Source: an uncultured Verrucomicrobiae bacterium (lineage in GTDB: Bacteria; Verrucomicrobiota; Verrucomicrobiia; Chthoniobacterales; UBA10450). From it: 64,000 nucleotides of DNA. How positions within the stretch are numbered: the stretch's first letter is position 1; each line of letters starts with the position of its first letter. This document shows positions 1-64,000 of the stretch, one piece after another. The notes beneath the pieces are model-generated. The model saw nothing but the letters and a program-made list of their open reading frames with translations, did no database searches and was not told the origin of the DNA. A program made the position numbers and the translations under genes. Location of the stretch: assembly GCA_963772365.1 (NCBI GenBank), contig CAVYXA010000001.1, positions 32,001-96,000 of the forward strand. Direction: 5' to 3'.

Positions 1-55
1 CCCTCCGGCGCGGACGCGAGACAGCCATCTTCGCGGCCTCGTCCGGCGCGGAACC

Positions 56-628
56 TCAGGGACCCTCGTCGACAGAATCTCCATTCCCACTTCCCGAAGT
101 GACGTGGATCACGGCTTCCTCATTCGTGTCACGGTGCCCAGGCATGGCGCAGTAGATCGTGTAGTCCCTTCCGGCTTCGAGTCTTACCTCGGCGTGACTC
201 GGAGACTCCTCCGTCGCGAAGAGCCTGACGTCCACGAGCGCCGGATCATCGAAAGCGAGAACGTGGGAGCCTCCTGCGCTCGTGAAATCGATCTCGTTCA
301 AGCCGGGCGCTGTCGTGTACGTCTTCGCTTGGAACCTGAGCTCCGGCAACGCCTCGATGCTCAGGTGCGCCACGGGCACCTGAGCTTCCCGACTCGCAAT
401 CGGAGCTCGTTCGTCTCCACGCAACGCGAAGACGAGACCAGCCAGGCCAACGAACACCACAACGAGTGCCGCGGCCGCGACAAGATGACGGGAACGCCTT
501 GGGTGGTCGTCGACGTCCATGATCGTGGTGCTCGGATCGAAAGGCTCGACGATGTCGGACACCTCCATCGCCTTGACACGGAGCGTCTCGACAAGGAGTG
601 GTTCGATCTCGGTCTCGGTCAGTTTCAT
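56..628 (-). CDS. Membrane-anchored cupredoxin-domain protein, putative anti-sigma partner
   Basis: Single TM helix (LVAAAALVVVFVGLAGLVFAL); C-terminal YCAMPGH motif plus upstream His (GGSHVL); start overlaps the stop of the ECF sigma. Confidence 0.65.
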   Translation of the reverse strand: MKLTETEIEPLLVETLRVKAMEVSDIVEPFDPSTTIMDVDDHPRRSRHLVAAAALVVVFVGLAGLVFALRGDERAPIASREAQVPVAHLSIEALPELRFQAKTYTTAPGLNEIDFTSAGGSHVLAFDDPALVDVRLFATEESPSHAEVRLEAGRDYTIYCAMPGHRDTNEEAVIHVTSGSGNGDSVDEGP

Positions 629-1070
629 CGCGTGAGTTCCCTCCGAAGGTCAGCGAGTCCACGGTGGACGCGTGCCCCGCGGTTCCGATGCGACAGCCCA
701 TGAGTTCGGCAATCTCTTCGTGACTCATGTCCTCGTAGTAGCGGAGGACGAGTGCAGCTCGACGGTTCGGCTTCAAGGTCGAGAGCACATCCCAGACGAG
801 ATCGATCTCGGCGGTGCCGGTGCGGTCCCGCAGCTTGAGAGCGTCGAGCCCGGCCGCTTCGACGGCCGCGTGACGACGCCACGACAGGCAGAGACGCACG
901 ACCGTCGTCCGCAAGAAGCCGCCCGGATTCGCGACGTCGTCGAAGTGTTGGAAGAGGCGCACAAAGGCCTCTTGGCTGATCTCTTCGGCGATCGTGTGCG
1001 ATCCGACGATGAGGAAGGCAGTGCGAACCACCCGTGTCCTCGACTCTGAATAGACGTCGTCGAAGGTCAT
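625..1070 (-). CDS. ECF (SigE-type) RNA polymerase sigma factor, frameshifted near 680
   Basis: MTFDDVY..AEEISQEAFVRL region 2; RRAALVLRYYEDMSHEEIAELMG region 4; the end RVHRGLADLRREL is in another frame. Confidence 0.85.
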
Positions 1071-1251
1071 GGGGGCCGCTTGGGAGTCGGTCGGAGTCAA
1101 CCCGGTCACGCACGTATTGACGCACAGGTCTCTCGGAACGTTCCCGATTGCTCCTGCTCCGGCTCCTTGCACCGCTCGACGAGGAATGAGTTCGCCACAG
1201 GCGACCCTCGCCCGATTGACGGGTTGGGACAACAGCAACCATCCTGCCGGG

Positions 1252-2103
1252 ATGGCGATCGCGAACCACGGTGACGTCGAGCTCTTCTTCGAGACGTTCG
1301 GCGCCGCCACCGACCCGATGCTGCTGCTGATCAACGGGCTCGGTTCGCAGTGCATCAACTACGACGAGCGATGGTGCGAGAAGTTCGCGGCGCAGGGCTA
1401 CCGAGTGATCAGGTTCGACAACCGTGACACCGGCTTGTCGTCAAAGCTCGACGGGCGCACGTACTCGCTGCGGGACATGGCCGGCGACGCCGTCGCGGTG
1501 CTCGACGCGGTGAACGCAACACGTGCCCACGTCCTGGGCGTGTCGATGGGCGGGATGATCGTCGCAACGGCTCGCGATCGATCATGGCAATCGGCTGCTC
1601 ACGCTCACGTCCGTGATGTCGACGACGGGCGAAGCCGAGTACGGGAAGAGCTCGCCGGAAGCCCTCGCGGTGTTGATGGCTCCGCCCGCCCGCACTCGCG
1701 ACGAGTACGTCGAGAACCAGGTCGCCGCGCGACGGGTCTACGGCTCGAAGCCGGAGTGGTTCGACGAGCGGTACCTGCGAGCCCGTTCCGCGCGGGCGTT
1801 CGACCGTTGCTACTGCCCCGCCGGCGTCGGCCGTCAGATGCAGGCGATCATGAGCGACGGCGATCGAGCCGACGGCCTTGCGAGCGTTGACCATCCCGAC
1901 TCTTGTCATCCACGGTGATCGCGACACGCTGATCGATCCGAGCGGAGGCCGCCGCACCGCCGAGCTGGTTCCCGGCGCGCGCTACGTCGAGATCGAAGGC
2001 ATGGGCCACGACTACCCGGTCTGAGGTCTGGGACCGTTGGGTCGGAACGTGGGCCGACTTCGTTCGATCGGTCCCAGGAGAAACACCTAGCGCCCCCAAC
2101 TGA
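1252..2103 (+). CDS. Alpha/beta fold hydrolase (frameshifted)
   Basis: VIRFDNRDTGLS, nucleophile elbow GVSMGG, PTLVIHGDRD and GMGHD across three frames. Confidence 0.85.
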
Positions 2104-2171
2104 CCCCTTTCGGCGTGACTTGCACCCCCTCGAGGGGGTGTAACTCACGCCGAAACGTGATCTTGGCCGGG

Positions 2172-3112
2172 CTACTTGGCGGCGGTGGGGGCGACGAGGC
2201 CGCCGATGCCGTGGGTGACCGGGAGCGGGGTCGCGACGAGGAGGCACTCGTAGACGCCGTCGGACCGCGCAGTCGGCGGCGAGCTCGTCGAGCTGCCCAC
2301 TGCTGACCCTGGGGCAGCCCCATGTCGCGCAGATCGATCATGTGCACCGGGAAGAGGAACGGGTTGGCACCCGTCCCGGGATACGGCTCGAACGTGTGCG
2401 TGTCGGTGGCGATCGCGGCGACGTCGTTGTCGTGCAACCACTCGAGCGACTCCACGCCGACGCCGGGCGAGATGTCGGCGTAGCGGTGGCGGTCGCCCGA
2501 CCGCGAGCCAGTGCAGCTGGCCGGTCCGCACGAGCACGACGTCGCCCGGCTCGACGGTCAGGCCCGCGTCGCGCACGCACGCGCTCGAGGTCATCGCCGG
2601 TGATGGAGTACGGCTCGTCGAACCAGTCGACGCCCTTCAGCCGGGCGACGTCGCACACGAGTCCCGCGCGTCACGATCGGGCCGAACGTCTCGATGCCGA
2701 GCTTGGTCGCGCCGTGCTCCATCGTGATCACGGTGCTCGGGGTGTCGTTGTAGAGCAGGTCGTCGTAGCCGGCGTGCGCGAGCGCGTCCCAGTGCGTCGC
2801 CGACTGCAGGCCGGTCTCGATCTTGTCGTCGCTCGTCTGGAAGTCGCCGGATCGCCGGTGAACGCGAACGACGCGACGGTCATCGTCGTGGTTCGGGTTC
2901 TCGCGGCCCATGACCCGCCCGGTCTGCGGCCCGTCGGCGTGCATCGGGATCGACAGCGAGAACGACGCACCCCGCCGCACCGCGCCGCACCCGCGGCTGC
3001 ACCGCGGCGGCGTCGATCAGGTTCAGCGTCCCCCGCTGGTCGTCGGGCTCCCCACCGCCCCCAGTTCGAGACCCGGGCGGCGAGCGCCTTCGAGCTCGTC
3101 GGTCAGCGGCAC
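2172..3112 (-). CDS. Cyclase family (kynurenine formamidase-like) protein, frameshifted
   Basis: DDQRGTLNLI, QSATHWDALAH, GDVVLVRTG, AIATDTHTFE motifs spread over frames. Confidence 0.8.
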
Positions 3113-4713
3113 GGCGCCTCCTCACGACGGTCCGCGTACTGCTTGCGCAGCTCGTGCTTGAGGACCTTGCCGGTGGGGTTGCGCGGGAGCACGTCGACGA
3201 TCTCGAGCTGCTCGGGGATCTTCTGCATCATCAGGCCCGGCGTCCTTGCAGGAACTCGAACAGCTCGGCCAGCGTCGGCGGGTCGCCGGGTCCGCCGGCA
3301 CGACGACCGCGCACGCCCGCTCGCCCGAGCGTCGGGTCGGGCAGGCCGATCACCGCGACGTCGGCGACCTTCGGGTGCGTGAACAGGAGGTCCTCGACCT
3401 CCTTGGCCGAGATGTTCTCGCCCTTGCGGATGATGATGTCCTTCAGCCGGCCGGTGATCGACGACGTGCCCGTCGCTCGTCGAGCGATGCCGAGGTCGCC
3501 GGTGCGGAAGTAGCCCTCCTCGTCGAACGCCTCGGCGTCGAGCGACGCGTCGAGGTAGCCCGTGCATCAGCTGCGGGCCCTTGGCGCGGATCTCGCCCTC
3601 CTCGCCCGGCACCGGCGACCGTGCCGTCGAGCTTCACGACCTTGAGCTCGACGCCGGGCACGCGGCCGCCCTCGGTGTCGGCGAGCTCCTCGTCGGTGTC
3701 GTGGACGCCGCGCCATCGTGAGGATCGGGCGCCTCGGTGAGGCCGTAGCCCGACACGATGCCGACGCCGCCGAGCTCCTCCTTCATCTCGTAGTGCAGCT
3801 GCGGCGGCTTCGGCGCGCGCCGCCACCGAGGAAGCGCGCGGACGTCCGGGAACAGCGGCTCGTCCGGGCTGCGTCGCGCTGCGCGGCGAGGTACGCCAGG
3901 TGGAACGCCGTGCCCGCACCGGCGAGCGTGACGCGCTCGCGCTGCGAGCACCGGGATCGTCGTCGCCGGGACGAACCCCTCGACGAGCACGTGCACGTAG
4001 CCGCCGCATCAGCAGCCGCGAACAGCCAGCCGATCCCGCCGATGTGCGTGAACGGGAACACGAGCGCGTTGCGGTCGTCCGGCGTCATCGTCGAGCGCCG
4101 ACCATGCCGTTCGCCGCCGCCTTGATGGTCGTGTCGGTGTGCCGCGCGCCCTTCGGATCGGCGGTCGTGCCCGACGTGTAGAAGAACCAGCGCACGGGCC
4201 GTCGGTCGTCACTCCGGGTCGACGGCTCGGCGGGCGCGGCGGCGAGCGTCGACGGGTCGCCCTCGGGCAGGCTCCTGGTCGCAGACGAGCACCTCGAGGC
4301 CGGGCGTGCCGGCCGCGATCGCGCGCGCCATCGCCTCGTAGTCGAAGCCGCGCCACACCGCCGGGCACGATGAGCAGCTTCGCGCCGGTCTGCTTCGGTG
4401 ATGAAGCCGACCTCGCGCTCGCGGTAGATCGGCAGCATCGGGTTCTGCATCGCGCCGAGGCGCGCCAGCGCGCCGACGAGCACCATCGACTCGAGCCACG
4501 TCGGCAGCTGCCACGACACGTCGTGCCCTCGCCGATCCCGAGCTGCGGCAAGCCGGCCGCGGCGCGCTCGGCCGCGTCGCGGTACTCGGCGAAGGTGAGC
4601 GTGCGCCCGTTCTCGTCGATCGCCGAACACGCGCGTCGGGCGTCGCCGCGGCCCGCTGCTCGATCAGGTCCCAGAGCGAGGTCCAGCTCGGTGAGTCCAC
4701 GCTCGTCGCTCAC
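3103..4713 (-). CDS. AMP-binding acyl-CoA ligase (frameshifted)
   Basis: YTSGTTADPKG A3 motif, SGYGLTEAP, GEIRAKGPQLM, LPRNPTGKVLK. Confidence 0.85.
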
Positions 4714-4733
4714 TGTCGGGAAGCCTCCCCCGT

Positions 4734-5490
4734 AGGTGACCGCCGCCGTCGATGGAGACGATCGAGCCGATCATGTAGCGCGCCGTCGTCGGACGCGACG
4801 TAGCGCGATGCAGCCCGCGACCTCCTCGGGCTCGGAGACGCCGATCGGCGACATGACCGGGCGCAGCACGTCGAAGTCGCGCCCTCGGGCAGGCGGAAGC
4901 CCTTGGTGAGCGGCGTGCGCATCCCGCCGGGCGCGACGCAGTTCACCCGCACACCCGCGGTCCAGGAACTCGACCGCCAGCGCCCGGGTCAGGTTGACGA
5001 CGCCGCCCTTCGACGCGCAGTACGCGGCGCTGAAGGGCTGGCCCATGAGCCCGGCGTTCGACGCGATGTTGACGATCGTGCCGCCGCCGTCGAGCAGGTG
5101 CGGGAGCGTGTACCGGCACATCAGGAACGTGCCGGTGAGGTTCACGTTGATGATCGCGTTGACCAGCGGTTCGGGTCCTCCTCCTCGGTGCGGGCGAAGC
5201 CGCCGATGCCGGCGGAGTTCACGAGCACCTGCGGGCCGGCCGAGGTCCGACGGCGACGGCGGCGACCGCCGGCCTCGACCGAGCCGGGGTCGCTGACGTC
5301 GACGGCGTAGGCCCGCGGCTTGGCCCCGCCGTCGCCGAGCTCGGCGGCCACCGTCTCGGCGGCGTCGGCCGCCGAGGTCGAGCACCGCGACCTTGGCGCC
5401 CTCGCTCGGCGAAGCAGCTGCGCGGTCGCCCGGCCCGAGGCCGGAACCGCCACCGGTGACGATCGCGACTCGATCGGTGAAACGCGCCAT
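4734..5490 (-). CDS. SDR family NAD(P)-dependent oxidoreductase (frameshifted)
   Basis: TGGGSGLG, LVNSAG, YCASKGG catalytic YxxxK, RVNCVAPG. Confidence 0.85.
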
Positions 5491-5695
5491 GTGCTTTGGC
5501 CCCCAAAGGTCTTGTGTGCTGATGGGCGGACCGTCGTGGCCCGGGCTGCGGAATCTAACGAAGCCGGCCCCGAGCCGCACACGCAAGGCGACCTCCGCAA
5601 AACTCAGGGGTTCAGCGCGCCCCGGGACGTGCCGATCGGATGGGGCGCACAGCGACCACCGCATCGGGGCTGCGGTCGAGGGAGATCGCATCGAC

Positions 5696-6688
5696 ATGAG
5701 CATCGCCGGGTGGGACACACGCGGGGACCGGCCGCGATCGGCGCGCTGGCTGCGGCACCCTCTTCGTGTGCGGCTCGACCCTGTCGCTCGTGTCGCTCGC
5801 CCTGCCCCACTGGCACCAGCAGGACACCGAGGCGACGGCGATCTGCGCGCTCCTCGGCTATCCGATGGCGCTGCTCCTCTTCCGGTTCGGCGCGCGCCTG
5901 CCCCGGATCGCGTTCCACGTGCTGCTCGCGATCGGCACGCTGATCATCACCGCGCGGCGTGTACTTCGGGCACAACGGGGGCGGGTCGCTCACCGCGTCC
6001 GTCTTCTACATCTGGGTCGCGCTCTACGCCTTCAACTTCTTCTCCCGCCCCGTCGCGGCGCTGCACCTCGTCTGGGTCGGCCTCTGCTACGGGACCATGC
6101 TCGCGATCCAGGACGTCGAGGGCGGCCCCGCGCTCTGGTCGCTCGTCGTCGGCACCGCGGTGGCGTCCGGCCTGGTCGTCGCGTCGCTCGTCGAGGAGGT
6201 GCGGACGGTCGCCCGCCGCGACGGGCTCACCGGCCTCTGGAACCGTCGCGCCCTCGAGGAGGATCTCGAGCGGCTGCTCGCGCACCGCCACCCGCGAGGA
6301 CTTCGGCGTCGTGTTCGCGATCCTCGACATCGATCACTTCAAGCGCTGCAACGACAGCGTCGGCCACCACGGAGCGGACGACGTCCTCATGCGCCTGGCC
6401 CAGGCCTGGAGCGCCGAGCTGCGGCCGTCGGACTCGCTGGCCCGGTTCGGTGGCGACGAGTTCGCGATCGTCTTCCCCCGCAGCACCCAGACCGAGGCGG
6501 TCGCGGTGCTCGAACGCCTCCGTGCCGCGGTACCGAGTCCGATCACGTTCTCCGCCGGGGTCAGCGCCTGGCGCCCGGGCGAGCCCGCGGACGTCTTCGA
6601 AGGGCGCGCCGACGCGCTCCTGTACCAGGCCAAGCGCGAGGGCCGGAACCGGATCGTCGCGTCGACGTTCGCACCGGACCCCGTCTGA
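5696..6688 (+). CDS. Membrane GGDEF diguanylate cyclase (frameshifted; start uncertain)
   Basis: Several TM segments, DGLTGLWNRR, DIDHFKRCND, RFGGDEF. Confidence 0.85.
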   Translation: MSIAGWDTRGDRPRSARWLRHPLRVRLDPVARVARPAPLAPAGHRGDGDLRAPRLSDGAAPLPVRRAPAPDRVPRAARDRHADHHRAACTSGTTGAGRSPRPSSTSGSRSTPSTSSPAPSRRCTSSGSASATGPCSRSRTSRAAPRSGRSSSAPRWRPAWSSRRSSRRCGRSPAATGSPASGTVAPSRRISSGCSRTATREDFGVVFAILDIDHFKRCNDSVGHHGADDVLMRLAQAWSAELRPSDSLARFGGDEFAIVFPRSTQTEAVAVLERLRAAVPSPITFSAGVSAWRPGEPADVFEGRADALLYQAKREGRNRIVASTFAPDPV

Positions 6689-6734
6689 CGTCGCCGACCC
6701 ACGCGGCTCCGGGACCGTTCGGACCCGGCCGGTA

Positions 6735-8260
6735 ATGTCCGCGGTCGTGAGTGCCGCGAACGACCGCCGACCTGCTGCGGGTCGCGGCGCGTCGAGCACC
6801 CCGACCGCGAGGCCTACGTCCACGGCGAGAAGCGCGTCACCTACGCCTGGCTCGACCGGGCCGCCGACGGGTTCGCCGCCACGCTGCTCGACCTCGGCGT
6901 GCGGCCCGGCGACGTCGTCTGCCTGATGCTCGGGTCCTCGATCAAGTTCGCCGCCTGCTACCTCGGCGCGCTGCGGGCCGGCGCCATCACCTCCGCGATC
7001 AACCTGCGGCTCGGCGTCAACGAGCAGGCGAGCATCCTCGACCGCACCCGACCCGCGTCGTGACCGTCCTCGGCGACGGCGCCGAGATCCCCGCCGGTGC
7101 CGACGCCGGGCAAGGTGCTCCACGTCTCCGAGCTCGGCACCGCGCTCGGCCGGGCGCCGCTCCCGCGACGGCTCTCCCGCGATCGCCGCCGACCGACCCC
7201 GCGTGCATCGTGTGGACGAGCGGCACCACCGGCGCGCCGAAGGGCGCGGTCTACGACCACGATCCGCATGGCCGCGATCTCGCGGAACATGGGCCAGCTC
7301 ACCGAGCCGGGCGACCGCCGGCTCGTCGTCCTCCCCTTCGCCCACGTCGGCTACATGACCCGCATGTGGGACGAGCTCGCGAACGGCACCACGATCGTGC
7401 TCGCCGGCGAGCCGTGGTCGGCGGCCGAGACGCTGCGCCTCATCCGCGAGGAGCACATCACGATGGGCACGGGCGTGCCGACGCAGTGGGAGCTGGTGCT
7501 CGCCCACCCCGACTCGCGCAGCACCGACTTCTCCCGGCTGCGGGTCTGCGGCATCGGCGGCGCGGCGATCTCGCCCGACCTCGTCCGCCGCATGCGCGAG
7601 GTGCTGGGCTGCCCGGTGATCAGCCGCTACACGAGCACCGAGGCCGGCGTCACCACCAGCACGGTCGATCGGCGACCCCGACGAGGTCGTCGCGACGACG
7701 GTCGGGCCGCGCCGTGCCCGAGGTCGAGCTGCGCATCGTCGACCCGGCTCCGGCGACCCGCGTCCCCGCCGGTGAGGTCGGCGAGATCGTCTGCCGGTCC
7801 CCCGCGATGATGCGCGGCTACTGGCGCGACCCCGAGCTCACCGCGACCGTCATCGACGCCGACGGCTGGCTGCACACCGGCGACCTCGGCACGGTCGACG
7901 AGGACGGCAACCTGCGCATCGTCGGCCGGCTCAAGGAGATGTACATCCGCGGCGGGTACAACGTGTACCCCGCCGAGGTGGAGGCGGTGCTGGCCGAGCA
8001 CCCGGCGATCGCCCAGGTCGCCGTGGTCGGGCTCCCGGATCCGGTGCTCGGCGAGGTCGGCGGCGTCTTCGCCGTCGCGGCCGACCCGGCGCACCCGCCG
8101 GAGCTCGCCGACCTGCGCGACTGGTGCCAGGCCCGGATCGCGGACTACAAGGCACCCGACCGGCTGGTCGTCGTCGACGACGCTGCCGGTGACCGCGATG
8201 CACAAGATCGACAAGGCGCGCCCTGCGCGCCATCTACGACACGACGGAGGAAACGTGAGC
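6735..8260 (+). CDS. Class I adenylate-forming enzyme / acyl-CoA ligase (frameshifted)
   Basis: WTSGTTGAPKG, GWLHTGDLG, RLKEMYIRGGYNVYPAEVE. Confidence 0.85.
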
Positions 8261-9095
8261 CCGAGCGAAGCGACAGTCGAGAAGCCGAAGCCGAACATCC
8301 AGGAGGTCGGCACCGGGCGACACCCGGGACAAGCCGATCAAGCTCGGTGGCGCGCTGGTGACGATGGTCGAGCCGCACAAGGGCCACGAGGTCGCGTACA
8401 ACCGCTGGTACGAGCGCGACCACTTCTACGCCGGGCTGCAAGATCGGCGCGTGGAACCTCGCGGGCACGCGCTTCGTCGCGACCCGCGAGTGCAAGGCGA
8501 AGCGCTACCCGGCCGACTCGCCGATCTGCCCCGACCCGACGTCGGGCTCCTACCTCGCCGTCTACTGGATCCTCGCCGGGCAAGTTCGGCGAGTGGATCC
8601 AGTGGGGCACCAACCAGGTCAACTGGCTGCACGCAGAACGGCCGCATGTTCCCGCACCGCGACCACATCCACACGCTCATGTACAAGTACCGCGGCGAGG
8701 TCCACGCCGACGCCGACGGCGTGCCGGCCGAGCTCGCGCTCGACCGCCGCTACCCCGGGCTCGTGCTCGTCATCGGCGAGCTGGCGGACGGCGTCAAGGA
8801 CACCCAGATCACCGAGTGGGTGCGTCCCGGCCGCTGCCGCCGCGGACCAGGTCGTGACCTTCACGCCGATCCCGCTGCTCGGCAACGCGCCGTCGGATGT
8901 GCCCCGGGACGAGGCCGCCGACCGCTTCTGCCACCTGTACTTCGTCGACGGCGACCCGGTCGAGATCTGGGACGAGCAGCTTCGCCGAGCCTCGGCGACG
9001 ACCTCGCGGCCACCGGCCTCGGCACGGTCGTGTTCGCGTCGCCGTTCCTCGGCACGATCGCCGGCACCGACACCTACACCGACCAGCTCTGGTAG
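8255..9095 (+). CDS. Conserved hypothetical protein, possibly EthD-like alpha/beta barrel (frameshifted)
   Basis: MVEPHKGHEVAYNRWYERDH ... GTDTYTDQLW; coding-like codon usage across frames. Confidence 0.55.
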
Positions 9096-9203
9096 CCCCG
9101 GACCATCTCCCGCGTGTGTTGCGTTCGGTTCCCTGAGGGACCCAAACGCAACAGACGGAGGGAGGGTCGGTAGCCTCACTGCCGTGCTCACCGCCAAAGG
9201 CCT

Positions 9204-9575
9204 ATGACGGACTCCCCTGACGCTGCGGACCCCGGGCGCCTCGAGCAGGAGATCGACGTCCGCTTCAGCTACGCCAACGAGCGCACGTTCCTCGCGTGGA
9301 ACCGCACCGCGCTCGCGCTGATCGCCACCGGTGTCGCCGCGACCCAGCTGCTCCCGAAGTTCGACGTGACGTTCGGGCGCCGCTTGCTCGGTCTTCCACT
9401 CATCGCCCTCGGTGCGGTCCTCGCGCTGACGAGCTACTCGCACTGGCAGGCCAACGAGCGGGCGATGCGGCGCGGTCAGCCACTGGTCCCGTCGCGGATG
9501 CCACTCGTGCTCTCGATCGGCGTCGGGGCCATCGCGATCGTCGCGGTGATCCTCGCGTTGTTCGAAGGTTCGTAG
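9204..9575 (+). CDS. YidH/DUF202 membrane protein
   Basis: RFSYANERTFLAWNRTALALI signature. Confidence 0.85.
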   Translation: MTDSPDAADPGRLEQEIDVRFSYANERTFLAWNRTALALIATGVAATQLLPKFDVTFGRRLLGLPLIALGAVLALTSYSHWQANERAMRRGQPLVPSRMPLVLSIGVGAIAIVAVILALFEGS

Positions 9576-9901
9576 TGGGCCGGGTCTTCGAACCGGACGA
9601 GCCCCTGGCCGGTGAGCGCACCGACCTGGCGTGGACCCGTTCCGGGATCGCGGTCGCGGTGTGCATCGGGGTCCTGGTCCGGCGGATCTGGCCGCTCCAC
9701 CGGACCGATCACCTCTTGGTGGTCGCCCTCATCGCACTCGGTGCCCTCGCCTGGGCGGTCGCGCTGCTACTGGCCCGGCGCATCTCCCGCACGACGCACG
9801 CCGGGCGCGACGTGATGGATGCGCACACGCTGCGCCTGCTCAGCGGAGGGACGTTCGTGCTCGCACTGGGTGCATTCGTGCTCGGGTCACTGCCGCCGTA
9901 G
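9575..9901 (+). CDS. DUF202 membrane protein
   Basis: LAGERTDLAWTRSG signature; GTG start overlaps upstream stop. Confidence 0.75.
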   Translation: MGRVFEPDEPLAGERTDLAWTRSGIAVAVCIGVLVRRIWPLHRTDHLLVVALIALGALAWAVALLLARRISRTTHAGRDVMDAHTLRLLSGGTFVLALGAFVLGSLPP

Positions 9902-9905
9902 GTCG

Positions 9906-11379
9906 CTACTCGGCGACGAACGAGCCTGCGCCGACGATGCGGACCGCGCGACCGACCCAGTCGACCTCGGTCATGGACGTCGCGATCGCCTGCTCACCCG
10001 ACCGGGCAACGGTTCTGCCACCGTCGACGTTCAGGATCGCGACCCGCGCGTGCCGGCTCACCACCGTCGAACACGACCGTGTGGGCGGCGACGGTCGCCG
10101 CACCGGTCGCATCCGGAAGCAGCTCGCGGACTCCGGTGCGCTCGATCGCGGTCTTCGTGACGTCGACGCTGCTGAAGCCCGCGGCCGGTGGCGACGCGGA
10201 CCACAGCGATGCTCCGGGCTTCGTGATCATCCCGCTCACCGACGTGCTCAGGCCGACCTCGCCCGGAGACTCGCGCAGGCGGCGGACCAGCGGCACCATC
10301 GCCTGGACCGCGGAGTGGTTCAGCGGGCCACCGCCGAAGGTCATGCCACCCGAGACCGTGAGCGGCGCGTCGATCGGCAGCCCGAGTGCCCGCGCCTGCA
10401 CCTGCACCGCGGCCGGAAAACAGCTGTAGAGGTCCACGATCGACGGCACGATCGCACCGGGCCCGGTCAGGCCGAGTGCTTCGACGACCGCCTCGAACGC
10501 GGGCCAGCGGTGCATCTCCGCCCGGCGCGGCAGCCAGACCATCTGGTTCGACTCGGCCGCCGCGTGCGCGAACACCTGTCGGTCCGACGCGACGCCGAGG
10601 TCGGCGGCGCGCTCGGCCGAGGTCACGATGATCGCCGCCGCCTGGTCGACGTTCCACTGCGAGCAGAGCAGCTTCGTGTACGGCATCGCGATCGACGCGG
10701 TTCCCCGGGCCGGGCGTACCGATCTCGTCTGCGGTCAACCCCCGCCGGTCCCACGCGTCGGGGTTGCCCGCCGCGACCGCAGCAAAGCGTGCCCACAGCT
10801 CGGCCACGTGCCGGCGCTGCTCGACCGGCGTGCGCCCTTCGTCGTGCGCGATCGCACTCTCGATCGAGGCGTACTGGTGCGCCGGCACCGCGAGCTCCCG
10901 CTCGATCTCCGTCCGCGAGAGGATCTCGCCGACCGGAGAGAGCACGTCGTCGGGGTCGCGCTCGCGACGGGTCCGGGTCCGTCAGCTCCAAGCCGACCTT
11001 CGCGGCGAGCAGCGATCGGTGCTTCGCTTCGGTGCCGCAGACGAGCACGACGTCCGCATCGCCATTCGCCACCGCTCCCGCCGCGCGGGTGAGCAGGGTC
11101 TGCTGGAGCACGCCGATGTCCGCGACGACGCTGCGCGGGTCGGAAGCGCCAAAGCGCTCGGCCACGACCCGTCCCGGGTCGCGGTACCCCCAGATCCCCC
11201 GCGGTACGAGGACGAGGTCGACCGCGCGCAGCACTCCCGCGACGCCCGCGTCCTCGCCCGCGCGCTGCGCCGCGACTGCCATGAGCTCGAGCGCGTCGAG
11301 CGCGTCGGCGACGTCCGAGGCGTGTTGGGTGACCGCACCGACCCCGACGACGACCGGCGCGCGCTGCGTCGATCGCCAT
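9906..11379 (-). CDS. Thiolase-like acetyl-CoA acetyltransferase family protein (frameshifted)
   Basis: NVDQAAAII, DLYSCFPAAVQ, LTVSGGMTFGGGPLN. Confidence 0.8.
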
Positions 11380-11382
11380 GCG

Positions 11383-12375
11383 CTACGCCGCGGGTCGGAT
11401 CCGCGGCATCACCTCGGACGCGAAGAGCTCGAGACTGGCCCACGACAGGTCAGGGGGCAGACCGCCGGCGAGCGGGTTGAACGTCAGCGCCCCCATCGCC
11501 GAGACCTTGCCCGCGGCTTCCACCACCTGGTCGGGCGTGCCGACGAGGTACTGGGGACTGCGCTTCAGGTCGTCGAGCGTCTCGGCGTCGACCATCGGCG
11601 TCGAGTGCTGGCCACCAGTCTGGAAGCCGGCGTACGTCTGCGCCTCGTACATGACGTACGGCGCGATCTCCTCCCACGCCCGTTCCGGGTCGTCGCTGAC
11701 GTGCACGAACGTCGGGCCCGATGGTGTCATCACGAAGCCACCCTCGAACCCGGTCTTCGCGGCTTCGTCGGCGTACCACTCGCTCAGCCTCGGATCCTCG
11801 TTCATCGGCATCATCGGCAGCTGCAGCCGCGCCGCGCGCCGTGCCGCGGCCTCCACCCCGCCACCGATGAGCAACGTCGGATGTGGCTGGCTGTACGGCT
11901 TCGGCGTCACCTTGATCGTGCGCCCCTGCCACTCGAACGGCTCACCGGTCCAGGCCTGGAGGATGACGCCGACGTACTCCTCGAGGAGCTTGCCCCGCTG
12001 CTTCAGGTCGGCCCCGCACATCTCGAACTCCTCGGGGCGGTATCCCGCGCCCGCGACCGTCCAGACGCGGCCCTTCGTCGCCTGGTCGAGCACCGCGATC
12101 TGCTCGGCGATCCGGACCGGGTCGTGCAAGGGGACGATCGACGCGCTGAGCAGCAGCGGGATGCGCTCGGTCATGCCCGCGATCACGCCCGCGATGGTCA
12201 GCGGCGCCGGCAGCCAGCCGTCGTCCAGACCGTGGTGCTCGGAGACGACCGCGAAGTCCCAACCCTGCTGGTCGGCCCAGCGGAACTGCTCCAGGGCAGC
12301 GGTGTAGATCTCGGCGGTGGAGGCCGGTCCCCAGTCGGGAGCCCGGAAGTCGTGGCGCATCACGATCATCGGCAT
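11383..12375 (-). CDS. LLM class flavin-dependent oxidoreductase
   Basis: VSEHHG, PLHDPVRIAEQIAVLD, GAGYRPEEF; intact frame. Confidence 0.9.
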   Translation of the reverse strand: MPMIVMRHDFRAPDWGPASTAEIYTAALEQFRWADQQGWDFAVVSEHHGLDDGWLPAPLTIAGVIAGMTERIPLLLSASIVPLHDPVRIAEQIAVLDQATKGRVWTVAGAGYRPEEFEMCGADLKQRGKLLEEYVGVILQAWTGEPFEWQGRTIKVTPKPYSQPHPTLLIGGGVEAAARRAARLQLPMMPMNEDPRLSEWYADEAAKTGFEGGFVMTPSGPTFVHVSDDPERAWEEIAPYVMYEAQTYAGFQTGGQHSTPMVDAETLDDLKRSPQYLVGTPDQVVEAAGKVSAMGALTFNPLAGGLPPDLSWASLELFASEVMPRIRPAA

Positions 12376-12407
12376 GGCGGAGCTCCTTCTGCGGGAGGCG
12401 GTGCGGG

Positions 12408-13341
12408 TCAGCGGGTGAGGGCGGGACCGACTTCGTCGCCGAAGCGGGCCATCTGGTCGCACAGCTCGTCGATCGAGCGCGTGGCGAAGCGGAGCTGCAG
12501 GTGCGAGATGCCGAGCGCGCCGTACTCGTTCAGCTTGTCGGCGAGGTACGCCGGTGAACCGCTGCGGGTGTACGGCGGGAGATCCCAGTCCGCATCGCCG
12601 ACGTAGAGGTACTCGGTGATCATCCCGACCTCGACCGGCTCGCCCGGGCGCACCTTGTCGCGGTGCTCCTCGAGGTAGGCGATCGACTCGGGCATGAGCT
12701 TCTTCGGGGTGCCCTGCGGGATCCAGCCGTCTCCGCGCTCGGCGACGCGCCGCAGGGCCGGCTTGGACGAGCCGCCGATCCAGACGGGGGGCCGCGGCTG
12801 CTGCGCGGGCCGCGGCCGGAGGCCGACGTCACCGACGAACTCGTTGGTCCACGCGTCGAGGATCCCGTCGATCGCCTCGTTCGTGAGCCGGCCGCGGTCT
12901 GCGAAGGAGACACCGAGCGCGTCGAACTCCCCTTCGACGTGACCCGCGCCGACGCCGAGGATCACCCGCCCACCCGAGAGGTGATCGAGCGTGCCGAAGG
13001 CCTTCGCCGTCTCGAGCGGGTGGCGGTACGCGGCGACGTAGACGTTCGTCATGAGCCGCGTCTGCGTGGTCTGACCGGCGATCCACCCGAGTGTCGCGAC
13101 GGGGTTGAACCACGTCGTCGACATCGACTTCGGCCTTCTCGCGCGGGATCGCGACGTGGTCGCAGATCGCGACGTAGAAGAACCCGGCGCCGTCCGCAGT
13201 GACCGCGGCGCGCCGCAGGTCGTCGACGGTCGCGTCCTTCTCCCACGGCATCGACGTGTTGATGCTCAGCGCCTGGACCGGCAGCTGGATGCCGTAGACC
13301 AGCTTCCCGGCAGGGATGACCGAGACCGTGCTGACGCTCAT
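12408..13341 (-). CDS. LLM class (probably F420-dependent) oxidoreductase, one frameshift
   Basis: CDHVAIP, LDHLSGGRVILGVGAG, QQPRPPVWIGGSS, GDGW. Confidence 0.85.
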
Positions 13342-14474
13342 GCGGCTCCCACCTGCGCTTCTCGCTGCCGGGTCGTCGAGTGGACCGGATCCGGGTCGAA
13401 CGCGGGGATGACCTCGCGCCCGAACGTCTCGATGGACTCCTGCGCGACCTCGAGCGGCAACGTGTTGTTGAGGATGCCGAAGATCAGCTGGTCCGCGCCG
13501 GCATCGCGCCACCGCTCCACCGATCGGGCGACGTCCTCCGGCGTGCCGACGCTGCGCCGACCCTCGTCGACGGATGCGCGCAGCTCGTCGAGGCTCGGCT
13601 CGGCGACGCTGAAGCTCTCGCGGTCGATGTCGACCGGGAGCGGGATCGAGTCGAGCCACCGCACGACGAGCGACTGGTACTTCGCCGCGCCCATGTTCAG
13701 GAACTGGTCGCAGCGCGCGATCGCGGTCGTTGAGGCAGAGCAGCATGCTCACGCACGCGACGTTGTCGTTGACGTACGCGCCGACCGGCTCGGTGCAGCT
13801 GCTGACCGCGTTCTTGTAGGACTCGATGAGAGGCGCGAGGTCCTCGGGGTCGCCCATCGTGAAGCACAGCGCGCCCATGCCCGAGCCGCCCGGCCTTCTC
13901 GAAGGTCGACGGGCTCCCGCACGCGAGCCACAGCGGGGGGTGCGGCACGGTCCACGGACGCGGCAGCACCGGTTCTCGACGGCATCGAGAAGCCGCGACC
14001 GTCGTGCTCGTACGGCGCTTCGCGCAGGATCCGGACGACCTCCGGGAGCGCCTCGTCGAAGAGGTCGCGGGTCGTCTCCGGGTCCGGGATGCCGAAGCCC
14101 TGGTACTCGGTGCTGGACGATCCGCGCCCGGTGCCGAACTCGAAGCGACCGTTGCTCAGGTGGTCGAGCATCGAGACGCGCTCGGCCACGCGCGCCGGGT
14201 GGTTCACCGGCGGCGTCAGGTTGAAGATGCCCGACCCGAGGTGCACGCGCTCGGTCTGGCCGGCGACGTAGCCCATGAGCACCTCGCTCGCGGAGACGTG
14301 CGAGTACTCCTGCAGGAAGTGGTGCTCGGTGAACCAGGAGTACTTGAAGTCGTTCCGGTCACCGGTGACCGCGACGGCGGCCTCGTCCAGCAGCCGCCGG
14401 TGCTCGAGGCGGCGTTGCTGGTCGGCCGTCGGCTGGTCGGGCACGTGACCCGAGTGGAAGATCCCGAATTCCAT
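13338..14474 (-). CDS. LLM class flavin-dependent oxidoreductase (frameshifted)
   Basis: WFTEHHF, HPARVAERVSMLDHLSNGRFEFGTGRG, PHPPLW. Confidence 0.85.
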
Positions 14475-14489
14475 GACGGTGCGCGCCGC

Positions 14490-15973
14490 TCAGCCCGGCC
14501 AGACGACGGACTGCAGCTCGGTGTACGCGTGCAGCCCGAACGAGCCGCCGTCGCGACCGATGCCGCTGTGCTTCGTGCCACCGAACGGCGTCTCCTGGTT
14601 GCGCTGCACGGTGTTGATCCCCACGTTGCCGGCCCGCAGCCGCCGCGACACCCGCATCGCGCGGCCGGTGTCCTTGCTGAACACGTAGTCGTAGAGGCCG
14701 AACTCGGTGTCGTTGGCGATCGCGATCGCCTCCTCCTCCTCGTCGAAGGGAACCACGACGATCACCGGACCGAAGATCTCCTCCTTGACGACCTTCATGT
14801 CGGTCCGGCAGTTCGCGATCAGCGTCGGCTCGAGGTACCAGCCCTTCTCCAGGTGCGACGGGACGGTTGCCGCCGGCGACGACCTCGCCGCCCTGCTCCC
14901 GGCCCGACGCGACGTAGCCCTCGACCCGGTGCAGGTGCGCCTCGGTGATGAGCGGACCCATCACCGTGTCCTGCTCGAGCGGGTCCCCGACCTTGAGCAT
15001 CCCGGCCATCTTGGCCAGACCCCCGACGACCTGGTCGTAGACCGAGCGGTGCACGATGGCCCGGGTCGGGGCGGTGCAGATCTGCCCCGAGTGGAACGTC
15101 CACACGGAACCGATCATCCCGATCGTGGACTTCAGGTCCGCGTCGTCGAACACGATCGCGCCACCCTTGCCGCCGAGCTCGAGCAGCTGCCGCTTGAGGC
15201 CGCGGCCCGCGGTCTCACCGATCTGCATGCCGACGTTGGTCGAGCCCGTGAAGCTCACCATGTCGATGTCCGGCGACTCGACGAGGGCCTGACCCGAGAC
15301 CGGGGTCGAACCGGTGACGATGTTCACGACGCCGGGCGGGAAGCCGACGTCCTCGAGCAGCTTGACGATCTCGATGACGGCGAGCGGGTCCTGGCCCGCG
15401 GGGCGCACGACGACGGTGTTGCCCATCGCGAGCGCGGGGCCGAGCTTGCCGACCATGTTGACGATCGGGAAGTTGTACGACGTGATGCACGCGACCGCTC
15501 CGACGGGCGCCCGCCGGGCGAGCGCACCCATGAGACCGCCGGGCGCGAGCGGTGTTCCCTGCACCTCCTGGGGCGCGAGCGGGATGACGCGCGGACTCCA
15601 TCGCGCCCGCGGCGTAGCGCTCGAAGCGCGCGGCGGCGGTCGGGACCTGCATGGACTTCGCGACCATCGTCGTCGCGCCGGTCTCCTCGATCACGAGCGG
15701 TACGAAGTCCGGGACGCGCTTCTTCAGCTCGTCGGCCGCGGCCTGCAGGAGCGCGCGCGCGCTCGGCGGGCTTCGTCTGCGACCACGACGGGGAACGCTT
15801 CCTGGGCCGCCGCGGCTGCAGCGCGCGGCCTGGTCGGCCGACGCCTCGGGCGCGTCGGCGACGACTGCTTCGGTCGCCGGGTTCACGATCGGATAGGCGC
15901 CGTCGCCACCCGGCACCCACTCGCCGCCGATCAGCAGCTGGTAGGTGTCGTCACCGGACAGGGTCGTTCTCAA
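14490..15973 (-). CDS. Aldehyde dehydrogenase (frameshifted)
   Basis: SFTGST, LELGGKG, SGQICTA catalytic Cys, EEIFGPV, PFGGTKHSGIGRDGG. Confidence 0.9.
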
Positions 15974-16108
15974 GGTCGCTCCCCCTCGGGGCCACTGGAC
16001 GGCTGCATCGGGCCCGCCCGCCAAGACTAGAACAGGTTCTCTTTTGGGATCCACCGACGGAGGGCGGCGCCAGGAGCGACCGTCGACCTGTGGCTGGCCC
16101 AGAATGGC

Positions 16109-16995
16109 GTGATGGAGCTCGGACGCGTCGGGATCTGGACCGGCAGCCTCGACGCCCAGCCGATCGGGCGCGTGCCCGAGATCGCGGCCGAGCTCGAGGA
16201 GCTCGGGTACGACGCGCTGTGGCTCCCGGAGATGGCGGGGCGCGACCCCTTCGTGAACGCCGCGCTCATCCTCGCCCGCACCGAGCGGATCATCGTCGCG
16301 ACGGGCATCGCCACGATCTACGGCCGCGACCCGGTCGCCATGGCATCGGTCTGGAAGACGCTCACCGACGCGTTCCCGGACCGCTTCCTGCTCGGGCTCG
16401 GCGTGAGCCACCAGGTCGCGGTCGAGGGCATCCGGAAGCACGAGTACGGCCCGCCGCTCACCGCCATGCGCGAGTACCTCGACGGGATGGACGCGGCGCC
16501 CTACTTCGCCACACCACCCGCGGCCGAACCCGTCCGCGCGCTGGCCGCCCTCGGCCCGAAGATGCTCGCGCTCGCGGCGGACCGCGCGGTCGGTGCACAT
16601 CCGTACTTCGTCCCGGTCGCGCACACCGCGATCGCCCGAGAGGTGATGGGACCGGATGCCTGGCTGATGCCCGAGCAGATGGCCGTGCTCGAGACCGACG
16701 CGACCAGCGCGCGCGAGACTCGCCCGGCTCGCGATGGCGATCTACCTCACCCTGCCGAACTACGTGAACAACCTTCGCCGCCTCGGCTGGACCGACGAAG
16801 ACCTCACGGATGGTGGCAGCGACCGTCTGGTCGACGCGATCGTGGTGTGGGGCGACGAAGCCGCGGTGCGCGCCCGGGTCGACGAGCACTACGCCGCCGG
16901 AGCCGACCATGTCTGCGTGCAGGTGCTCACCGGAAGCTCGCGCCGAGCTGCCGATGGCCGCGTGGCGTCGATTGGCCCCGGCATTGTTCGGGTAG
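16109..16995 (+). CDS. F420-dependent LLM class oxidoreductase (frameshifted)
   Basis: RFLLGLGVSH, LAALGPKML, GAHPYFVP, GADHVCVQ. Confidence 0.85.
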
Positions 16996-17016
16996 CCCGT
17001 CGCGACGGCACTAGCC

Positions 17017-18289
17017 GTGGATCTCCACGACCGGGAGAGACTGATGAGCAAGGACCGCTGGGCCGAGATCCTCGGGTACCTCGCGGATGCCGCCGACGAC
17101 GTCGGGCTCGACCCGGACATCCACCGGCGCCTCGAGAGCCCGAGTCGCGTGCTCGAGGTGTCCGTGCCGGTCCGGATGGACGACGGGTCGCTCGAGGTCT
17201 TCACCGGTTGGCGCGTGCACCACGACACGACCCGCGGGCCGGGCAAGGGCGGGATCCGCTTCCACCCCAAGGTCGACGCGCGCGAGGTGACGGCACTGGC
17301 GGCGGAGATGACGTTCAAGACCGCGGTCATGAACCTTCCGTTCGGTGGCGCGAAGGGCGGCGTCCGGTGTGATCCCACGACGATGTCGCTCGGGGAGCTC
17401 GAACGGCTCACCCGCCGGTACACGTGGGAGATCATGCCCCTGCTCGGGCCGGACAAGGACGTCCCCGCCCCCGACGTGAACACCGACGGGCGGGTCATGG
17501 CCTGGCTGATGGACACGATCTCGATGGCGCACGGCGAGGCGATCACCGCGTCGGTGACGGGCAAGCCGCTCGCGATCGGCGGCACCGCCCAGCACGCCGG
17601 TGGGACGGCGGCCGGCGTCGTGATGTGCGCGCGCGATGTCTTCGAAGAGCTGGGCCTCCCGCTCGTCGGCCGGCGCGCGGTCATCCAGGGGTTCGGCAAG
17701 GTCGGTGGTCCGCTCGCGTTCCTGCTGCACTCGGCGGGCATGCGGATCGTGGCCGTCAGCGACGTGCACGGCGCGGTCTCGAACCAGGGTGGGCTCGACA
17801 TCGCGGAGCTGTCGGACTTCGCGACCGAGCACGGGACGGTCGCGGGCTATCCCGGCGGCGAGCCGCTCGACGCGGCCGACATCTTCGCGATCGAGTGCGA
17901 GCTGGCGGTCCCCGCCGCGCTCGAGGGCGCGATCGACGCGGCGGTCGCACGGCGCTGCAGCATGCAGGTGATCGTCGAGGCCGCCAACGGCCCGATCACC
18001 TCCGAGGCCGATGCGATCCTGCACGAGCGCGGGGTCGTCGTCGTCCCCGACATCCTCGCCGAACGCGGGCGGTGTCACCTCGTCGTACTTCGAGTGGGCG
18101 CAGAACCGGCAGGGCATCGCCTGGCTCGACGGCGTTGCCGCGGAGCGCCTGCACCACTCGATGCATGACGCGTTCGCCCGGGTCTGGGCGTTCTCCCAGA
18201 CCCACAAGCTCTCCTTGCGCCGGGCTGCGTACGCCATCGCCGTCGAACGGGTCGGCGAGGCAATGGCCGTCCGCGGCCTCTTTCCCTGA
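17017..18289 (+). CDS. Glu/Leu/Phe/Val dehydrogenase (frameshift near 18060)
   Basis: GPGKGGIRFHP, PFGGAKGG, DVPAPDVNT, QGFGKVG, EAANGP, NAGGVTSSYFEW. Confidence 0.9.
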
Positions 18290-18293
18290 TCGC

Positions 18294-20200
18294 CTACGGC
18301 GCGCGCGGCCTGGATCCGTCGCCGCCGTGCGGGCTTCGCGATCGATCTCGGCACGGAGCGCGTCGGCGTCATAGGAACCGTGATGGCGGCGGCCGTTGAT
18401 GAAGAACGTCGGGGTGCCCGCCGCGCCGCTCATCTCCGCGCTCTCGACGTCACGCGTCGACCCGCAGCGCGTACTCGGCGCGGCATCGAGCTCGCCGTTC
18501 GAAGCGGTCGGGATCGAGCCCGATCTCGTTCGGCGTAGTCGACGCAGGTCGGCGTGACCCAGCGCGTCGCTGCCGGCGAACAGCCGGTCGTGCATCTCCC
18601 AGAACTTCCCGGCGCTCCCGCGACTTCGGCGGCCTCGGCCGCGATCTCCGCGTGCTCGTGGACATCGTCGAGCGGCAGGTGGCGGAACACGTAGCGCAGG
18701 TCGGCGCCGTAGGCCGCGCACGAGCTCGCGCACGATCGGGCTCGGCCTGCCCGCAGTACGGGCACTCGAAGTCGGCGTACTCGACCAGCGTGACCGGCGC
18801 GTCTTCGCCGCCGCGCACGTGGTCACGCTCCGGATCGACCGGGTCGGAGAGGTCGACGATCAGACGGCGCGAGGCCCCTGCGCCAGCGAGCCTGCTCCGG
18901 CAGGCGCGGGATGATCACCTTGAAGACCAGGACCAGCTCAGCAGCGGTCGCGACGATCGACGCGCCGAGGATCCCGAGCTTCGCTTCCTCGAGCCGCTGG
19001 CCGGTCGAAGGACGAGGTCCGCGATGAGCAACGCGACCGTGAAGCCGATCCCCGCGACGGTCGCCGCACCGACGAGCGGCGGCCAGGCCACCGTCAAGGG
19101 GAAGCCGACCGAGCCAGCGGCGGCTCCCGAGCCACGTCGCGGCCGTGATCCCGACGAGCTTCCCGACGACGAGCCCGACGATGATCCCGATCGTGATCGG
19201 CGACGACGCGGCCGCGCTCGAGCACCTCGCGATCGAGGGCGATGCCCGCGTTCGCCAGCGCGAAGACGCGGCACGATGACGTAGGCTCGTCCACGGGTCG
19301 ATGAGGTGCTGGAGCCGCTCGTTCGGTGAGACCGCCTGGCGCAGCACGGCGCCGGTCGATCGCGCGGACTGCCGGCGTCGGCTGCTCGCGGAAGCTGCCG
19401 CCAGAGACGTTGACCCGCTCCAGGTCGGCTCGCGCCGGCGGGTGGGCGGTGGCGAGGAGCCCGAGCGCGACGCCGGCGATCGTCGGGTGCACTCCCGACT
19501 CGACCATCGCGACCCAGATGCCGAGGGCGATGGTGAAGTACGCCGACGCCGTTGTGGATGCCGGCCCGACGCATCGCGATGACGACGGCGAAGAGTGCGA
19601 GGGCGACCGCGAGCGAGGCGAACGAGACCTCGTCGGTGTACGCGAGGGCGATGACCAGCAGCGCCACGATGTCGTCGACGATCACCAGCGTCAGCAGGAA
19701 CACGCGGATGCCGGGGCGGGCAGTCGGCGACCGACGAGCGCGAGGACGCCGAGCGCGAACGCGGTGTCCGTGCCCATCACGATGCCCCAGCCCTTCGCGC
19801 CGGGGTCACCGGCGTTAAAGGCGAGGTAGATCAACGCCGGCACGACCATGCCGCCGATCGCCGCGACGACGGGCGTCGCGAGCCGCCGCCGCTCCCGCAG
19901 CTCGCCCATGTCGAACTCACGGCGGATCTCGAGTCCGACGACGAAGAAGAAGAACGTCATCAGGCCGTCGTTGACCCAGTGCAGGAGGTCGAGCGACAGC
20001 TCGTGGTCGCCGAGCGGTGACCGACAGCTGCGTGTGCCAGAGCTCTTCGTAGCTCGCGCTCCACGCCGAGTTCGCCCACACGAGCGCGGCGACGGTCGCG
20101 CGCGAGCAGGACGATCGCGCTCGCGTTCGGGAGTCGCGACGAACGTCCGGAACGGTGCCGCCGCCCGGGCGCGGAGCGTCTGCGTGGCGACGTCGCTCAC
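18294..20200 (-). CDS. nhaA: Na+/H+ antiporter NhaA fused to C-terminal DsbA/thioredoxin domain (frameshifted)
   Basis: [46 protein letters not shown], then [10 protein letters not shown] and GTPTFFING. Confidence 0.85.
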
Positions 20201-20229
20201 GGGGTCGAGGCTACCGGCGCCGCCGTTCG

Positions 20230-20855
20230 TCAGGCCCAGGCGGCGAGCACGGCTTCGGTCGTCGTCAGGGTGGCGACGAGCGCCAGCGTGTTCGCGACCA
20301 CTGCTTCGGCGTACTCGGCCGGAACGCCGGCCACCGCGTCCGTCGGCATCACGAATTGGTAACCGCGGTTCACCGCGTCGAACGCGAAGTTGGTCATGCC
20401 GATGTTCAGTGAGACGCCGACGCCCACGATCGTCGTGACGTCCAGGTTGCGCAGCATGGAGTCGAGCTGCGTCCCGGTCATCGGGTCCGAGTCCGTGGTG
20501 GCGCGGCAGCACGACATCCCCCGGATCGACCCCGATCGGCTCCGGCACCTGCACCGCCTCGCTCCCCGGCGAGAGCGGGACCGGCGACTTGCGCACCCCG
20601 AGGAACAGCCGGGCGTTCCGGTTGGCGCCCTTCAGGTCGTCGCGGGTCTCCGCGGTGCAGTGGAACACCGGCACACCGATCGACCGTGCCGCCGCCGCCA
20701 ACGCGGCGCAATGCGGGATCAGGCCGACGGCCGCCGCCGCGTCCGCGAGTGCGCGGGCAGCGCGGAGGGCTTCCCCACGACCCCGTTCTGCACCTCCTGG
20801 AGCACGAGCGCGGTGTGATCGGGGGCGACGAGCGCGCGGAGATCGAGTCGGCATC
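20230..20855 (-). CDS. Isochorismatase / cysteine hydrolase family protein (frameshifted)
   Basis: [40 protein letters not shown]. Confidence 0.75.
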
Positions 20856-20858
20856 GGC

Positions 20859-22549
20859 TCAGGCCTCGTCCTCGACGAACTGCGAGCGGCTCGCCATCGA
20901 GCAGCACCTGCTTCACGACCTTGCCCGATGCGTTGCGCGGCAGCGGCTCGGACCGGATGTCCCAGTGGGCCGGGACCTTGAAGTACGCGAGGGACTCGGA
21001 GCACCAGGCGGCCAGCTCCTCGGATCGGTGAGCGTCGCGCCGGACGCCGGCACGACGACGGCGCGCACCTCCTGGCCGAGCTCCTCGTGATCGACCGGAA
21101 CGACCGCCACCTCGGCGACGCCGGGGTGCTCCTCGAGCCGGTTCTCGATCTCGACCGGATAGATGTTCTCGCCGCCGCGGATGATCAGGTCGCGCCTCCG
21201 GGACGCGAGGTACAGCCGGCCGCCCTCGATCCGGCCGATGTCGCCGGTGCGCAGCCAGTGGCCCGGGCCGATCACCTCGGCGGTCGCCTCGGGGCGGCGC
21301 CAGTAGCCGGGCATGACCATCGGGCCGCGCAGGTGGATCTCGCCCTCCTCGCCTTCGGGCAACGGCGTGCCGAGCGGGTCGCGGATCTCGAGCTGGACCG
21401 TGGGCAGCGGACGGCCCGCCGACTCGGGGAACCGGTTGAGCTCGTCGCCGCTGTTCAGCGGTCGCGAGTGCGGCGCACTCGGTCTGGCCGTAGCCGACTC
21501 CCATCGACTGCCCGAGGTTCGGGAGCGCCTGCTTCGCCCGCCTTTGCAGCGCGGGCGAGAACGTCGAGCCGCCGCCTCCGCCGCTGCGCAGCGACGTGAG
21601 GTCGAACCGGTCGATCGCGGGATGGGTGACGACGCGGTGCAGCATCGTCGCGGTGTACGACCAGTGCGTGATCCGCTCGTCCTGGATGAGCTGCATCACC
21701 GTCGACCGGATCGAAGCGTCCCGACGGTCCAGATCGAACGCACGCCGCCGACGAGGTAGGCGACCGCGGTCATGTGCAGCCCGGACACGTGGAACAGCGG
21801 GGACGTGACGAGCTGGCACGCCGGCGATCGCGTCCGGGTCCGCGGGGTTGAGGATCGCCATGCCGCGCGCCGTGGAAGAACGAGAGGCCGAGCGCGGCGA
21901 TGACGTTGCGGTGCGTGTTGATCGCGCCCTTCGGGCGGCCGGTCGTGCCGCTCGTGTAGAGGATGACCGCGGGGTCGTCCTCCGCGATCGGCTCGTCGGG
22001 CAGCGACGCGTCGAGGTCGTGGTTCCACAGCGCATCGAAGTCGTCTTCGATCACGATCGTCGGGACGCCCGGGTCCGCGCCCTCGAGGCGGGCCAGGCGC
22101 TTCCGGTCCGCGACCAGCACCTTGGGATCCGAGTCCTCGATCCCGTAGCGGATCTCGGCGTCCGACCCACCAGCCGTTGAGCCCGACCGCGATCGCGCCG
22201 AGGCTGATCGTCGCCCAGAACGTGACGATCCACTCGGGGCAGTTCGCGGCGAGGATCGCGACCCGGTCGCCGGGACCGACGCCGTAGCGGTCCCGCAGAC
22301 GCCGCCGCGACGGACGCGACCGCCCGCTCGTGCTCCGCGAAGGTGATGACCCGGCGGTGCTCGCCGTCCGTGAAGATGAGGTACTCCCGGTCCCCGAAGC
22401 CGGTCGACGCGACGACGGCCTCACGGAGGTTGGGCAGCCGGCCCTTGAACACCGACATGCGCTCGCCGAGCACGTCGTCGTCGCACGACCTCGAAGAAGC
22501 CGCCGGGAGCCACGAGCTCGGCCTCGATGTTCGCCAGTGCCTCGGGCAC
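20859..22549 (-). CDS. Long-chain acyl-CoA ligase-like adenylate-forming enzyme (frameshifted)
   Basis: [47 protein letters not shown]. Confidence 0.85.
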
Positions 22550-22856
22550 GCCCGTCGCCGGTTTCACCGGCGGGCGAGGCTACCGGTCGGGCGCCGCGTG
22601 CCTCCGAGAGTGGCCTCGTGGTCACGAGCTGTCGTCATGACGAATGGCACGCGTGCGAATGCGTCGGTGCATTCCGGTGTTTTCCCGAGAAAGTCGGCTT
22701 CGCGCTAGGAGACCGCGGGCCGGACGGGCCAGAATGGTGGAGCCCCCGGGAGCAGGGCCGCGGGCCTCCCTGCCCGGTCCGCCGGCTCGCCCCGGGGGCA
22801 TCTTCGCTCCCGACGCTCGTCGGCCCGCGTGCACGCCACCGCCCCAAGGGAGAGTC

Positions 22857-23800
22857 GGTGCGCCGACTTCGGCTCGCCGCGAGTGAACTTCTCGGCCCCT
22901 CCCGCCGATGCAGGGGTGTGACCGGCCGCATCTCCCCGAGCGCCGTGCTCACCACGGGCCTCTGCCTGGCCAGCGCCGCGTTCGTGCTCTGGGCGGTGCA
23001 GGTCGACCGCGTTGCAGCCGGGCCCGCTGCACGACGAGGCGCAGCGAGGTGCTGTCGGAGGCGCCCGTCGCAGCAGCGCGATGACGGACGCGCCTCGCGA
23101 AGGCGCTCGTCACCGTGCCCCCGGCGGCGTCGACCCCGGCGCGCTCAACGCGGCTCGGTCGACCGCGGTCGATGCGAGCAGCCGGAGTTCGTCGCCGCGT
23201 TCGCCGATGCGCTCGATCGGATCCAGGCCCACGTCGTCGACGGCACCCAGGGCCGATCACGCTCGACCCGGCACTGCGTGACCCAGGCAGTGCAGGCAGC
23301 CGCAGCGGTGACCCCTGCTCGCACGCCCGGCTCGCGGCCATGCCACCGCTCGCCTGCAGATACCGGACGACGAGGTCCCGGACCTCGCGCAGTGGGCCGA
23401 CCTCTGGACAGGTCGGTGCTGCGCGGCCTCGCGTTCTTCGGCACTCCTGCTCGCTGACCTACAGCGATGCTCCGCATCGAGCATCGGGTCTGGGCGCTCG
23501 GGCGCATCGGCCGATGGGCGATCGTCGTCGGCATCGGGATGCTCGCCCTGTTCTGGCTTGCTGCCGCGCGCGCTCTGGTGCGGCCGCTCGGCGGTTGGAT
23601 CGCGTCGGCGGTGCGTGTCGTCGCAGTCGGGCGAGTGCTCGTCCCGATCTCGCTCGTGCTGGTCGCCGCCGGCGCGCTCGCGGTCATCGGCGCGCACCGC
23701 TGGGACGCCCGGAACGACCGCCGCCTGCTCTCCGTGATCCCGGCGCGTCCGCCCGTCGCACCCGAACCCGGCCGCGGGACCCTGGGAGAGCCCGGTCTGA
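22857..23800 (+). CDS. Hypothetical membrane protein (frameshifted; limits approximate)
   Basis: Hydrophobic segments in successive frames, divergent from ligase. Confidence 0.35.
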
Positions 23801-24885
23801 GTCCCGCGCGCCGCCCTACGCGACAGGCCCTCGGTCGCCGCCTCGGCCACCTCGGTGAAGCGGTCCCAGACCATCGCCGCCCACTGCGGGTCGTCGGGTG
23901 CGAACGCGGCGCGGAGCGCGGCCTTGATCGGACCTGCTTCCGGCCCGCGTGGGTCGGCGTGCGCGTGCAGCCACGCGTCGGCCCGCAGCGCGTTCGAGAC
24001 CTCGACGATGTCGACGGTCCCCCACTCGATCGCGACGCCCGTGATCTCGGGGCTCGTCGACCCACACGTCGAGCGCGTCGAGCACGTCGCCGCTCACGTC
24101 GGCCGACACCGACGTCCCCTCGCTCGGGCACCGTGTAGTCGCCGTACCAGTCGTCGAGCCGGTCCGTCCCGCCGCGTCCGGGTGGCTGGCGATGAGCTCG
24201 CCGACGCCGAACGGGCCGAGCCCGGTGTGCAGATCGAGGATCGCGGTGCGCTCCGCACCGGCGAGCGTGCTGCGCGGCGATCGACTCGAGCGTGCGCTGC
24301 GACCACACCGGGCGCGCCCCGCCGTAGAAGATCCCGGTCGGGTGCCGGTACTGGCCCGTGCGACACCGCGTCCTGCAGCCCGTCGAAGCCGTGCTCGGCC
24401 GGCGAACTCGAGCAGCTCGGTCGCGGTCGCCTGCTGGGTTGCCTCGTCCCAGGTCCGGCGGCACGAGCGCGTCGGCCAGCTGTGTCGTAGCCCGGGTTCT
24501 CCGGAATGGCCGCGCCGAAGTCGATGCAGTTGCGGTTGAGATCGACGTTGTCCTCGTTCACGCGCCGGATCCACGCGAACCCGTACGGGTTGATCGCGTG
24601 GATGAGCACGACCGCGAGGTCGTCGGGGACCGACGCACCCTCGGTCGAGCCACGTCGGTCTGGCACAACGAGCCGGCAAAGCCCTCGACGCCGTGCGTTC
24701 CCGAGATGACGAGCAGCCGGGTCGGCAGCGTCCGGGCGGCCGATCGACCGCGACGTCGGTCGCGAGCGACTCACCGCCGGGACCGGTCAGCGGATGGTCG
24801 TGGCTGCGTGAGCTGCGCGCGCCCGCGGCACGCGCCGCGTCGAGGAACCGGCCGCGCGCCTCGGTGTAGTCCTCGCGAGCGCATC
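23796..24885 (-). CDS. DUF2817 / M14-like metallopeptidase (frameshifted)
   Basis: ISGTHGVEG, HAINPYGFAWIRRVNEDNVDLNRN, DLHTGLG. Confidence 0.8.
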
Positions 24886-24917
24886 CGGTCTGCCGGTGGT
24901 CGACTGGTCGCCGTCGG

Positions 24918-26654
24918 TCAGACGCGGGCGGCGACGGTGGCGGTGTCGCGGCCGGAGCGGAGGATCGTGCCCGGGGTCGCGCCGGTCGACCGGTTGTCGG
25001 TGACCGTCTCGACGCCGTTGACGAAGACGTGCTCGACGCCCTCGGCGTCGGACGTCAGCCGGGCCGCGCCGCCGGGCAGGTCGGCGACGAGCGTGGCGGC
25101 TTCCGGCACCGATCGTCTCGGGGTCGAAGATCGCGACGTCCGCGTGGCACGCCCGTCGGCGAGCCGGCCACGGTCGCGGAGCCCGAAGAGCTGGGCGGGC
25201 TGATCGGTGATCATGCGCACCGCCTCCTCGAGCGGGACGAGCTTGCGCCCGCGGATCATGTCGCCGAGGAACCGGGTCGTGTACGGCGCGCCGCACATGC
25301 GGTCGAGGTGCGCGCCGGCGTCCGACCCGCCGATCATCGCCCGCGGGTCTTCCCACACCTGCTTGCGCAGCTCCCACGACGCGGCGTCGCCGTCCGGCGC
25401 GATCGGCCAGAGGATCGTGCGCAGGTCGTCGTTGATCACGATGTCGAGCAGCGTGTCGAACGGCTCGGTCCCGCGCTCGGCCGCGAGCTCCTTGACGGTC
25501 CGGCCCTTCAGGCCCTCGTTCGCCGTCGGAGTAGGTGTCGCCGAGGACGTAGTTCGTCCAGTCCGCGAGGCGGCGGAACACCCCGGCCTCTTCGCTCTGC
25601 GCCCGCTCGTTCATCCACTCGCGGGTCGCGGGGTCCTGGAGCTTCTCGATCCGCTCCGGCACCGGGAGGCTCATGACCTCCTTCCAGCCCGGGAGCATGA
25701 ACAGCGCGCAGTAGGTGCGGAAGCTCATGTTCATCGGGACGATCACCGGCATGCTGAGCGCGACGAGCCGACCGCCGGCCTCGGCCGCGATGCGTCGACG
25801 CCTGCGAGCTGGCGGGTGACCCGCTCGGGCACCCGCGAGTCGACCGTCAGCACGTTCCAGTTGAGCGGGCGCTGCCCCGCGACGGACATGCTGGGTGAAG
25901 CAGCTCGATCTCCTCGTCGCTGAACTGGTCGAGGCAGCCGTCGACGATCGCCTCGAGCGTCGTGCCTTCGTGGTCGCTCACCGCGCCGCAGAGCGCGAGC
26001 ACCTCGTCGTGGCTCGCCCACCGCGACGCGACCGGCTTCCCGTCGCCGTCGGAGTGGGTGTACGAGAGCGTGGTCGAGAAGCCGAGCCCACCGGCCTCGA
26101 TCGCCGTGTGCAGCTCCGCGACCATCGCCGCGACCTCGGCCTCGGTCGCCTCGCGCTCGACCGCTTCCTTGCCCATGACGTAGCGGCGGATCGCGCAGTG
26201 CCCGACGAGGAAGCCCGCGTTCACGCCGACGTTGCCCTCGAGCCGGCCGAGGTACTCGCGCGAAGCGTCTCCCAGTTCCACGGCACGCCGTGCTCGAGCG
26301 CGGCGAGGGGCATGCCCTCGACCTGCGCCATCATCCGCCGCAGGTAGTCCGCGTCCTCGCGTCGTGCACCGGCGCGAGCGTGAAGCCGCAGTTGCCGCCG
26401 ATGACGCTCGTGACGCCGTGGACGTTGCTCGGCGACGCCGCCGGGTCCCAGAAGAGCTGCGCGTCGTAGTGGGTGTGCGGGTCGACGAAGCCCGGGGTGA
26501 CGACGAGCCCGTCGGCGTCGATCGTCCGCGCCGCGTCGCTCGTCGACCTCCCCGACCGCGACGATCCGGCCGTCCCGGATCCCGACGTCGCCGCGCGTGC
26601 CGGCGCGCCGGTGCCGTCCACGATCGTCCCGCCGCGGATCACGATGTCGAGCAT
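24918..26654 (-). CDS. N-acyl-D-amino-acid deacylase family amidohydrolase (frameshifted)
   Basis: IRGGTIVDGTG, PGFVDPHTHYD, GGNCG, GGSDAGAH, VFVNGV. Confidence 0.88.
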
Positions 26655-26706
26655 GGCGTCGTCCCTCTCCTGGCCGCTGGCGCGCCGAATCTGACGGGTC
26701 GTCAGA

Positions 26707-27510
26707 TTACCCGTGCCTTGCAAGGCGGTCCCGACCCCCTTCGTTCCCGCGGCGGCTGAAGTGGTGCGTGCGGCCCGCATCGACGTAGCCCAGGCGCTGG
26801 TACCAACCACGCGGCCATTCGTCCAGTCCCGCGGTGAGGAACGACAGGTCGCAACCGGCCTGGGCGGCCCGCCTCAGTGCGTCACGGACCAGGGCGTCGC
26901 CGTAGCCCCGATGCCGGAAGTCCTCGTGGGTCACCAGGTTCTCGAATTGGGCGATGCGGCCCGCACGATCGACGGAGAGATCGGCGTGGGCAGCGATCTC
27001 GTCGCCGTCGTACACCGCGAGCAGCGTCAGCTCCGCGCCGTAGGCCTGGAGCGCAGTCCGGTCTGCGAGCTGACGGAGCTCCTCATCGGTGGCGTCCGGA
27101 AGCGTCACCCGCCAGTCCCGGATGATCGCCGGTCGGAGCTCCTCGAGCGACAGGGCCCGCACCTCGTGTGCCACGGGCTCGACCTCCGGACCCGAGGAGA
27201 TCATCGTCACGACGATCTCGTGCTCGTAGCCCGCGGCGACGAAGTGCTTCATCAGGGCTTGGCCCAAGATGTCGTCGACGCACACGTACCGGTGCTGCAG
27301 ACCCGCGCCGCCGAGCACCTCGTCCGCGGCTGCGAGCACGTCCGCACTTGATGCTTCCGCAGTGACGACGATCCGGTTGTGCCACTGCGAGAGCGGGAAC
27401 TCGCGTTGCAGTACGGCAAACCCCCAGGCGAGGTCCACGACATCGGTGGCCTGCGCCCGGGCGAAGCGATGGTCGAACGCCGTGATCCGCTCGATGTCGG
27501 AGATGCCCAC
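26707..27510 (-). CDS. GNAT family N-acetyltransferase
   Basis: VTHEDFRHRGYGDALV acetyl-CoA motif A, WYQRLGY. Confidence 0.8.
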   Translation of the reverse strand: MGISDIERITAFDHRFARAQATDVVDLAWGFAVLQREFPLSQWHNRIVVTAEASSADVLAAADEVLGGAGLQHRYVCVDDILGQALMKHFVAAGYEHEIVVTMISSGPEVEPVAHEVRALSLEELRPAIIRDWRVTLPDATDEELRQLADRTALQAYGAELTLLAVYDGDEIAAHADLSVDRAGRIAQFENLVTHEDFRHRGYGDALVRDALRRAAQAGCDLSFLTAGLDEWPRGWYQRLGYVDAGRTHHFSRRGNEGGRDRLARHG

Positions 27511-27687
27511 CGGCGAAGGATGCCAGAGGCCCGCCTCGGAGACGTTGCGTCAGGGCGGCCACACCTCAGTGAGGACGAAGGATCCGAGCGACGGGTGATC
27601 GTGGAGATCTCGTGGCGGGCGGTCTCTCGCAGCTTCGAAGCACTTCGTGCGGCGTCCGGCGAAGACGTCAGTTCCAGCGGACTAGCC

Positions 27688-28635
27688 ATGGTCGCTTTTC
27701 TTAATCTTTTTCCACCGGAAGCTTCCACGAGCGCGCATGAAGTCGATTTTCTCTATCTCGGACTGATTGGCGTCTCGGTCTTTTTCCTGGTGGTGATTTT
27801 CGGGCCGATGATCTGGTTTCTGGTGAAATATCGCCGGGGATCGCCGGCCGACCGATCGAACCCCAGCAGTGGATCAAACCTGATCGAAAGCGGCTGGACG
27901 CTCGGGCCCATCATTCTTTCGTTAGGTCTGTTTACCTGGGGCGCGGTCGTTTATTTTCACATCGAACGCAGGCCGAAAAACGCGCTCGAGATCCAGGTCG
28001 TGGGCAAACAATGGATGTGGAAACTGCAGCACGCCGAGGGCAAGCGCGAGATCGACGAACTCCACATTCCGGTCAATCGCACGATTTCGCTGACGATGAC
28101 TTCACAAGACGTGATCCATAGCTTCTTTGTGCCGGCCTTTCGGGTGAAGCAGGATGCCGTGCCTGGAAAATACACGAGCGAATGGTTCAAGCCGACTCGC
28201 ACTGGCGAATACCATCTTTTCTGCGCCGAATATTGCGGGACGCAACATTCGGGAATGATCGGCAAAGTTGTGGTGATGGAACCAAAAGCATACGAGCGCT
28301 GGCTGAGGTCGGGTCCGCCGACCGAATCAATCGCGCTGGCCGGAGAGAGACTTTTTCACGATCGCGGGTGCAGCGGATGTCACGCGCCGAACTCGAAGTT
28401 TCACGCGCCTCTGCTCGAAGGCCTTTATCGAAAACCGGTGCCGCTTTCGAACGGCACGATTGTCACGGCTGATGATCAATATCTGCGCGATTCGATTTTG
28501 CAGCCAGCCAAACAAATCTCGGCTGGTTACGACAATATCATGCCGAGTTTTTCGGGACATTTAACGGAGGAAGAGATCATGCAACTGATCGCTTACTTAA
28601 AGGAAATCGGAAACCAGGAGCCGGCTTCGCAATGA
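27688..28635 (+). CDS. coxB: Cytochrome c oxidase subunit II with C-terminal cytochrome c (caa3 type)
   Basis: QWMW, DVIHSF, CuA motif [12 protein letters not shown], heme motif CSGCH. Confidence 0.95.
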
Positions 28636-28657
28636 GCCTGCGGCTCCAGAGCTAAAC

Positions 28658-30310
28658 ATGCAAACCGCGACGGAAATCGACATAAAACTCGAAGGTGAGC
28701 TCGGTCGTGACACTTATCTCAGCGAACACTCTGTGCGCTCTTGGTTGCTCACCACGGATCACAAACGGATCGGGATCCTTTATCTCTGCACGATTTTGAT
28801 TTTCTTTACCATTGCTAGCGTGGCGGCAGCACTGATGCGGATCGAGTTGCTGACCCCAAAGGGCGATCTGGTTACTTCGGAGACGTACAACAAACTTTTC
28901 ACGATTCACGGCGTCCTGATGGTTTGGTTCTTTCTCATCCCGTCGATCCCGACCGTGCTCGGCAATTTCGCTCTGCCGATGATGATTGGTGCGCGCGATG
29001 TCGCGTTTCCGAAACTGAATCTATCGAGCTGGTATATTTTTTGCGCCGGCGGCGCGCTTGCGCTTTGGTCGCTCCTTCGCGGCGGAGTCGATACAGGCTG
29101 GACGTTCTATACGCCTTACAGCACGACCTACGCAAATACGCACGTGATCTCGATGGCCGCGGGGGTCTTCGTGGCGGGATTTTCCACGATCATCACCGGA
29201 ATGAATTTCATGGTGACCACGCATAAAATGCGCGCGCCCGGGCTGACCTGGTTTCGATTGCCGCTCTTTGTCTGGTCGCTTTACGCCACCAGCCTGATCA
29301 TGGTTCTGGCCACGCCGGTTCTCGCCATCACACTTGGTTTGATCTCGCTGGAGCGGATCTGGGGCATCGGAATTTTCGATCCGAAGCTGGGCGGCGATCC
29401 CGTTCTCTTTCAACATCTCTTCTGGTTCTATTCGCACCCGGCGGTTTACATCATGATCCTGCCAGGGATGGGAGTCGTTAGCGAAACGATCACCTGTTTT
29501 TCCCGGAAAAGGATTTTTGGTTATCCCTGGATCGCTTGTTCCAGTATGGCCATCGCCGTTCTTGGTTTTCTGGTGTGGGGCCATCACATGTTTGTCTCCA
29601 GCCAATCCATTTACGCGGGAATGGTTTTCTCGATCCTCAGCTTTCTGGTCGCGGTGCCTTCCGGGATCAAGGTGTTCAACTGGACCGCGACACTGCGCAA
29701 AGGATCGATTCATTTCACCACGCCGATGCTTTATGCTCTCGGCTTCATTGGCCTTTTTGTCATCGGCGGCCTAACGGGTTTATTTCTCGCGGCTCTCGGT
29801 GTCGATGTTCACGTGACCGACACCTACTTCGTCGTGGCACATTTTCATTACATCATGGTTGGCGGGATGGTGACGGCTTTCATGGGTGGCCTGCATTACT
29901 GGTGGCCTAAAATCAGCGGCCGATTGTATCCCGAGATTTGGGGCAAGCTCGCTGCGCTGGCGACGTTTCTCGGATTCAATCTCACGTTTTTTCCTCAATT
30001 CATAATGGGTTACCTCGGCATGCCGCGCCGTTATCACGCTTATCCGCCGGAGTTTCAGGTTTACCATGTTTTATCTACCGCCGGCGCATCGATTCTCGGG
30101 GTCGGTTATCTGTTGCCCTTGATTTATTTCCTCTGGTCGATCAAGCGCGGCCGCATCGCGGGGCCGAATCCATGGCGTGCCACCGGTCTGGAATGGCAAA
30201 CTCAATCGCCCCCGATCAAACACAATTTCGAAGAAACGCCGGTCGTGACCGGACCACCCTACATGTATAACGCCGAAGAAGATGTCGATCTCGATCTCGC
30301 CAGTGTCTGA
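28658..30310 (+). CDS. ctaD: Cytochrome c oxidase subunit I
   Basis: [17 protein letters not shown] (A2-type YS), WGHHM, HFHY, GMPRRY. Confidence 0.97.
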
Positions 30311-30944
30311 ACAAGATCTAGTTGCCGAGCACTTCGACGATCTCGAGCAGCAGCGCAGCGCCGCGCAGCTCGGGATGTGGATTTTTCTGGCGACGGAAGT
30401 TTTGTTTTTTGGCGGACTTTTTCTTTCCTACTGCGTCTATCGAAATCTTTATTCCGCGAGCTTTATCGCCGCCAGTCATCATACCAAGGCCCTGATAGGC
30501 GGCATCAATACGGGGATTCTGCTCTTTAGCAGCACGCTCATGGCGCTGGCGGTTCGAGCGGCGGAATTGCGGCAACGCAAGAAACTGATCTGGCTTCTGT
30601 TGGGCACCGCGTTTTTCGGCATCATCTTCATGGGGCTGAAAGGATATGAGTACCACTCGGATTTTGCAGAACACCTTATGCCCGGAATCAATTTCGAGTG
30701 GCACGGCCCGAATCCCGGGCAGGCCGCGATTTTCTTTTGGCTCTACTTTACCATGACAGGACTGCATGCCATCCACGTCACGGTTGGCATTTTCATCATG
30801 CTGACGCTGGCTCTGCTCGCGTGGTTTGGGAAATTTACAACCGGTCATCACACGCCGGTGGAGATTGCCGGGCTATACTGGCACTTTGTCGATATCGTCT
30901 GGATTTTTCTTTTCCCGCTGCTCTATCTGATTGGACACCGCTAA
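30303..30944 (+). CDS. coxC: Cytochrome c oxidase subunit III
   Basis: [32 protein letters not shown]. Confidence 0.95.
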
Positions 30945-31232
30945 ATGGAAACGACCACTCATCCTCCGAAGCTGTACTGGAAAGTCGGCATCGCGCTCAT
31001 GTTGCTGCTCGCTCTGACCTGGAGCGTTGGCTATGTCGATCTTGGCCTGTTCAATCTTGTCTTCGCGATGGCTGTTTCCGTTACCAAAGCATTGCTGGTC
31101 GTCCTCTTTTATATGCACATCAAAGGCAGCAGCCGTCTCTTGCATCTGGTCGCCTGTGTCGGGGTCATTTGGCTGTTGATAATGATCATTCTAACGTTCA
31201 GCGATTATTTTAATCGCGGCTGGGTTCAGTAA
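30945..31232 (+). CDS. Cytochrome c oxidase subunit IV family protein
   Basis: Three TM helices, KALLVVLFYMHIK; position after coxC. Confidence 0.9.
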   Translation: METTTHPPKLYWKVGIALMLLLALTWSVGYVDLGLFNLVFAMAVSVTKALLVVLFYMHIKGSSRLLHLVACVGVIWLLIMIILTFSDYFNRGWVQ

Positions 31233-31242
31233 ACGATCGCGC

Positions 31243-31505
31243 CTAACGGCAAATCAACGCCACCACACCGCAGATTAGAGCGGCGCCAAAACTCAGCCAT
31301 ACGACGTAGTCGCGGACGTCGCCACTATGCCAACGCCGCAGGATCGATAATGCCCAGACGAGGGGAGTGGTTACAAATTTGGTTGGCAACCGATCGTGGA
31401 ACAGTGCCGCGAAAGCGATTGTTGCCGCCAGGACCGCCGCGCCTGTGCCGAAACTCAGTCCGGTCAGTGACGGTTCGGCGGATCGAGTCGCGTGGAGCGG
31501 GCGTC
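31243..31505 (-). pseudogene. Orphan C-terminal fragment of a complex I subunit 5 / MnhD-like membrane protein
   Basis: Reads GLSFGTGAAVLAATIAFAALF...LRRWHSGDVRDYVVWLSFGAALICGVVALICR*; no start or N-terminus. Confidence 0.55.
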
Positions 31506-31506
31506 G

Positions 31507-31664
31507 AGGGAAAGATCGCGATCATTGAAGCTGTCGAGCAGGATGTCGAGAACGAGGTCCACTTTGCTTTGATTTTAGAAGACGATCCCGGCAAAGACCT
31601 CGGTCTTATGCGCCAGCCCGGTCATCGATTCTTCTATTCCGCCGACGAAGTCGAACCGGTCTAA
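31507..31664 (+). pseudogene. Orphan C-terminal fragment of a conserved hypothetical protein
   Basis: GKIAIIEAVEQD...EDDPGKDLGLMRQPGHRFFYSADEVEPV*; upstream part of the ORF is antisense of another gene. Confidence 0.55.
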
Positions 31665-31671
31665 TGCGGCA

Positions 31672-32067
31672 TCATCCAGCGGAAAGATTGTACGCGATCT
31701 TGTGTGTCGGCTGGTAAAGCTGCATATCGTCCGCGCCGGGCACGATCATCAGGATTACACGACCATAAATCTCGTCTTCGATTTCTCCGCGGAACTTTGC
31801 GCCTTTTGCGCGCAACTCTCTCACCGTGGCATCGATGTCGTCGCACATGAGCGAGATCACGTGCTGCCGCGGATGATCATAGGTCTTACCTTCGTAAACG
31901 CTATGCGTCGGATGCACGCCCACTTCGCTCGGACCTGAGTTAAAGATCAGCCAGTCATTATCGTCCCATCCCTCCGCCACGAACTTCCAGCCGAGTACAT
32001 CACGAAAGAATGCCCGCGTCGCCTTCGCGTCGTCGGAATAAATCAAAGTATGAATTGAAGTGATCAT
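31672..32067 (-). CDS. VOC/glyoxalase family protein
   Basis: HTLIYSDDAKATRAFFRDVLG, LMCDDIDATV. Confidence 0.85.
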   Translation of the reverse strand: MITSIHTLIYSDDAKATRAFFRDVLGWKFVAEGWDDNDWLIFNSGPSEVGVHPTHSVYEGKTYDHPRQHVISLMCDDIDATVRELRAKGAKFRGEIEDEIYGRVILMIVPGADDMQLYQPTHKIAYNLSAG

Positions 32068-32117
32068 GATGCGCTAATTTACATCAGCATCTGCCGTTTG
32101 CCTCGCGCAGGGAGCCA

Positions 32118-32900
32118 CTAGGGCTTTAGCGCTTCGATCGTGGCGGAGACGAGATAATCCTCGACTCGCCTGCCAGGAAGCCATTCGCGAATGAATGATC
32201 GCGATGCGTCTTTTGGCGCGATCTTGATCTGTTCAAACCCGGCATCGCGCAGCATCGTTTCTAAATCGGTAACCTGCGATGCGCCGGCCATGCACCCGGT
32301 GTAAGCAGACCAATCAGTTTTCACTTCGCCCGGTAATGGCGCGGTTGCCACAACGTCCGCTACGGCGAGGCGGCCGCCTAGTTTTAGCACGCGAAAGGCT
32401 TCACGAAACACACGCGGTTTTTCCGGTGAAAGATTGATGACGCAGTTCGAGATAATCACATCCACGCTGTTATCCGCGACTGGTAATGCTTCGATCTCGC
32501 CGAGACGAAACTCGACGTTGCCAAAGCCATTCTTGCGCGCGTTCTCGCGGGCCTTCGCCAGCATTTCGTGCGTCATGTCCACCCCAATCACGCGCCCGGT
32601 CGCGCCGACCGCGCGCGCGGCGAGAAAACAATCGAACCCAGCACCCGAGCCAAGATCGAGAACCACTTGTCCTTCCTGCAAAGAAGCAATTGCAATCGGA
32701 TTGCCGCAGCCGAGTCCCAAGTTCGCCGCTTCCGGCGCAGCGGCTTTATCTTCGTCCGAGTAGCCGAGCTCAGTCGCTGCTGTCGAACCGCAGCACTCAT
32801 CGCCGCAGCTGGACGACTCACCACGCGCCGTCGCGCCGTAACGTTTACGGACTTCATCGCGGATCGTTTCAGATGAGGATTCAGTAAGGGACGTCTTCAT
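32118..32900 (-). CDS. arsM: Arsenite S-adenosylmethionine methyltransferase
   Basis: NLGLGCGNP, VLDLGSGAGFD, ISNCVINL, TGCMAGA cysteines; ars context. Confidence 0.93.
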   Translation of the reverse strand: MKTSLTESSSETIRDEVRKRYGATARGESSSCGDECCGSTAATELGYSDEDKAAAPEAANLGLGCGNPIAIASLQEGQVVLDLGSGAGFDCFLAARAVGATGRVIGVDMTHEMLAKARENARKNGFGNVEFRLGEIEALPVADNSVDVIISNCVINLSPEKPRVFREAFRVLKLGGRLAVADVVATAPLPGEVKTDWSAYTGCMAGASQVTDLETMLRDAGFEQIKIAPKDASRSFIREWLPGRRVEDYLVSATIEALKP

Positions 32901-32904
32901 AATA

Positions 32905-32943
32905 GTGTTGCCTTATATTCCTCTTCAGGCATATAGTCAACAC
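32905..32943. promoter_or_regulatory. Palindromic operator over divergent arsM/arsR promoters
   Basis: Imperfect inverted repeat GTGTTG..TATATTCCT-CTTC-AGGCATATA..CAACAC; TTGCCT-N18-TATAGT on + and TTGACT-N17-TATAAG on -. Confidence 0.6.
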
Positions 32944-32945
32944 GT

Positions 32946-33302
32946 TTGAAGCTCACTAAAATTTATCAGTGCTTCTGTGACCCGACACGCCTGCGGATTC
33001 TTCATCTGCTGACGAAAGGCCCGCTTTGCGTTTGCCACTTCCAGGAGATTCTCGGCGAGCCGCAGGTGAAAATTTCCAAGCACCTGGCGTATCTGCGTGT
33101 CCGCGAAATGGTCGTCGGCGAGCGCGAGCAAACCTGGATGATCTACTCGCTGCCAAAACAACGCGCCGCTGAACTGGAAGCGAACCTGAAATGCCTGCAC
33201 GACTGCGTGCAGACAGAACCGATTTTCAAACGCGATCTCCAGCAACTCGACAAGGTCGTCGCGAAGATCAAAGCGCCGGCAAAAGCATTCGCCCGCACGT
33301 GA
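32946..33302 (+). CDS. arsR: ArsR/SmtB family repressor
   Basis: DPTRLRILHLL, LCVCH, ISKHLAYLR. Confidence 0.9.
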   Translation: MKLTKIYQCFCDPTRLRILHLLTKGPLCVCHFQEILGEPQVKISKHLAYLRVREMVVGEREQTWMIYSLPKQRAAELEANLKCLHDCVQTEPIFKRDLQQLDKVVAKIKAPAKAFART

Positions 33303-33316
33303 GTATTCACGCAAAC

Positions 33317-33991
33317 ATGAAGAGATACGTCGCAGAAATGATCGGTACGTTTGCGCTCGTTTTCGCGGGCACCGGCGCAATCGTGATCAATGACGTTTCC
33401 GGTGGCGTCATCTCGCATATTGGCGTCGCGTTAAGCTTCGGCCTTGTCGTCATGGCCATGATCTATACCTTCGGTGATATCTCCGGCGCGCATCTCAACC
33501 CGGCGGTCACACTCGGCTTTGTTGCTGCGGGACGGATGTGCGCGAGCGAAGGTACACGCTATGTCGCCAGCCAGGTCACAGGAGCCGTCGTCGCCAGTAC
33601 TGTCTTGCGGCTGATGTTTCCTTCGCATCCCACGCTTGGCATGACCTTACCGGCCGGTTCTGCTCTGCAATCGTTCGCGCTCGAGCTTCTGCTTACTGCG
33701 ATCCTCATGCTGGTTATCCTTAGCATCTCAGTCGGCGCGAAAGAGAAAGGCATCACCGCAGGTATAGCAATCGGCGGCGTTATCGCGCTCGAAGCAATGT
33801 TTGCCGGACCGATCTGCGGCGCATCAATGAACCCCGCCCGCTCACTCGCGCCTGCACTCGTGACTGCGAATTTCCATTCACTCTGGATCTACCTTGTTGC
33901 GCCGATTGCCGGCGCGTCACTGGCAGTTCCGCTATGCATTTGCGTGCGCGAGGCGGGCTGCTGCGGCACTCTACACCTAACAAGCCAATGA
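33317..33991 (+). CDS. MIP family aquaporin/aquaglyceroporin, probable arsenite channel
   Basis: SGAHLNPAV and SMNPAR; located between arsR and arsC. Confidence 0.9.
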
Positions 33992-34434
33992 AACAAAAAG
34001 TGCTCTTCATCTGCATTCACAACAGCGCCCGCAGCCAAATGGCCGAAGCCTGGCTGAACTATGTCTGCGGAGATTGCTTCGAAGCACAGAGCGCCGGCCT
34101 CGAACCCGGAACACTCAATCCGCTCGCCGTTCGAGTGATGACGGAAGTCGGGATCGACATCTCAAAGAAGAAAACTCAATCAGTATTTGATGTGTTTAAG
34201 TCAGGCCAGCTCTTTGCATACGTCATCACCGTCTGCGATGAGAGCAGCGCCGAACGCTGCCCGATCTTTCCCGGTCCAAGCCAGCGACTCCACTGGAGCT
34301 TCGCCGATCCGTCCGCGGTCACCGGCAGCGAAGAAGAGACGCTGCTGAAAGTCCGCGCGACCCGCGACGAGATTCGCTGCAAAATCGAAGAGTGGTGCGA
34401 GCAAGTTTGCCCCGGTGCTTTCCTGCCTGTCTAG
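33988..34434 (+). CDS. arsC: Arsenate reductase, LMW-PTP (thioredoxin) type
   Basis: [31 protein letters not shown]. Confidence 0.93.
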
Positions 34435-34538
34435 CGCCTTCAAAAAACCGCGTCTGGAACTCGTGTGTCGTAGAACACCGTGCGTTTACCGCAAGACTGC
34501 ATTAGGCGCCGGAAGATCGCGCGAGAAGCGCCGCGTGA

Positions 34539-35368
<830 letters not shown>

Positions 35369-35369
35369 C

Positions 35370-35420
35370 GTCTTCCGCCGCGTCGCCGGCGTCACGCCGA
35401 CGGAGTTTCGGAGTGCGCTC
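35370..35420 (+). pseudogene. AraC-family 3' end remnant, copy 1
   Basis: VFRRVAGVTPTEFRSAL; near-identical to 37183-37233. Confidence 0.65.
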
Positions 35421-35460
35421 TATAGTTGTCTCGCGACGTAATTACAGTTACCCTCGCTCC

Positions 35461-35664
35461 GTGAGCCTCACCGAAATCAAGAGCGCCGTGGACGCCCTTT
35501 CTCCTGAAGAGCTTGCGGACCTGGCCGCTTTTATTCGCGAGCGGGACCAAGCCGCGTGGGATCGACAGATCGACGCCGACTTTGCCGATGGCGGACGGCT
35601 GCAGCGGGTGGCGGAAGAGGTTCGGGCGGACATCCGTGCGGGCCGCTTGCAGGACCTGCCGTGA
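35461..35664 (+). CDS. Putative type II antitoxin
   Basis: MSLTEIKSAVDALSPEE..WDRQIDADFADGGRL; GTGA overlap with toxin. Confidence 0.75.
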   Translation: MSLTEIKSAVDALSPEELADLAAFIRERDQAAWDRQIDADFADGGRLQRVAEEVRADIRAGRLQDLP

Positions 35665-35918
35665 CCGGGCGGACGCACCGTCGGTTCTGGAAGCAGTTCG
35701 ATTCGCTCCCTCCAGCCATCCAGAAACTCGCACGGGAAAAATACGCGCTCTGGAAGGACGATCCGTATCATGTCTCTTTGCGTTTCGAGGAACGGCGCAA
35801 CGGAATTTGCGTCGTCCGCATCGGCGAGCATTATCGCGCCGTCGGAGTGCGGGAAGGCGACGTGATCGCGTGGTTCTGGATCGGCACGCACGAGGAATAC
35901 AACCGCTTCCGCTTCTGA
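35661..35918 (+). CDS. RelE/ParE-like toxin
   Basis: RFWKQFDSLP..DPYHVSLRF..VRIGEHYRAVG..WFWIGTHEEY. Confidence 0.8.
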   Translation: MTGRTHRRFWKQFDSLPPAIQKLAREKYALWKDDPYHVSLRFEERRNGICVVRIGEHYRAVGVREGDVIAWFWIGTHEEYNRFRF

Positions 35919-36118
35919 TCGACTGCTCCCATTTCAGCTTCTCAGATTGTCAGCGTGTCAACTTTTTCCTTGGACCGGCCTCAGTCCGCTGCAATTCGTC
36001 ACCCGCGAACTATCACCCGCGCCCCAGCAGATGATGCGGGCTGTAACCCGTCAGGCAGCCAGACATCCCTCGAAATTCAAGGATCAACCTCCAGGATCGC
36101 ACCTGGCCAGGATTTCAG

Positions 36119-36934
36119 CTATGCTGCGCGCCCCGTCACCCAAAGAGCTAGCAGGAGGCTGGCAATTGTGCCCATGCTCTTGACTGCGATGTAAAGGATA
36201 CAGACGGCGAGCGCCTTCCCTGCGCTCTGCGCCCACCTTTGTTCATAAACACGGCGGACCGACAGGAATATGTAGGTGAGCGACCAAATCAGAATGAGCA
36301 AAGAGACGATCGTGAAGACGCGTGCAACTTGCATCCCGAAAATCGCGTAGATCGGCCAGAAGATAATTCCCATCAGATAGGTGAACGCCAAAATGTGCAG
36401 CGCGAAAATGAGATGCTCTACGTAAAACCGCCGGCGTCTCACATAGAGGAGGGCCAGTCCGGTTGCGAGGGCGACCGGGTAAACGATTTCGCTGAAATAG
36501 AGATACTTTTGCCAGCGTGCATTCACTTCGAAGAGCATCTGCTCTTCGGTGGCGTGTCGCTTCTGCGCGATCGCCGTGATTCTCTTATGCCAGCCCGAGT
36601 CCCGCGCCATAAAGGAACGGACATCGTAGAGCGCGGCCGGCCGGTAGATCGAATAGAGGAAAATACTTAACGCGAAAGCCGTGACGTAGAGTTTTACCGG
36701 CCCGAGGTATGGCTTGACCGCGCCACGGACAAACTCCGTCGTGAGGTAGCCGGGCCGCAGGAAGAGGAGGCGCAGAGTTCTGATCAGCTTCGAGTGTTCG
36801 AAGTCGGCGACCTCCTCGAAGGTGCGGTGGAGGAAGCTGGAGATCTTCAGCTGGGAACGGTCCGGCCGGCGTTCCCCGCATTGCGCGCAATAGGCACCGG
36901 AGAGCGGTGCTCCACAACTGACGCATCGGTCCAC
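36119..36934 (-). CDS. DUF3667-type zinc-ribbon membrane protein
   Basis: CVSCG..YCAQCGE, RPGYLTTEF, YLGPVKLY, YVEHLIFALH. Confidence 0.8.
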   Translation of the reverse strand: MDRCVSCGAPLSGAYCAQCGERRPDRSQLKISSFLHRTFEEVADFEHSKLIRTLRLLFLRPGYLTTEFVRGAVKPYLGPVKLYVTAFALSIFLYSIYRPAALYDVRSFMARDSGWHKRITAIAQKRHATEEQMLFEVNARWQKYLYFSEIVYPVALATGLALLYVRRRRFYVEHLIFALHILAFTYLMGIIFWPIYAIFGMQVARVFTIVSLLILIWSLTYIFLSVRRVYEQRWAQSAGKALAVCILYIAVKSMGTIASLLLALWVTGRAA

Positions 36935-37131
36935 GCCCGAGAGAAGCGCAAAAAGTGAAAAAGAGGAAGGGCAAAGACCTTTCCGCGACCCGCCTGCGCA
37001 TCACCCGCGGAAGTTTATTTCAGCGTTCAGATTTTGAAAGCCCGGCCGTTCGCTTCGCGATCCGTTACGGCAGCGTTTCCCAGAGATCGGCCTTTCCCCG
37101 CTGCAATTCGTCACGCGCGAGCGCATCACGA

Positions 37132-37159
37132 ATTCCTCCTTCTGCCTTCATACTTTCTT
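37132..37159. repeat. Degenerate heptamer tract
   Basis: ATTCCTC CTTCTGC CTTCATA CTTTCTT. Confidence 0.55.
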
Positions 37160-37164
37160 CTCGC

Positions 37165-37236
37165 CCGAGCGCCTTCGCGCAAGTCTTTTGCCGCATCGCC
37201 GGCGTCACGCCGACGGAGTTTCGGGGCGTGCTCTAG
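37165..37236 (+). pseudogene. AraC-family 3' end remnant, copy 2
   Basis: PSAFAQVFCRIAGVTPTEFRGVL*, typical of the second AraC HTH end. Confidence 0.7.
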
Positions 37237-37294
37237 GCTCGGCAAGAACCGACACCGCCCTAATCTTATTCGGCGCGGCTTCCGCGAAAGGATA

Positions 37295-38206
37295 TCACCT
37301 AGAATTTGTACTCGCTGGTTTCCCTGGCTTGTATAAGATCAGCTGCCGTTTCGAAACCGTATGAGCCGTGTGCATCCTCACGGTGCTGCAGTCGATGCCG
37401 GCAGCCTTTGCCTCACGCTGAACGACGTCTGAACGGTGATATGTGATAATTACCGGTCCCGAGAAACCTCGGATCGCTTTAAACAGCTTTTCACAACTAA
37501 CATCATGATAGCTGTATAGCCGGAGACCAGCTCCGCGACCGTTTGCCACATATGGAGGATCCACGAAGGCGACGGCATTTGGGGTATCACTATAAACTCT
37601 TAGCGCTTCTAACCCGTCGCCGCATGCGAAAGTGATCTTGCTTCGCAGCGCGTGGACGGCTTCCACTCTCCTAGCGAGCGTCTCTGGGTACCAACGCGAT
37701 TGAATACCGCGATTCCGCTCACCACGATTTAGCAACCCTGCTCCGGGCGCCATGATGCCACCACGGGAAATCCGGTTCAATAGAAGGCAACGGAAAGCCC
37801 GGGAAACTGAATCTCCGCTTCGGCTCTTCAACGTCGCTCGCGCCGTCGCAGTGTCCAACGTGAAGGTTCTAATTCGCTTGGCTAGATGTTTAGCCCCGCC
37901 ATTAAGGATTACTTCCCAGACTGCTGCGACGTCCGGATCGATCTCGACTAGCGTGACGTTATCTACGAGATCCAATTCGGCGACCGCAAGCCCAACACTG
38001 GAGCCGCCCGCGAAGGGTTCGACGAAATGCGACGGCCGATATCCAAGATTACGAATCCATTCAATTATTTTCGGCCGGAGGGCACTCTTTCCTCCGGGAT
38101 ATCGAAAGGGACTAAGCGTTGATGGTCCCCGATTAGGGCCCAACTGTGATTCTCGTTTGGCGCGCTTGGTCAACTTGGCAACCGGTACCCCCAGTGTTCC
38201 CTGCAA
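37295..38206 (-). CDS. Dam-family (D12 class) N6-adenine DNA methyltransferase
   Basis: SPFRYPGGKS, FVEPFAGGSSV (motif I), FVDPPY (motif IV); true start may be TTG at 38173. Confidence 0.92.
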   Translation of the reverse strand: MQGTLGVPVAKLTKRAKRESQLGPNRGPSTLSPFRYPGGKSALRPKIIEWIRNLGYRPSHFVEPFAGGSSVGLAVAELDLVDNVTLVEIDPDVAAVWEVILNGGAKHLAKRIRTFTLDTATARATLKSRSGDSVSRAFRCLLLNRISRGGIMAPGAGLLNRGERNRGIQSRWYPETLARRVEAVHALRSKITFACGDGLEALRVYSDTPNAVAFVDPPYVANGRGAGLRLYSYHDVSCEKLFKAIRGFSGPVIITYHRSDVVQREAKAAGIDCSTVRMHTAHTVSKRQLILYKPGKPASTNSR

Positions 38207-39069
38207 GAACGGCGTAGATCCTTGAATATCTTTGTAGAAGCAGGTCTAGAATCACCTGCCGAATGCAGCGCCACCCTGCAACGATCAAAGAAAATCCCAC
38301 CTAATCGGGCGTTATGTTTCCAATACCCTGCTTCAGGTGTCCGGTGCGGAACGAAATACGATCTAATCAGCGGACTTATCGGAGCATCCGAAAGCCAATT
38401 GTCCCAGAAGCCTTCTCGTGGTTGAAGTTCAGAGAGCTTAGCGCCGTCCCAGTTCGCTCCGGCGGCGCATTGCCCGAATAACATCAATTGGCTCCCGCGG
38501 CGATCCGGAAAAGCTTTCCAAGCCACCAAATCGAGTTTCCCATCCTGAATCCGAACCCCTTTCAATTGCTTGTAGCTCTCACCCTCATTCAATTCTGTCG
38601 CAAGCCGGTCTACTTGTGCTCGAAAAACGGCTTTCGCTCCGACGCTTTTCCTGCTCGACGTTCCAAAGAGTAGCGCGTCTCCACCGACATAAACGCGTGC
38701 TGCGACGCAGCTGAGATGTTCGAAGAGCAACCAGGGATCGAACTTCGCATTCCTTTTTTTCTTCCAGCCATAGTATGACAGCATGAGGCAAAATAGGTAT
38801 GGCGCTGGATTCACGGGAAAACTAGCGCGGAGCGATACAACGGTGCCTTTGACCTCAAAAGGGTAGGCGCTCGCTGCCGCCCGCTGACGTAGATGAACTT
38901 CGTCAAATACCTGCGCCAAGGTATCTCCCAAGTCGCCCGTCGTTTGGATATTCAGCGCCCTTTCTAGATCGCCTGCGCTAGAGTCGCCGTCGTCGGCCTC
39001 AATAGCGGTTAGCTCGAGCCAGTCCGCTAGTCGTGCCACGTCTGTTGTGGAATTGGGAGCACCCGGCAT
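38170..39069 (-). CDS. Hypothetical protein with restriction-endonuclease-like motif
   Basis: FE..(gap)..DGKLDLVAW..LFGQCAAG resembles a PD-(D/E/Q)xK core; coupled to the methylase. Confidence 0.55.
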   Translation of the reverse strand: MPGAPNSTTDVARLADWLELTAIEADDGDSSAGDLERALNIQTTGDLGDTLAQVFDEVHLRQRAAASAYPFEVKGTVVSLRASFPVNPAPYLFCLMLSYYGWKKKRNAKFDPWLLFEHLSCVAARVYVGGDALLFGTSSRKSVGAKAVFRAQVDRLATELNEGESYKQLKGVRIQDGKLDLVAWKAFPDRRGSQLMLFGQCAAGANWDGAKLSELQPREGFWDNWLSDAPISPLIRSYFVPHRTPEAGYWKHNARLGGIFFDRCRVALHSAGDSRPASTKIFKDLRRSCREHWGYRLPS

Positions 39070-39081
39070 GGAGACGGAAAC

Positions 39082-40194
39082 TTACTTCCTGCGTTCCGCG
39101 ATCTGTCGCATTTCGCTTAGAATCGCAGTTGTCAACTTATGAATTCCCTCCATTGAGCTCAGCGGCTGCTGATCGCCTTTGTAGCCGGTGGTGACAGTGC
39201 CCCTAACCTCCTGCAAAGCATCTTTCGCGTTGATTAAAGATTCTTCGAAGCGTCGGCTGTCGCCGAGGCTGATCGCATAAGAACGCTCCAGACTGATGCC
39301 CGATCGAAGGGCGTTCAGAGCCGATCGGTCAGCGATTACGTCGCGTAGCATTGAAAGATGAGGATTCTGCTTTCTAACGATTGGATCCTTGTCTCGTGCC
39401 TTGTCCCCAAATAGCCAAACCATCAATTCACCGAGCTGCGGGAAGTGGGATCGCTTCACCGGGTTTTCCACAAGGGAATTCTCTTCCGTAACGCCGAGGA
39501 ACTTTTGAATATCCGGATAGGCTACAGCCGTGTACAAGTGAGAGAAATGCAGTCGATTCCTGACTCTATTTTCACGATCGAACAGACCTTTGTTTTCTGC
39601 CTGCTCAAGTAAGACATAGCCTCTATAAAACCGCTTTACAGTGCTGTGCTGGTCTCCGATTTTCCGCGCAATCGTGTCGAGGTCTATCCCTAGATCTCTA
39701 CGCACCTGCGCGACGTAGGTAGCTTTGGCTAAGGCGTCCCATTCTTTTGGGCCGTTAACATGCCGGAATCCAAAATATTCCCACAGAGCTTCCCGATCGG
39801 GGTAGACAGCAACCGGCAAGTATTGAAGACGTCGACGCTGCGATACTGTCAGCTTGGGAAGATCTGTCGCTTTAACCTTCGCGCGGAGGCCGTCGTCCGT
39901 CAGCAAGAGCACCGCGGATAGCCGACGATTGCCCTCGACTACAATGTAATGGGGCTCTTTTTTTGAATATCCTTTGGCTGGAATCGCGAGAAGCGGTTCC
40001 TCCGGGAAGAAGCCGTTCTCCGCGATTGAGAGCGCGACTTCACTCACAGCCATTTCTTGCCACATGGCTTTGACGAGGCCTTCAGGTCCCTTCGAAACAT
40101 CAACATGCGCCAATCGCGGATTATCGGGATCGAGCAGAAGGCGCCCGATCGCGATCGGCTCAATTTTCATTGGCTCCGGAGTGTCAGTCGGCAT
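39082..40194 (-). CDS. ParB/Srx-like N-terminal domain protein
   Basis: LLLDPDNPRL, EEPLLAI, YIVVEGNRRLSA, GFRHVNGPKEW. Confidence 0.8.
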   Translation of the reverse strand: MPTDTPEPMKIEPIAIGRLLLDPDNPRLAHVDVSKGPEGLVKAMWQEMAVSEVALSIAENGFFPEEPLLAIPAKGYSKKEPHYIVVEGNRRLSAVLLLTDDGLRAKVKATDLPKLTVSQRRRLQYLPVAVYPDREALWEYFGFRHVNGPKEWDALAKATYVAQVRRDLGIDLDTIARKIGDQHSTVKRFYRGYVLLEQAENKGLFDRENRVRNRLHFSHLYTAVAYPDIQKFLGVTEENSLVENPVKRSHFPQLGELMVWLFGDKARDKDPIVRKQNPHLSMLRDVIADRSALNALRSGISLERSYAISLGDSRRFEESLINAKDALQEVRGTVTTGYKGDQQPLSSMEGIHKLTTAILSEMRQIAERRK

Positions 40195-40392
40195 TTTGGA
40201 ATCAGTCGGCACAAATACGTTTCCATCATTCGTGGGCAACACGCGAGCACGAATATGCGCGCGGTTTGCGAGACTGGCGAGATCAGCGTTTCGGCGCAAG
40301 AACACGACAGCCGCCGCACGATCGCGCGAGCCGCGTAAAGTCGCTGCGCTCCACGCGGCTCATGCAATTATTTGAGCCGAGGTCGGTCGAGG

Positions 40393-40658
40393 TTAGTGAG
40401 GAAAGCGGTGGTCGAAATCTTTGTGCGTTCCGACCCAAATCCAGAGCCACTGGTCTCGATGCCGGAGAGCGACGGCGCGAACATCTCTCGTAACCCGAAC
40501 CGACCAGGCACGCGGGTCGAAGCGCAGACGCTCGAGCCGTAAACCGGGATGGGCGGGGTTTTGGCTGAATAGCTGATACGCTCGCCGGGTCGCTGCTCGA
40601 ATTTCGGGTGGTAGCTCCGGTAAAGCTGCCAAAACTCCGGAGCGGCGCGGGAGGTCAC
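40393..40658 (-). CDS. RelE/ParE-like toxin, 1-bp frameshift near 40618
   Basis: PEFWQLYR / LPPEIRAATRRAYQLFSQNPAHPGLRL..WSVRV..WIWVGTHKDFD. Confidence 0.75.
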
Positions 40659-40664
40659 GCGCGC

Positions 40665-40904
40665 TTAATCGAAATCGCTCTCCGCGACTTTGGGATACGA
40701 TTCTGGCTCGGCCGAAAGATCAACTTCGTAGCGATCAAGCAGCGTGGTGAAGCTCGGGCGTGGCTGGTCATCGCGCAGAATGCGCTCCCATTCGGGATCA
40801 ACGGTTAGCTCGGGGAAAAGCTGCGGAAGATGCTGGAGAAGTTTCTCACGTTCAGCCTTCCCCAAGGCGCGAATCGCTTCTTCGATCTGCTGCGCTGTGC
40901 TCAC
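40665..40904 (-). CDS. Putative type II antitoxin
   Basis: MSTAQQIEEAIRAL..; small acidic ORF directly upstream of toxin. Confidence 0.65.
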   Translation of the reverse strand: MSTAQQIEEAIRALGKAEREKLLQHLPQLFPELTVDPEWERILRDDQPRPSFTTLLDRYEVDLSAEPESYPKVAESDFD

Positions 40905-41043
40905 ATGCAGAGCTTACAGACTACAGGCGGACATCGCAATCCGAGAGACCGACCCCGCGGACGTGTCAGACTTTCTCGCAAGAACGCGACAGGCCGCGCA
41001 AGATCGCGAGAGCGGGCTGACTCTTCAGCTGCGATTCTTGGTT

Positions 41044-41110
41044 ATGCAAAAGCGTAAACTTGGAAAGAGCGATCTGGAGGTGTCGACGATCGGGCTGGGG
41101 TGCATGGGGA
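41044..41110 (+). pseudogene. Aldo/keto reductase 5' fragment
   Basis: MQKRKLGKSDLEVSTIGLGCMG then abrupt loss of similarity. Confidence 0.8.
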
Positions 41111-41117
41111 GGCTGCA

Positions 41118-41911
<794 letters not shown>

Positions 41912-42225
41912 GCGGTGCAGCCGGGGAGTCCAAATAGGATCAGCGTCTGAATCTTGCAATTTAGCGCGACAAACTACTCCTTCTATGTCGCCGCCTTCGA
42001 GCGCTCAAGCTTTTACTGCAGAACCCGGAGCGGTCGGAGCAGCAAACGCCACGTAAAATCTTCGATCACGTGGCGGACTCATGTAGACTCTGCCATCAGG
42101 CAGCATGAATGTCATCGCGGTAGGCACCGGCGCAGCGAGCGAGTATTTTTGATCCGACGCGCACGTGCCTCTGGCTGGTGCACACGACGATTGTGTTACC
42201 GCTCAATTTTTCACACGATAGCCCA

Positions 42226-43023
42226 ATGCGGATCGCGAGTGTAGGTCAGGTGGTTTTTGCGGCGACCATGATAGCGCTTGGAATCGCGGGTCTATCCAGA
42301 GGCGATTTCACGGCGATATGGTTGCCGGTCCCGAAGGATGTGCCCGCGAGGGAGGCGTTGGGTTACCTCTGCGCCCTCATATCTCTGGCGTCCGGGGTTG
42401 GGCTGCTCTGGCAACGCAGCGCCACGATCGCAGCCCGCGTATTATTTCTTTGGTTTTTATTTTGGTTGCTGCTCTTGCGCCTGCCCGGTTTCTCCCGTGG
42501 ATTCAAAGTCGACGTTTACTGGCCCGCGTGTCAGACCGCGGTGATGCTGGCAGCGGCATGGGTGCTATACACCTGGCTTGCGACTGATTGGGACAAGAAA
42601 TGGTTCGGTTTCGCCGCCGGCGAGAACGGTCTGCGCATCGCGAGAGCGCTCTACGGGCTCGCCTTGATTCCGTTTGGTCTGGCTCATTTCACCTACTTAA
42701 AGCAGACGACGGTGCTCGTGCCCGGATGGCTGCCATGGCATGTGGCGTGGGCGTATTTTACCGGCGCGGCCTTCATCGCGGCGGGCACCGCGATTATCCT
42801 CGGCTTATGGGCGCGACTCGCGGCGGCACTGTCGACCTTGCAAATGGGATTGTTCCTGCTGCTGGTGTGGATACCGAAGATCGCGGAAGGTTCAATGACG
42901 ACATTTCAGTGGGGCGAGGCTGTGGTCACGTGGGCGCTAACGAGTGCCGGCTGGGTCGTGACCGATTCTTATCGCGGTGCACACTGGCTCGTCCTAAAGC
43001 CGCGACGGGTCCCGCCCCTTTAG
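42226..43023 (+). CDS. DoxX family membrane protein
   Basis: Multiple TMs, FGLAHF, VPGWLPW..WAYFTG. Confidence 0.7.
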   Translation: MRIASVGQVVFAATMIALGIAGLSRGDFTAIWLPVPKDVPAREALGYLCALISLASGVGLLWQRSATIAARVLFLWFLFWLLLLRLPGFSRGFKVDVYWPACQTAVMLAAAWVLYTWLATDWDKKWFGFAAGENGLRIARALYGLALIPFGLAHFTYLKQTTVLVPGWLPWHVAWAYFTGAAFIAAGTAIILGLWARLAAALSTLQMGLFLLLVWIPKIAEGSMTTFQWGEAVVTWALTSAGWVVTDSYRGAHWLVLKPRRVPPL

Positions 43024-43119
43024 AAGCTGCCGCTTTTGCTATAGAAATCGGGGCGGTCGAAGCAGCAACGCATCGCCTTCCGGTGCGGAGATAGTTAATC
43101 TTAGCCGTTTCAGAATTTC

Positions 43120-44562
43120 ATGACCACGGAATCGAGACAAACCAAACCGCAGCTGGTACGCGCGCTGAAACTGCGCGATCTTATCCTGTTTAATCTGGTC
43201 GCCGTTTTGGGTCTCAGGCATCTTGGGACAACGGCGAGATTCGGCCCGGGATCGCTGCTGATGTGGTTGATCGCCGCGGTGTTCTTCTTTATTCCACAAG
43301 GACTGGCTGTGATCGAGCTGTCGTCGCGGTTTCCGAAAGAGGGCGGCATTTATTTCTGGACGAAACGCGCGTTGGGCGAAGGTCATGGGTTTCTGTGCGG
43401 CTGGTGTTACTGGATCAACAATGTCCTCTATTATCCGAACCTGCTGATCTCAGCCGCCGTCATCGCGACCTTCGTCTTCGGGGAAGGCGGGAGCACGCTG
43501 AGTGACAATTGGGCCTATGTGTTGCCGGTAACACTCGGCATTCTGTGGATTGCGACAGTGATGAACATCGTCGGCATGGGCACAGGCAAATGGTTGCAAA
43601 ACGCCGGCGGCATCGGCACGTACATTCCCGGGCTCATTCTGATCTTGCTGGGCGTTTACGGCGTGATGACGGTTCCTTCGGCTAACGAATTCAGTTTGGC
43701 GACCTTGAAGCCCAATCTGAACAACCTCCCGGCTTTGAATCTGCTGGCTTCGATCGCGTTCGCATTCGCGGGGCTCGAGTTAGCATCGACAATGGGCGAC
43801 GAGATCGAAAATCCGCGGCGCAATCTGCCTCGTTCGATCTTCATCTCCGGGCCGTTGATTGCGATAGTCTATATTGTCGGGACGGCCGCGGTGTTGTGGC
43901 GCCTGCCGAATAAGAATGTCAGCGTAGTCTCAGGATTTCTGCAGGCGATCAAGGCCGGCGCCGATCACATTTCGCCGGGGCTCGCGTGGATCGCTCCGCT
44001 CTGTGCCGCGCTTTACACTATCGGCAATCTCGGCAGTGTGGGCGCCTGGCTGATCGGGCCTGCGCGGATGGCGTTCGTGATCGGGCTGGACCGATATTTT
44101 CCGAAAGCATTTGGCGTAGTGCATCCGCGCTGGCATACGCCGTATGTGGCGATTCTCGTTCAGGCGACGCTCGGGACAATATTCTTGTTGGCGTCGGTCC
44201 TGGGGAGGGGAACGAACGTTGAGGATGTTTATCTAATCCTGCTCGACACGCAGATTCTGATTTATTTCGTGCCCTACCTTTATCTGTTCATTATCTTTTT
44301 AATTCATCGCCGACGCGGCGAGAACGCCAGTGACGTCGTGCTCGCGCCTGGCGGATCGATTGGCGCCTGGCTCGCCGGCTTGAGCGGTGTGATCACGACC
44401 TTGTTCGCGATGATTATCGCGACGATTCCTCCGCCCGATCTGGGAGGAAGCGCTCTGGTATTTCGGGTAAAAGTTATTGGCGGGGCACTCGGATTCGTTC
44501 TGATCGGCGGATTGATCTATTGGTACGCTCGTTTGCAGGCAAAATTGCGTAGGCAGAGTTGA
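43120..44562 (+). CDS. APC family amino acid permease
   Basis: LVRALKLRDL, EGGIYFW, FAFAGLE, HPRWHTPY; about 12 TMs. Confidence 0.9.
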   Translation: MTTESRQTKPQLVRALKLRDLILFNLVAVLGLRHLGTTARFGPGSLLMWLIAAVFFFIPQGLAVIELSSRFPKEGGIYFWTKRALGEGHGFLCGWCYWINNVLYYPNLLISAAVIATFVFGEGGSTLSDNWAYVLPVTLGILWIATVMNIVGMGTGKWLQNAGGIGTYIPGLILILLGVYGVMTVPSANEFSLATLKPNLNNLPALNLLASIAFAFAGLELASTMGDEIENPRRNLPRSIFISGPLIAIVYIVGTAAVLWRLPNKNVSVVSGFLQAIKAGADHISPGLAWIAPLCAALYTIGNLGSVGAWLIGPARMAFVIGLDRYFPKAFGVVHPRWHTPYVAILVQATLGTIFLLASVLGRGTNVEDVYLILLDTQILIYFVPYLYLFIIFLIHRRRGENASDVVLAPGGSIGAWLAGLSGVITTLFAMIIATIPPPDLGGSALVFRVKVIGGALGFVLIGGLIYWYARLQAKLRRQS

Positions 44563-44594
44563 ATTTTGCGGCATAGGCCTGAAAACAATTCAGT

Positions 44595-44990
44595 ATGAAA
44601 ATCATTAAAGCGGGATCGCAGCCATCCACCAAGGGACCAGCGGATTGGTTTACCGGTACGGTGCGCATCGATCCTTTATTCCAAACCGAAGCACCAGCTC
44701 GCGTTGCAGGCGCCAGTGTCACCTTCGAACCCGGCGCACGAACTGCGTGGCATACACATCCTCTCGGCCAGACGCTCATCATCACTGCAGGTTGCGGACG
44801 CGCGCAACGAGAGGGCGGACCGATCGAAGAGGTCCGTCCGGGCGATGTCGTCTGGTTTTCCCCTAACGAAAGGCATTGGCACGGCGCGGCACGCAAGATA
44901 GCGATGACGCACATCGCGATTCAAGAAGCGCTCGATGGCAAGGTCGTCGATTGGATGGAAAAGGTCACCGACGAACAGTACGAAGGATAG
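44595..44990 (+). CDS. Cupin domain protein
   Basis: [23 protein letters not shown]. Confidence 0.9.
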
Positions 44991-45136
44991 AAACCGTGTG
45001 GGCTGGCAGGATATCTAACTCGTCGATCTCTGTCGGCCGGAGGAGTTTCGACTTAAAGCGGATCGAGGCTCTCTTAGTCTCCGGCGCAGCTGATTTCATA
45101 TTTAACGCATCACAACAATCCAGAGCGCGGTCGTCC

Positions 45137-45676
45137 TTATTTATTCACCTTAAAGCCGCCTTTTGCCATAAGATCGATGATGTGTTTGCGAACTGGTTTC
45201 AGTCCCTTTAGGAATGTCGCTGTGTCGTGATATTCTCGGATGGCATATTGCTGCGCCAGCAATCCTCCGCCGTCGCGTTTGGAATACTTAAAGACGTTAA
45301 ATTCGACAAATGACTGGTCGGAAGGCCAGGTGATAAAATCGACAATGACTTCTTTGGTTTTTGGATTTTCTACGACTGCGCTCGGTGCCTCAGGGTTCTG
45401 CTGCTTCAACATCTGAATGAGATTTGCCACTACGGCCTTCGGATCGTTGAGCTTTGGGTATTCGCGAATCGAGGCCAGCTTGGTCCACGATTTAAAATTT
45501 TCTCCGCTGAGAAGGAATTCCTTCACGCTCTCGCTGGCATTCCCGCTCTTCGACGCAAGAATGAGTGTTTGTCCGTCAAAATGAATGGTTTCTCTAGGGA
45601 CGGCGTTGTCTTCTGATCGGGCAATAGTTCCCGTGCAAAACATTACTGCCAATAACGTAGTTAAGTATTTCATCAT
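45137..45676 (-). CDS. Hypothetical exported protein
   Basis: Signal peptide, 179-aa open frame, lower GC. Confidence 0.65.
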   Translation of the reverse strand: MMKYLTTLLAVMFCTGTIARSEDNAVPRETIHFDGQTLILASKSGNASESVKEFLLSGENFKSWTKLASIREYPKLNDPKAVVANLIQMLKQQNPEAPSAVVENPKTKEVIVDFITWPSDQSFVEFNVFKYSKRDGGGLLAQQYAIREYHDTATFLKGLKPVRKHIIDLMAKGGFKVNK

Positions 45677-45773
45677 GGTTATTTAGCGTCTAATGGAGCC
45701 GCATCGGTTTACAAGAATGAGGAAACCGATAGCACTCTAACGTGCGATTTAGTTGCAAGCACGAGCGTTCTTT

Positions 45774-47234
45774 ATGGTCGGGAAACGTTTTGAATCGGTG
45801 ATTATTGCGGCGGCGTTCCTAGGGCTTTCGACGCTAAGCGTCATTGCACAACAGCCAACCGCTGCGCCAGCGGCCGCGCCGCCGACGTTGACCACGTTTG
45901 CGCCGGTGGTGGAGAAGGTAATGCCGAGTGTCGTGACCGTGTTTACCACGCAGCACATTAAGTCCCAGATCGGCCAATATCCGTTCTCGGATCAATTGCT
46001 GCGACGATTCTTCGGTTTGCCGACACCGCAGGGACATAGCGGCGGAGGTCAGACACTGCAAGGGCTCGGCTCCGGCGTAATTGTTAGCGCAGATGGATAC
46101 ATTCTGACGGCGAATCACGTAATCGCGAATGCTCAGGAGATCATGGTCGGACTGGGCACGGCTCTGCGGAGATACAAGGCCAAGAAGGTTGGGACCGATC
46201 CGGGCACAGACATTGGTCTGCTCAAGATCGACGAGAACAATCTTCCCGCGATTGAATTTGCTGATAGCGATAAGGCCCGCGCGGGCGATGTGGTATTGGC
46301 CATCGGCAATCCATTCGGATTGCGGCAAACCGTGACGATGGGAATCATCAGCGCAGTTGGACGTGGCGGCATGGGCATTGTCGATTACGAAAATTTTATT
46401 CAGACCGATGCCGCCATTAACATGGGCAACTCCGGCGGAGCGCTAGTGGATACGGAGGGAAGGCTGCTCGGAATCAACACCGCGATTTTCAGCCGGAGCG
46501 GTGGGAATCAGGGAATTGGCTTCGCCGTTCCATCGACGCTCGCTCGTCAGATCATGGAGAGCTTGAAGAGGACCGGCCGGGTGGTTCGCGGTTACATTGG
46601 TGTTTCGGTGCAAACGCTGACTCCTGATCTCGCAGACGCGATGAAGCTGGGGCAGAACGTGACGGGTGCATTGGTGGGAGAAGTCGTGGCGGATACTCCG
46701 GCGAAGAAAGCCGGGCTTAAGACAGGAGATGTGATCACGGCAGTAAACGGCAAGAATATTACCGATGCGCGGGAATTGCGGTTAATGGTCGGTTCGTTGC
46801 CGCCGGGCACGAAAGTGAAACTGGATGTGAACCGGGGGGGCGAAAAGAAAACGCTCGAAGTCGAGCTGGCGGAGATGCCGGCGAAAGAAGCCGCAGCACA
46901 ATCAATGATCTCGCCGCAACAAGGCACGCAACCAGGGGAATTGAGTGCTCTCAATGGAGTCACGGTGGGCGATCTGACTCACGACATTCGCGATTCCCTG
47001 AATATCCCGGCAAACGTTGAAGGAGCAGTCATCATGGAGGTCGAGTCCGGCTCAGCCGCTGCGCAGGCCGGATTGCGCGCCGGTGACGTGATCCAGGAAG
47101 TCAACAAACAACAAATCACGAGCGCGAATCAGCTCGTTAGCATCGACAAAGGATTGAAGCCGAATCAGAAAATTCTTCTGCGGGTGTGGAGTCATGGTCG
47201 GAGCGGTTACGTGGCGTTAAATCCGCAGCCGTAA
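45774..47234 (+). CDS. degP: Do/DegQ family serine endopeptidase with two PDZ domains
   Basis: GSGVIV, TANHV, TDIGL, QTDAAINMGNSGG, two GDVI PDZ motifs. Confidence 0.93.
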   Translation: MVGKRFESVIIAAAFLGLSTLSVIAQQPTAAPAAAPPTLTTFAPVVEKVMPSVVTVFTTQHIKSQIGQYPFSDQLLRRFFGLPTPQGHSGGGQTLQGLGSGVIVSADGYILTANHVIANAQEIMVGLGTALRRYKAKKVGTDPGTDIGLLKIDENNLPAIEFADSDKARAGDVVLAIGNPFGLRQTVTMGIISAVGRGGMGIVDYENFIQTDAAINMGNSGGALVDTEGRLLGINTAIFSRSGGNQGIGFAVPSTLARQIMESLKRTGRVVRGYIGVSVQTLTPDLADAMKLGQNVTGALVGEVVADTPAKKAGLKTGDVITAVNGKNITDARELRLMVGSLPPGTKVKLDVNRGGEKKTLEVELAEMPAKEAAAQSMISPQQGTQPGELSALNGVTVGDLTHDIRDSLNIPANVEGAVIMEVESGSAAAQAGLRAGDVIQEVNKQQITSANQLVSIDKGLKPNQKILLRVWSHGRSGYVALNPQP

Positions 47235-47253
47235 ACCTTGCCGGGGAGCCGTT

Positions 47254-47784
47254 ATGAAAATCATTTTTACCATTCTGGTAGTTCTCTTTATCGAAGCCGT
47301 CGCTTGGACCGCTTACGTCTGGAGCGGTGGCTACAACGTAAGCATGTCCAACCACGATAATGCTGTGATCAACTGGTACTTCGACAAAGGCACCACGCGT
47401 TCCCTCAAACAGCACGCCAGCGGGATCAAGGTCCCGCCGCTGGATAAGCTCGAAATGCTCCAGACCGGTGCGGCACATTTCCAGGAGATGTGCGCGCAAT
47501 GCCATGGCGCGCCTGGGAAAGAACCGGATGAAATTGCGAAGGGGCTTTGGCCGAAAGCGCCCGATCTGGGAAAAGCAGCTCCGCATTGGAGCGCTGCTCA
47601 ACTTTTCTGGATCACAAAACACGGGATTAAGTTCTCCGCCATGCCCGCGTGGGGACCAACGCACAGTGACGACAAAATCTGGGATATCATCGCGTTTTTA
47701 AGAAAACTGCCGAATCTTTCCCCGACGGAATATCAGCAGCTTCAGGCTAATGCGCCTCCTGAGCAGGAAGGTTCTGGCGAATAG
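47254..47784 (+). CDS. c-type cytochrome
   Basis: CAQCHG, SAMPAW, N-terminal anchor. Confidence 0.9.
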   Translation: MKIIFTILVVLFIEAVAWTAYVWSGGYNVSMSNHDNAVINWYFDKGTTRSLKQHASGIKVPPLDKLEMLQTGAAHFQEMCAQCHGAPGKEPDEIAKGLWPKAPDLGKAAPHWSAAQLFWITKHGIKFSAMPAWGPTHSDDKIWDIIAFLRKLPNLSPTEYQQLQANAPPEQEGSGE

Positions 47785-47998
47785 ACTGGCCCATGGGCTG
47801 AGTTGTTGCCGCGGCGGATTTTTTTGTCGCGAAAATAAGATGCGCATTCGCCACGCTTGATAAGTCGAGCGTCTTCAGATCATTCCGAAGGAACATTCCA
47901 TTGCTTCTGAATTGCGAGTGATCTTGCGGGCTTATCGCAGCTGTGGTGAAGAAAACCGAAGAGGTTTCCGGCTGCGATTTCATTGATAGGAGGTCGAT

Positions 47999-48595
47999 AT
48001 GCAAAAGCAATTAATCGACGAATACAATATCCTCCAGGAACATCGGAGCTGGGCAGAACGTGGGATCGAAGACCGCGACGTGTCGCAGTTGAAATTGATT
48101 CTGCAGGAAGCGCGGGATTTTCTGGATCGCTGGCAGGGAAAAAGTGGCGAGCCGCAAATTGAACAGAAGCTGATCGAACTGCGCGAAAACAACCGGCGGG
48201 TCGCCGCAGTCTTACAGGGCTGGTTTCTGGAAACGCTATACGATTTAATCGGCAAGCGGATCGACTGGCTCGTTCAGGAGGAGCGATTTCGGTTTAGTGT
48301 GGAGTTTATTCAAGTGACTGTGAACGCGCCATCCGATCTGCGACCAGAACTGGAAGACGTCTTTCAGGAAAGCGCAGGACGCGATTTCGATCCCGAACGG
48401 CTTTACCGGGAATCCGAAGCCGCCGCGGAATGTACCGAAAAAGAATTCAAGAAAGCTCTGGCTACACTGGAAGTGGATTGGCCAGAGCGCGTGAATGAGC
48501 GACTACATCGCCGTCTGAGCGCAACCGATCTGCGACAGCTCGAATCCTGGATGAACGGAATCAAAGAACACGCCACGCACTTGGGTCGAATCTGA
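47999..48595 (+). CDS. Hypothetical helical protein
   Basis: Strong RBS AGGAGG, 198-aa frame. Confidence 0.65.
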   Translation: MQKQLIDEYNILQEHRSWAERGIEDRDVSQLKLILQEARDFLDRWQGKSGEPQIEQKLIELRENNRRVAAVLQGWFLETLYDLIGKRIDWLVQEERFRFSVEFIQVTVNAPSDLRPELEDVFQESAGRDFDPERLYRESEAAAECTEKEFKKALATLEVDWPERVNERLHRRLSATDLRQLESWMNGIKEHATHLGRI

Positions 48596-48652
48596 TTCCG
48601 TGAGACGTGCTGCGTGAAATCGTGCGAGATTGTCGATGTTGCGCAGCGATTC

Positions 48653-48898
48653 TCATCGCTCCGCCGCCGCTGCCGGTCTCAGATAATCGAAATACTGAGT
48701 ATCGAATGAACGAAGCGCGTCCTCGATGCTTGCGCCGAAACCGGCAATTCCGCTTTTCAAATTTGGCCCGAGCAGCGCGACCCATGTCCGTCCCCGCTTT
48801 AGCAGACGCGGCCGCCGCACGGCAGCCGGGCTGCCGGGGTGAGATTCGCAATAACTCTCCAGTGATTGCAACGCCGCGATCTGTTGTGTGGTGCTCAT
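48653..48898 (-). CDS. Small hypothetical protein
   Basis: HPGSPAAVRRPRL..WVALLG..GIAGFG..ALRSFDTQY. Confidence 0.65.
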   Translation of the reverse strand: MSTTQQIAALQSLESYCESHPGSPAAVRRPRLLKRGRTWVALLGPNLKSGIAGFGASIEDALRSFDTQYFDYLRPAAAAER

Positions 48899-49105
48899 TC
48901 GTCCGCAAACCTGCGCTCATCATGGCGTGCTGCGATTCCTGACACAATCGGTCGCGACTCTGATGGGAATGTAAGCGAAAACCGTATAGCGAAATGAAAT
49001 TGCCCGCTTTGTGGGCCTCTGTTTATGTGCTGTCGCGCGCGAGCTGCCTTGCAAGCGCTTGCTTGCAAAAGCGCAGGTTTCTCGCGAACGTTGTTAGCAG
49101 CACTT

Positions 49106-49474
49106 CTAGGCCGTGACGGGCTCTCTGGTGGTAGCAGCATTCGCCCAGGCAGTGATGATGATAATGATGCCTAGGATGACGTTGTTCCAGAGAGCGACCC
49201 CGTTGGCGAACGCCAGCACAAATGGCGAAATAATCAGCCAGATGCCTAAAAGCACGTTCATCCAACTCCAACCCGGTTGTTGAGGCGTGCCGGCACGGAT
49301 GATTGCCAGAATGCCAACGAGTGCGCCGGTAGCGACGTTATTCCACATCGCCCGCGGGAACTGAGCAAATGCCAGTACAAAGGGTGAAACAATTACCCAA
49401 ATGCCCAGCACAATGTTAATCCAGCTGGCTCCCCCGGAACTCTGTCGCGGCATGGTGCTTTGTCGAGGTTCCAT
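49106..49474 (-). CDS. SPW repeat membrane protein
   Basis: Two repeats of SWxNxxLGIWxIxSPFVLAF..WNN; RBS GGAGGA. Confidence 0.85.
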   Translation of the reverse strand: MEPRQSTMPRQSSGGASWINIVLGIWVIVSPFVLAFAQFPRAMWNNVATGALVGILAIIRAGTPQQPGWSWMNVLLGIWLIISPFVLAFANGVALWNNVILGIIIIITAWANAATTREPVTA

Positions 49475-49696
49475 AGTCCTTTCCTCCTTCCCTAATTGCG
49501 CGAGAACGGAAATGTTCCCGCTCATATATACTTCGCACGAGGTGGGCTTTTTCGACCTATTTATTAACATCTGGCGGCTCATTCTTTACGGCCGCGAATG
49601 CAGCGCGTTCCACGATCGCTTCTCTCGTAGCGCTTCAGCTGTTACTCGTAACTATTTTCAATCCAAGGACCCCGCGGCACACGTTTATGGAGTACT

Positions 49697-50215
49697 ATGA
49701 AGACAACCCATTTTGCATTTATTGCTGCAGTTACCGCTTTATCTCTTTTTCTAATTCAACCCGCCTGCGCGGCAGAGAACAAGGCGGCTTCCAAAGATGC
49801 CAACTTCATCAAGAAGGTGGCGGACGCCAACATGACTGAGATCAAGCTGGCGAATCTGGCAAAGGACAACGGACAGAAACAAGAAGTTAAGGACTTTGCC
49901 GACCGGATGATCAAGGATCACACTAATGCCGGGGACCAGCTCAAGCCGATCGCGCAGAAGTTAAACGTGGATATTCCCGACACGGTGAGTGCGGAACATC
50001 AGCAGACCATTGACAAATTGTCGAAGTTGAAAGGCGACGAGTTCGACAAGGCCTACGCGAGCGCGATGGTGAAAGACCACAAAAAAGTTGTCTCAATGTT
50101 TGAGAAAAATAAGGACCAACTCCAAGACAAGGACCTGAAAGAATTTGACGAGCAAACGCTCCCAACTTTAAAGGAACACCTCGAGCTGGCGAAAAAATTG
50201 GAGCCGTCGAAGTAA
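49697..50215 (+). CDS. DUF4142 domain exported protein
   Basis: VKDFADRMIKDH, FDKAYASAMVKDH, LPTLKEHL. Confidence 0.88.
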   Translation: MKTTHFAFIAAVTALSLFLIQPACAAENKAASKDANFIKKVADANMTEIKLANLAKDNGQKQEVKDFADRMIKDHTNAGDQLKPIAQKLNVDIPDTVSAEHQQTIDKLSKLKGDEFDKAYASAMVKDHKKVVSMFEKNKDQLQDKDLKEFDEQTLPTLKEHLELAKKLEPSK

Positions 50216-50243
50216 ACTTCCAACGACGGAGGATAGGGATTGT

Positions 50244-50309
50244 AATTGTAGGGCGGGCGCGTCGCCTGCCCGCACTCGGACGGCAGGCGATGCGCCCTGC
50301 CCTACAATT
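50244..50309. repeat. REP-like long palindrome (GTAG...CTAC) between convergent genes
   Basis: AATTGTAGGGC-GGGCGCGTCGCCTGCC ... GGCAGGCGATGCGCCCTGCCCTACAATT. Confidence 0.75.
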
Positions 50310-50346
50310 CGTTTCCCTGTTTCAGCGCGATCGTGGCGCATCCCCT

Positions 50347-51006
50347 TTAGGGTGAGGCCGACGGCGAAGGAATCTGGCTTGGTGTTGGTGAGGCCGAAGG
50401 TTCAGGGCTGGGTGTCGGCGTAGGTGCAGGTGTGAGCTCGCGTGGCTCGACGCGCGATAAGCTGGATGCCATTTGATCTGCTAATCGCCCTAACAGATCG
50501 CTCATTGTCGATGCTGTTGCATCCGCAGTCGCGGCAGCGGCGGCGCTGAACTTGAATTGGCGGTCTAATAGCGCGGTGTTTGTGCCCTGCTTGACCAAGC
50601 TCCAACCGCCACTGAGTCTCACGGTTCCGTCAGCCTTGGGTCCAAAATGTGTAATTGTGACGACCAGGGTAGCAGTATCGGGCGGAGCGGGCGATTCAGG
50701 GAGAATAACGCGGTCCTTTTCCAGACGGTTCATTAGATCTTGAGCGAGAACGTTGCGGGTCATTTCATCGAGAGCGGCAAGCCAGCGGTCCGTCTCACTG
50801 AGCTTGACTGTATTTTCACTGGTCATCCTGACCATTTGTTTTCTGTCGAGAGACGGAGGTAAATGGACGGCGACTAATTGCACCGGAAACGAAATGGAAC
50901 GCCGGCCGGTTTCACCCGCGGCGCTCAAGGTGTAGAAATGCGTCTTCGGGCTCGAGCCGCAACCGGTCAGGAGTAGGATCGACAAAAGCGCGATTTCCTT
51001 TTGCAT
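50347..51006 (-). CDS. pqiC: PqiC family lipoprotein
   Basis: Lipobox LTGC, HFYTL, LDRKQMV, DRWLAAL. Confidence 0.85.
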   Translation of the reverse strand: MQKEIALLSILLLTGCGSSPKTHFYTLSAAGETGRRSISFPVQLVAVHLPPSLDRKQMVRMTSENTVKLSETDRWLAALDEMTRNVLAQDLMNRLEKDRVILPESPAPPDTATLVVTITHFGPKADGTVRLSGGWSLVKQGTNTALLDRQFKFSAAAAATADATASTMSDLLGRLADQMASSLSRVEPRELTPAPTPTPSPEPSASPTPSQIPSPSASP

Positions 51007-51008
51007 AA

Positions 51009-52313
51009 TCAATCTCCAGATCTGCCTTTTATCAGGGCTTCGGGGTGTCGATCGAGATAATCAGCCAGCGAACGGATCGAACGAGCGGCTTCCTTCACTT
51101 CTTGAAGTGTATCGTTCAATCCGGTCTGAGCAGGCGCACCGCCCAATACTTTGTCCGCGCCTTGAGCGGCTTGATCGAGTTGCGCGGCGGTATTGCGCAA
51201 ATCCGCCACGAGCTTGTCCACTTTGGGTGACACATCTTTGAGAAGCCCGTGGAGTTCCTCGAGCGAACCATCGAGCTGGACGACCGCGTCCTTCAAATGT
51301 CCGGACGAAACGATTTGATCGACATTTTTTGTGATATCCAAAAGGTTTTGCCCGATCTGCTTGAGCGGAATGCTTTTGACCCGATCCAGAATAGTGTCGA
51401 GACCGCCGCCCGGCGCGGTGGGAATTTCGGGCATGTTGTTAACAATTTTCAGAGTTGCGTGCGGTGCGCCGGGGATGACTTCGAGTGAGAGTTGATAAGC
51501 TCCGATCAATGATGGTTCGCGGGCCAGCCGTGCCCGCAGGCCTTCTTCAATCAACTGGTTCATCACCGCGCGCATCTCATCGGCTGCATTGGGGAGATTC
51601 GGATTGTCGATGTGAAGCAGCTTTGGATACAGCGCGAGCGTTATTGGCGTCAGGATCGCGCCGGTTTTCACGTCAAAATGAAACCCGATCTGTTTGATCT
51701 CCCCGACGGTGAAACCGCGCACCTTCACGGGATCGCCTTCGGATAAATCGCCGACGGCATCATCAAATGAAACCATAAACAAGACCGGCGTCCCGCGATC
51801 GACGGGAAGAGGTTTGTGCGTCACTCCCTGGAAATGCTTGGTCTCTTTGCCAGGGCCGGGCTGCATCTCAAGTTTCGGCCCGCCGAGGATCGAGCCGAGC
51901 GACGAGAGATTGCCCAGGCTTACATTTGTGCCCTTGAGCCAAAAGATCGTGCCTGTCTTAAGAAACTTGGAAGCACTATCGTTGATCGTGGCTTTTACGT
52001 CCACGCTGTTCCCATCTTTCGCGAGGGAGACGTCGCTCACTTTGCCGACGGTCATACCAAGATACATAATGTCGGTGTCTTTTGGATCGATCCCGTAAAC
52101 CTTCGGGAAGTTGATCGTGATATCAGTGCCGCCCTGAGTGAGGAACCGAACCAGGAGCCAAATTCCGATCCCCAGCGCAGCAATCGGCACCGCCCAAATC
52201 CAGCCCGGCCACCACGTCTTGCGTTTGGGCGCTTCCGAACCAGATGTCCGCTTCTGTTCGGCATTAGCCTCTTTCTTTTCCTGGTCGCCTTGCTGTTGAT
52301 CTTCGTCGCTCAC
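51009..52313 (-). CDS. pqiB: PqiB/MCE (MlaD) family protein
   Basis: WIWAVPI, two MCE domains, LADYLDRHPEALIKG. Confidence 0.88.
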   Translation of the reverse strand: MSDEDQQQGDQEKKEANAEQKRTSGSEAPKRKTWWPGWIWAVPIAALGIGIWLLVRFLTQGGTDITINFPKVYGIDPKDTDIMYLGMTVGKVSDVSLAKDGNSVDVKATINDSASKFLKTGTIFWLKGTNVSLGNLSSLGSILGGPKLEMQPGPGKETKHFQGVTHKPLPVDRGTPVLFMVSFDDAVGDLSEGDPVKVRGFTVGEIKQIGFHFDVKTGAILTPITLALYPKLLHIDNPNLPNAADEMRAVMNQLIEEGLRARLAREPSLIGAYQLSLEVIPGAPHATLKIVNNMPEIPTAPGGGLDTILDRVKSIPLKQIGQNLLDITKNVDQIVSSGHLKDAVVQLDGSLEELHGLLKDVSPKVDKLVADLRNTAAQLDQAAQGADKVLGGAPAQTGLNDTLQEVKEAARSIRSLADYLDRHPEALIKGRSGD

Positions 52314-53518
52314 GATTTTCTCCTCTCGGCCGCATCCCACATCAAGCGCGGGTCGAACGACATTGATGCCAGGAGGGTGAGCACCACCACGAGAATGAAT
52401 GCGGTCGATCCCCAACCTGCTTTGGAAGACGCGAACGATCCAAAGGTCATCAGCGGTACAAAAACCACGATGATAAAGGGATCGACGTTGGACCATCGCC
52501 CGATCTCGTTGATGAAACGGTAAAACTTTGTCTTGGCGACCAGATGTTTGTCCGATTTTCGCCAGACCGAGCCAATGAACCAGGCCATGCCGAAAATCTT
52601 CACGGCCGGTATGCTAATGCTGGTGCAAAAAATAATCACGCCTAACGGCCAGAGTCCCGCCTTGAACAATTCGCGCACGCCCTGAAAAATCGTGTAATTC
52701 ACTGTGCTGCCCATCTGGAGCGTGGTATTCATCGGAAGAATGTTGGCCGGGAAAAAGAGAACGAACGCGGCTGCGGTGAGCGCAGTGGCCCGCATGAGGG
52801 CGAATGGTTTTCGCGTGTAGAGACGAGCGCGGCAGCGCGGGCAACGGTTCCCTTCGCAATCGATCGGTTGAATCAAATCGCACACGGTGCAGGAGAGCGT
52901 CTCGGTCTCTTCCGAAACATCCACTTCCGGCGCGATAGCCCGCCAGACCGAGCGCCTGTCGATGCATGCGCGAGTGATCATTGCCAGAAAGGCTGCCACC
53001 AGAAAAACGTAGCCGCCGGATCCGATCATCACCTTCATGTGCGGCGCATGAATTAACCGGAAATAGCCCACGAACGCGCCTAACAAAAACACATCCGGCA
53101 TTGCCCAGGTATCGAGCCAGAGCGACCAGCGATAACCTGTTCCGATCCAACGTGACTGATAACCAAATCGGATCGCCCCGAGAACAGCCGATAACAGTCC
53201 AAAGCGGAAAAACGGCAACACAACGGCGAAAGCCCAAACCAGCGCCGCCAGAAGAAGCCAACCGTTTCCCCAAAGTACCTTCGCGCCGGTCGAGAGCCGC
53301 GACTGATTATGCATTCCGAAAATGTGGACAGCCAGAAAGAGCAGGAGATTGGCGGGGAACAGGAGAAAAAATGTCCCGAGCGCACAGGCCAGCCCGGCCG
53401 TGAGACTCCGCCCGCTGGTCCTTTCCAAATAGGCGCCGCAGAGCCGGCATTCGGCGAAATCGCCCGGATGCAAAGATGGCAATTGTTCCATCAAACCGCA
53501 ATCCGGACAGGCAATCAT
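52310..53518 (-). CDS. pqiA: Paraquat-inducible protein A
   Basis: CPDC..CRLC, WAMPDVF, GRWSNVD, FDPRLMWD. Confidence 0.92.
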   Translation of the reverse strand: MIACPDCGLMEQLPSLHPGDFAECRLCGAYLERTSGRSLTAGLACALGTFFLLFPANLLLFLAVHIFGMHNQSRLSTGAKVLWGNGWLLLAALVWAFAVVLPFFRFGLLSAVLGAIRFGYQSRWIGTGYRWSLWLDTWAMPDVFLLGAFVGYFRLIHAPHMKVMIGSGGYVFLVAAFLAMITRACIDRRSVWRAIAPEVDVSEETETLSCTVCDLIQPIDCEGNRCPRCRARLYTRKPFALMRATALTAAAFVLFFPANILPMNTTLQMGSTVNYTIFQGVRELFKAGLWPLGVIIFCTSISIPAVKIFGMAWFIGSVWRKSDKHLVAKTKFYRFINEIGRWSNVDPFIIVVFVPLMTFGSFASSKAGWGSTAFILVVVLTLLASMSFDPRLMWDAAERRKS

Positions 53519-54034
53519 GGCCGTAATGCTGAGCTGATTAGAGCAGGGCTGGCCTTCATGAAGCTGCTTTGCGTGTGGAGCTTATCGTCATCCATACGCA
53601 AACAATTTCGCATGCCGAAGGCAGCCCGAGCGCCACATTGTGAAGGATGATTCTCGGCGGCGAGGTGGAACGGAATCTCCGCGCGCGTTGCTCACTTGTT
53701 TTTCAGTTCCATGGACTGGCGGGAGCATCTTCCGCCGGATCAATTTGCTTTTTCCCGACCGAGCCCCCGCCCCGACTTCATGGTGTTCTCCTCGCCATCG
53801 GATCTGCACTACCGTTCATGCAATTTTTTCCAACGCTGAGCTGCTTCCAAAACAGCACGACCACGAATTGTCGATCAGACGTTTCGCCGCGAAGAACCGA
53901 CTTGCTGTGGAATTCTATGATGTCGGGTTAGTCGCGATGTCCCAAAACGCGATCGAGCCGTTTCGAATCGGCGCCGAAAGGGAAAGTAATCGGGTTGTCT
54001 CCGAAAATTCGGGATTGGGAAAATTTCCCGAAGT

Positions 54035-55534
54035 CTATTCTTGCCGCCCCGCTTCGGTGACGCGGATATAGCGGCGGAAAACAATCAATCCAAGCGGCGC
54101 GACAGATGCGGCCAGTGCAAAGATTAACCACATGCCGGCCGGCCGACGCGGACCACGCTCCGGAACAAACGCTGCCAGCAGCCAGCCTCCCGTTCCCACC
54201 AGAAGTTTACCCACGAGAAATGGCAGATACGCGAGTGAACCATAGGAGGCTTCCTGTCCTTTTGGGGCAATTGCAGCAGCGTATTCGTACACACGTGGAG
54301 AATAGAAGGCTTCGCCGATCGAAAATACGGCCAGATAAAGCGCCGACATTATGTAGTACGGATGAATGGCGCCGGACAAGCCAAGGTAGCTGTGGCCGAG
54401 CCATTGTCCCGGAGCGCTGTCGGTGGCAGCGCGAAACCAGTCTGTTGGCAACGCCATTATAAAAACACTAGCCGCGCAGATAATGCTGCCGATCACGACC
54501 ATTCGATACGCTGCAAATTTTTGCGTCAACGCGCCGACGACCGGGACCAGAAATATAATTATGATCGCATTGATGTTTGCCAGTTTTCCCACGGGAGCAT
54601 AGAGGCCAAGCTCGCGAATTCCGAATTTCGGAAAGACATAATCCATTTGCAGAAAGATAGCTTTGAGAAAGCCGATGAAGAGGAAAAAGGTCAGCAATCG
54701 GTAAAAACCCGATTGACCAATCAACCGTCGGAAAAGATCGGCAGTATCAACCGCACTTTTCCGCACCGTTTCACTAACGCCGCTCCAAAACGGTGGGGCG
54801 ACCGTTGGCACCTTGTCGATCTTAACGCCCTTGTCCCTCCGTTCCGCGCCGCGGCGAAGAAAGTAAATCGTGGGAAACAGGAGGACCTCGAATGCGAGGC
54901 TGACCAGGAACAGTTGTTCATAGCTGCTTGGTTGAAATCCGAAAATGCTGAAACGCAGATGCAGTTGTCGGGTGTAATCGAAAATCCAACCGGCAGCGAC
55001 GTAGCCGACATTCATGATCATGTAGATGATCGAGAATGAGATCGAACGCTGCGCAGTTGTAGAATAACACCGCGTCGCCGCGAGTAGCACTGGAGTTCCC
55101 AGTGCTTCGCCTACGGCTAGTGGAAGGACGCCGCAGACGAGGGCGAGAGCCGGGATCGTCGTCGTGATCATCACGCTCCGAGCGACGGTGCAAATCGCCA
55201 CGCCGAGAAAAAAAGTGCGGCGTAAACCGATCGCATCCGTCAACGAACCGGCGACTAAGGTGAATACAGTCATGGCCGGCGCCCAAACCCAGCCGACGAG
55301 CGCGCCTGCCGCCTGGTCGCTGTAGCCGAGGTCTTTCGACAACCACAGCACCATTGTCTTGTTCGTGATCGAGTAAGCGGTGTAGATGAAGAACTTGATC
55401 AGGAACGTGAGCCACAGCTCGCGCTGCGCACCCTTGAGCACAGTGAACTTTTGGATGAACGCTCCAAAACCGCGCGGGGCGACCGGCGGAACGTTTTCCT
55501 CCGCTGGTACCGCACTTTTCGTGATCTCCGCCAC
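54035..55534 (-). CDS. MFS transporter (POT-like)
   Basis: GSLTDAIGLRR motif A, IGEAFYSPR, about 12 TMs. Confidence 0.85.
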   Translation of the reverse strand: MAEITKSAVPAEENVPPVAPRGFGAFIQKFTVLKGAQRELWLTFLIKFFIYTAYSITNKTMVLWLSKDLGYSDQAAGALVGWVWAPAMTVFTLVAGSLTDAIGLRRTFFLGVAICTVARSVMITTTIPALALVCGVLPLAVGEALGTPVLLAATRCYSTTAQRSISFSIIYMIMNVGYVAAGWIFDYTRQLHLRFSIFGFQPSSYEQLFLVSLAFEVLLFPTIYFLRRGAERRDKGVKIDKVPTVAPPFWSGVSETVRKSAVDTADLFRRLIGQSGFYRLLTFFLFIGFLKAIFLQMDYVFPKFGIRELGLYAPVGKLANINAIIIIFLVPVVGALTQKFAAYRMVVIGSIICAASVFIMALPTDWFRAATDSAPGQWLGHSYLGLSGAIHPYYIMSALYLAVFSIGEAFYSPRVYEYAAAIAPKGQEASYGSLAYLPFLVGKLLVGTGGWLLAAFVPERGPRRPAGMWLIFALAASVAPLGLIVFRRYIRVTEAGRQE

Positions 55535-55594
55535 AGGCGTGATCTTCAGCGAAAAGTTCGCCGCCGTCGAATAAGATGACGATTACGAGCTGAA

Positions 55595-55729
55595 GCGGAT
55601 CCGCCGAAACAAGAGCGGACAGTTCAAGAAAAAGGTGTAGGTTGGCCGGTCCTTGGCCTCGGATAGACGCACGAAGGCAAAACGAAAGTGGAAGAAGGGC
55701 AGGGCGATCGCGGCGACGTGTCGCGTTAG
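55595..55729 (+). pseudogene. Decayed small basic hypothetical gene
   Basis: IRRNKSGQFKKKV*VGRSLASDRRTKAK / GQGDRGD with internal stop and frameshift. Confidence 0.45.
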
Positions 55730-55804
55730 CAGCGTGCGTTCTGTGAAAAGGACGCTCGAATGAATCCGAACTTTCCAGCTTGTCGAATCAGCGGAAAGTA
55801 AAAG

Positions 55805-55830
55805 AGCGGGAATTTTTCAATTCCCGCCCT
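55805..55830 (-). terminator. Stem-loop, probable terminator
   Basis: GCGGGAATT-TTTC-AATTCCCGC followed by TCTTTTAC on minus strand. Confidence 0.5.
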
Positions 55831-55848
55831 TCCCTAACAGATGCGTTG

Positions 55849-56007
55849 CTATCGTCCGCTTTGCTGTTGACCGCCGCCGGGCTGGCCCCCACGCTCCTCG
55901 CGCCGTTCCTGTCCACCGCCCTGTTGCCCGCCACCTTGGCCGCCGCCAGCAGGCTTGGTTGGGTCATTTGGTTTGGTTGGATCATTTGGGTTGCGTTGTG
56001 TTTCCAT
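55849..56007 (-). CDS. 52-aa Gly/Gln-rich hydrophilic small protein
   Basis: METQRNPNDPTKPNDPTKPAGGGQGGGQQGGGQERREERGGQPGGGQQQSGR*; purine-rich RBS, downstream hairpin. Confidence 0.6.
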   Translation of the reverse strand: METQRNPNDPTKPNDPTKPAGGGQGGGQQGGGQERREERGGQPGGGQQQSGR

Positions 56008-56159
56008 TTTAGTCTCTTTCTTTAGGTTAGTTGGGTTAACGGATCGGTCGTGTTCAACCGTTCTCTATCCTAAATCGAACCTGGTGCGGCATGCGGTTTC
56101 ACAATTCAACGCGCGTCGTGTCCCGATTGCTTTTCGCGCGACTAACTTTTGGTCCGAGA

Positions 56160-57065
56160 CTAATCTTGCGCGTTCACCTGTTCTATCGTTGTGCCAAAGT
56201 CTTTCGCCGCGTATTCGCGAAATTTTTCTTCGAGCACAGCCAAGTTTGAGAAAGTCCCGGCATAACTGCGGGCGAACGCGATTTCGAATGCTTGATGATG
56301 ACCCATCAAATCGAGCAGCAGCAGGAAATCTCGTTTGTCTGTCTTCGCTAGAAATCGCACCAGCCGTTCCGATTCATTGTAGAAAAGCTCGACATCGTCA
56401 GAGGGAACCTGGGTCATGGCAACAAGCTTGGGAATAGGAATCATCTCGCCTGGCGCAATCGCCTCCGAATGTGGCTTCGCAATGTAACCGCGAGCCCGCT
56501 GATAACTCGCGTGCGCGGCTTTGGAAATGTACTGGGCCAGACCTTCATTCAGCCAAAGGGCGATTCCCTCGGGATAAAACCGGTGCACGACCAAATGCAC
56601 AATCTCGTGACCAAGGCTGTTGTCGCTAAATCGATAGGCCGGGTTGCGCTGGATAAAAAGGCTGCCCATGGAATGAATGCCGCCTGTCCACGGCTCCAGT
56701 TTCCCGAACGCCTGAAATTGTCGCCAATCTTCTGGACGCTCAAAGATGTAGATGTGCGATTTGATGTCGCCCGGCGGCTGGTCGCGTTCCAGTTCTTTGG
56801 CAATTACGCGATAATGAAATTCGGCCTCTACCGAAATCGGTGTGGCCACATAGCTGTGGACGAAATGATAGATGAAATGCTCGGTCTCAGCGTGTTTCCA
56901 TTCGTCCGGATGAATGGCCAGCGCTTTTTCCCCCAGCGGATTCGGGTCGCGCTGGCTCAACTGATCGAAGGCGATTTCCGGAAGTGAGTTTAATTGAGCA
57001 TCGACCGGATGGATCCATGCTGTCGCCGTCAGCACGCCGATGAATAGGATCTGAGCGACTCGCAT
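56160..57065 (-). CDS. Exported HExxH (peptidase MA-like) protein
   Basis: Signal peptide, LGHEIVH..WLNEGLAQY. Confidence 0.75.
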   Translation of the reverse strand: MRVAQILFIGVLTATAWIHPVDAQLNSLPEIAFDQLSQRDPNPLGEKALAIHPDEWKHAETEHFIYHFVHSYVATPISVEAEFHYRVIAKELERDQPPGDIKSHIYIFERPEDWRQFQAFGKLEPWTGGIHSMGSLFIQRNPAYRFSDNSLGHEIVHLVVHRFYPEGIALWLNEGLAQYISKAAHASYQRARGYIAKPHSEAIAPGEMIPIPKLVAMTQVPSDDVELFYNESERLVRFLAKTDKRDFLLLLDLMGHHQAFEIAFARSYAGTFSNLAVLEEKFREYAAKDFGTTIEQVNAQD

Positions 57066-57362
57066 CCAGTTGGAGACAGCGATTTCTGTGCGAGCTCTTC
57101 GGAAGTGACGATCCATCTTTTGTGTGCGAGTTTTGAACGTGCTGGCCGTGTCGCGCCGAACGTAATTAAGCGCGCTGGCAAACCAAAACGTCGCGAGGCG
57201 TTGAATTCGAAAGCGACGCGAGGACACGCCGCAGCCAAAGCGAAGGCGGGTCACATAGCTCTCCGGGGCTGGTGGCTCGGCAGCCTTCGAATTTCCACGC
57301 AGCCTCGCGCTCAAGCGGATCAGTCCCCTTGTCGCCCTTCCCGAGCCGTGTTTACATCGACA

Positions 57363-58340
57363 ATGCGATCCCGATGGAAACAGCTGCGTTACCGGTTGGA
57401 GCATGCTGCTCTGGTTCTGGCCACGAAGCTGGTTCCATTGCTGCCGCGCAAATGTTGTCTCATCCTGGCTCGCGTTTTCGGATGGCTGATGTCTATCCTG
57501 GACCGGCGCAGCTTTCGGGTCGCTGTCAGTAACCTCGAAGCGGCCTTCGGCGACCAGTATACCGAAAGCGAGCGCCGCAAAATCGCGCGCGAATCCTTCC
57601 AGCATTTCGCCCGCAGCGCCGTCGATCTCCTCTGGAGTCCGCGTCTGACGCGCCAGAATATTTCGCGATTTGTTGAGCTGGAAAATTTCGAGGAAATCGC
57701 ACGCAGCACCGGCCCGGAACGCAGCCTGATGATCGCCTGTTTTCACTACAGCAATTTCGAATGGCTTAGTCTGGCCTGCGCCTATTTTGGATTGGAGGGC
57801 GCGATCATTACGCAAGAATTCAAAAATTCATCGCTCGAGCCGGTCTTTAGACGAATCCGGGAACGTTCCGGACATAAAATGGTGCCGCGCGAACGTGGCA
57901 TCATGCAGCTTTACAAGATCGCCCGGCGCAAAGGTCGCATCGCGTTGCTTGTCGATCTTACGGTTCCGCCCCGGCGAGGAGGAGTGGCGATCGAATGCTT
58001 TGGCTTAAAGACGAGCGTGACTGCCGCCCATGTCTGGTTGCACGACAAAACAGGTATTCCTCTTGTTCCAGCCCATTGTGAACCGTTGCCCGACGGTCGA
58101 TATCGGATCGTCTTTCATCCAAAGATTGAGATCGCCCCGGGCCAGGCGCATGAACACGTGGCGCAGCTTTGCTGGAATTCATTCGAACCGTATGTCCGTA
58201 ACAATCCCGCGCCATGGCTCTGGATGTACAAACATTGGCGGTATCGCCCGGCCAAGGCGACAAGACCGTATCCGTTTTATTCGGGTTTTTCCTGGAAGTT
58301 TGAGGCGCTGTTGGGAAATACCAAACCGGCCGCCGGTTGA
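57363..58340 (+). CDS. Lipid A biosynthesis lauroyl/myristoyl acyltransferase family
   Basis: NLEAAF, HYSNFE, LLVDL, PWLWMYKHWR. Confidence 0.85.
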   Translation: MRSRWKQLRYRLEHAALVLATKLVPLLPRKCCLILARVFGWLMSILDRRSFRVAVSNLEAAFGDQYTESERRKIARESFQHFARSAVDLLWSPRLTRQNISRFVELENFEEIARSTGPERSLMIACFHYSNFEWLSLACAYFGLEGAIITQEFKNSSLEPVFRRIRERSGHKMVPRERGIMQLYKIARRKGRIALLVDLTVPPRRGGVAIECFGLKTSVTAAHVWLHDKTGIPLVPAHCEPLPDGRYRIVFHPKIEIAPGQAHEHVAQLCWNSFEPYVRNNPAPWLWMYKHWRYRPAKATRPYPFYSGFSWKFEALLGNTKPAAG

Positions 58341-58374
58341 CAAAAGGCCGCGCGCCTCGAATGATTTTGGCGCT

Positions 58375-59034
58375 ATGAGAACCGTTCCCCAGCTTATCAC
58401 TATCGCCGCCGCGCTTGCTTTGTTCACCGGATGCCAGACCGGTGGCCTCGTTTCCCGAGGCGGACCCTACCACGTGACTGCTCTCCGGCCGCACGATCCA
58501 TCCGACGTCCGAGTAAAAGTTTCGCTGTCCAAGCAAAATATTTACGTCATGGAAGGCGACCGTTGTTTGATGGCGGTGGCCTGTTCTGTCGGAACTTCCG
58601 AGAAACCGACCCCGAAAGGCAATTTCAAAATTTACAGCAAGATTGAGCATAAGCGGTCGGGCTCATACGGATTCAGCGTGCACGGCAACACCGTTGTGCC
58701 GACGACCGCCGGCGGTGCGTCCGGTCGTTATGTCGGTTATCCAATGGGTTTCTGGTGCGAATTTGCGCCAGCCTACGGATTTCATCAGGGCTTCGTTCAT
58801 CCCACGCCGCGGACGCATGGTTGTATTCGGCTCAAGGGCGAAGCCGCGCCGAAATTTTATGCGCTGATGCGGATTGGAACGCCCGTCAATATCGCAACAA
58901 CTCAGCCCGAAGACGAAACGATCGGCCCGAAGGTGCAACGGGTGGATGACTCCAGACTTCCAGATCCCGATCCGCGCTTTATGATTTCCGACGCGGCGTT
59001 CCAAAAGCCGAGCGGCGAATTGCTGGAGCAGTAA
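58375..59034 (+). CDS. L,D-transpeptidase family lipoprotein
   Basis: Lipobox FTGC, PTPKGNF, GFHQG..THGCIRL. Confidence 0.9.
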   Translation: MRTVPQLITIAAALALFTGCQTGGLVSRGGPYHVTALRPHDPSDVRVKVSLSKQNIYVMEGDRCLMAVACSVGTSEKPTPKGNFKIYSKIEHKRSGSYGFSVHGNTVVPTTAGGASGRYVGYPMGFWCEFAPAYGFHQGFVHPTPRTHGCIRLKGEAAPKFYALMRIGTPVNIATTQPEDETIGPKVQRVDDSRLPDPDPRFMISDAAFQKPSGELLEQ

Positions 59035-59069
59035 TCAGCAGGAGGATTATTGCCGCCAAGGCCTGGCCG

Positions 59070-59159
59070 TGTCATGTTGAGCGGAGCGAAACAATCTCCG
59101 GCTTTTCGAGTGCGGTGAGATAAAATGACGCGAGATTCTTCGCTTCGCTCAGAATGACA
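59070..59159. repeat. Intergenic palindromic (REP/MITE-like) element
   Basis: TGTCATGTTGAGCGGAGCGAAACAATCTC ... GAGATTCTTCGCTTCGCTCAGAATGACA inverted arms. Confidence 0.7.
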
Positions 59160-59172
59160 AACTGAGGAAATT

Positions 59173-60411
59173 ATGAGCACAAACCTGATCTCCAGCGGCA
59201 CGACGGCGCGCGAGAAAATTAATTTACGCACGCCGGACGTGATGGCGGCCGTGCAGGAACAGGTCGAATCCCATTATCGCAGCGACATCGTCGATAAAAT
59301 CCGGCGGGCCGGCGGAATTATTTCGGTAGGAAATACCACTGTGCGGCTGGCGAAACAATTCGGCTTTTGCTACGGCGTCGAGCGCGCCATCGATCTCGCC
59401 TATGCCGCGCGCAAGGTGTTCAAGGATCGCCGGCTCTTCATTGTCGGCGAAATCATTCACAATCCGGAAGTCAACCAGCAGATCGCCGCGCTCGGTATCA
59501 AGAATCTCACTGGAAAAAACAAAGAGGCTGATATCTCCGATCTCGGCCCAGATGATGTCGTCATCGTGCCGGCGTTCGGGACGGAGTTGGCGATCCAGCG
59601 ACAAATCAAAGATCGCGGCTGCCAGATTGTCGATACTACCTGCGGCGACGTGATGAGCGTCTGGAAACGGGTTCGCAAGTATGCCAGCGAATCGGCTACT
59701 TCCATCATTCACGGCAAAGCCGAACACGAAGAGACCAAAGCCACCAGCTCGCGCGCTCTCGGCGACGGCAATGGACATTATCTCGTCGTGCTCACTCTGG
59801 CCGAGACCGATTACGTTTGCGATTACATCCGGCACGGCGGGGATAAGCATGCGTTTCTGGAGAAATTCAAAGGCGCCTACTCGGCGGGATTCGATCCCGA
59901 TATCCACCTCCAAACTGTCGGCGTAGCCAATCAAACCACCATGTTGCGCGGCGAGACCGAGGAAGTGCAGCGAAGAGTCCGGAAAGCAGTTGTCGATCGT
60001 GACGGCCCCGAGCTAGCCCAAAAGAATTTCCGATTCTTCGACACCATCTGCGGCGCAACACAGGAACGTCAGGATGCGTTGCGCGAGCTTCTTAACGTGT
60101 CGATGGATTTGCTCCTGGTCGTCGGCGGTTACAACAGCTCCAACACATCGCATCTGGCCGAGATGGGCGAAGAGAAATTGCCCACCTATTTTGTACTCAA
60201 TGCCTCACGACTCGTTTCCGCGAACGAGATCAAGCATTACGATCTACACGAGAAACGCGAAGTCGTTTCCCATTTCTGGCTCCCGCCCGGCCCAGCCGTC
60301 ATTGGCATCACCGCCGGCGCATCCTGCCCGAACAATCTGATTGAAGAAACATTGATCCGCCTCTTCGAGCTACGCGGTATTTCGCGCGACCAACTTGATC
60401 TCGCCGCGTAA
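59173..60411 (+). CDS. ispH: 4-hydroxy-3-methylbut-2-enyl diphosphate reductase
   Basis: GFCYGVERA, IIHNP, DTTC, HEET, NQTT, DTICGATQERQ, GGYNSSNT, TAGASCP. Confidence 0.96.
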   Translation: MSTNLISSGTTAREKINLRTPDVMAAVQEQVESHYRSDIVDKIRRAGGIISVGNTTVRLAKQFGFCYGVERAIDLAYAARKVFKDRRLFIVGEIIHNPEVNQQIAALGIKNLTGKNKEADISDLGPDDVVIVPAFGTELAIQRQIKDRGCQIVDTTCGDVMSVWKRVRKYASESATSIIHGKAEHEETKATSSRALGDGNGHYLVVLTLAETDYVCDYIRHGGDKHAFLEKFKGAYSAGFDPDIHLQTVGVANQTTMLRGETEEVQRRVRKAVVDRDGPELAQKNFRFFDTICGATQERQDALRELLNVSMDLLLVVGGYNSSNTSHLAEMGEEKLPTYFVLNASRLVSANEIKHYDLHEKREVVSHFWLPPGPAVIGITAGASCPNNLIEETLIRLFELRGISRDQLDLAA

Positions 60412-60493
60412 AATCGCCTACAGCAGTTTATTTGAAGGATATTGGCATAAATCTGCGTTGCCGCGTTGATGTGCGCTGATTATTCTAAATGAC

Positions 60494-60697
60494 ATGAACT
60501 TGCGCTTGGTAGTGGAGCATGATCCGGAGAGCAAGCGCTGGGCGGCTTTCTTTCCGGAACTGCCTGGGTGCGCTTCGGCAGGTGATACCGAGCAAGAAGC
60601 GATCGACAACGCAAAGGAGGCGCTCGAACTCTGGTTTGAACCCACTCCGGCTGCGGTTCCTCCCGGCGCTAAGGTCGTGGAAGTTGCTCTTACGTGA
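60494..60697 (+). CDS. hicB: HicB family antitoxin (short form)
   Basis: FPELPGCASAGDTEQEAIDNAKEAL. Confidence 0.9.
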   Translation: MNLRLVVEHDPESKRWAAFFPELPGCASAGDTEQEAIDNAKEALELWFEPTPAAVPPGAKVVEVALT

Positions 60698-60912
60698 GCG
60701 AGCGGTTTCCAGTGCGCAGCGCTCGTGACGTGATTCGGGTGTTGCGCAAGCATGGTTTCGCAATGCTCCGCCAGCGCGGTAGCCATCAGAAATGGCGACA
60801 TCCCAACGGGCGGCAAGTAATCGTCGCCGTGCACGGCAACAAACCGATTCCGATCGGTACATTAAAAAGTATCATCGAAGGAAGCGGATTAACCGTGGAG
60901 CACTTTCGATAG
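60694..60912 (+). CDS. hicA: HicA family toxin
   Basis: LRKHGF..RQRGSH..VAVHG..GTLKSI. Confidence 0.92.
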   Translation: MSERFPVRSARDVIRVLRKHGFAMLRQRGSHQKWRHPNGRQVIVAVHGNKPIPIGTLKSIIEGSGLTVEHFR

Positions 60913-60916
60913 AGGC

Positions 60917-61025
60917 GGCATGACCGCTGGCGCATCCTGTCCCGAATAACCTGATTGAAGAAACATTGATCCGCCTCTTCGAATTACGCGGCATTTCGCG
61001 CGAACAACTCGGACTCGCGGCGTAG
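60917..61025 (+). repeat. Diverged direct copy of the ispH 3' end (60304-60411)
   Basis: 14 substitutions and 1 inserted base over 108 nt by manual alignment; ends in TAG. Confidence 0.92.
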
Positions 61026-61040
61026 GGATCATGCTTCAAA

Positions 61041-61066
61041 ACCAAATTCGCGACGGCGAATTTGGT
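61041..61066. terminator. Perfect 11-bp hairpin at trailer end of array, probably bidirectional terminator
   Basis: ACCAAATTCGC-GACG-GCGAATTTGGT with T-rich runs downstream on both strands. Confidence 0.7.
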
Positions 61067-61074
61067 CTTTCTTT

Positions 61075-61466
61075 GCGCCTCAGCATTTCTGAAATCGCGA
61101 TGACTGCGATAACGCTGCGGACGACGAGTATAACGAGAACGTATTCCCGCCTCAGCATTTCTGAAATCGCGATGACTGCGATTTTGCCCTTGGACGGCGC
61201 TGGCGAGCACTCTCTGCCGCCTCAGCATTTCTGAAATCGCGATGACTGCGATTGCTGCCGCGCCTGCTACCTGGCCGATACTACTTATCCGCCTCAGCAT
61301 TTCTGAAATCGCGATGACTGCGATGATACTTCCAAGATCGATAACGATCAATGGCATGTCCGCCTCAGCATTTCTGAAATCGCGATGACTGCGATCCGGC
61401 AGCCAAACAGTGGGCTACAACGATTTCGCGCCGCCTCAGCATTTCTGAAATCGCGATGACTGCGAT
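61075..61466 (-). CRISPR. CRISPR array, 6 x 36-nt repeats, 5 spacers of 34-36 nt
   Basis: Repeat on minus strand ATCGCAGTCATCGCGATTTCAGAAATGCTGAGGCGG at 61075, 61147, 61217, 61289, 61360, 61431; only the cas-distal copy has a mismatch. Confidence 0.97.
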
Positions 61467-61644
61467 CCACCCTGTCAATAACCGGCAACTTCCCGTGGTG
61501 TCGTTAGGCGAATATCGAGCGCACTCTCGAAATGCGATGGCCTATCGCGGTCAAAAGTCATTTGCGAGTCGGAGGACGCAACGAATTTCAGAGGTAATCG
61601 CAGCCGCGCGAGCGCTGCCGCAGTAGCGCCACAGCAATCTCGCG

Positions 61645-61738
61645 CTCGCTAGTCTCGTTTATCGCGATTTCAAAGAGCTGCTTCTCCAATGGCGGAAGAG
61701 AAGTGGTCGGTGGCAGAGGCCTTTCGGCTTTGTTTGCC
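61645..61738 (-). ncRNA. Predicted tracrRNA
   Basis: Anti-repeat CAGCUCUUUGAAAUCGCGAU (61661-61680), hairpin CUUCUC/GAGAAG with loop CCGCC matching repeat end GGCGG, 5' GGCA/UGCC stem with GCCGAAAGGC hairpin. Confidence 0.8.
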
Positions 61739-61744
61739 AAGCTA

Positions 61745-61773
61745 ATTAAAGAGCGCGTTAGAACGATTGGCAA
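61745..61773 (-). promoter_or_regulatory. Sigma70-like promoter for predicted tracrRNA
   Basis: TTGCCA-N17-TTTAAT; predicted start G at 61738 is the first base of the 5' stem. Confidence 0.6.
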
Positions 61774-61804
61774 ATTCGAAATCAACTCCGAAAGCTTTCG
61801 CGAG

Positions 61805-62095
61805 CTAGATCACAGTGACGCGCGTTCTGACTGTGTAAGGTAAACCCATCGCTTCGATGATCAGGCTTGCGTCATTTGAGCTTGGTCCAAGCGAGACGAA
61901 CAAAACCTGGTCTTCATCATGATTCAAGATTGGGTGAAGAGATGTTTTCAGATTTGCCATCCTCAGATCGTCGAGCGGACATTCGAAAACAGAGTACTGC
62001 AAGCGCACGCCAAAGCCTTCGAGGACACGCGCGACCTGTCGCAAACGTTTCGGGTTGCAAATATCGTAACTGACGAGATAGCGGAGCCGGCTCAT
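61805..62095 (-). CDS. cas2: CRISPR-associated endonuclease Cas2
   Basis: YLVSYDICNPKRL, RLQYSVFEC; ATGA overlap with cas1. Confidence 0.95.
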   Translation of the reverse strand: MSRLRYLVSYDICNPKRLRQVARVLEGFGVRLQYSVFECPLDDLRMANLKTSLHPILNHDEDQVLFVSLGPSSNDASLIIEAMGLPYTVRTRVTVI

Positions 62096-63903
62096 CGCGT
62101 TGTGAAACCGTGGTAAGCGATAGCCTCGCCGCGCACGAAGCGCCAAAGTTGTCGCGCCTGCACTTCGAGCATTCGTCGATAAGCCATCTTGTAGACGAAC
62201 TGCGGATGACTTACTTCCGCGTCGAGCCGGCGGAACCATGCCTCCCAAAATGCTTTTCGACCTCGCTCGTTTAGAAAAGTGCCGCTGGCGCTGCGAATGA
62301 AATCGTCTGCGCCGACTTCGCCGCGATTCACGAGTGAGATGGCGACGCTGTCTGCGATGAGGGGACGAAATTCTTCCATCAAATCCAGCGCGAGCGCGGG
62401 CCGGCCGTAGCGCGGCTGATGCATGAAGCCGAGAAACGGATCGAGTCCCACTGCGTCGCAGACGCCGGTGAGTTCTTTGGCCAGCATGGAGTAGCCTAAC
62501 GAGAGCAACGCGTTCGCGGGATCGCGAGGCGGACGGCGATTGCGTCCACGCCAGTCGAATTTCCACGATTCTTTCAACATCGATTCGAACTGTTCGAAGT
62601 AGAGCGCGGCGGCCGTGCCTTCGATGCCGAGCAATTCCGTCATGTCATGGGCCGACTCCGTGGCGTCGCGAAAACCGGCAAGCAATTGCAAGACGCGATC
62701 AGGCACATCGCCATTGCGCATGAGCATGGTGCGTTGATTGTGAATTTTCGCGCGCACCACTTCACGCGCGAGTTGCAGACGCACGCCGGGGAGTTCGAAG
62801 AGACGATATTGTCCGCGGCGCGCGTCCACGCCACTCACCGGCAAGGCGCGCAACGTCCCGAGAAAACGCCCCGCTGGGCTAAAGTAAGCGACGTCGATTC
62901 CGAGCTCGAGGCACGTCTCGATCGCCTGCGCGGTTAATTGAATCGCGCCATAACAGTAAATCGCGCGTAGTTGATGCCCAGGCAGCTTGCGCGCTTCCGC
63001 GCCCTTCACCGAGACGACAAACTGATCGCCGCGCTGTCCAATTTGCGCTCCCGGAGTTTGCACCACCAACACTTCGCCGTCGTCGTGCTCCGGGCGCGGC
63101 GGCTGTAGAGTATGGGCCTTCTTTCCAGATTCGGCTGCGAATTCGAGCGCTTCGAAAATCTGCTCGCGCACATGATCCTCCGCTGGCGCGCTGAACCCGA
63201 AGCGAAGTTGATCATCCGGCTTCGCGGCTTTGCCCGCTCGCGCCCACCACCAGGACTCGTTAGGCAAACAGATCGGATACGCCGAACAATACAGACATCG
63301 CGGATCGTTTTTCAGCGGAGGCGGGCACTTGCCACTCGCCGCGACTGCGCGCGTTTGCTCGATGGTAGTTAGAACTTTCGCAAACAACTCTTCACTCAAT
63401 TCCAGTGGCACACGCCGCTTCTCCGCTGCGTAATAAATTGCGGCGCGCGTGGCGTTGATACCGATCTCGCGCAGCAAGAGCGCATGCGCGGCTACCTGAA
63501 TGGCATCGGGCTCTTTCGCAACACGCTCGCCGTTGTTATCGCGTCGCGCCGACCCTTTTTTGTAATCGACAATCTCCGCGCCGTCCGGACCGCCCTCGAT
63601 GAGATCGACGACGCTAATCAATCCCAGCGACGCGCTTTCCAACCGCAAACTTCGCAGCGTCGCGCCTTCAGGAAGATTTTCGCCGAGCGCTTTCAGTTTC
63701 TCTTCATCGACACGCGAGGCGCGATCGACATTGCGATGCGCATGCGACCCTTCGATCGTATCGGCGTTCTCCTGAAAAATATTCTCGACCCACTGATAAT
63801 AAAAAAGCCGCGGGCAATAGATGAAATTATGCAACCGCCGCACCGGCATCGGCGGCTGCGATTCAAGCCCGCCTTGCGTTTGCACCGGCGCATCGATTGA
63901 CAT
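62092..63903 (-). CDS. cas1: Cas4-Cas1 fusion
   Basis: Cas4: YCPR, DLIE..DYKKG, RCLYCSAYPIC; Cas1: LGIEG, RRPPRDPANALLS, GFMH, LALDLMEEFRP; start could be the later MPVRRL. Confidence 0.95.
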   Translation of the reverse strand: MSIDAPVQTQGGLESQPPMPVRRLHNFIYCPRLFYYQWVENIFQENADTIEGSHAHRNVDRASRVDEEKLKALGENLPEGATLRSLRLESASLGLISVVDLIEGGPDGAEIVDYKKGSARRDNNGERVAKEPDAIQVAAHALLLREIGINATRAAIYYAAEKRRVPLELSEELFAKVLTTIEQTRAVAASGKCPPPLKNDPRCLYCSAYPICLPNESWWWARAGKAAKPDDQLRFGFSAPAEDHVREQIFEALEFAAESGKKAHTLQPPRPEHDDGEVLVVQTPGAQIGQRGDQFVVSVKGAEARKLPGHQLRAIYCYGAIQLTAQAIETCLELGIDVAYFSPAGRFLGTLRALPVSGVDARRGQYRLFELPGVRLQLAREVVRAKIHNQRTMLMRNGDVPDRVLQLLAGFRDATESAHDMTELLGIEGTAAALYFEQFESMLKESWKFDWRGRNRRPPRDPANALLSLGYSMLAKELTGVCDAVGLDPFLGFMHQPRYGRPALALDLMEEFRPLIADSVAISLVNRGEVGADDFIRSASGTFLNERGRKAFWEAWFRRLDAEVSHPQFVYKMAYRRMLEVQARQLWRFVRGEAIAYHGFTTR

Positions 63904-63921
63904 AGCTAACTATCTTAGCTA
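63903..63921. promoter_or_regulatory. Inverted repeat, candidate antitoxin operator
   Basis: TAGCTAA-CTATC-TTAGCTA just upstream of the Phd-like start. Confidence 0.5.
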
Positions 63922-63932
63922 ATCTCGTCGCT

Positions 63933-64000
63933 GTGACGCAAGCGACCATTCATCAGGCAAAGACGCACCTCTCCAAACTCATTCGCAAAGCGCTCGACGG
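63933..64000 (+). CDS. Phd/YefM family antitoxin, truncated by window edge
   Basis: GTG start, MTQATIHQAKTHLSKLIRKALDG is the typical prevent-host-death N-terminus. Confidence 0.85.
   Translation, partial: MTQATIHQAKTHLSKLIRKALD

Follow-up and report, generated by a model that had tools for sequence, protein, structure and literature searches.

Which type of CRISPR system lies at the end of this verrucomicrobial stretch, and which nuclease does it serve? The window, that is, the whole 64,000-nucleotide stretch that was analysed, carries near its end a cas4-cas1 fusion gene that automatic annotation labels type I-G. The sequence-only reading had described a minus-strand order of cas4-cas1, cas2, anti-repeat RNA, leader and array, which agrees with the sequence, the gene models and the repeat calls, and had proposed a Cas12b-related system whose RuvC effector should be sought further along the contig. 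A search beyond the window located cas12b at C1:97300–101968 on the minus strand, 1.4 kb upstream of cas4-cas1, with its RuvC D/E/D residues kept. We consider it highly probable that this is a complete type V-B locus (cas12b, cas4-cas1, cas2 and array) inserted between ispH and ku, in which a large Cas12b would cut foreign double-stranded DNA using crRNA and a predicted short tracrRNA, and in which an assembly error probably accounts for the one frameshift in cas12b. The features are as follows; C1 coordinates follow contig numbering, and in comparisons L001 is the present locus and P0001–P0008 are full-length Cas12b relatives.

59173–60411, plus strand: ispH, the left host flank
60491–60912, plus strand: hicB-hicA pair, flanked by the 3′ end of ispH and by a copy of that end at 88% (60917–61024)
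61075–61466, minus strand: CRISPR array, six repeats of 36 nt and five spacers of 34–36 nt, leader end at 61466
61467–61655, minus strand: leader with phased motifs, from motif positions across 61 leaders
61656–61738, minus strand: predicted tracrRNA, from covariation, duplex and folding, with predicted ends
61745–61773, minus strand: promoter-like TTGCCA-17-TTTAAT, identified by eye upstream of the predicted tracrRNA
61805–62095, minus strand: cas2, 96 aa (TIGR01573, 45.9 bits over 24.5; PF09827)
62092–63903, minus strand: cas4-cas1 fusion, 603 aa (NF049935, 595 bits over 560; PF01930 and PF01867)
63906–64000, plus strand: start of a Phd/YefM antitoxin and PIN (VapC-like) toxin pair, antisense, continuing beyond the window (C1:95906–96598)
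C1:96782–97291, minus strand, outside the window: ORF6N-domain gene
C1:97300–101968, minus strand, outside the window: cas12b, ~1,554 aa in two frames (871 and 682 aa)
C1:102186–103052, plus strand, outside the window: ku, beyond cas12b

Adaptation genes, insertion site and the type I-G question

The ATG of cas2 overlaps the cas4-cas1 stop. A type I-G adaptation module with an orphan array would fit the best model for Cas4-Cas1, which is cas4g_cas1g and is over its cut-off, and the protein is 37% identical to its I-G counterpart against 36% to that of Alicyclobacillus V-B. Such a fusion is common to V-B and is therefore not diagnostic of I-G, and the I-G assignment is refuted by the adjoining cas12b, which lies in the same orientation; we give it virtually no weight. 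The genes that could have upheld it, csb1, csb2 and cas3, were not found just outside the window, where cas12b stands instead. In the genome as a whole (90% complete), a search for csb1/cas7g, run without a positive control, returned nothing, no Cas3 exceeded its cut-off, and nothing matched the Cereibacter I-G proteins Cas3, Cas8, Cas7 and Cas5-6. Among the best 80 Cas4-Cas1 loci in GTDB, cas12b adjoins in 73 and I-G genes in none. In a quick tree, Cas1 nests among 63 cas12b-linked relatives (SH-aLRT 97), with I-G and Alicyclobacillus represented by one row each, both on long branches. The tracrRNA covaries with the repeat.

The two flanking genes, ispH and ku, are neighbours in genomes G017 and G020. 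Toxin-antitoxin genes stand on both sides of the adaptation module: hicB-hicA directly beyond the array and, antisense to cas4-cas1, the Phd/YefM-PIN pair, which is bounded by a 75-bp copy, 88% identical, of the 5′ end of cas4-cas1 at C1:96687–96761. We considered this copy as the scar of an effector swap and dropped the idea: the copy is like the cas4 of this very lineage, the same arrangement of copy and insert is seen in L049/L074, L067 and L119, and toxin-antitoxin genes lie between direct repeats genome-wide (four of five hicA).

Cas12b and its frameshift

Against the curated NF033949 model the two halves of cas12b score 229.6 and 385.5 bits, both exceeding its cut-off of 150, with matches to the Cas12b domains PF22202 and PF22126. 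The RuvC residues are D802, E1213 and D1372, and D/E/D is invariant in 73 of 73 aligned proteins. The best fold matches of the predicted halves are solved Cas12b structures. At ~1,554 aa the protein lies outside the 700–800 aa given for V-B2 effectors in the available part of PMC10691335, and it is thus not a small Cas12b2. Cas12b proteins from NCBI-annotated metagenome-assembled genomes (MAGs), already named Cas12b by NCBI, are 35–42% identical to its N-terminal half; in contrast to these, it belongs to a distinct subclade of ~10 members, four of which were placed in the FastTree tree with support 1.0. This subclade has no family name and carries a DFGLHAD RuvC-I motif. The context is atypical: of 73 rows, most have DLG-Q/x-R and 4 have VDFGLHAD.

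A single surplus base in a short run of C near C1:99,350 shifts the reading frame between RuvC-I and RuvC-II. Eight full-length relatives (P0001–P0008; 1,531–1,589 aa, 61–65% identical) align straight across the break, and in the protein collection the 871-aa piece stands as a singleton. Since frameshifts also interrupt dnaJ, uvrC and pilT in this assembly (3 of the 52 other gene places tested), an assembly error is the likely cause. A fourth flag, in an aminotransferase, was unconfirmed on re-examination.

It is possible, if rather unlikely, that the living cell really carries a broken cas12b: interference would then be lost, spacer acquisition would perhaps persist, and the toxin-antitoxin cassettes would be accumulating in an island under decay. 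The site of the single frameshift between two RuvC motifs, the short array of five spacers and the flanking cassettes are all consistent with this, and broken cas12b genes are frequent in relatives, including the A. dauci plasmid: the gene is split or partial in 11 of 65 GTDB loci uncut by a contig end, 6 of these 11 lying outside the long-contig MFD set. Loss of cas12b is likewise common, Cas12b being present in just 4 of the 150 relatives sampled (1 of 90 in the family). Decay should be set against the lack of any second lesion, identity to relatives being similar on the two sides of the break (0.59–0.63 and 0.62–0.69), against the identity of five of the six repeats and the frameshifted housekeeping genes, and against the genome-wide habit of placing such cassettes between direct repeats. 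That the two frames instead encode a natural split or programmed-frameshift Cas12b, with two polypeptides or a recoded product forming the nuclease, we regard as very improbable: the halves are each predicted to fold confidently alone (mean pLDDT 83.7 and 86.9), but all eight of the closest full-length relatives are single-frame, other split copies break elsewhere (P0016 ends at 1,126 aa), and the break shows neither a clear ribosome-binding site nor a slippery run. An assembly error remains our preferred explanation for the frameshift. Taken alone, this is a further V-B locus, and its cas12b as assembled may be unusable.

Repeat, leader and predicted guide

The array consists of six copies of ATCGCAGTCATCGCGATTTCAGAAATGCTGAGGCGG, the final one with C for the terminal G and the other five identical, separated by spacers of 35, 35, 36, 34 and 36 nt. 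With up to 6 mismatches allowed, the rest of the genome yielded no further copy of the repeat. Exact 21–24-nt seeds of all five spacers gave no match in IMG/VR viral contigs, the array matched no INPHARED phage, and against the bacterium's own genome and the retrieved relative loci the spacers matched only the array itself. As had been read from the sequence, the repeat has no strong internal hairpin (−7.7 kcal/mol, z −0.26 against shuffles) and no ATTGAA end. The sequence-only reading called it unusual; it is so relative to class 1 repeats, but not within its own family, where 51 of 55 distinct related loci end TGAGGCGG; the Alicyclobacillus V-B repeat likewise lacks ATTGAA, and the compared I-G repeat ends ATTGAAGC. 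The proposed likeness to an Opitutaceae Cas12b repeat agrees with the Opitutaceae MAG loci L131–L133, which carry the present repeat type with its TGAGGCGG end. In the leader, an inverted pair is formed by GCGAGCGC (61649–61642) and GCGCTCGC (61615–61608), and a third GCTCG lies at 61520–61516. Across 61 leaders GCTCG recurs at −52 to −54 in 50 and at −138 to −143 in 44, and CGAGC or CGAGT is found near −175. These phased motifs are likely DNA signals for spacer integration.

The predicted tracrRNA runs from stem 1 through the linker ACCGACCA to a 6-bp stem 2 (61703–61698 with 61686–61681) enclosing a CCGCC loop, followed by the anti-repeat. The anti-repeat (61680–61661) gives a duplex of −25.5 kcal/mol with the repeat, and the loop CCGCC (61695–61691) is a second, 5-nt element complementary to the repeat's 3′ GGCGG. 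Covariation was assessed in 55 distinct loci. Each stem 2 pair is kept in 54–55 of them, with many double-sided changes, and the Watson-Crick fraction is 0.96 against 0.56 for shuffled pairings (maximum 0.65); for the first four anti-repeat pairs the values are 0.83 and 0.70. The loop pairs with the repeat in 55 of 55 loci, and since these pairs are otherwise almost invariant, support from covariation there comes from L070 and L126, where C-G has become T-A in two compensatory changes. The whole region folds weakly better than shuffles (z −1.35). The two-duplex tracrRNA of V-B, including the 5-bp pseudoknot with the repeat 3′ end, is found here in the predicted RNA by covariation and duplex. 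The predicted guide would lack the stem 3 of solved Cas12b guides. A consensus promoter scan ahead of the tracrRNA gave no sites, an Rfam scan of the whole window gave no matches, and the tracr region matched none of the plasmids.

Effector exchange and relation to described systems

Across 64 loci, partly chosen by Cas1 likeness, Cas1 distances correlate with those of Cas2 (Mantel r 0.90), Cas4 (0.76), tracr (0.68) and repeat (0.64), and Cas12b does not co-vary (0.07, p 0.16). In 55 of the 64, the locus with the nearest Cas1 has a Cas12b less than 50% identical, and 18 Cas12b clusters below 50% identity share one guide family. An AU test rejects a single Cas12b clade for the Cas1 group L001, L045 and L052 (p 6e-99). 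While the L001 Cas12b is 61–65% identical to P0001–P0008, its Cas1 is 92% identical to that of L045, whose Cas12b is 28% identical; a 38-nt hairpin upstream of cas12b is common to both loci, as is the stretch running from cas4 through to the array, whereas their cas12b genes do not match. Loci look closer by Cas1 protein than they are, 98–99% in amino acids being 82–93% in DNA. By these comparisons, the present locus seems to pair the Cas12b of one lineage with the adaptation genes and guide of another. With guide and adaptation genes nearly fixed across this widespread family, cas12b therefore behaves as an exchangeable part, and very different Cas12b nucleases appear to have been swapped in before a nearly constant predicted compact guide.

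The mismatch between Cas1 and Cas12b could instead reflect fast Cas12b evolution or a moving adaptation-guide module, which we think improbable. Effectors do diverge more quickly (median identity 0.36, compared with 0.82 for Cas1), and 75 of 86 pairs with close Cas1 and distant Cas12b lack shared upstream DNA; the 11 that have it compare with none of 683 distant pairs. Rate alone, however, cannot yield both Cas12b at 70–76% with Cas1 at 69–75% and Cas12b at 26% with Cas1 at 99%. Cas1 follows host families and Cas12b does not, and in L062/L063/L073, L075/L077 and L001/L045 DNA is shared on both sides of a non-matching cas12b, which argues for exchange of the effector gene. For most pairs, effector and adaptation-guide module are indistinguishable as the moving part.

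Part of this pattern has precedent. Makarova et al. 2025 (PMC12669027, in the portion available) describe in situ effector shuffling, with Cas9 of II-C as the example and a rate of 1–2 per 100 adaptation modules; as in the present family, a close cas1 accompanies a distant effector, and the exchange rate here looks far higher. Guides are interchangeable among Cas12b orthologues, conserved guides working across them (Teng et al. 2019, PMC6476878), but the accessible text describes those orthologues as highly conserved, whereas the family here spans the 18 divergent clusters. A large (~1,500 aa) Cas12b1 clade of V-B1 with a distinct adaptation module was reported by Altae-Tran et al. 2023 (PMC10691335); the present locus resembles it in size of the effector, Cas4-Cas1 fusion, Cas2 and Cas12b HMM and may belong there, and the section of that paper on the clade does not describe repeat, tracrRNA or effector exchange. 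Among solved structures, ChCas12b of Candidatus Hydrogenedentes (1,496 aa; PDB 9KLN–9KLQ) is the best match in sequence and in C-half fold, although the two are ~19–20% identical in structural alignment and differ in repeat end. As far as PMC12204704 was available, its guide shares with the one predicted here stem 1, a linker, a 6-bp stem 2, a 5-bp duplex 2 with the last five repeat bases, and duplex 1; where ChCas12b has stem 3 and linker L6, the predicted guide has a 4-nt ATTG linker, with an unpaired A at −6. AacCas12b and BthCas12b (Alicyclobacillus and Bacillus; PDB 5U30 and 5WTI) match in fold and are ~420 aa shorter. The A. dauci plasmid has the same order of cas12b, cas4-cas1, cas2 and array, but its Cas12b is 24% and its Cas1 domain 43% identical, and its repeat ends GTGGCAC. 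Among the loci compared, Cas12b of Verrucomicrobia, Opitutaceae, Lentisphaerae and Omnitrophota MAGs goes with the repeat and tracrRNA family of the present locus. Cas12b loci of Opitutaceae or Omnitrophica are reportedly treated in Strecker 2019 and Shmakov 2015, where this repeat type and a tracrRNA prediction may already appear. In the Cas12b literature searched, insofar as its texts were available, we found no description of this repeat/tracr family and no experimental study of these MAG Cas12b proteins; the accessible parts of Teng 2018 (PMC6255809) and of a 2026 review (PMC13605374) contained no mention of Opitutaceae. The locus is an addition to a known type and effector shuffling an already published trend; the family-level swap pattern is the extra finding.

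In the mechanism we propose, new spacers would enter the array next to the leader through Cas4-Cas1 and Cas2, which the phased GCTCG motifs would direct there. The tracrRNA would be transcribed from ~61738, and its anti-repeat would pair with the repeat. A pseudoknot between the CCGCC loop and the repeat 3′ GGCGG would then close, leaving the A at −6 unpaired, to give a guide with the two-duplex layout of solved Cas12b guides minus stem 3. So loaded, Cas12b would cut protospacer DNA beside a 5′ PAM; the PAM of studied Cas12b is T-rich and 5′.

The family view outweighs the single locus, in that it offers a covariation-backed compact-guide design for a large Cas12b group already named in databases, and a concrete system for asking how class 2 effectors come to be replaced when guide and adaptation genes are retained. 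We are evenly divided over the broadest reading, a plug-in Cas12b system of Verrucomicrobia and their kin. Here one minimal tracrRNA/repeat scaffold without stem 3 (~40 nt before the anti-repeat) would be read by ~18 Cas12b lineages less than 50% identical to each other. The nuclease gene would be replaced within the interval from a conserved 5′ anchor (MNRIYQG) to the start of cas4, far more often than the published average and probably as an escape from anti-CRISPRs. If this plug-in reading is true, one short guide would run dozens of nucleases.

Adaptation genes, effector and setting of the locus

The window covers positions 32001–96000 of contig C1. The source genome (G000, 3.35 Mb in six contigs, 90% complete) has its sole cas1, and its sole array with this repeat, in the window locus. 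Gene order on the minus strand was as the sequence-only reading had described, with 338 bp of non-coding DNA between cas2 and the array. The lack of a strong internal hairpin in the repeat was likewise borne out, its fold showing no gain over shuffles (z −0.26).

62092–63903, minus strand: cas4-cas1
61805–62095, minus strand: cas2
61075–61466, minus strand: array of six 36-nt repeats with spacers of 34–36 nt

The Cas12b-related effector predicted by that reading was found past the window edge, where an antisense Phd-PIN pair comes first, followed by 75 bp that duplicate the 5′ end of cas4, an ORF6N gene and cas12b. The cas12b gene comprises two overlapping minus-strand frames of 871 and 682 aa, each above the curated Cas12b cut-off and covering profile positions 1–705 and 708–1252, respectively. 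Joined with an X at the break, the protein is 1,554 aa long, and eight full-length proteins (1,531–1,589 aa) match it at 61–65% identity; it carries the RuvC residues D802, E1213 and D1372. Predicted models of both halves had solved Cas12b structures as top matches, with modest TM-scores (0.23–0.44). I-G genes just outside the window, named beforehand as grounds for rejecting a V-B assignment, were looked for, and none were found in this 90% complete genome. The RuvC-I context is VDFGLHADSW (residues 800–810) in this Cas12b and its eight relatives and DLGQRxAGA in most others; the catalytic Asp is retained in the VDFGLHADSW subclade. Three related loci have very large cas12b frames (L085, 1,918 codons; L086, 1,823; L087, 1,748; stop-to-stop lengths), near or over the Cas12b maximum of 1,888 aa stated in PMC10691335.

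Alignment with P0007 (one of the eight) and the others suggests that the break in cas12b comes from a single surplus base within a short run of C. Were the gene truly broken, it would have company: of the 65 uncut GTDB loci, 11 have a broken or partial cas12b (5/10 in the long-contig MFD set, 6/55 elsewhere), and Cas12b is present in just 4 of 150 sampled relatives. However, the 871-aa piece is a singleton in the protein collection, both halves are equally conserved, cas12b shows no second lesion, and dnaJ, uvrC and pilT are also frame-split in this genome. These three were confirmed among four places flagged out of 52 other gene places, all of them spanned by long ORFs of related loci, and some are split more than once.

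C1:244899–246029: dnaJ, split frames
C1:1675482–1677052: uvrC, split frames
C3:145280–146802: pilT, split frames

Residual indels are likely present in the assembly and bear on any pseudogene call in G000, and we consider the cas12b frameshift probably an assembly error.

Related loci, insertion and cargo

Among the best 80 of 153 Cas4-Cas1 relatives in GTDB, cas12b lies alongside in 73 and I-G genes in none; of the seven without cas12b, five stop at a contig edge and two look decayed. These loci are mostly labelled Verrucomicrobiota, and the host of the window presumably belongs to that phylum too. In the Cas1 tree the window locus is nested among cas12b-linked loci; because I-G and Alicyclobacillus are represented by one row each, the tree leaves the deep I-G/V-B split unsettled. 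Four contigs labelled Bifidobacteriaceae or Hyphomicrobiales (L068, L090, L105, L106) carry Cas1 nested among Verrucomicrobiota loci, through mis-binning or transfer. L135 is a V-B locus on an Alicyclobacillus dauci plasmid (NZ_CP104065.1), with cas12b and cas4-cas1 both split.

The window locus spans 9.8 kb and is flanked by ispH and ku. Since these genes adjoin each other in two of five genomes searched (G017, G020), the V-B locus is an insertion. Toxin-antitoxin cassettes at both its ends lie between copies of gene ends, and the direct repeat at each of the two examined sites corresponds to a gene end (3′ of ispH, 5′ of cas4). Across G000, such cassettes lie between direct repeats of 75–200 bp with 82–95% identity; 4/5 hicA and 3/13 PIN genes are so placed. 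Example cassette sites are:

C1:92304–93024
C1:95821–96761
C1:1169636–1170630
C1:1211098–1211771
C1:1746483–1747517
C3:111565–112353
C3:7435–8488

Cargo slots recur in this V-B family. The cas12b-cas4 gap exceeds 200 bp in 21/78 relatives' loci and the cas1-cas2 gap in 13/87; where tested, they hold HicB-like, MNT-HEPN, MazF, ORF6N or four-helix-bundle genes, which look like passengers. Inserts by a duplicated cas4 5′ end (hicAB or MazF-like where identified) occur in L049/L074, L067 and L119, and four-helix-bundle (PF05635) genes occupy the cas1-cas2 slot of L015, L060–L063, L084, L085, L096, L110 and L114.

Predicted guide RNA and leader

Alignment of the cas2-array stretches revealed a fixed tracr core. 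A short stem 1 comes first and ACCGACCA next; a variable 6-mer and its complement then enclose TCCGCCATTG, and the anti-repeat follows. Covariation was assessed in 55 distinct loci, out of 66 in which the core is accompanied by two or more repeats. Stem 2 pairs in 54–55 of the 55 at each position, with many double changes, and its Watson-Crick fraction is 0.96 versus 0.56 in partner shuffles, a kind of test inflated by kinship. CCGCC complements the repeat's GGCGG in 55/55 loci, and both loci with the repeat end GACGG carry CCGTC. Repeat position −6 is unpaired in all 55, and four pairs beyond it covary (0.83 versus 0.70). Stem 1 has an additional hairpin, whose loop is GAAA in the window locus and TTCG in L015 and L102. 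In seven Verrucomicrobiaceae loci (L115, L116, L118–L121, L128) the anti-repeat is in two parts, its first pairs being followed by an insert of ~25 nt.

PMC12204704 describes a ChCas12b guide with a 5-bp duplex on the last five repeat bases, and a stem 3 in both ChCas12b and AacCas12b. The predicted guide of our family shares the element order, including that duplex, but has ATTG alone between loop and stem in place of stem 3. Given this layout and the CCGCC:GGCGG pairing, the AGGCGG end is likely the handle for a V-B pseudoknot. The sequence-only reading had called the repeat unusual; the AGGCGG end is real, but it is not odd within the family, where 51/55 loci end TGAGGCGG.

In the leaders, GCTCG stands 52–54 bp ahead of the first repeat in 50/61 and 138–143 bp ahead in 44/61, with an inverted copy (CGAGC) near −175.

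61649–61516: phased GCTCG/CGAGC motifs (positions −53, −141 and −175 relative to the first repeat)

Their fixed spacing raises the possibility that they are DNA signals, a leader code, for integration by Cas4-Cas1-Cas2. They may be likened to the inverted repeats found in leaders of type I-F (bioRxiv 2023.05.26.542337, the accessible portion of which does not mention V-B).

Apparent exchange of cas12b against adaptation genes and guide

We compared 64 non-identical loci, each with full Cas4-Cas1 and a Cas12b no shorter than 1,350 aa. The window locus was kept with its X; A. dauci was excluded, as were loci that were split, cut or duplicates. Cas1 pairwise distances correlated with those of Cas2 (r 0.90, n = 63), Cas4 (0.76, n = 42), tracr (0.68, n = 59) and repeat (0.64, n = 55), but not Cas12b (r 0.07, p 0.16, 64 loci); neither tracr nor repeat followed Cas12b distances. 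In 55/64 loci, the locus nearest by Cas1 holds a Cas12b less than 50% identical. Clustering at 50% gave 18 Cas12b clusters; clustering Cas1 at 90% gave four clusters with more than one member, which contain 2, 11, 6 and 3 of the 18. Host family matches the Cas1 grouping, not the Cas12b grouping. An AU test (19 rows) rejected a single clade for the Cas12b of the window locus (L001), L045, L052 and P0001, a group picked after the trees were seen.

L045 and the window locus have 92% identical Cas1 and near-identical tracr and repeat, with Cas12b at 28%; common to both is a 38-nt hairpin just upstream of cas12b, the best of 108 upstream regions (score 46 versus 25). L009 matches the window locus at 64% in Cas12b and 70% in Cas1. 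Because L045 adjoins another host gene, the island itself has moved too. A limit on the exchange reading is that 98–99% Cas1 protein identity corresponds to 82–93% DNA identity. Upstream DNA is shared by just 11/86 close pairs versus 0/683 distant pairs.

Makarova 2025 (PMC12669027) reports a trend of in situ shuffling, at 1–2 events per 100 adaptation modules; our tally uses equal thresholds, but comparison with that rate is rough because the clustering differs and our sample was picked partly by Cas1. Since guides are interchangeable between closely related Cas12b orthologues, according to Teng 2019 (PMC6476878), a shared guide is a plausible enabler of exchange.

NCBI already names relatives Cas12b, and a clade of large Cas12b1 with its own adaptation module is published (PMC10691335). 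In the literature searched, from which two likely sources fell outside, we found no description of the repeat/tracr family. The interest of the family lies in a guide without stem 3 common to its members and in the apparent rate of nuclease exchange.

Follow-up and report, generated by a model that had tools for sequence, protein, structure and literature searches.

A predicted two-stem tracrRNA at a type V-B (Cas12b) CRISPR locus, with probable single-guide fusions in related genomes

The window analyzed here is a stretch of 64,000 nt (contig positions C1:32001-96000 of G000:C1) that holds part of a CRISPR locus, the effector gene of which lies outside it. The following genes and array were annotated:

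62092..63903, minus strand: cas4g-cas1g fusion, 603 aa (profile NF049935, 595 bits, above the cut-off)
61805..62095, minus strand: cas2 (profile TIGR01573, E 5e-12)
61075..61466, minus strand: CRISPR array with 6 repeats of 36 nt and 5 spacers of 34-36 nt
C1:101968-97300, minus strand, outside the window: cas12b in two pieces (NF033949, above the cut-off for both halves)

Along the minus strand the order is cas12b, an ORF6N-domain gene, a vapBC pair (encoded on the other strand), cas4g-cas1g, cas2, the element studied here, the leader and the array. The element is thus placed between the Cas4-Cas1 fusion and cas2, both present, and the array, with which it shares a strand at a distance of about 190 nt, and cas12b lies 3.6 kb upstream of it, beyond the window. 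This gene order matches the V-B arrangement given in PMC10691335 and PMC11423069. The repeat ends in GAGGCGG at its 3' end in five of the six copies and in GAGGCGC in the last one. Two toxin-antitoxin pairs were also observed around the locus. The 3' end of ispH is duplicated (window 60327-60410 and 60941-61024, 88% identity over 84 nt), and the duplicates flank a hicAB pair (60494-60912) in a pattern as at an integration site, with the array starting just past it. The vapBC pair is flanked in the same pattern by a duplicate of the cas4g-cas1g 5' end, 85-88% identical (L001:5906-6800, i.e., C1:95906-96800), and the ORF6N-domain gene lies between this insertion and cas12b.

The two cas12b pieces match positions 1-705 and 708-1252 of NF033949, and both are 58-66% identical over their full length to intact relatives of 1531-1589 aa; judged by these alignments, they are the halves of one gene split by a single frameshift near G000:C1:99355 (L001:9350-9400), just after the RuvC-I region. 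Considering that no break was seen in six long housekeeping genes of the assembly, indel errors do not seem to be rife and the break may be real, in which case interference may be off in this genome. The size of type V-B2 effectors (Cas12b2, about 700-800 aa; PMC10691335) does not fit, since the closest intact relatives have 1531-1589 aa. A divergent RuvC-I motif, with the aspartate kept and the flanks changed, was noticed in the sub-clade of L112 (P0001), P0002 and L001, and is not a sign of decay because intact relatives have it in common.

The element itself and the adjacent leader comprise the following parts:

61768..61773, minus strand: predicted -35 box TTGCCA, its TTG conserved among relatives
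61745..61750, minus strand: predicted -10 box TTTAAT, non-canonical, called from sequence, 17 nt from the -35 box
61712..61738, minus strand: stem 1 (GGC/GCC), 99.5% of alignment cells paired, two of three pairs with two-sided changes
61728-61719, minus strand: inner hairpin GCC-GAAA-GGC of stem 1, optional and GNRA-capped
61704..61711, minus strand: conserved 8-nt linker, from the alignment
61681..61703, minus strand: stem 2 of 7 bp (one G-U) with a 9-nt loop and no inner stem 3, 99.3% paired, six of seven pairs with two-sided changes
61691..61695, minus strand: short anti-repeat CCGCC, predicted to form a pseudoknot with the 3'-terminal 5 nt of the repeat, with compensatory changes in relatives
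61661..61680, minus strand: long anti-repeat, 4 bp + 14 bp, from the co-fold and comparative pairing
61646..61654, minus strand: remnant extension GACTAGCGA, which in the co-fold follows a 6-nt bulge and pairs with the repeat 5' end
61608..61649, minus strand: inverted repeat in the leader, with arms at 61649-61642 and 61615-61608; shared by 61 of 74 loci

Related loci were collected through a Cas12b alignment (160) and a class-wide search (30), and 99 of 191 loci had an array. After leaving out 23 duplicates, unrelated arrays, L034 (repeats ending in AAGGCGG) and L085 (inverted), 75 remained, including the window. The element precedes the array in 74 of these 75 non-duplicate loci: a strict hairpin rule matched 71, of which the match in L037 is spurious (cas2 and the element are deleted there), and the four loci failing the rule carry the element with one stem mismatch. 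The excluded loci L034 and L085 carry it too. In a stem alignment (A2) of 63 of the 74 loci, some with starts corrected by eye, pairing in stems 1 and 2 together reaches 99.4%, and 8 of their 10 pairs show two-sided changes; none of 500 shuffles reached the covariation score and slid controls were likewise far off. The stem-2 loop has 9 nt in all 63 rows, and a stem 3 inside it, as in the AacCas12b/ChCas12b type, is absent from every one of them.

A model (R1) gave one strong match in the source genome. It was strong in 14 of 23 cas12b-positive genomes and in none of 20 cas12b-negative ones (one weak match), some of these genomes being the same records as training loci, and it matched 4 of the 121 nearest genomes, all four cas12b-positive. 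Among the nine cas12b-positives missed, three have another repeat type (ending in GGACAC), two of them with a clear three-stem tracrRNA, two carry diverged two-stem versions, and four have a contig that ends at or near the gene. Three-stem versions were found only in loci with GGACAC-ending repeats (L210 and L211). The predicted two-stem tracrRNA is typical of a widespread, mostly Verrucomicrobiota clade with GGCGG-ending repeats. Two irregular forms were seen along the way: in L107 (14374-14588) the stem-2/anti-repeat unit occurs in three tandem copies 95 nt apart, and in L081, L092, L100, L167 and L176 the long anti-repeat is broken by a 20-30-nt insertion, sometimes a hairpin.

The sequence-only reading of this DNA had proposed a minus-strand promoter, TTGCCA-N17-TTTAAT, which is present at 61773-61768 and 61750-61745, with a conserved -35 and a weak -10 box. 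In 57 of 69 loci a TTG begins 34-37 nt ahead of stem 1, against a mean of 7.5 and a maximum of 23 in control windows; this conserved distance places the predicted tracrRNA 5' end near 61738. A consensus promoter scan did not call the element's promoter since the -10 box has no A at position 2; TA-containing hexamers at -10 spacing were seen in several relatives (judged by eye). The proposed stem with a GAAA tetraloop does exist at 61738-61712, but only part of it belongs to the core: by comparison among relatives, the conserved part of stem 1 is 3 bp and the GAAA hairpin is a variable, optional insert. In most relatives stem 1 has 10-11 nt (41/69), and seven of the eight long-insert loci folded have GNRA-capped inserts. 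From stem 1 to the end of the pairing, the window element measures 93 nt and the clade median is 83.

Co-folding with one repeat, as that reading had suggested, gave helices of 4 bp and 14 bp (the latter with 12 Watson-Crick pairs plus U-A and U-G) separated by a small internal loop, then a 6-nt bulge and a further helix with the repeat 5' end, so that the proposed 12 perfect base pairs plus 4 reappear as 4 bp and 14 bp. The pairing of the anti-repeat reached -32.5 kcal/mol versus -12.0 +/- 3.1 for shuffles, and none of 2000 was as good. By duplex energy alone the anti-repeat ranks only fourth among minus-strand 40-nt windows in the 20-kb neighborhood, where the DNA is G+C-rich and three coding windows match it in pairing energy with the repeat. 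Support for the element as a tracrRNA is chiefly comparative. Cognate anti-repeat/repeat pairs are 9.25 kcal/mol better than the cross-pairing expectation (0/10000 permutations, kinship not controlled). Folded by itself, 61740-61661 shows no advantage over shuffles (z 0.01), whereas the first 60 nt fold better than theirs (z -2.4). An Rfam scan of the element found no matching family, its sole match being a chance lncRNA (E 0.23).

The extension proposed after the anti-repeat pairs in the co-fold, and comparison with relatives indicates that 61646-61654 is the remnant of a continuous anti-repeat seen in most of them; when the segments on either side of the leader inverted repeat are compared, the preceding one forms the better pairing with the repeat 5' end in 50 of 61 loci. 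However, the extension overlaps the leader inverted repeat, which probably does not belong to the tracrRNA, so the tracrRNA 3' end is uncertain. The inverted repeat is probably a DNA element of the Cas4g-Cas1g leader because it also occurs in the loci with a different repeat and a three-stem tracrRNA (L210 and L211). Accordingly, the hairpin 61649-61608 was counted with the leader and not with the tracrRNA core. Co-folding of longer transcripts favored another extension, of 9 bp at 61605-61597, which was rejected as not conserved. A second, CGCTCGC-like motif, counted 64 times among 74 leaders, lies 53-55 nt ahead of the first repeat and is likely a site for Cas1-Cas2 or a host factor.

The hairpin loop CCGCC, claimed to be complementary to the last five repeat bases GGCGG, lies at 61695-61691. 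The count of complementary loci, 74 of 74, holds partly by construction, as the anchor search used the repeat end; the more telling observation comes from position 4 of the pairing, which is C-G in 72 loci and T-A in two, namely L057 and L081, where a repeat end GACGG goes with a loop CCGTC. A search blind to the repeat returned 130 CCGCC loops and three CCGTC loops, the latter going with GACGG ends. In a quick Cas1 tree (73 rows, L190 left out), L057 and L081 fall in different well-supported clades, implying two changes, and three further CCGTC/GACGG pairs occur in cis in L072, L096 and L236. In related loci the complementarity of loop and repeat end, whose loss would have spoken against the sequence-only reading, is thus kept, and the two change in step. 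Only one of the five pairs varies, the other four being without a covariation signal. These two independent compensatory changes in arrays support a pseudoknot between the loop and the repeat end. In the co-fold this loop pairing is replaced by a nested helix that joins the repeat 3' end to the linker preceding stem 2. That helix is the choice of ViennaRNA, which cannot form pseudoknots, and the linker is well conserved; but in L057 and L081 the loop and the repeat end change together and the relevant linker bases do not, and L063 and L106 have an unrelated linker with the loop kept. We therefore regard a nested linker helix in place of the pseudoknot as very improbable. Next to the pseudoknot, the unpaired repeat base -6 is T rather than A in L063, L106, L108 and L111, where the opposing loop base is never A (4/4); the comparison figure is 5/70 in the other loci, where base -6 is A. 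It looks as if pairing at this base were avoided, in one clade of the Cas1 tree and possibly through a single event.

Because the element sits between cas2 and the array with two separate repeat-complementary segments, it is very probably the tracrRNA of a type V-B (Cas12b) CRISPR system, which would load Cas12b via two duplexes with the pre-crRNA. Two duplexes, including a short one of 5 bp, are the published V-B pattern (PMC11246509, PMC6546382 and PMC12204704), and the 5-bp duplex between the stem-2 loop and the repeat 3' end is present here as in V-B tracrRNAs. The sequence-only reading had named this feature of Cas12b guides; cas12b is indeed in the locus, and both duplexes covary across relatives. 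The RNA would be transcribed from its own promoter with a start near 61738, and its long anti-repeat would pair with the central part of the repeat within the pre-crRNA, forming a duplex that, by analogy with other V-B systems, RNase III is likely to trim. Beside the spacer, the stem-2 loop CCGCC would form a pseudoknot with the five bases that end the repeat, and the resulting two-duplex guide would be loaded by Cas12b. We infer this transcription, processing and loading, and likewise a 5'-ATY PAM.

Three other accounts bear on this identity or on its consequences. Chance complementarity in G+C-rich intergenic DNA would explain why three nearby coding windows pair as well with the repeat by energy and why no Rfam family matches, but it is refuted by the comparative data, i.e., positional conservation and covariation in 74 loci and confinement of the element to cas12b-positive genomes, and deserves practically no credence. 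It is also conceivable that the tracrRNA, the leader and the array are transcribed as one long RNA that is cut later, rather than yielding a discrete RNA of 80-95 nt, given that the element and the array share a strand about 190 nt apart and no intrinsic terminator was called between them. However, a strong hairpin can form from the leader inverted repeat directly after the anti-repeat (z -2.0), and V-B loci of the same order yield discrete tracrRNAs according to PMC6342934; we consider such a long transcript unlikely, and it would alter the biogenesis, not the identity, of the RNA.

The remaining account accepts the identity and holds that the RNA is a silent relic of a decaying system, with no effector to load. 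The frameshift in cas12b, in an assembly whose housekeeping genes are unbroken, the short array and the toxin-antitoxin insertions on both sides are in its favor. On the other hand, there is only one break in 4.6 kb of cas12b, possibly a single assembly error, both halves are still 58-66% identical to intact relatives, and cas1, cas2, the promoter and all pairings are intact. A silent relic is thus a possibility to be taken seriously, if not the one that we favor.

Cas12b tracrRNAs as such are known, and the difference here is the two-stem scaffold with a 9-nt loop. The closest solved structure to the source-genome effector is ChCas12b from Candidatus Hydrogenedentes (PDB 9KLN; E 8e-18, a distant protein match). 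As described in PMC12204704, its guide likewise runs from a 5' stem 1 through a linker and stem 2 to a long anti-repeat, its stem-2 loop holds a 5-bp short anti-repeat, and the effector is a large Cas12b (~1500 aa); the tracrRNA has 75 nt and the scaffold 91 nt. Whereas the window element has a 9-nt loop without stem 3 and a repeat ending in GGCGG, the stem-2 loop of the ChCas12b guide measures 30 nt and encloses a third stem, and the repeat ends in CAC. AacCas12b, BhCas12b, NiCas12b and the 15 orthologs of PMC11423069 share with our locus the order cas12b, cas1, cas2, tracrRNA, array and a bulge pairing with the repeat 3' end. In contrast, 13 of the 15 ortholog repeats end in CAC, none of the 15 scaffolds listed there ends in GGCGG, most guides have three stem-loops, and TTN PAMs are used, whereas ATY is predicted for the clade of the window element.

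The compact type may have been met before in EbCas12b, whose 'Eb' presumably stands for Elusimicrobia bacterium. This effector (PMC6342934) may share the clade, as a locus from an Elusimicrobia genome (L059) has the same two-stem element. Small-RNA reads for its putative tracrRNA and only minimal in vitro activity are reported in that paper. If it belongs to the same family, the compact tracrRNA type has already been seen by RNA-seq. For a Cas12b clade that is large (406 related proteins at E<=1e-30) and has mostly gone untested, these comparisons yield a two-stem scaffold backed by covariation.

Model R1 also finds second tracrRNA copies upstream of cas12b in relatives. A full scaffold with a repeat-like end in cis, complementary to its own loop, was detected in 11 of 106 distinct cas12b-upstream regions (ten by script and one by R1; L036 and L043 are close kin). 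In all 11 fused copies a TTG lies at -34 to -36 and the scaffold measures 61-129 nt; the 7-10 nt that directly follow the repeat end are matched by a site located 130-530 nt before cas12b. The mean seed match is 8.5 against 5.8 at random positions (maximum 6.7 in 200 sets), and the sites are preceded by ATC in ten cases and by ATT in one (null mean 0.2, maximum 1). Scored by promoter-like hexamer pairs, the target sites have a mean of 8.9 versus 6.9 (0/300) under a null not matched for base composition. Eight of the 11 precede an ORF of 84-111 aa lying before cas12b (L036:7532+, L043:7524+, L047:7433+, L057:974+, L135:7362+, L180:7598+, L188:1062+ and L167:576+); in seven of these the fused copy and the ORF stand directly before cas12b, and the guide matches the ORF promoter region beside ATC/ATT. 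The other three are divergent, have no small ORF, and carry a guide matching a site upstream of cas12b itself (L072:2421-, L088:7794- and L096:7819-). L180 carries such a module, and L179, more than 99% identical on both flanks, is without it. In the source genome, where R1 has its one strong match only, neither a fused copy or repeat end upstream of cas12b nor a member of the small-ORF family was found.

A Pfam search of the small ORFs gave no match in 8/8. An Atlas model has a TM of 0.78 to a ParE cluster, and the best Foldseek matches are HigB2/RelE/ParE, none at E<=0.001, so that a RelE/ParE-like fold is predicted from models with Foldseek support below significance. It is probable, on the pattern of these sequences, that the tracrRNA was duplicated and fused to a repeat end to give stand-alone sgRNA genes (61-67 nt), which would direct Cas12b by a 7-10-nt seed and an ATC PAM to repress the cas12b promoter or that of a putative orphan RelE/ParE-like toxin gene situated immediately before cas12b. 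The tracr-L of type II-A (bioRxiv 10.1101/2020.05.21.102756) is similar in its short, PAM-adjacent guide match to a cas promoter and its predicted repression without cutting, as are CreR/CreTA-type repressors of types I and V-A, with a short guide to a cas or toxin promoter (10.1101/2023.03.03.530964 and 10.1101/2024.01.05.574328). Unlike either, each fused copy appears to be a gene of its own for Cas12b, uniting a complete tracr with a repeat under a dedicated promoter, and neither a long isoform of the main tracrRNA nor a stand-alone repeat. No natural V-B single guide was found in the literature covered, which did not extend to subscription journals and patents. If true, repression by such fused guides would bring to type V-B both autoregulation guided by RNA and a toxin addiction module under CRISPR repression; the guides would also be the shortest known from nature for Cas12b, and their PAM would differ from TTN. 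The regulatory interest lies in the relatives and not in the window, whose cas12b is broken. The direct sgRNA design that the sequence-only reading had suggested gains support from the natural fusions of 61-67 nt, and since these indicate the joining point and a predicted ATY PAM, intact relatives could be directly tested as editors.

Searches for protospacers gave no credible one when 1443 spacers were compared with all DNA gathered for the analysis, and no meaningful phage match for the spacers of the window array. Five spacers, namely two from the window array, two of the three from L090 and one from L180, had no match in exact scans of viral contigs. Independently of the fused copies, a spacer in the L090 array is matched at 34/35 nt by four viral contigs, with ATC on the 5' side (one shared flank). 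Fourteen viral contigs matched the fused-guide pattern, of which 12 were rejected as chance, lacking stem 2 or a promoter, and a second pattern gave 12 viral matches with the same two real ones, L231 and L236. These two carry fused Cas12b-type scaffolds of 65-66 nt with no cas gene within 2.5 kb, and the guide of L236 matches its own -35 region beside ATC; they are possibly decoy or regulatory guides.

Follow-up and report, generated by a model that had tools for sequence, protein, structure and literature searches.

Loci of CRISPR subtype V-B, whose effector is Cas12b (C2c1, NF033949), carry their tracrRNA between cas2 and the leader (PMC6547450) and require it for function (PMC6546382), and an inactive variant, V-B3, has altered RuvC catalytic residues (PMC12669027). 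Toxin-antitoxin (TA) genes inside cas cassettes are also on record: vapBC pairs are interspersed in the cas cassettes of Sulfolobales (PMC4390879). A further related phenomenon is the insertion of restriction-modification (RM) genes with a long duplication of the target, which often spans a start or stop codon and proceeds without a mobile element (Furuta et al. 2010, PMC2853133; reviewed in PMC3874152). The route that we propose below for a TA pair is already described for RM genes.

The DNA analysed here, referred to as the window, is a stretch of 64,000 nucleotides corresponding to C1:32001-96000 of genome G000, a window position being the C1 position minus 32000. Its last part and the adjoining DNA contain a type V-B CRISPR island composed of cas12b, orf6N, a cas4-cas1 fusion, cas2, a predicted tracrRNA and an array of six repeats. 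The island, about 9.8 kb in length, is bounded by two host genes on the plus strand, ispH (lytB; 59173..60411; PF02401, NF009911) at the left edge and Ku (C1:102183-103052; TIGR02772), beyond the window end, at the right edge. Behind ispH follow, also on the plus strand, a hicB-hicA TA pair (hicB 60494-60697, hicA 60694-60912; PF15919, PF07927) and a displaced duplicate of the ispH 3′ end (60917..61025; 108 bp at 88% identity, one nucleotide being inserted). The minus strand carries the CRISPR array (61075..61466; repeats of about 36 nt and five spacers of 34-36 nt, the orientation being inferred from the leader on the cas2 side), the predicted tracrRNA anti-repeat, assigned by its pairing energy with the repeat (61660..61681), cas2 (61805..62095; PF09827, TIGR01573) and the cas4-cas1 fusion of 603 aa (62092..63903; NF049935), which scores 595 bits against the cut-off of 560 for the NCBIfam model cas4g_cas1g. 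The predicted TA promoter/operator (63897..63925, plus strand), assigned from its sequence and its retention upstream of phd in related loci, precedes a phd/yefM antitoxin gene of 89 aa (plus strand; PF02604, TIGR01552), of which 63933..64000 lies in the window and which extends over C1:95933-96202; its PF02604 score is 31.6 bits with a cut-off of 29.8. The earlier note had correctly described this gene as divergent from cas4-cas1 at a distance of 30 bp (GTG at 63933 on the plus and ATG at 63903 on the minus strand) and the CRISPR module as flanked by TA genes on both sides (hicB-hicA at 60494-60912, phd at 63933). Annotation past the window edge, as it had advised, yielded besides the remainder of phd a PIN (VapC-like) toxin gene of 129 aa on the plus strand (C1:96209-96598; PF01850, 63.9 bits) and, on the minus strand, a decayed cas4 5′ end (C1:96607-96766; 75 bp at 88% and a further relic segment), an ORF6N-domain gene, orf6N, of 167 aa (C1:96782-97285; PF10543) and cas12b in two frames (C1:97300-101968; NF033949, PF22202, PF22126).

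The GC content of the island (52–60%) is the same as that of its flanks. Ku is found at most 0.6 kb from ispH in 8 of 15 published genomes of the same family, and in the same-genus genome G012 the two genes do not adjoin; Cas12b is present in one of 200 other family genomes searched. Judged by the names of its homologs, the host is a Verrucomicrobium. Outside the island, a REP-like palindromic pair between an L,D-transpeptidase-like gene and ispH (window 59068-59140) and a RAYT-like ORF (C1:107130-107777) were recognised by eye.

The apparently empty effector slot upstream of cas4-cas1 is an effect of the window edge. The near end of cas12b (C1:97300) is located 1,300 bases beyond the last window position and 1.4 kb from the cas4 start, and a whole-genome profile search returned the two halves of this gene as the sole Cas12b matches, both outside the window. 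As regards Cas12b, the statement of the earlier note that the window holds no effector is therefore borne out, and among the explanations it offered, displacement beyond the TA genes turned out to apply, the displaced gene being an ordinary cas12b. A cas12b directly behind the TA pair, which the note had equated with a simple TA insertion, is essentially what is found, except that the cas4 relic and orf6N intervene.

The N-terminal part of cas12b (C1:99353-101968) encodes 871 aa to past RuvC-I and the C-terminal part (C1:97300-99357) 685 aa including RuvC-II and III, giving a protein of about 1,555 aa. Their matches to NF033949 abut, covering profile positions 1–705 (229.6 bits) and 704–1252 (385.6 bits) at a cut-off of 150 bits. 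The protein belongs to a large, mostly Verrucomicrobia-associated group (701 homologs), and relative to eight intact homologs (P0001-P0008, 1531-1589 aa) its N-terminal half shows 59–63% and its C-terminal half 62–68% identity. In an alignment with 15 homologs the RuvC residues D, E and D are all kept within VDFG, IEDL and DADLN, which we take to be the RuvC catalytic motifs. A small clade of nine sequences, including the G000 protein, has GSVDFGLHADSWAM in RuvC-I in place of SVDLGQRDAGA; an N-terminal insertion with retention of the catalytic D was noticed in this clade (P0001-P0008; L001:11353-13968). The clade, with its length of about 1,550 aa and remodelled RuvC-I, is a by-product of modest value, for which the intact members P0001-P0008 are at hand. 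Unusually long Cas12b frames of about 1,665-1,775 aa, which may contain inserted domains, occur in L071, L075, L087, L093, L127, L154 and L162. The C-terminal half as a lone query found no related loci in genome and metagenome contigs; alignment searches did retrieve relatives.

The cas12b reading frame is interrupted by one extra base (+1 frameshift) within a CCC run near C1:99357, a site at which homolog P0005 has the matching length. Taken at face value, the resulting stop, which is present in the assembly, would mean a recent inactivation of cas12b that leaves behind a decaying island of adaptation module, array and two TA pairs, the latter perhaps stabilising it. The short array of five spacers would fit such a history, as would the similar split of cas12b in 7 of 105 full-length related loci, some of which may be genuine pseudogenes; a maintenance of cas cassettes by TA genes has moreover been suggested for Sulfolobales (PMC4390879). 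We nevertheless regard a real frameshift as unlikely, since the lesion is the only one in 4.67 kb, both halves are equally conserved, the catalytic residues are intact, no self-targeting spacer would select for the loss of cas12b, and comparable single-base breaks affect gatA and other host genes. The latter were recognised by comparing 400 kb of genome G012 with G000, a stretch that includes orthologous coding sequence of about 189 kb. An initial count of 12 junctions could not assign the broken side, and the broken genome was identified by codon phase, with 4 multi-base events of 18 and 1 of 6 controls left out, and then by a hexamer model. According to the hexamer model the frame changes in G000 at all 22 candidate sites and is maintained at all five control sites; 16 of the 22 are placed inside recognisable ordinary genes, the other six having been dropped as gene boundaries or unclear cases. 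Affected genes include aroB and gatA, the latter being broken at position 354 of the 466 positions of its profile. As gatA is normally essential and yet broken, the assembly carries indel errors. Their rate of 16 per 125–189 kb, or about one indel per 8–12 kb of coding DNA, implies that a gene of 4.67 kb contains one or more errors with a probability of 33–45%. On these grounds the extra base in cas12b is probably an assembly or sequencing error, and split genes from the G000 assembly should generally be read with caution; the single-base frameshifts at C4:115580, C1:893866 and 14 other sites, gatA and aroB among the genes hit, are cases in point. Because the single frameshift most likely reflects a sequencing error, the cas12b system is predicted to be functional as a tracrRNA-dependent dsDNA nuclease.

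The predicted tracrRNA is positioned between cas2 and the leader, and its anti-repeat forms a duplex of -36.3 kcal/mol with the repeat, compared with a mean of -24.9 and a best value of -32.7 kcal/mol in 200 mononucleotide shuffles. None of the spacers matched any of 50,697 phage records. A search of the five spacers against the own genome gave no self-target, the best off-array match being 16 nt long, and self-targeting as a reason for a loss of cas12b is thereby left unsupported.

The palindrome reported in the earlier note does touch the cas start as claimed. It is an inverted repeat of TAGCTAA (63903-63909) and TTAGCTA (63915-63921) separated by CTATC, and its first base pair is that of the A in the cas4 ATG. 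On the plus strand it is embedded between the hexamers TTGACA (63897-63902) and TAATCT (63920-63925), which are spaced by 17 nt, and the phd GTG follows 7 nt on. The palindrome is inferred to be the operator for autorepression by Phd(-PIN) within a putative leaderless promoter of the sigma-70 type. At the DNA level, 12 of 200 family genomes contain homologs of the TA region, and seven of these loci (L180-L186, from seven relatives) include the 5′ end. In each of the seven, the match begins at or just before TTGAC, the region upstream of phd consists of TTGAC, the first half-site, 4–5 nt and TTAGCTAA, and the phd start is found 6–11 nt past a TAAnnT-like hexamer. No cas gene is present within 1.5 kb on either side of any of the seven, the neighbours being unrelated genes. 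As the palindrome recurs upstream of phd in loci devoid of cas genes, it is a component of the TA cassette and not of the cas genes. The predicted TA promoter, whose -10 hexamer matches at 3 of 6 positions, was not among the calls of a consensus promoter scanner, which returned two other promoter sites (0.8 expected) and one terminator-like site (2.6 expected). Read on the opposite strand, the CAT of the TA box TTGACAT is the called cas4 ATG, and the Cas4 N-terminus reads MSIDA.., that of its relatives MSDA.. or similar. The junction might have been tolerated by virtue of the -35 box TTGACAT, which would supply an in-frame ATG on the opposite strand, and an internal ATG at codon 19 of cas4 could serve as a fallback start.

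The history of the site is indicated by the cas4 relic. Its ATG is situated 15 nt after the orf6N stop codon, and it reads MSDAPVQTQGG.. before an internal deletion of 79 nt. Since the relic directly follows orf6N, the old gene order was cas12b-orf6N-cas4, and this order, without TA genes, is indeed realised in L021, the closest fetched relative. More generally, in 117 distinct related loci that contain cas12b as well as cas4, the two genes adjoin in 80 and are separated by an insert in 37. A family scan of 37 proteins from such gaps identified HicA/HicB-like proteins in seven loci, PIN, PemK and MNT-HepT proteins in one each, Fic in three, 23S-IVP in four and ORF6N in five, with two further ORF6N cases detected by tblastn (7 of 117 in total). 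TA-type or Fic genes are accordingly found in 13 of the 117 loci (HicA/HicB, PIN, PemK or MNT-HepT in 10, Fic in 3). An independent case of insertion is provided by L056, in which a divergent hicBA pair lies between cas12b and cas4-cas1 together with a 91-bp copy of the cas4 start at 89% identity; L104 contains a corresponding 92-bp copy at 84%. We therefore envisage that a Phd-PIN cassette entered an ordinary V-B island at the cas4 start, the likely route being recombination with incoming DNA in which the cassette adjoined a diverged but working copy of the cas4 5′ end. The old cas4 5′ end is found displaced and decayed behind the PIN toxin gene, and hicBA might have entered at the ispH end by the same route.

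Several other properties of the cas12b-cas4 gaps were recorded. The hicA gene of L056 (L056:4637-5263) is internally deleted (43 aa). ORF6N genes occupy the gap in L021, L069, L108, L121, L135, L141, L174 and the G000 locus (L001:8782-9285) and are located upstream of cas12b in L067 and L155; they might be selfish hitch-hikers or regulators, and a literature search for ORF6N in connection with CRISPR found no related paper. Gaps of 223–305 nt without an ORF of at least 45 aa occur in L070, L081, L082, L143, L156, L164 and L172, and may harbour a non-coding RNA or represent an alternative site for the tracrRNA. Proteins of a recurrent family, about 150-220 aa long, without a Pfam match and Fic-like by eye, are encoded at L085:6638-7270, L104:10623-11279, L144:12361-12804 and L178:4467-5093, the L104 member being overlapped by a small ORF that is read in a different frame.

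The contact of the operator with the cas4 start codon makes it physically possible that the TA repressor controls cas4-cas1, as surmised in the earlier note. In an evolved form of such control, the repressor would have been co-opted, cas4-cas1-cas2 would be transcribed from a divergent leaderless promoter over the TA operator, and adaptation would be released when stress or infection leads to degradation of the antitoxin. Consistent with this idea, the 18 bases immediately ahead of the cas4 ATG all belong to the operator, the ATG itself derives from the TA -35 box, a weak minus-strand promoter-like sequence, TTGCGT-18-TAAGAT, lies 8 nt before the ATG (7 of 12 matches, by eye), and a divergent hicBA pair occupies the same place in L056 and L176. 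However, no Phd homolog was detected among the 158 cas12b loci retrieved or in two additional stretches from relatives, the cargo of the slot is heterogeneous and mostly co-directional, and the same TTGACAT/palindrome end exists in homologs without a divergent gene. The scanner calls no promoter at the operator, and TA pairs are positioned likewise at ispH, a thrS-like gene (name read from the sequence) and other housekeeping gene ends. Co-option is on balance quite improbable, and if the TA repressor affects cas4-cas1 at all, this would be an accident of the junction rather than an evolved module.

Duplicated gene ends beside TA genes are not confined to the island. TA genes of G000 were listed independently by Pfam family, which gave 26 non-redundant positions; flanking direct repeats of 57–205 bp are associated with 10 of them, compared with 4 of 300 random windows (Fisher p 1e-9), the other 16 having none. 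Eight of the ten repeats reach into the beginning or end of a larger gene; examples of TA pairs flanked by such repeats are C1:1169636-1170630, C3:111565-112353, C1:1211098-1211771, C1:1746483-1747517 and C3:7435-8488. Between the copies of these eight, 122 differences were counted, 81 synonymous and 41 non-synonymous, with 84 at third codon positions; 9 of 13 differences are synonymous in the ispH copy and 6 of 9 in the cas4 relic. Mostly synonymous differences imply that both copies were under selection while diverging, and they point to a donor allele that would have been recombined in with the TA genes attached. The alternative that the duplicated ends arose within the genome, by tandem or target duplication, and subsequently decayed without any donor allele may invoke the indels of the relics (the 79-nt deletion in cas4, the additional nucleotide in ispH), which attest to some time of decay. 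Neutral decay, however, predicts about 24% synonymous differences in contrast to the observed 66%, and 84 of the 122 differences fall on third positions; an internal origin is hence very unlikely. Among relatives, repeats flank 7 of 27 HicA and 6 of 25 Phd loci compared with 3 of 200 control windows, after removal of four loci with short flanks, of the own-genome loci and of two loci from an unpublished genome; by eye, about half of these repeats are REP-like or tRNA-like and not gene ends. The Phd-PIN homolog loci in relatives have no flanking repeat (0 of 7). Elsewhere in G000, C1:377488-379128 contains tandem near-identical copies of a small ORF of 86 aa, GIY-YIG-like by eye.

A novel, distant, trans-acting or lost effector, which the earlier note had put forward as further options, is practically eliminated by the cas12b gene just past the window edge, in its usual orientation and as the only Cas12b match of the genome.

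Taken together, the locus is best explained as an ordinary V-B island into which a TA pair was probably inserted by recombination, with the operator brought along by the cassette and the cas12b frameshift being a likely error; we assign this reading a probability of roughly 85%. A bolder proposal would be that TA cassettes of these Verrucomicrobia spread without a recombinase of their own via donor gene ends, leaving a relic behind, and that in the present case the -35 box became the start of cas4-cas1 and thereby placed adaptation under the TA repressor as a stress switch; this extended version we consider improbable. The finding as originally posed matters little, as it comes down to where the window edge cuts a normal V-B locus, and cas cassettes containing TA pairs are already known. 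The synonymous bias is of modest value, in that it offers a visible route for the movement of chromosomal TA genes without a mobile element, an old question. In the open-access literature covered, no title or abstract start reports such an insertion for TA pairs.

In comparison with known systems, the G000 locus resembles subtype V-B in the co-directional arrangement of cas12b with a cas4-cas1 fusion and cas2, in the predicted tracrRNA position (layout of PMC6547450) and in the intact RuvC triad, and differs in the presence of orf6N and a TA pair between effector and cas4 and in the single split of cas12b in this assembly. Judged from the sequence, all testable hallmarks of the subtype appear to be present except an uninterrupted effector frame. 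The best structure match of its Cas12b is PDB 9KLN; the V-B structures 5U30, 5WQE and 5WTI have chains of 1,108–1,137 aa, considerably shorter than the G000 protein. The Phd-PIN genes correspond to a type II Phd/YefM-PIN (VapBC-like) TA pair in that the antitoxin precedes the toxin at a distance of 6 nt and an inverted repeat conserved in homologs resides in the promoter spacer, and deviate solely in their place. With the vapBC pairs of Sulfolobales they share a position inside or flanking a cas cassette; the G000 case, in contrast, concerns a bacterial class 2 system, and a duplicated gene end makes its route of entry visible.

Insertion with long target duplication was reportedly also treated, for RM genes, by Nobusato et al. 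in 2000. In both the RM cases and G000, an addictive gene pair is involved, the insert lacks an integrase or transposase, and the repeats are longer than 30 bp, vary in length and often extend across a translation start or stop, by which the target gene is kept intact (PMC2853133). Of the features defining the class in that paper, a repeat above 30 bp, an insert below 20 kb (here 0.7–0.8 kb containing phd and PIN only) and the absence of a mobility gene are all found in G000. An empty site is represented by L021, in which orf6N is directly followed by cas4, and by the 80 of 117 loci without insert, these being homologous loci and not strains of one species. The cargo, however, is a TA pair and not RM genes, and the DNA-break explanation given for RM genes in PMC2853133 is therefore inapplicable. 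The G000 case is further distinguished by repeat copies that differ by 5–25%, mostly synonymously, and by the involvement of 10 of 26 TA genes in a single genome. The TA insertion works like the long-target-duplication class but is no RM case.
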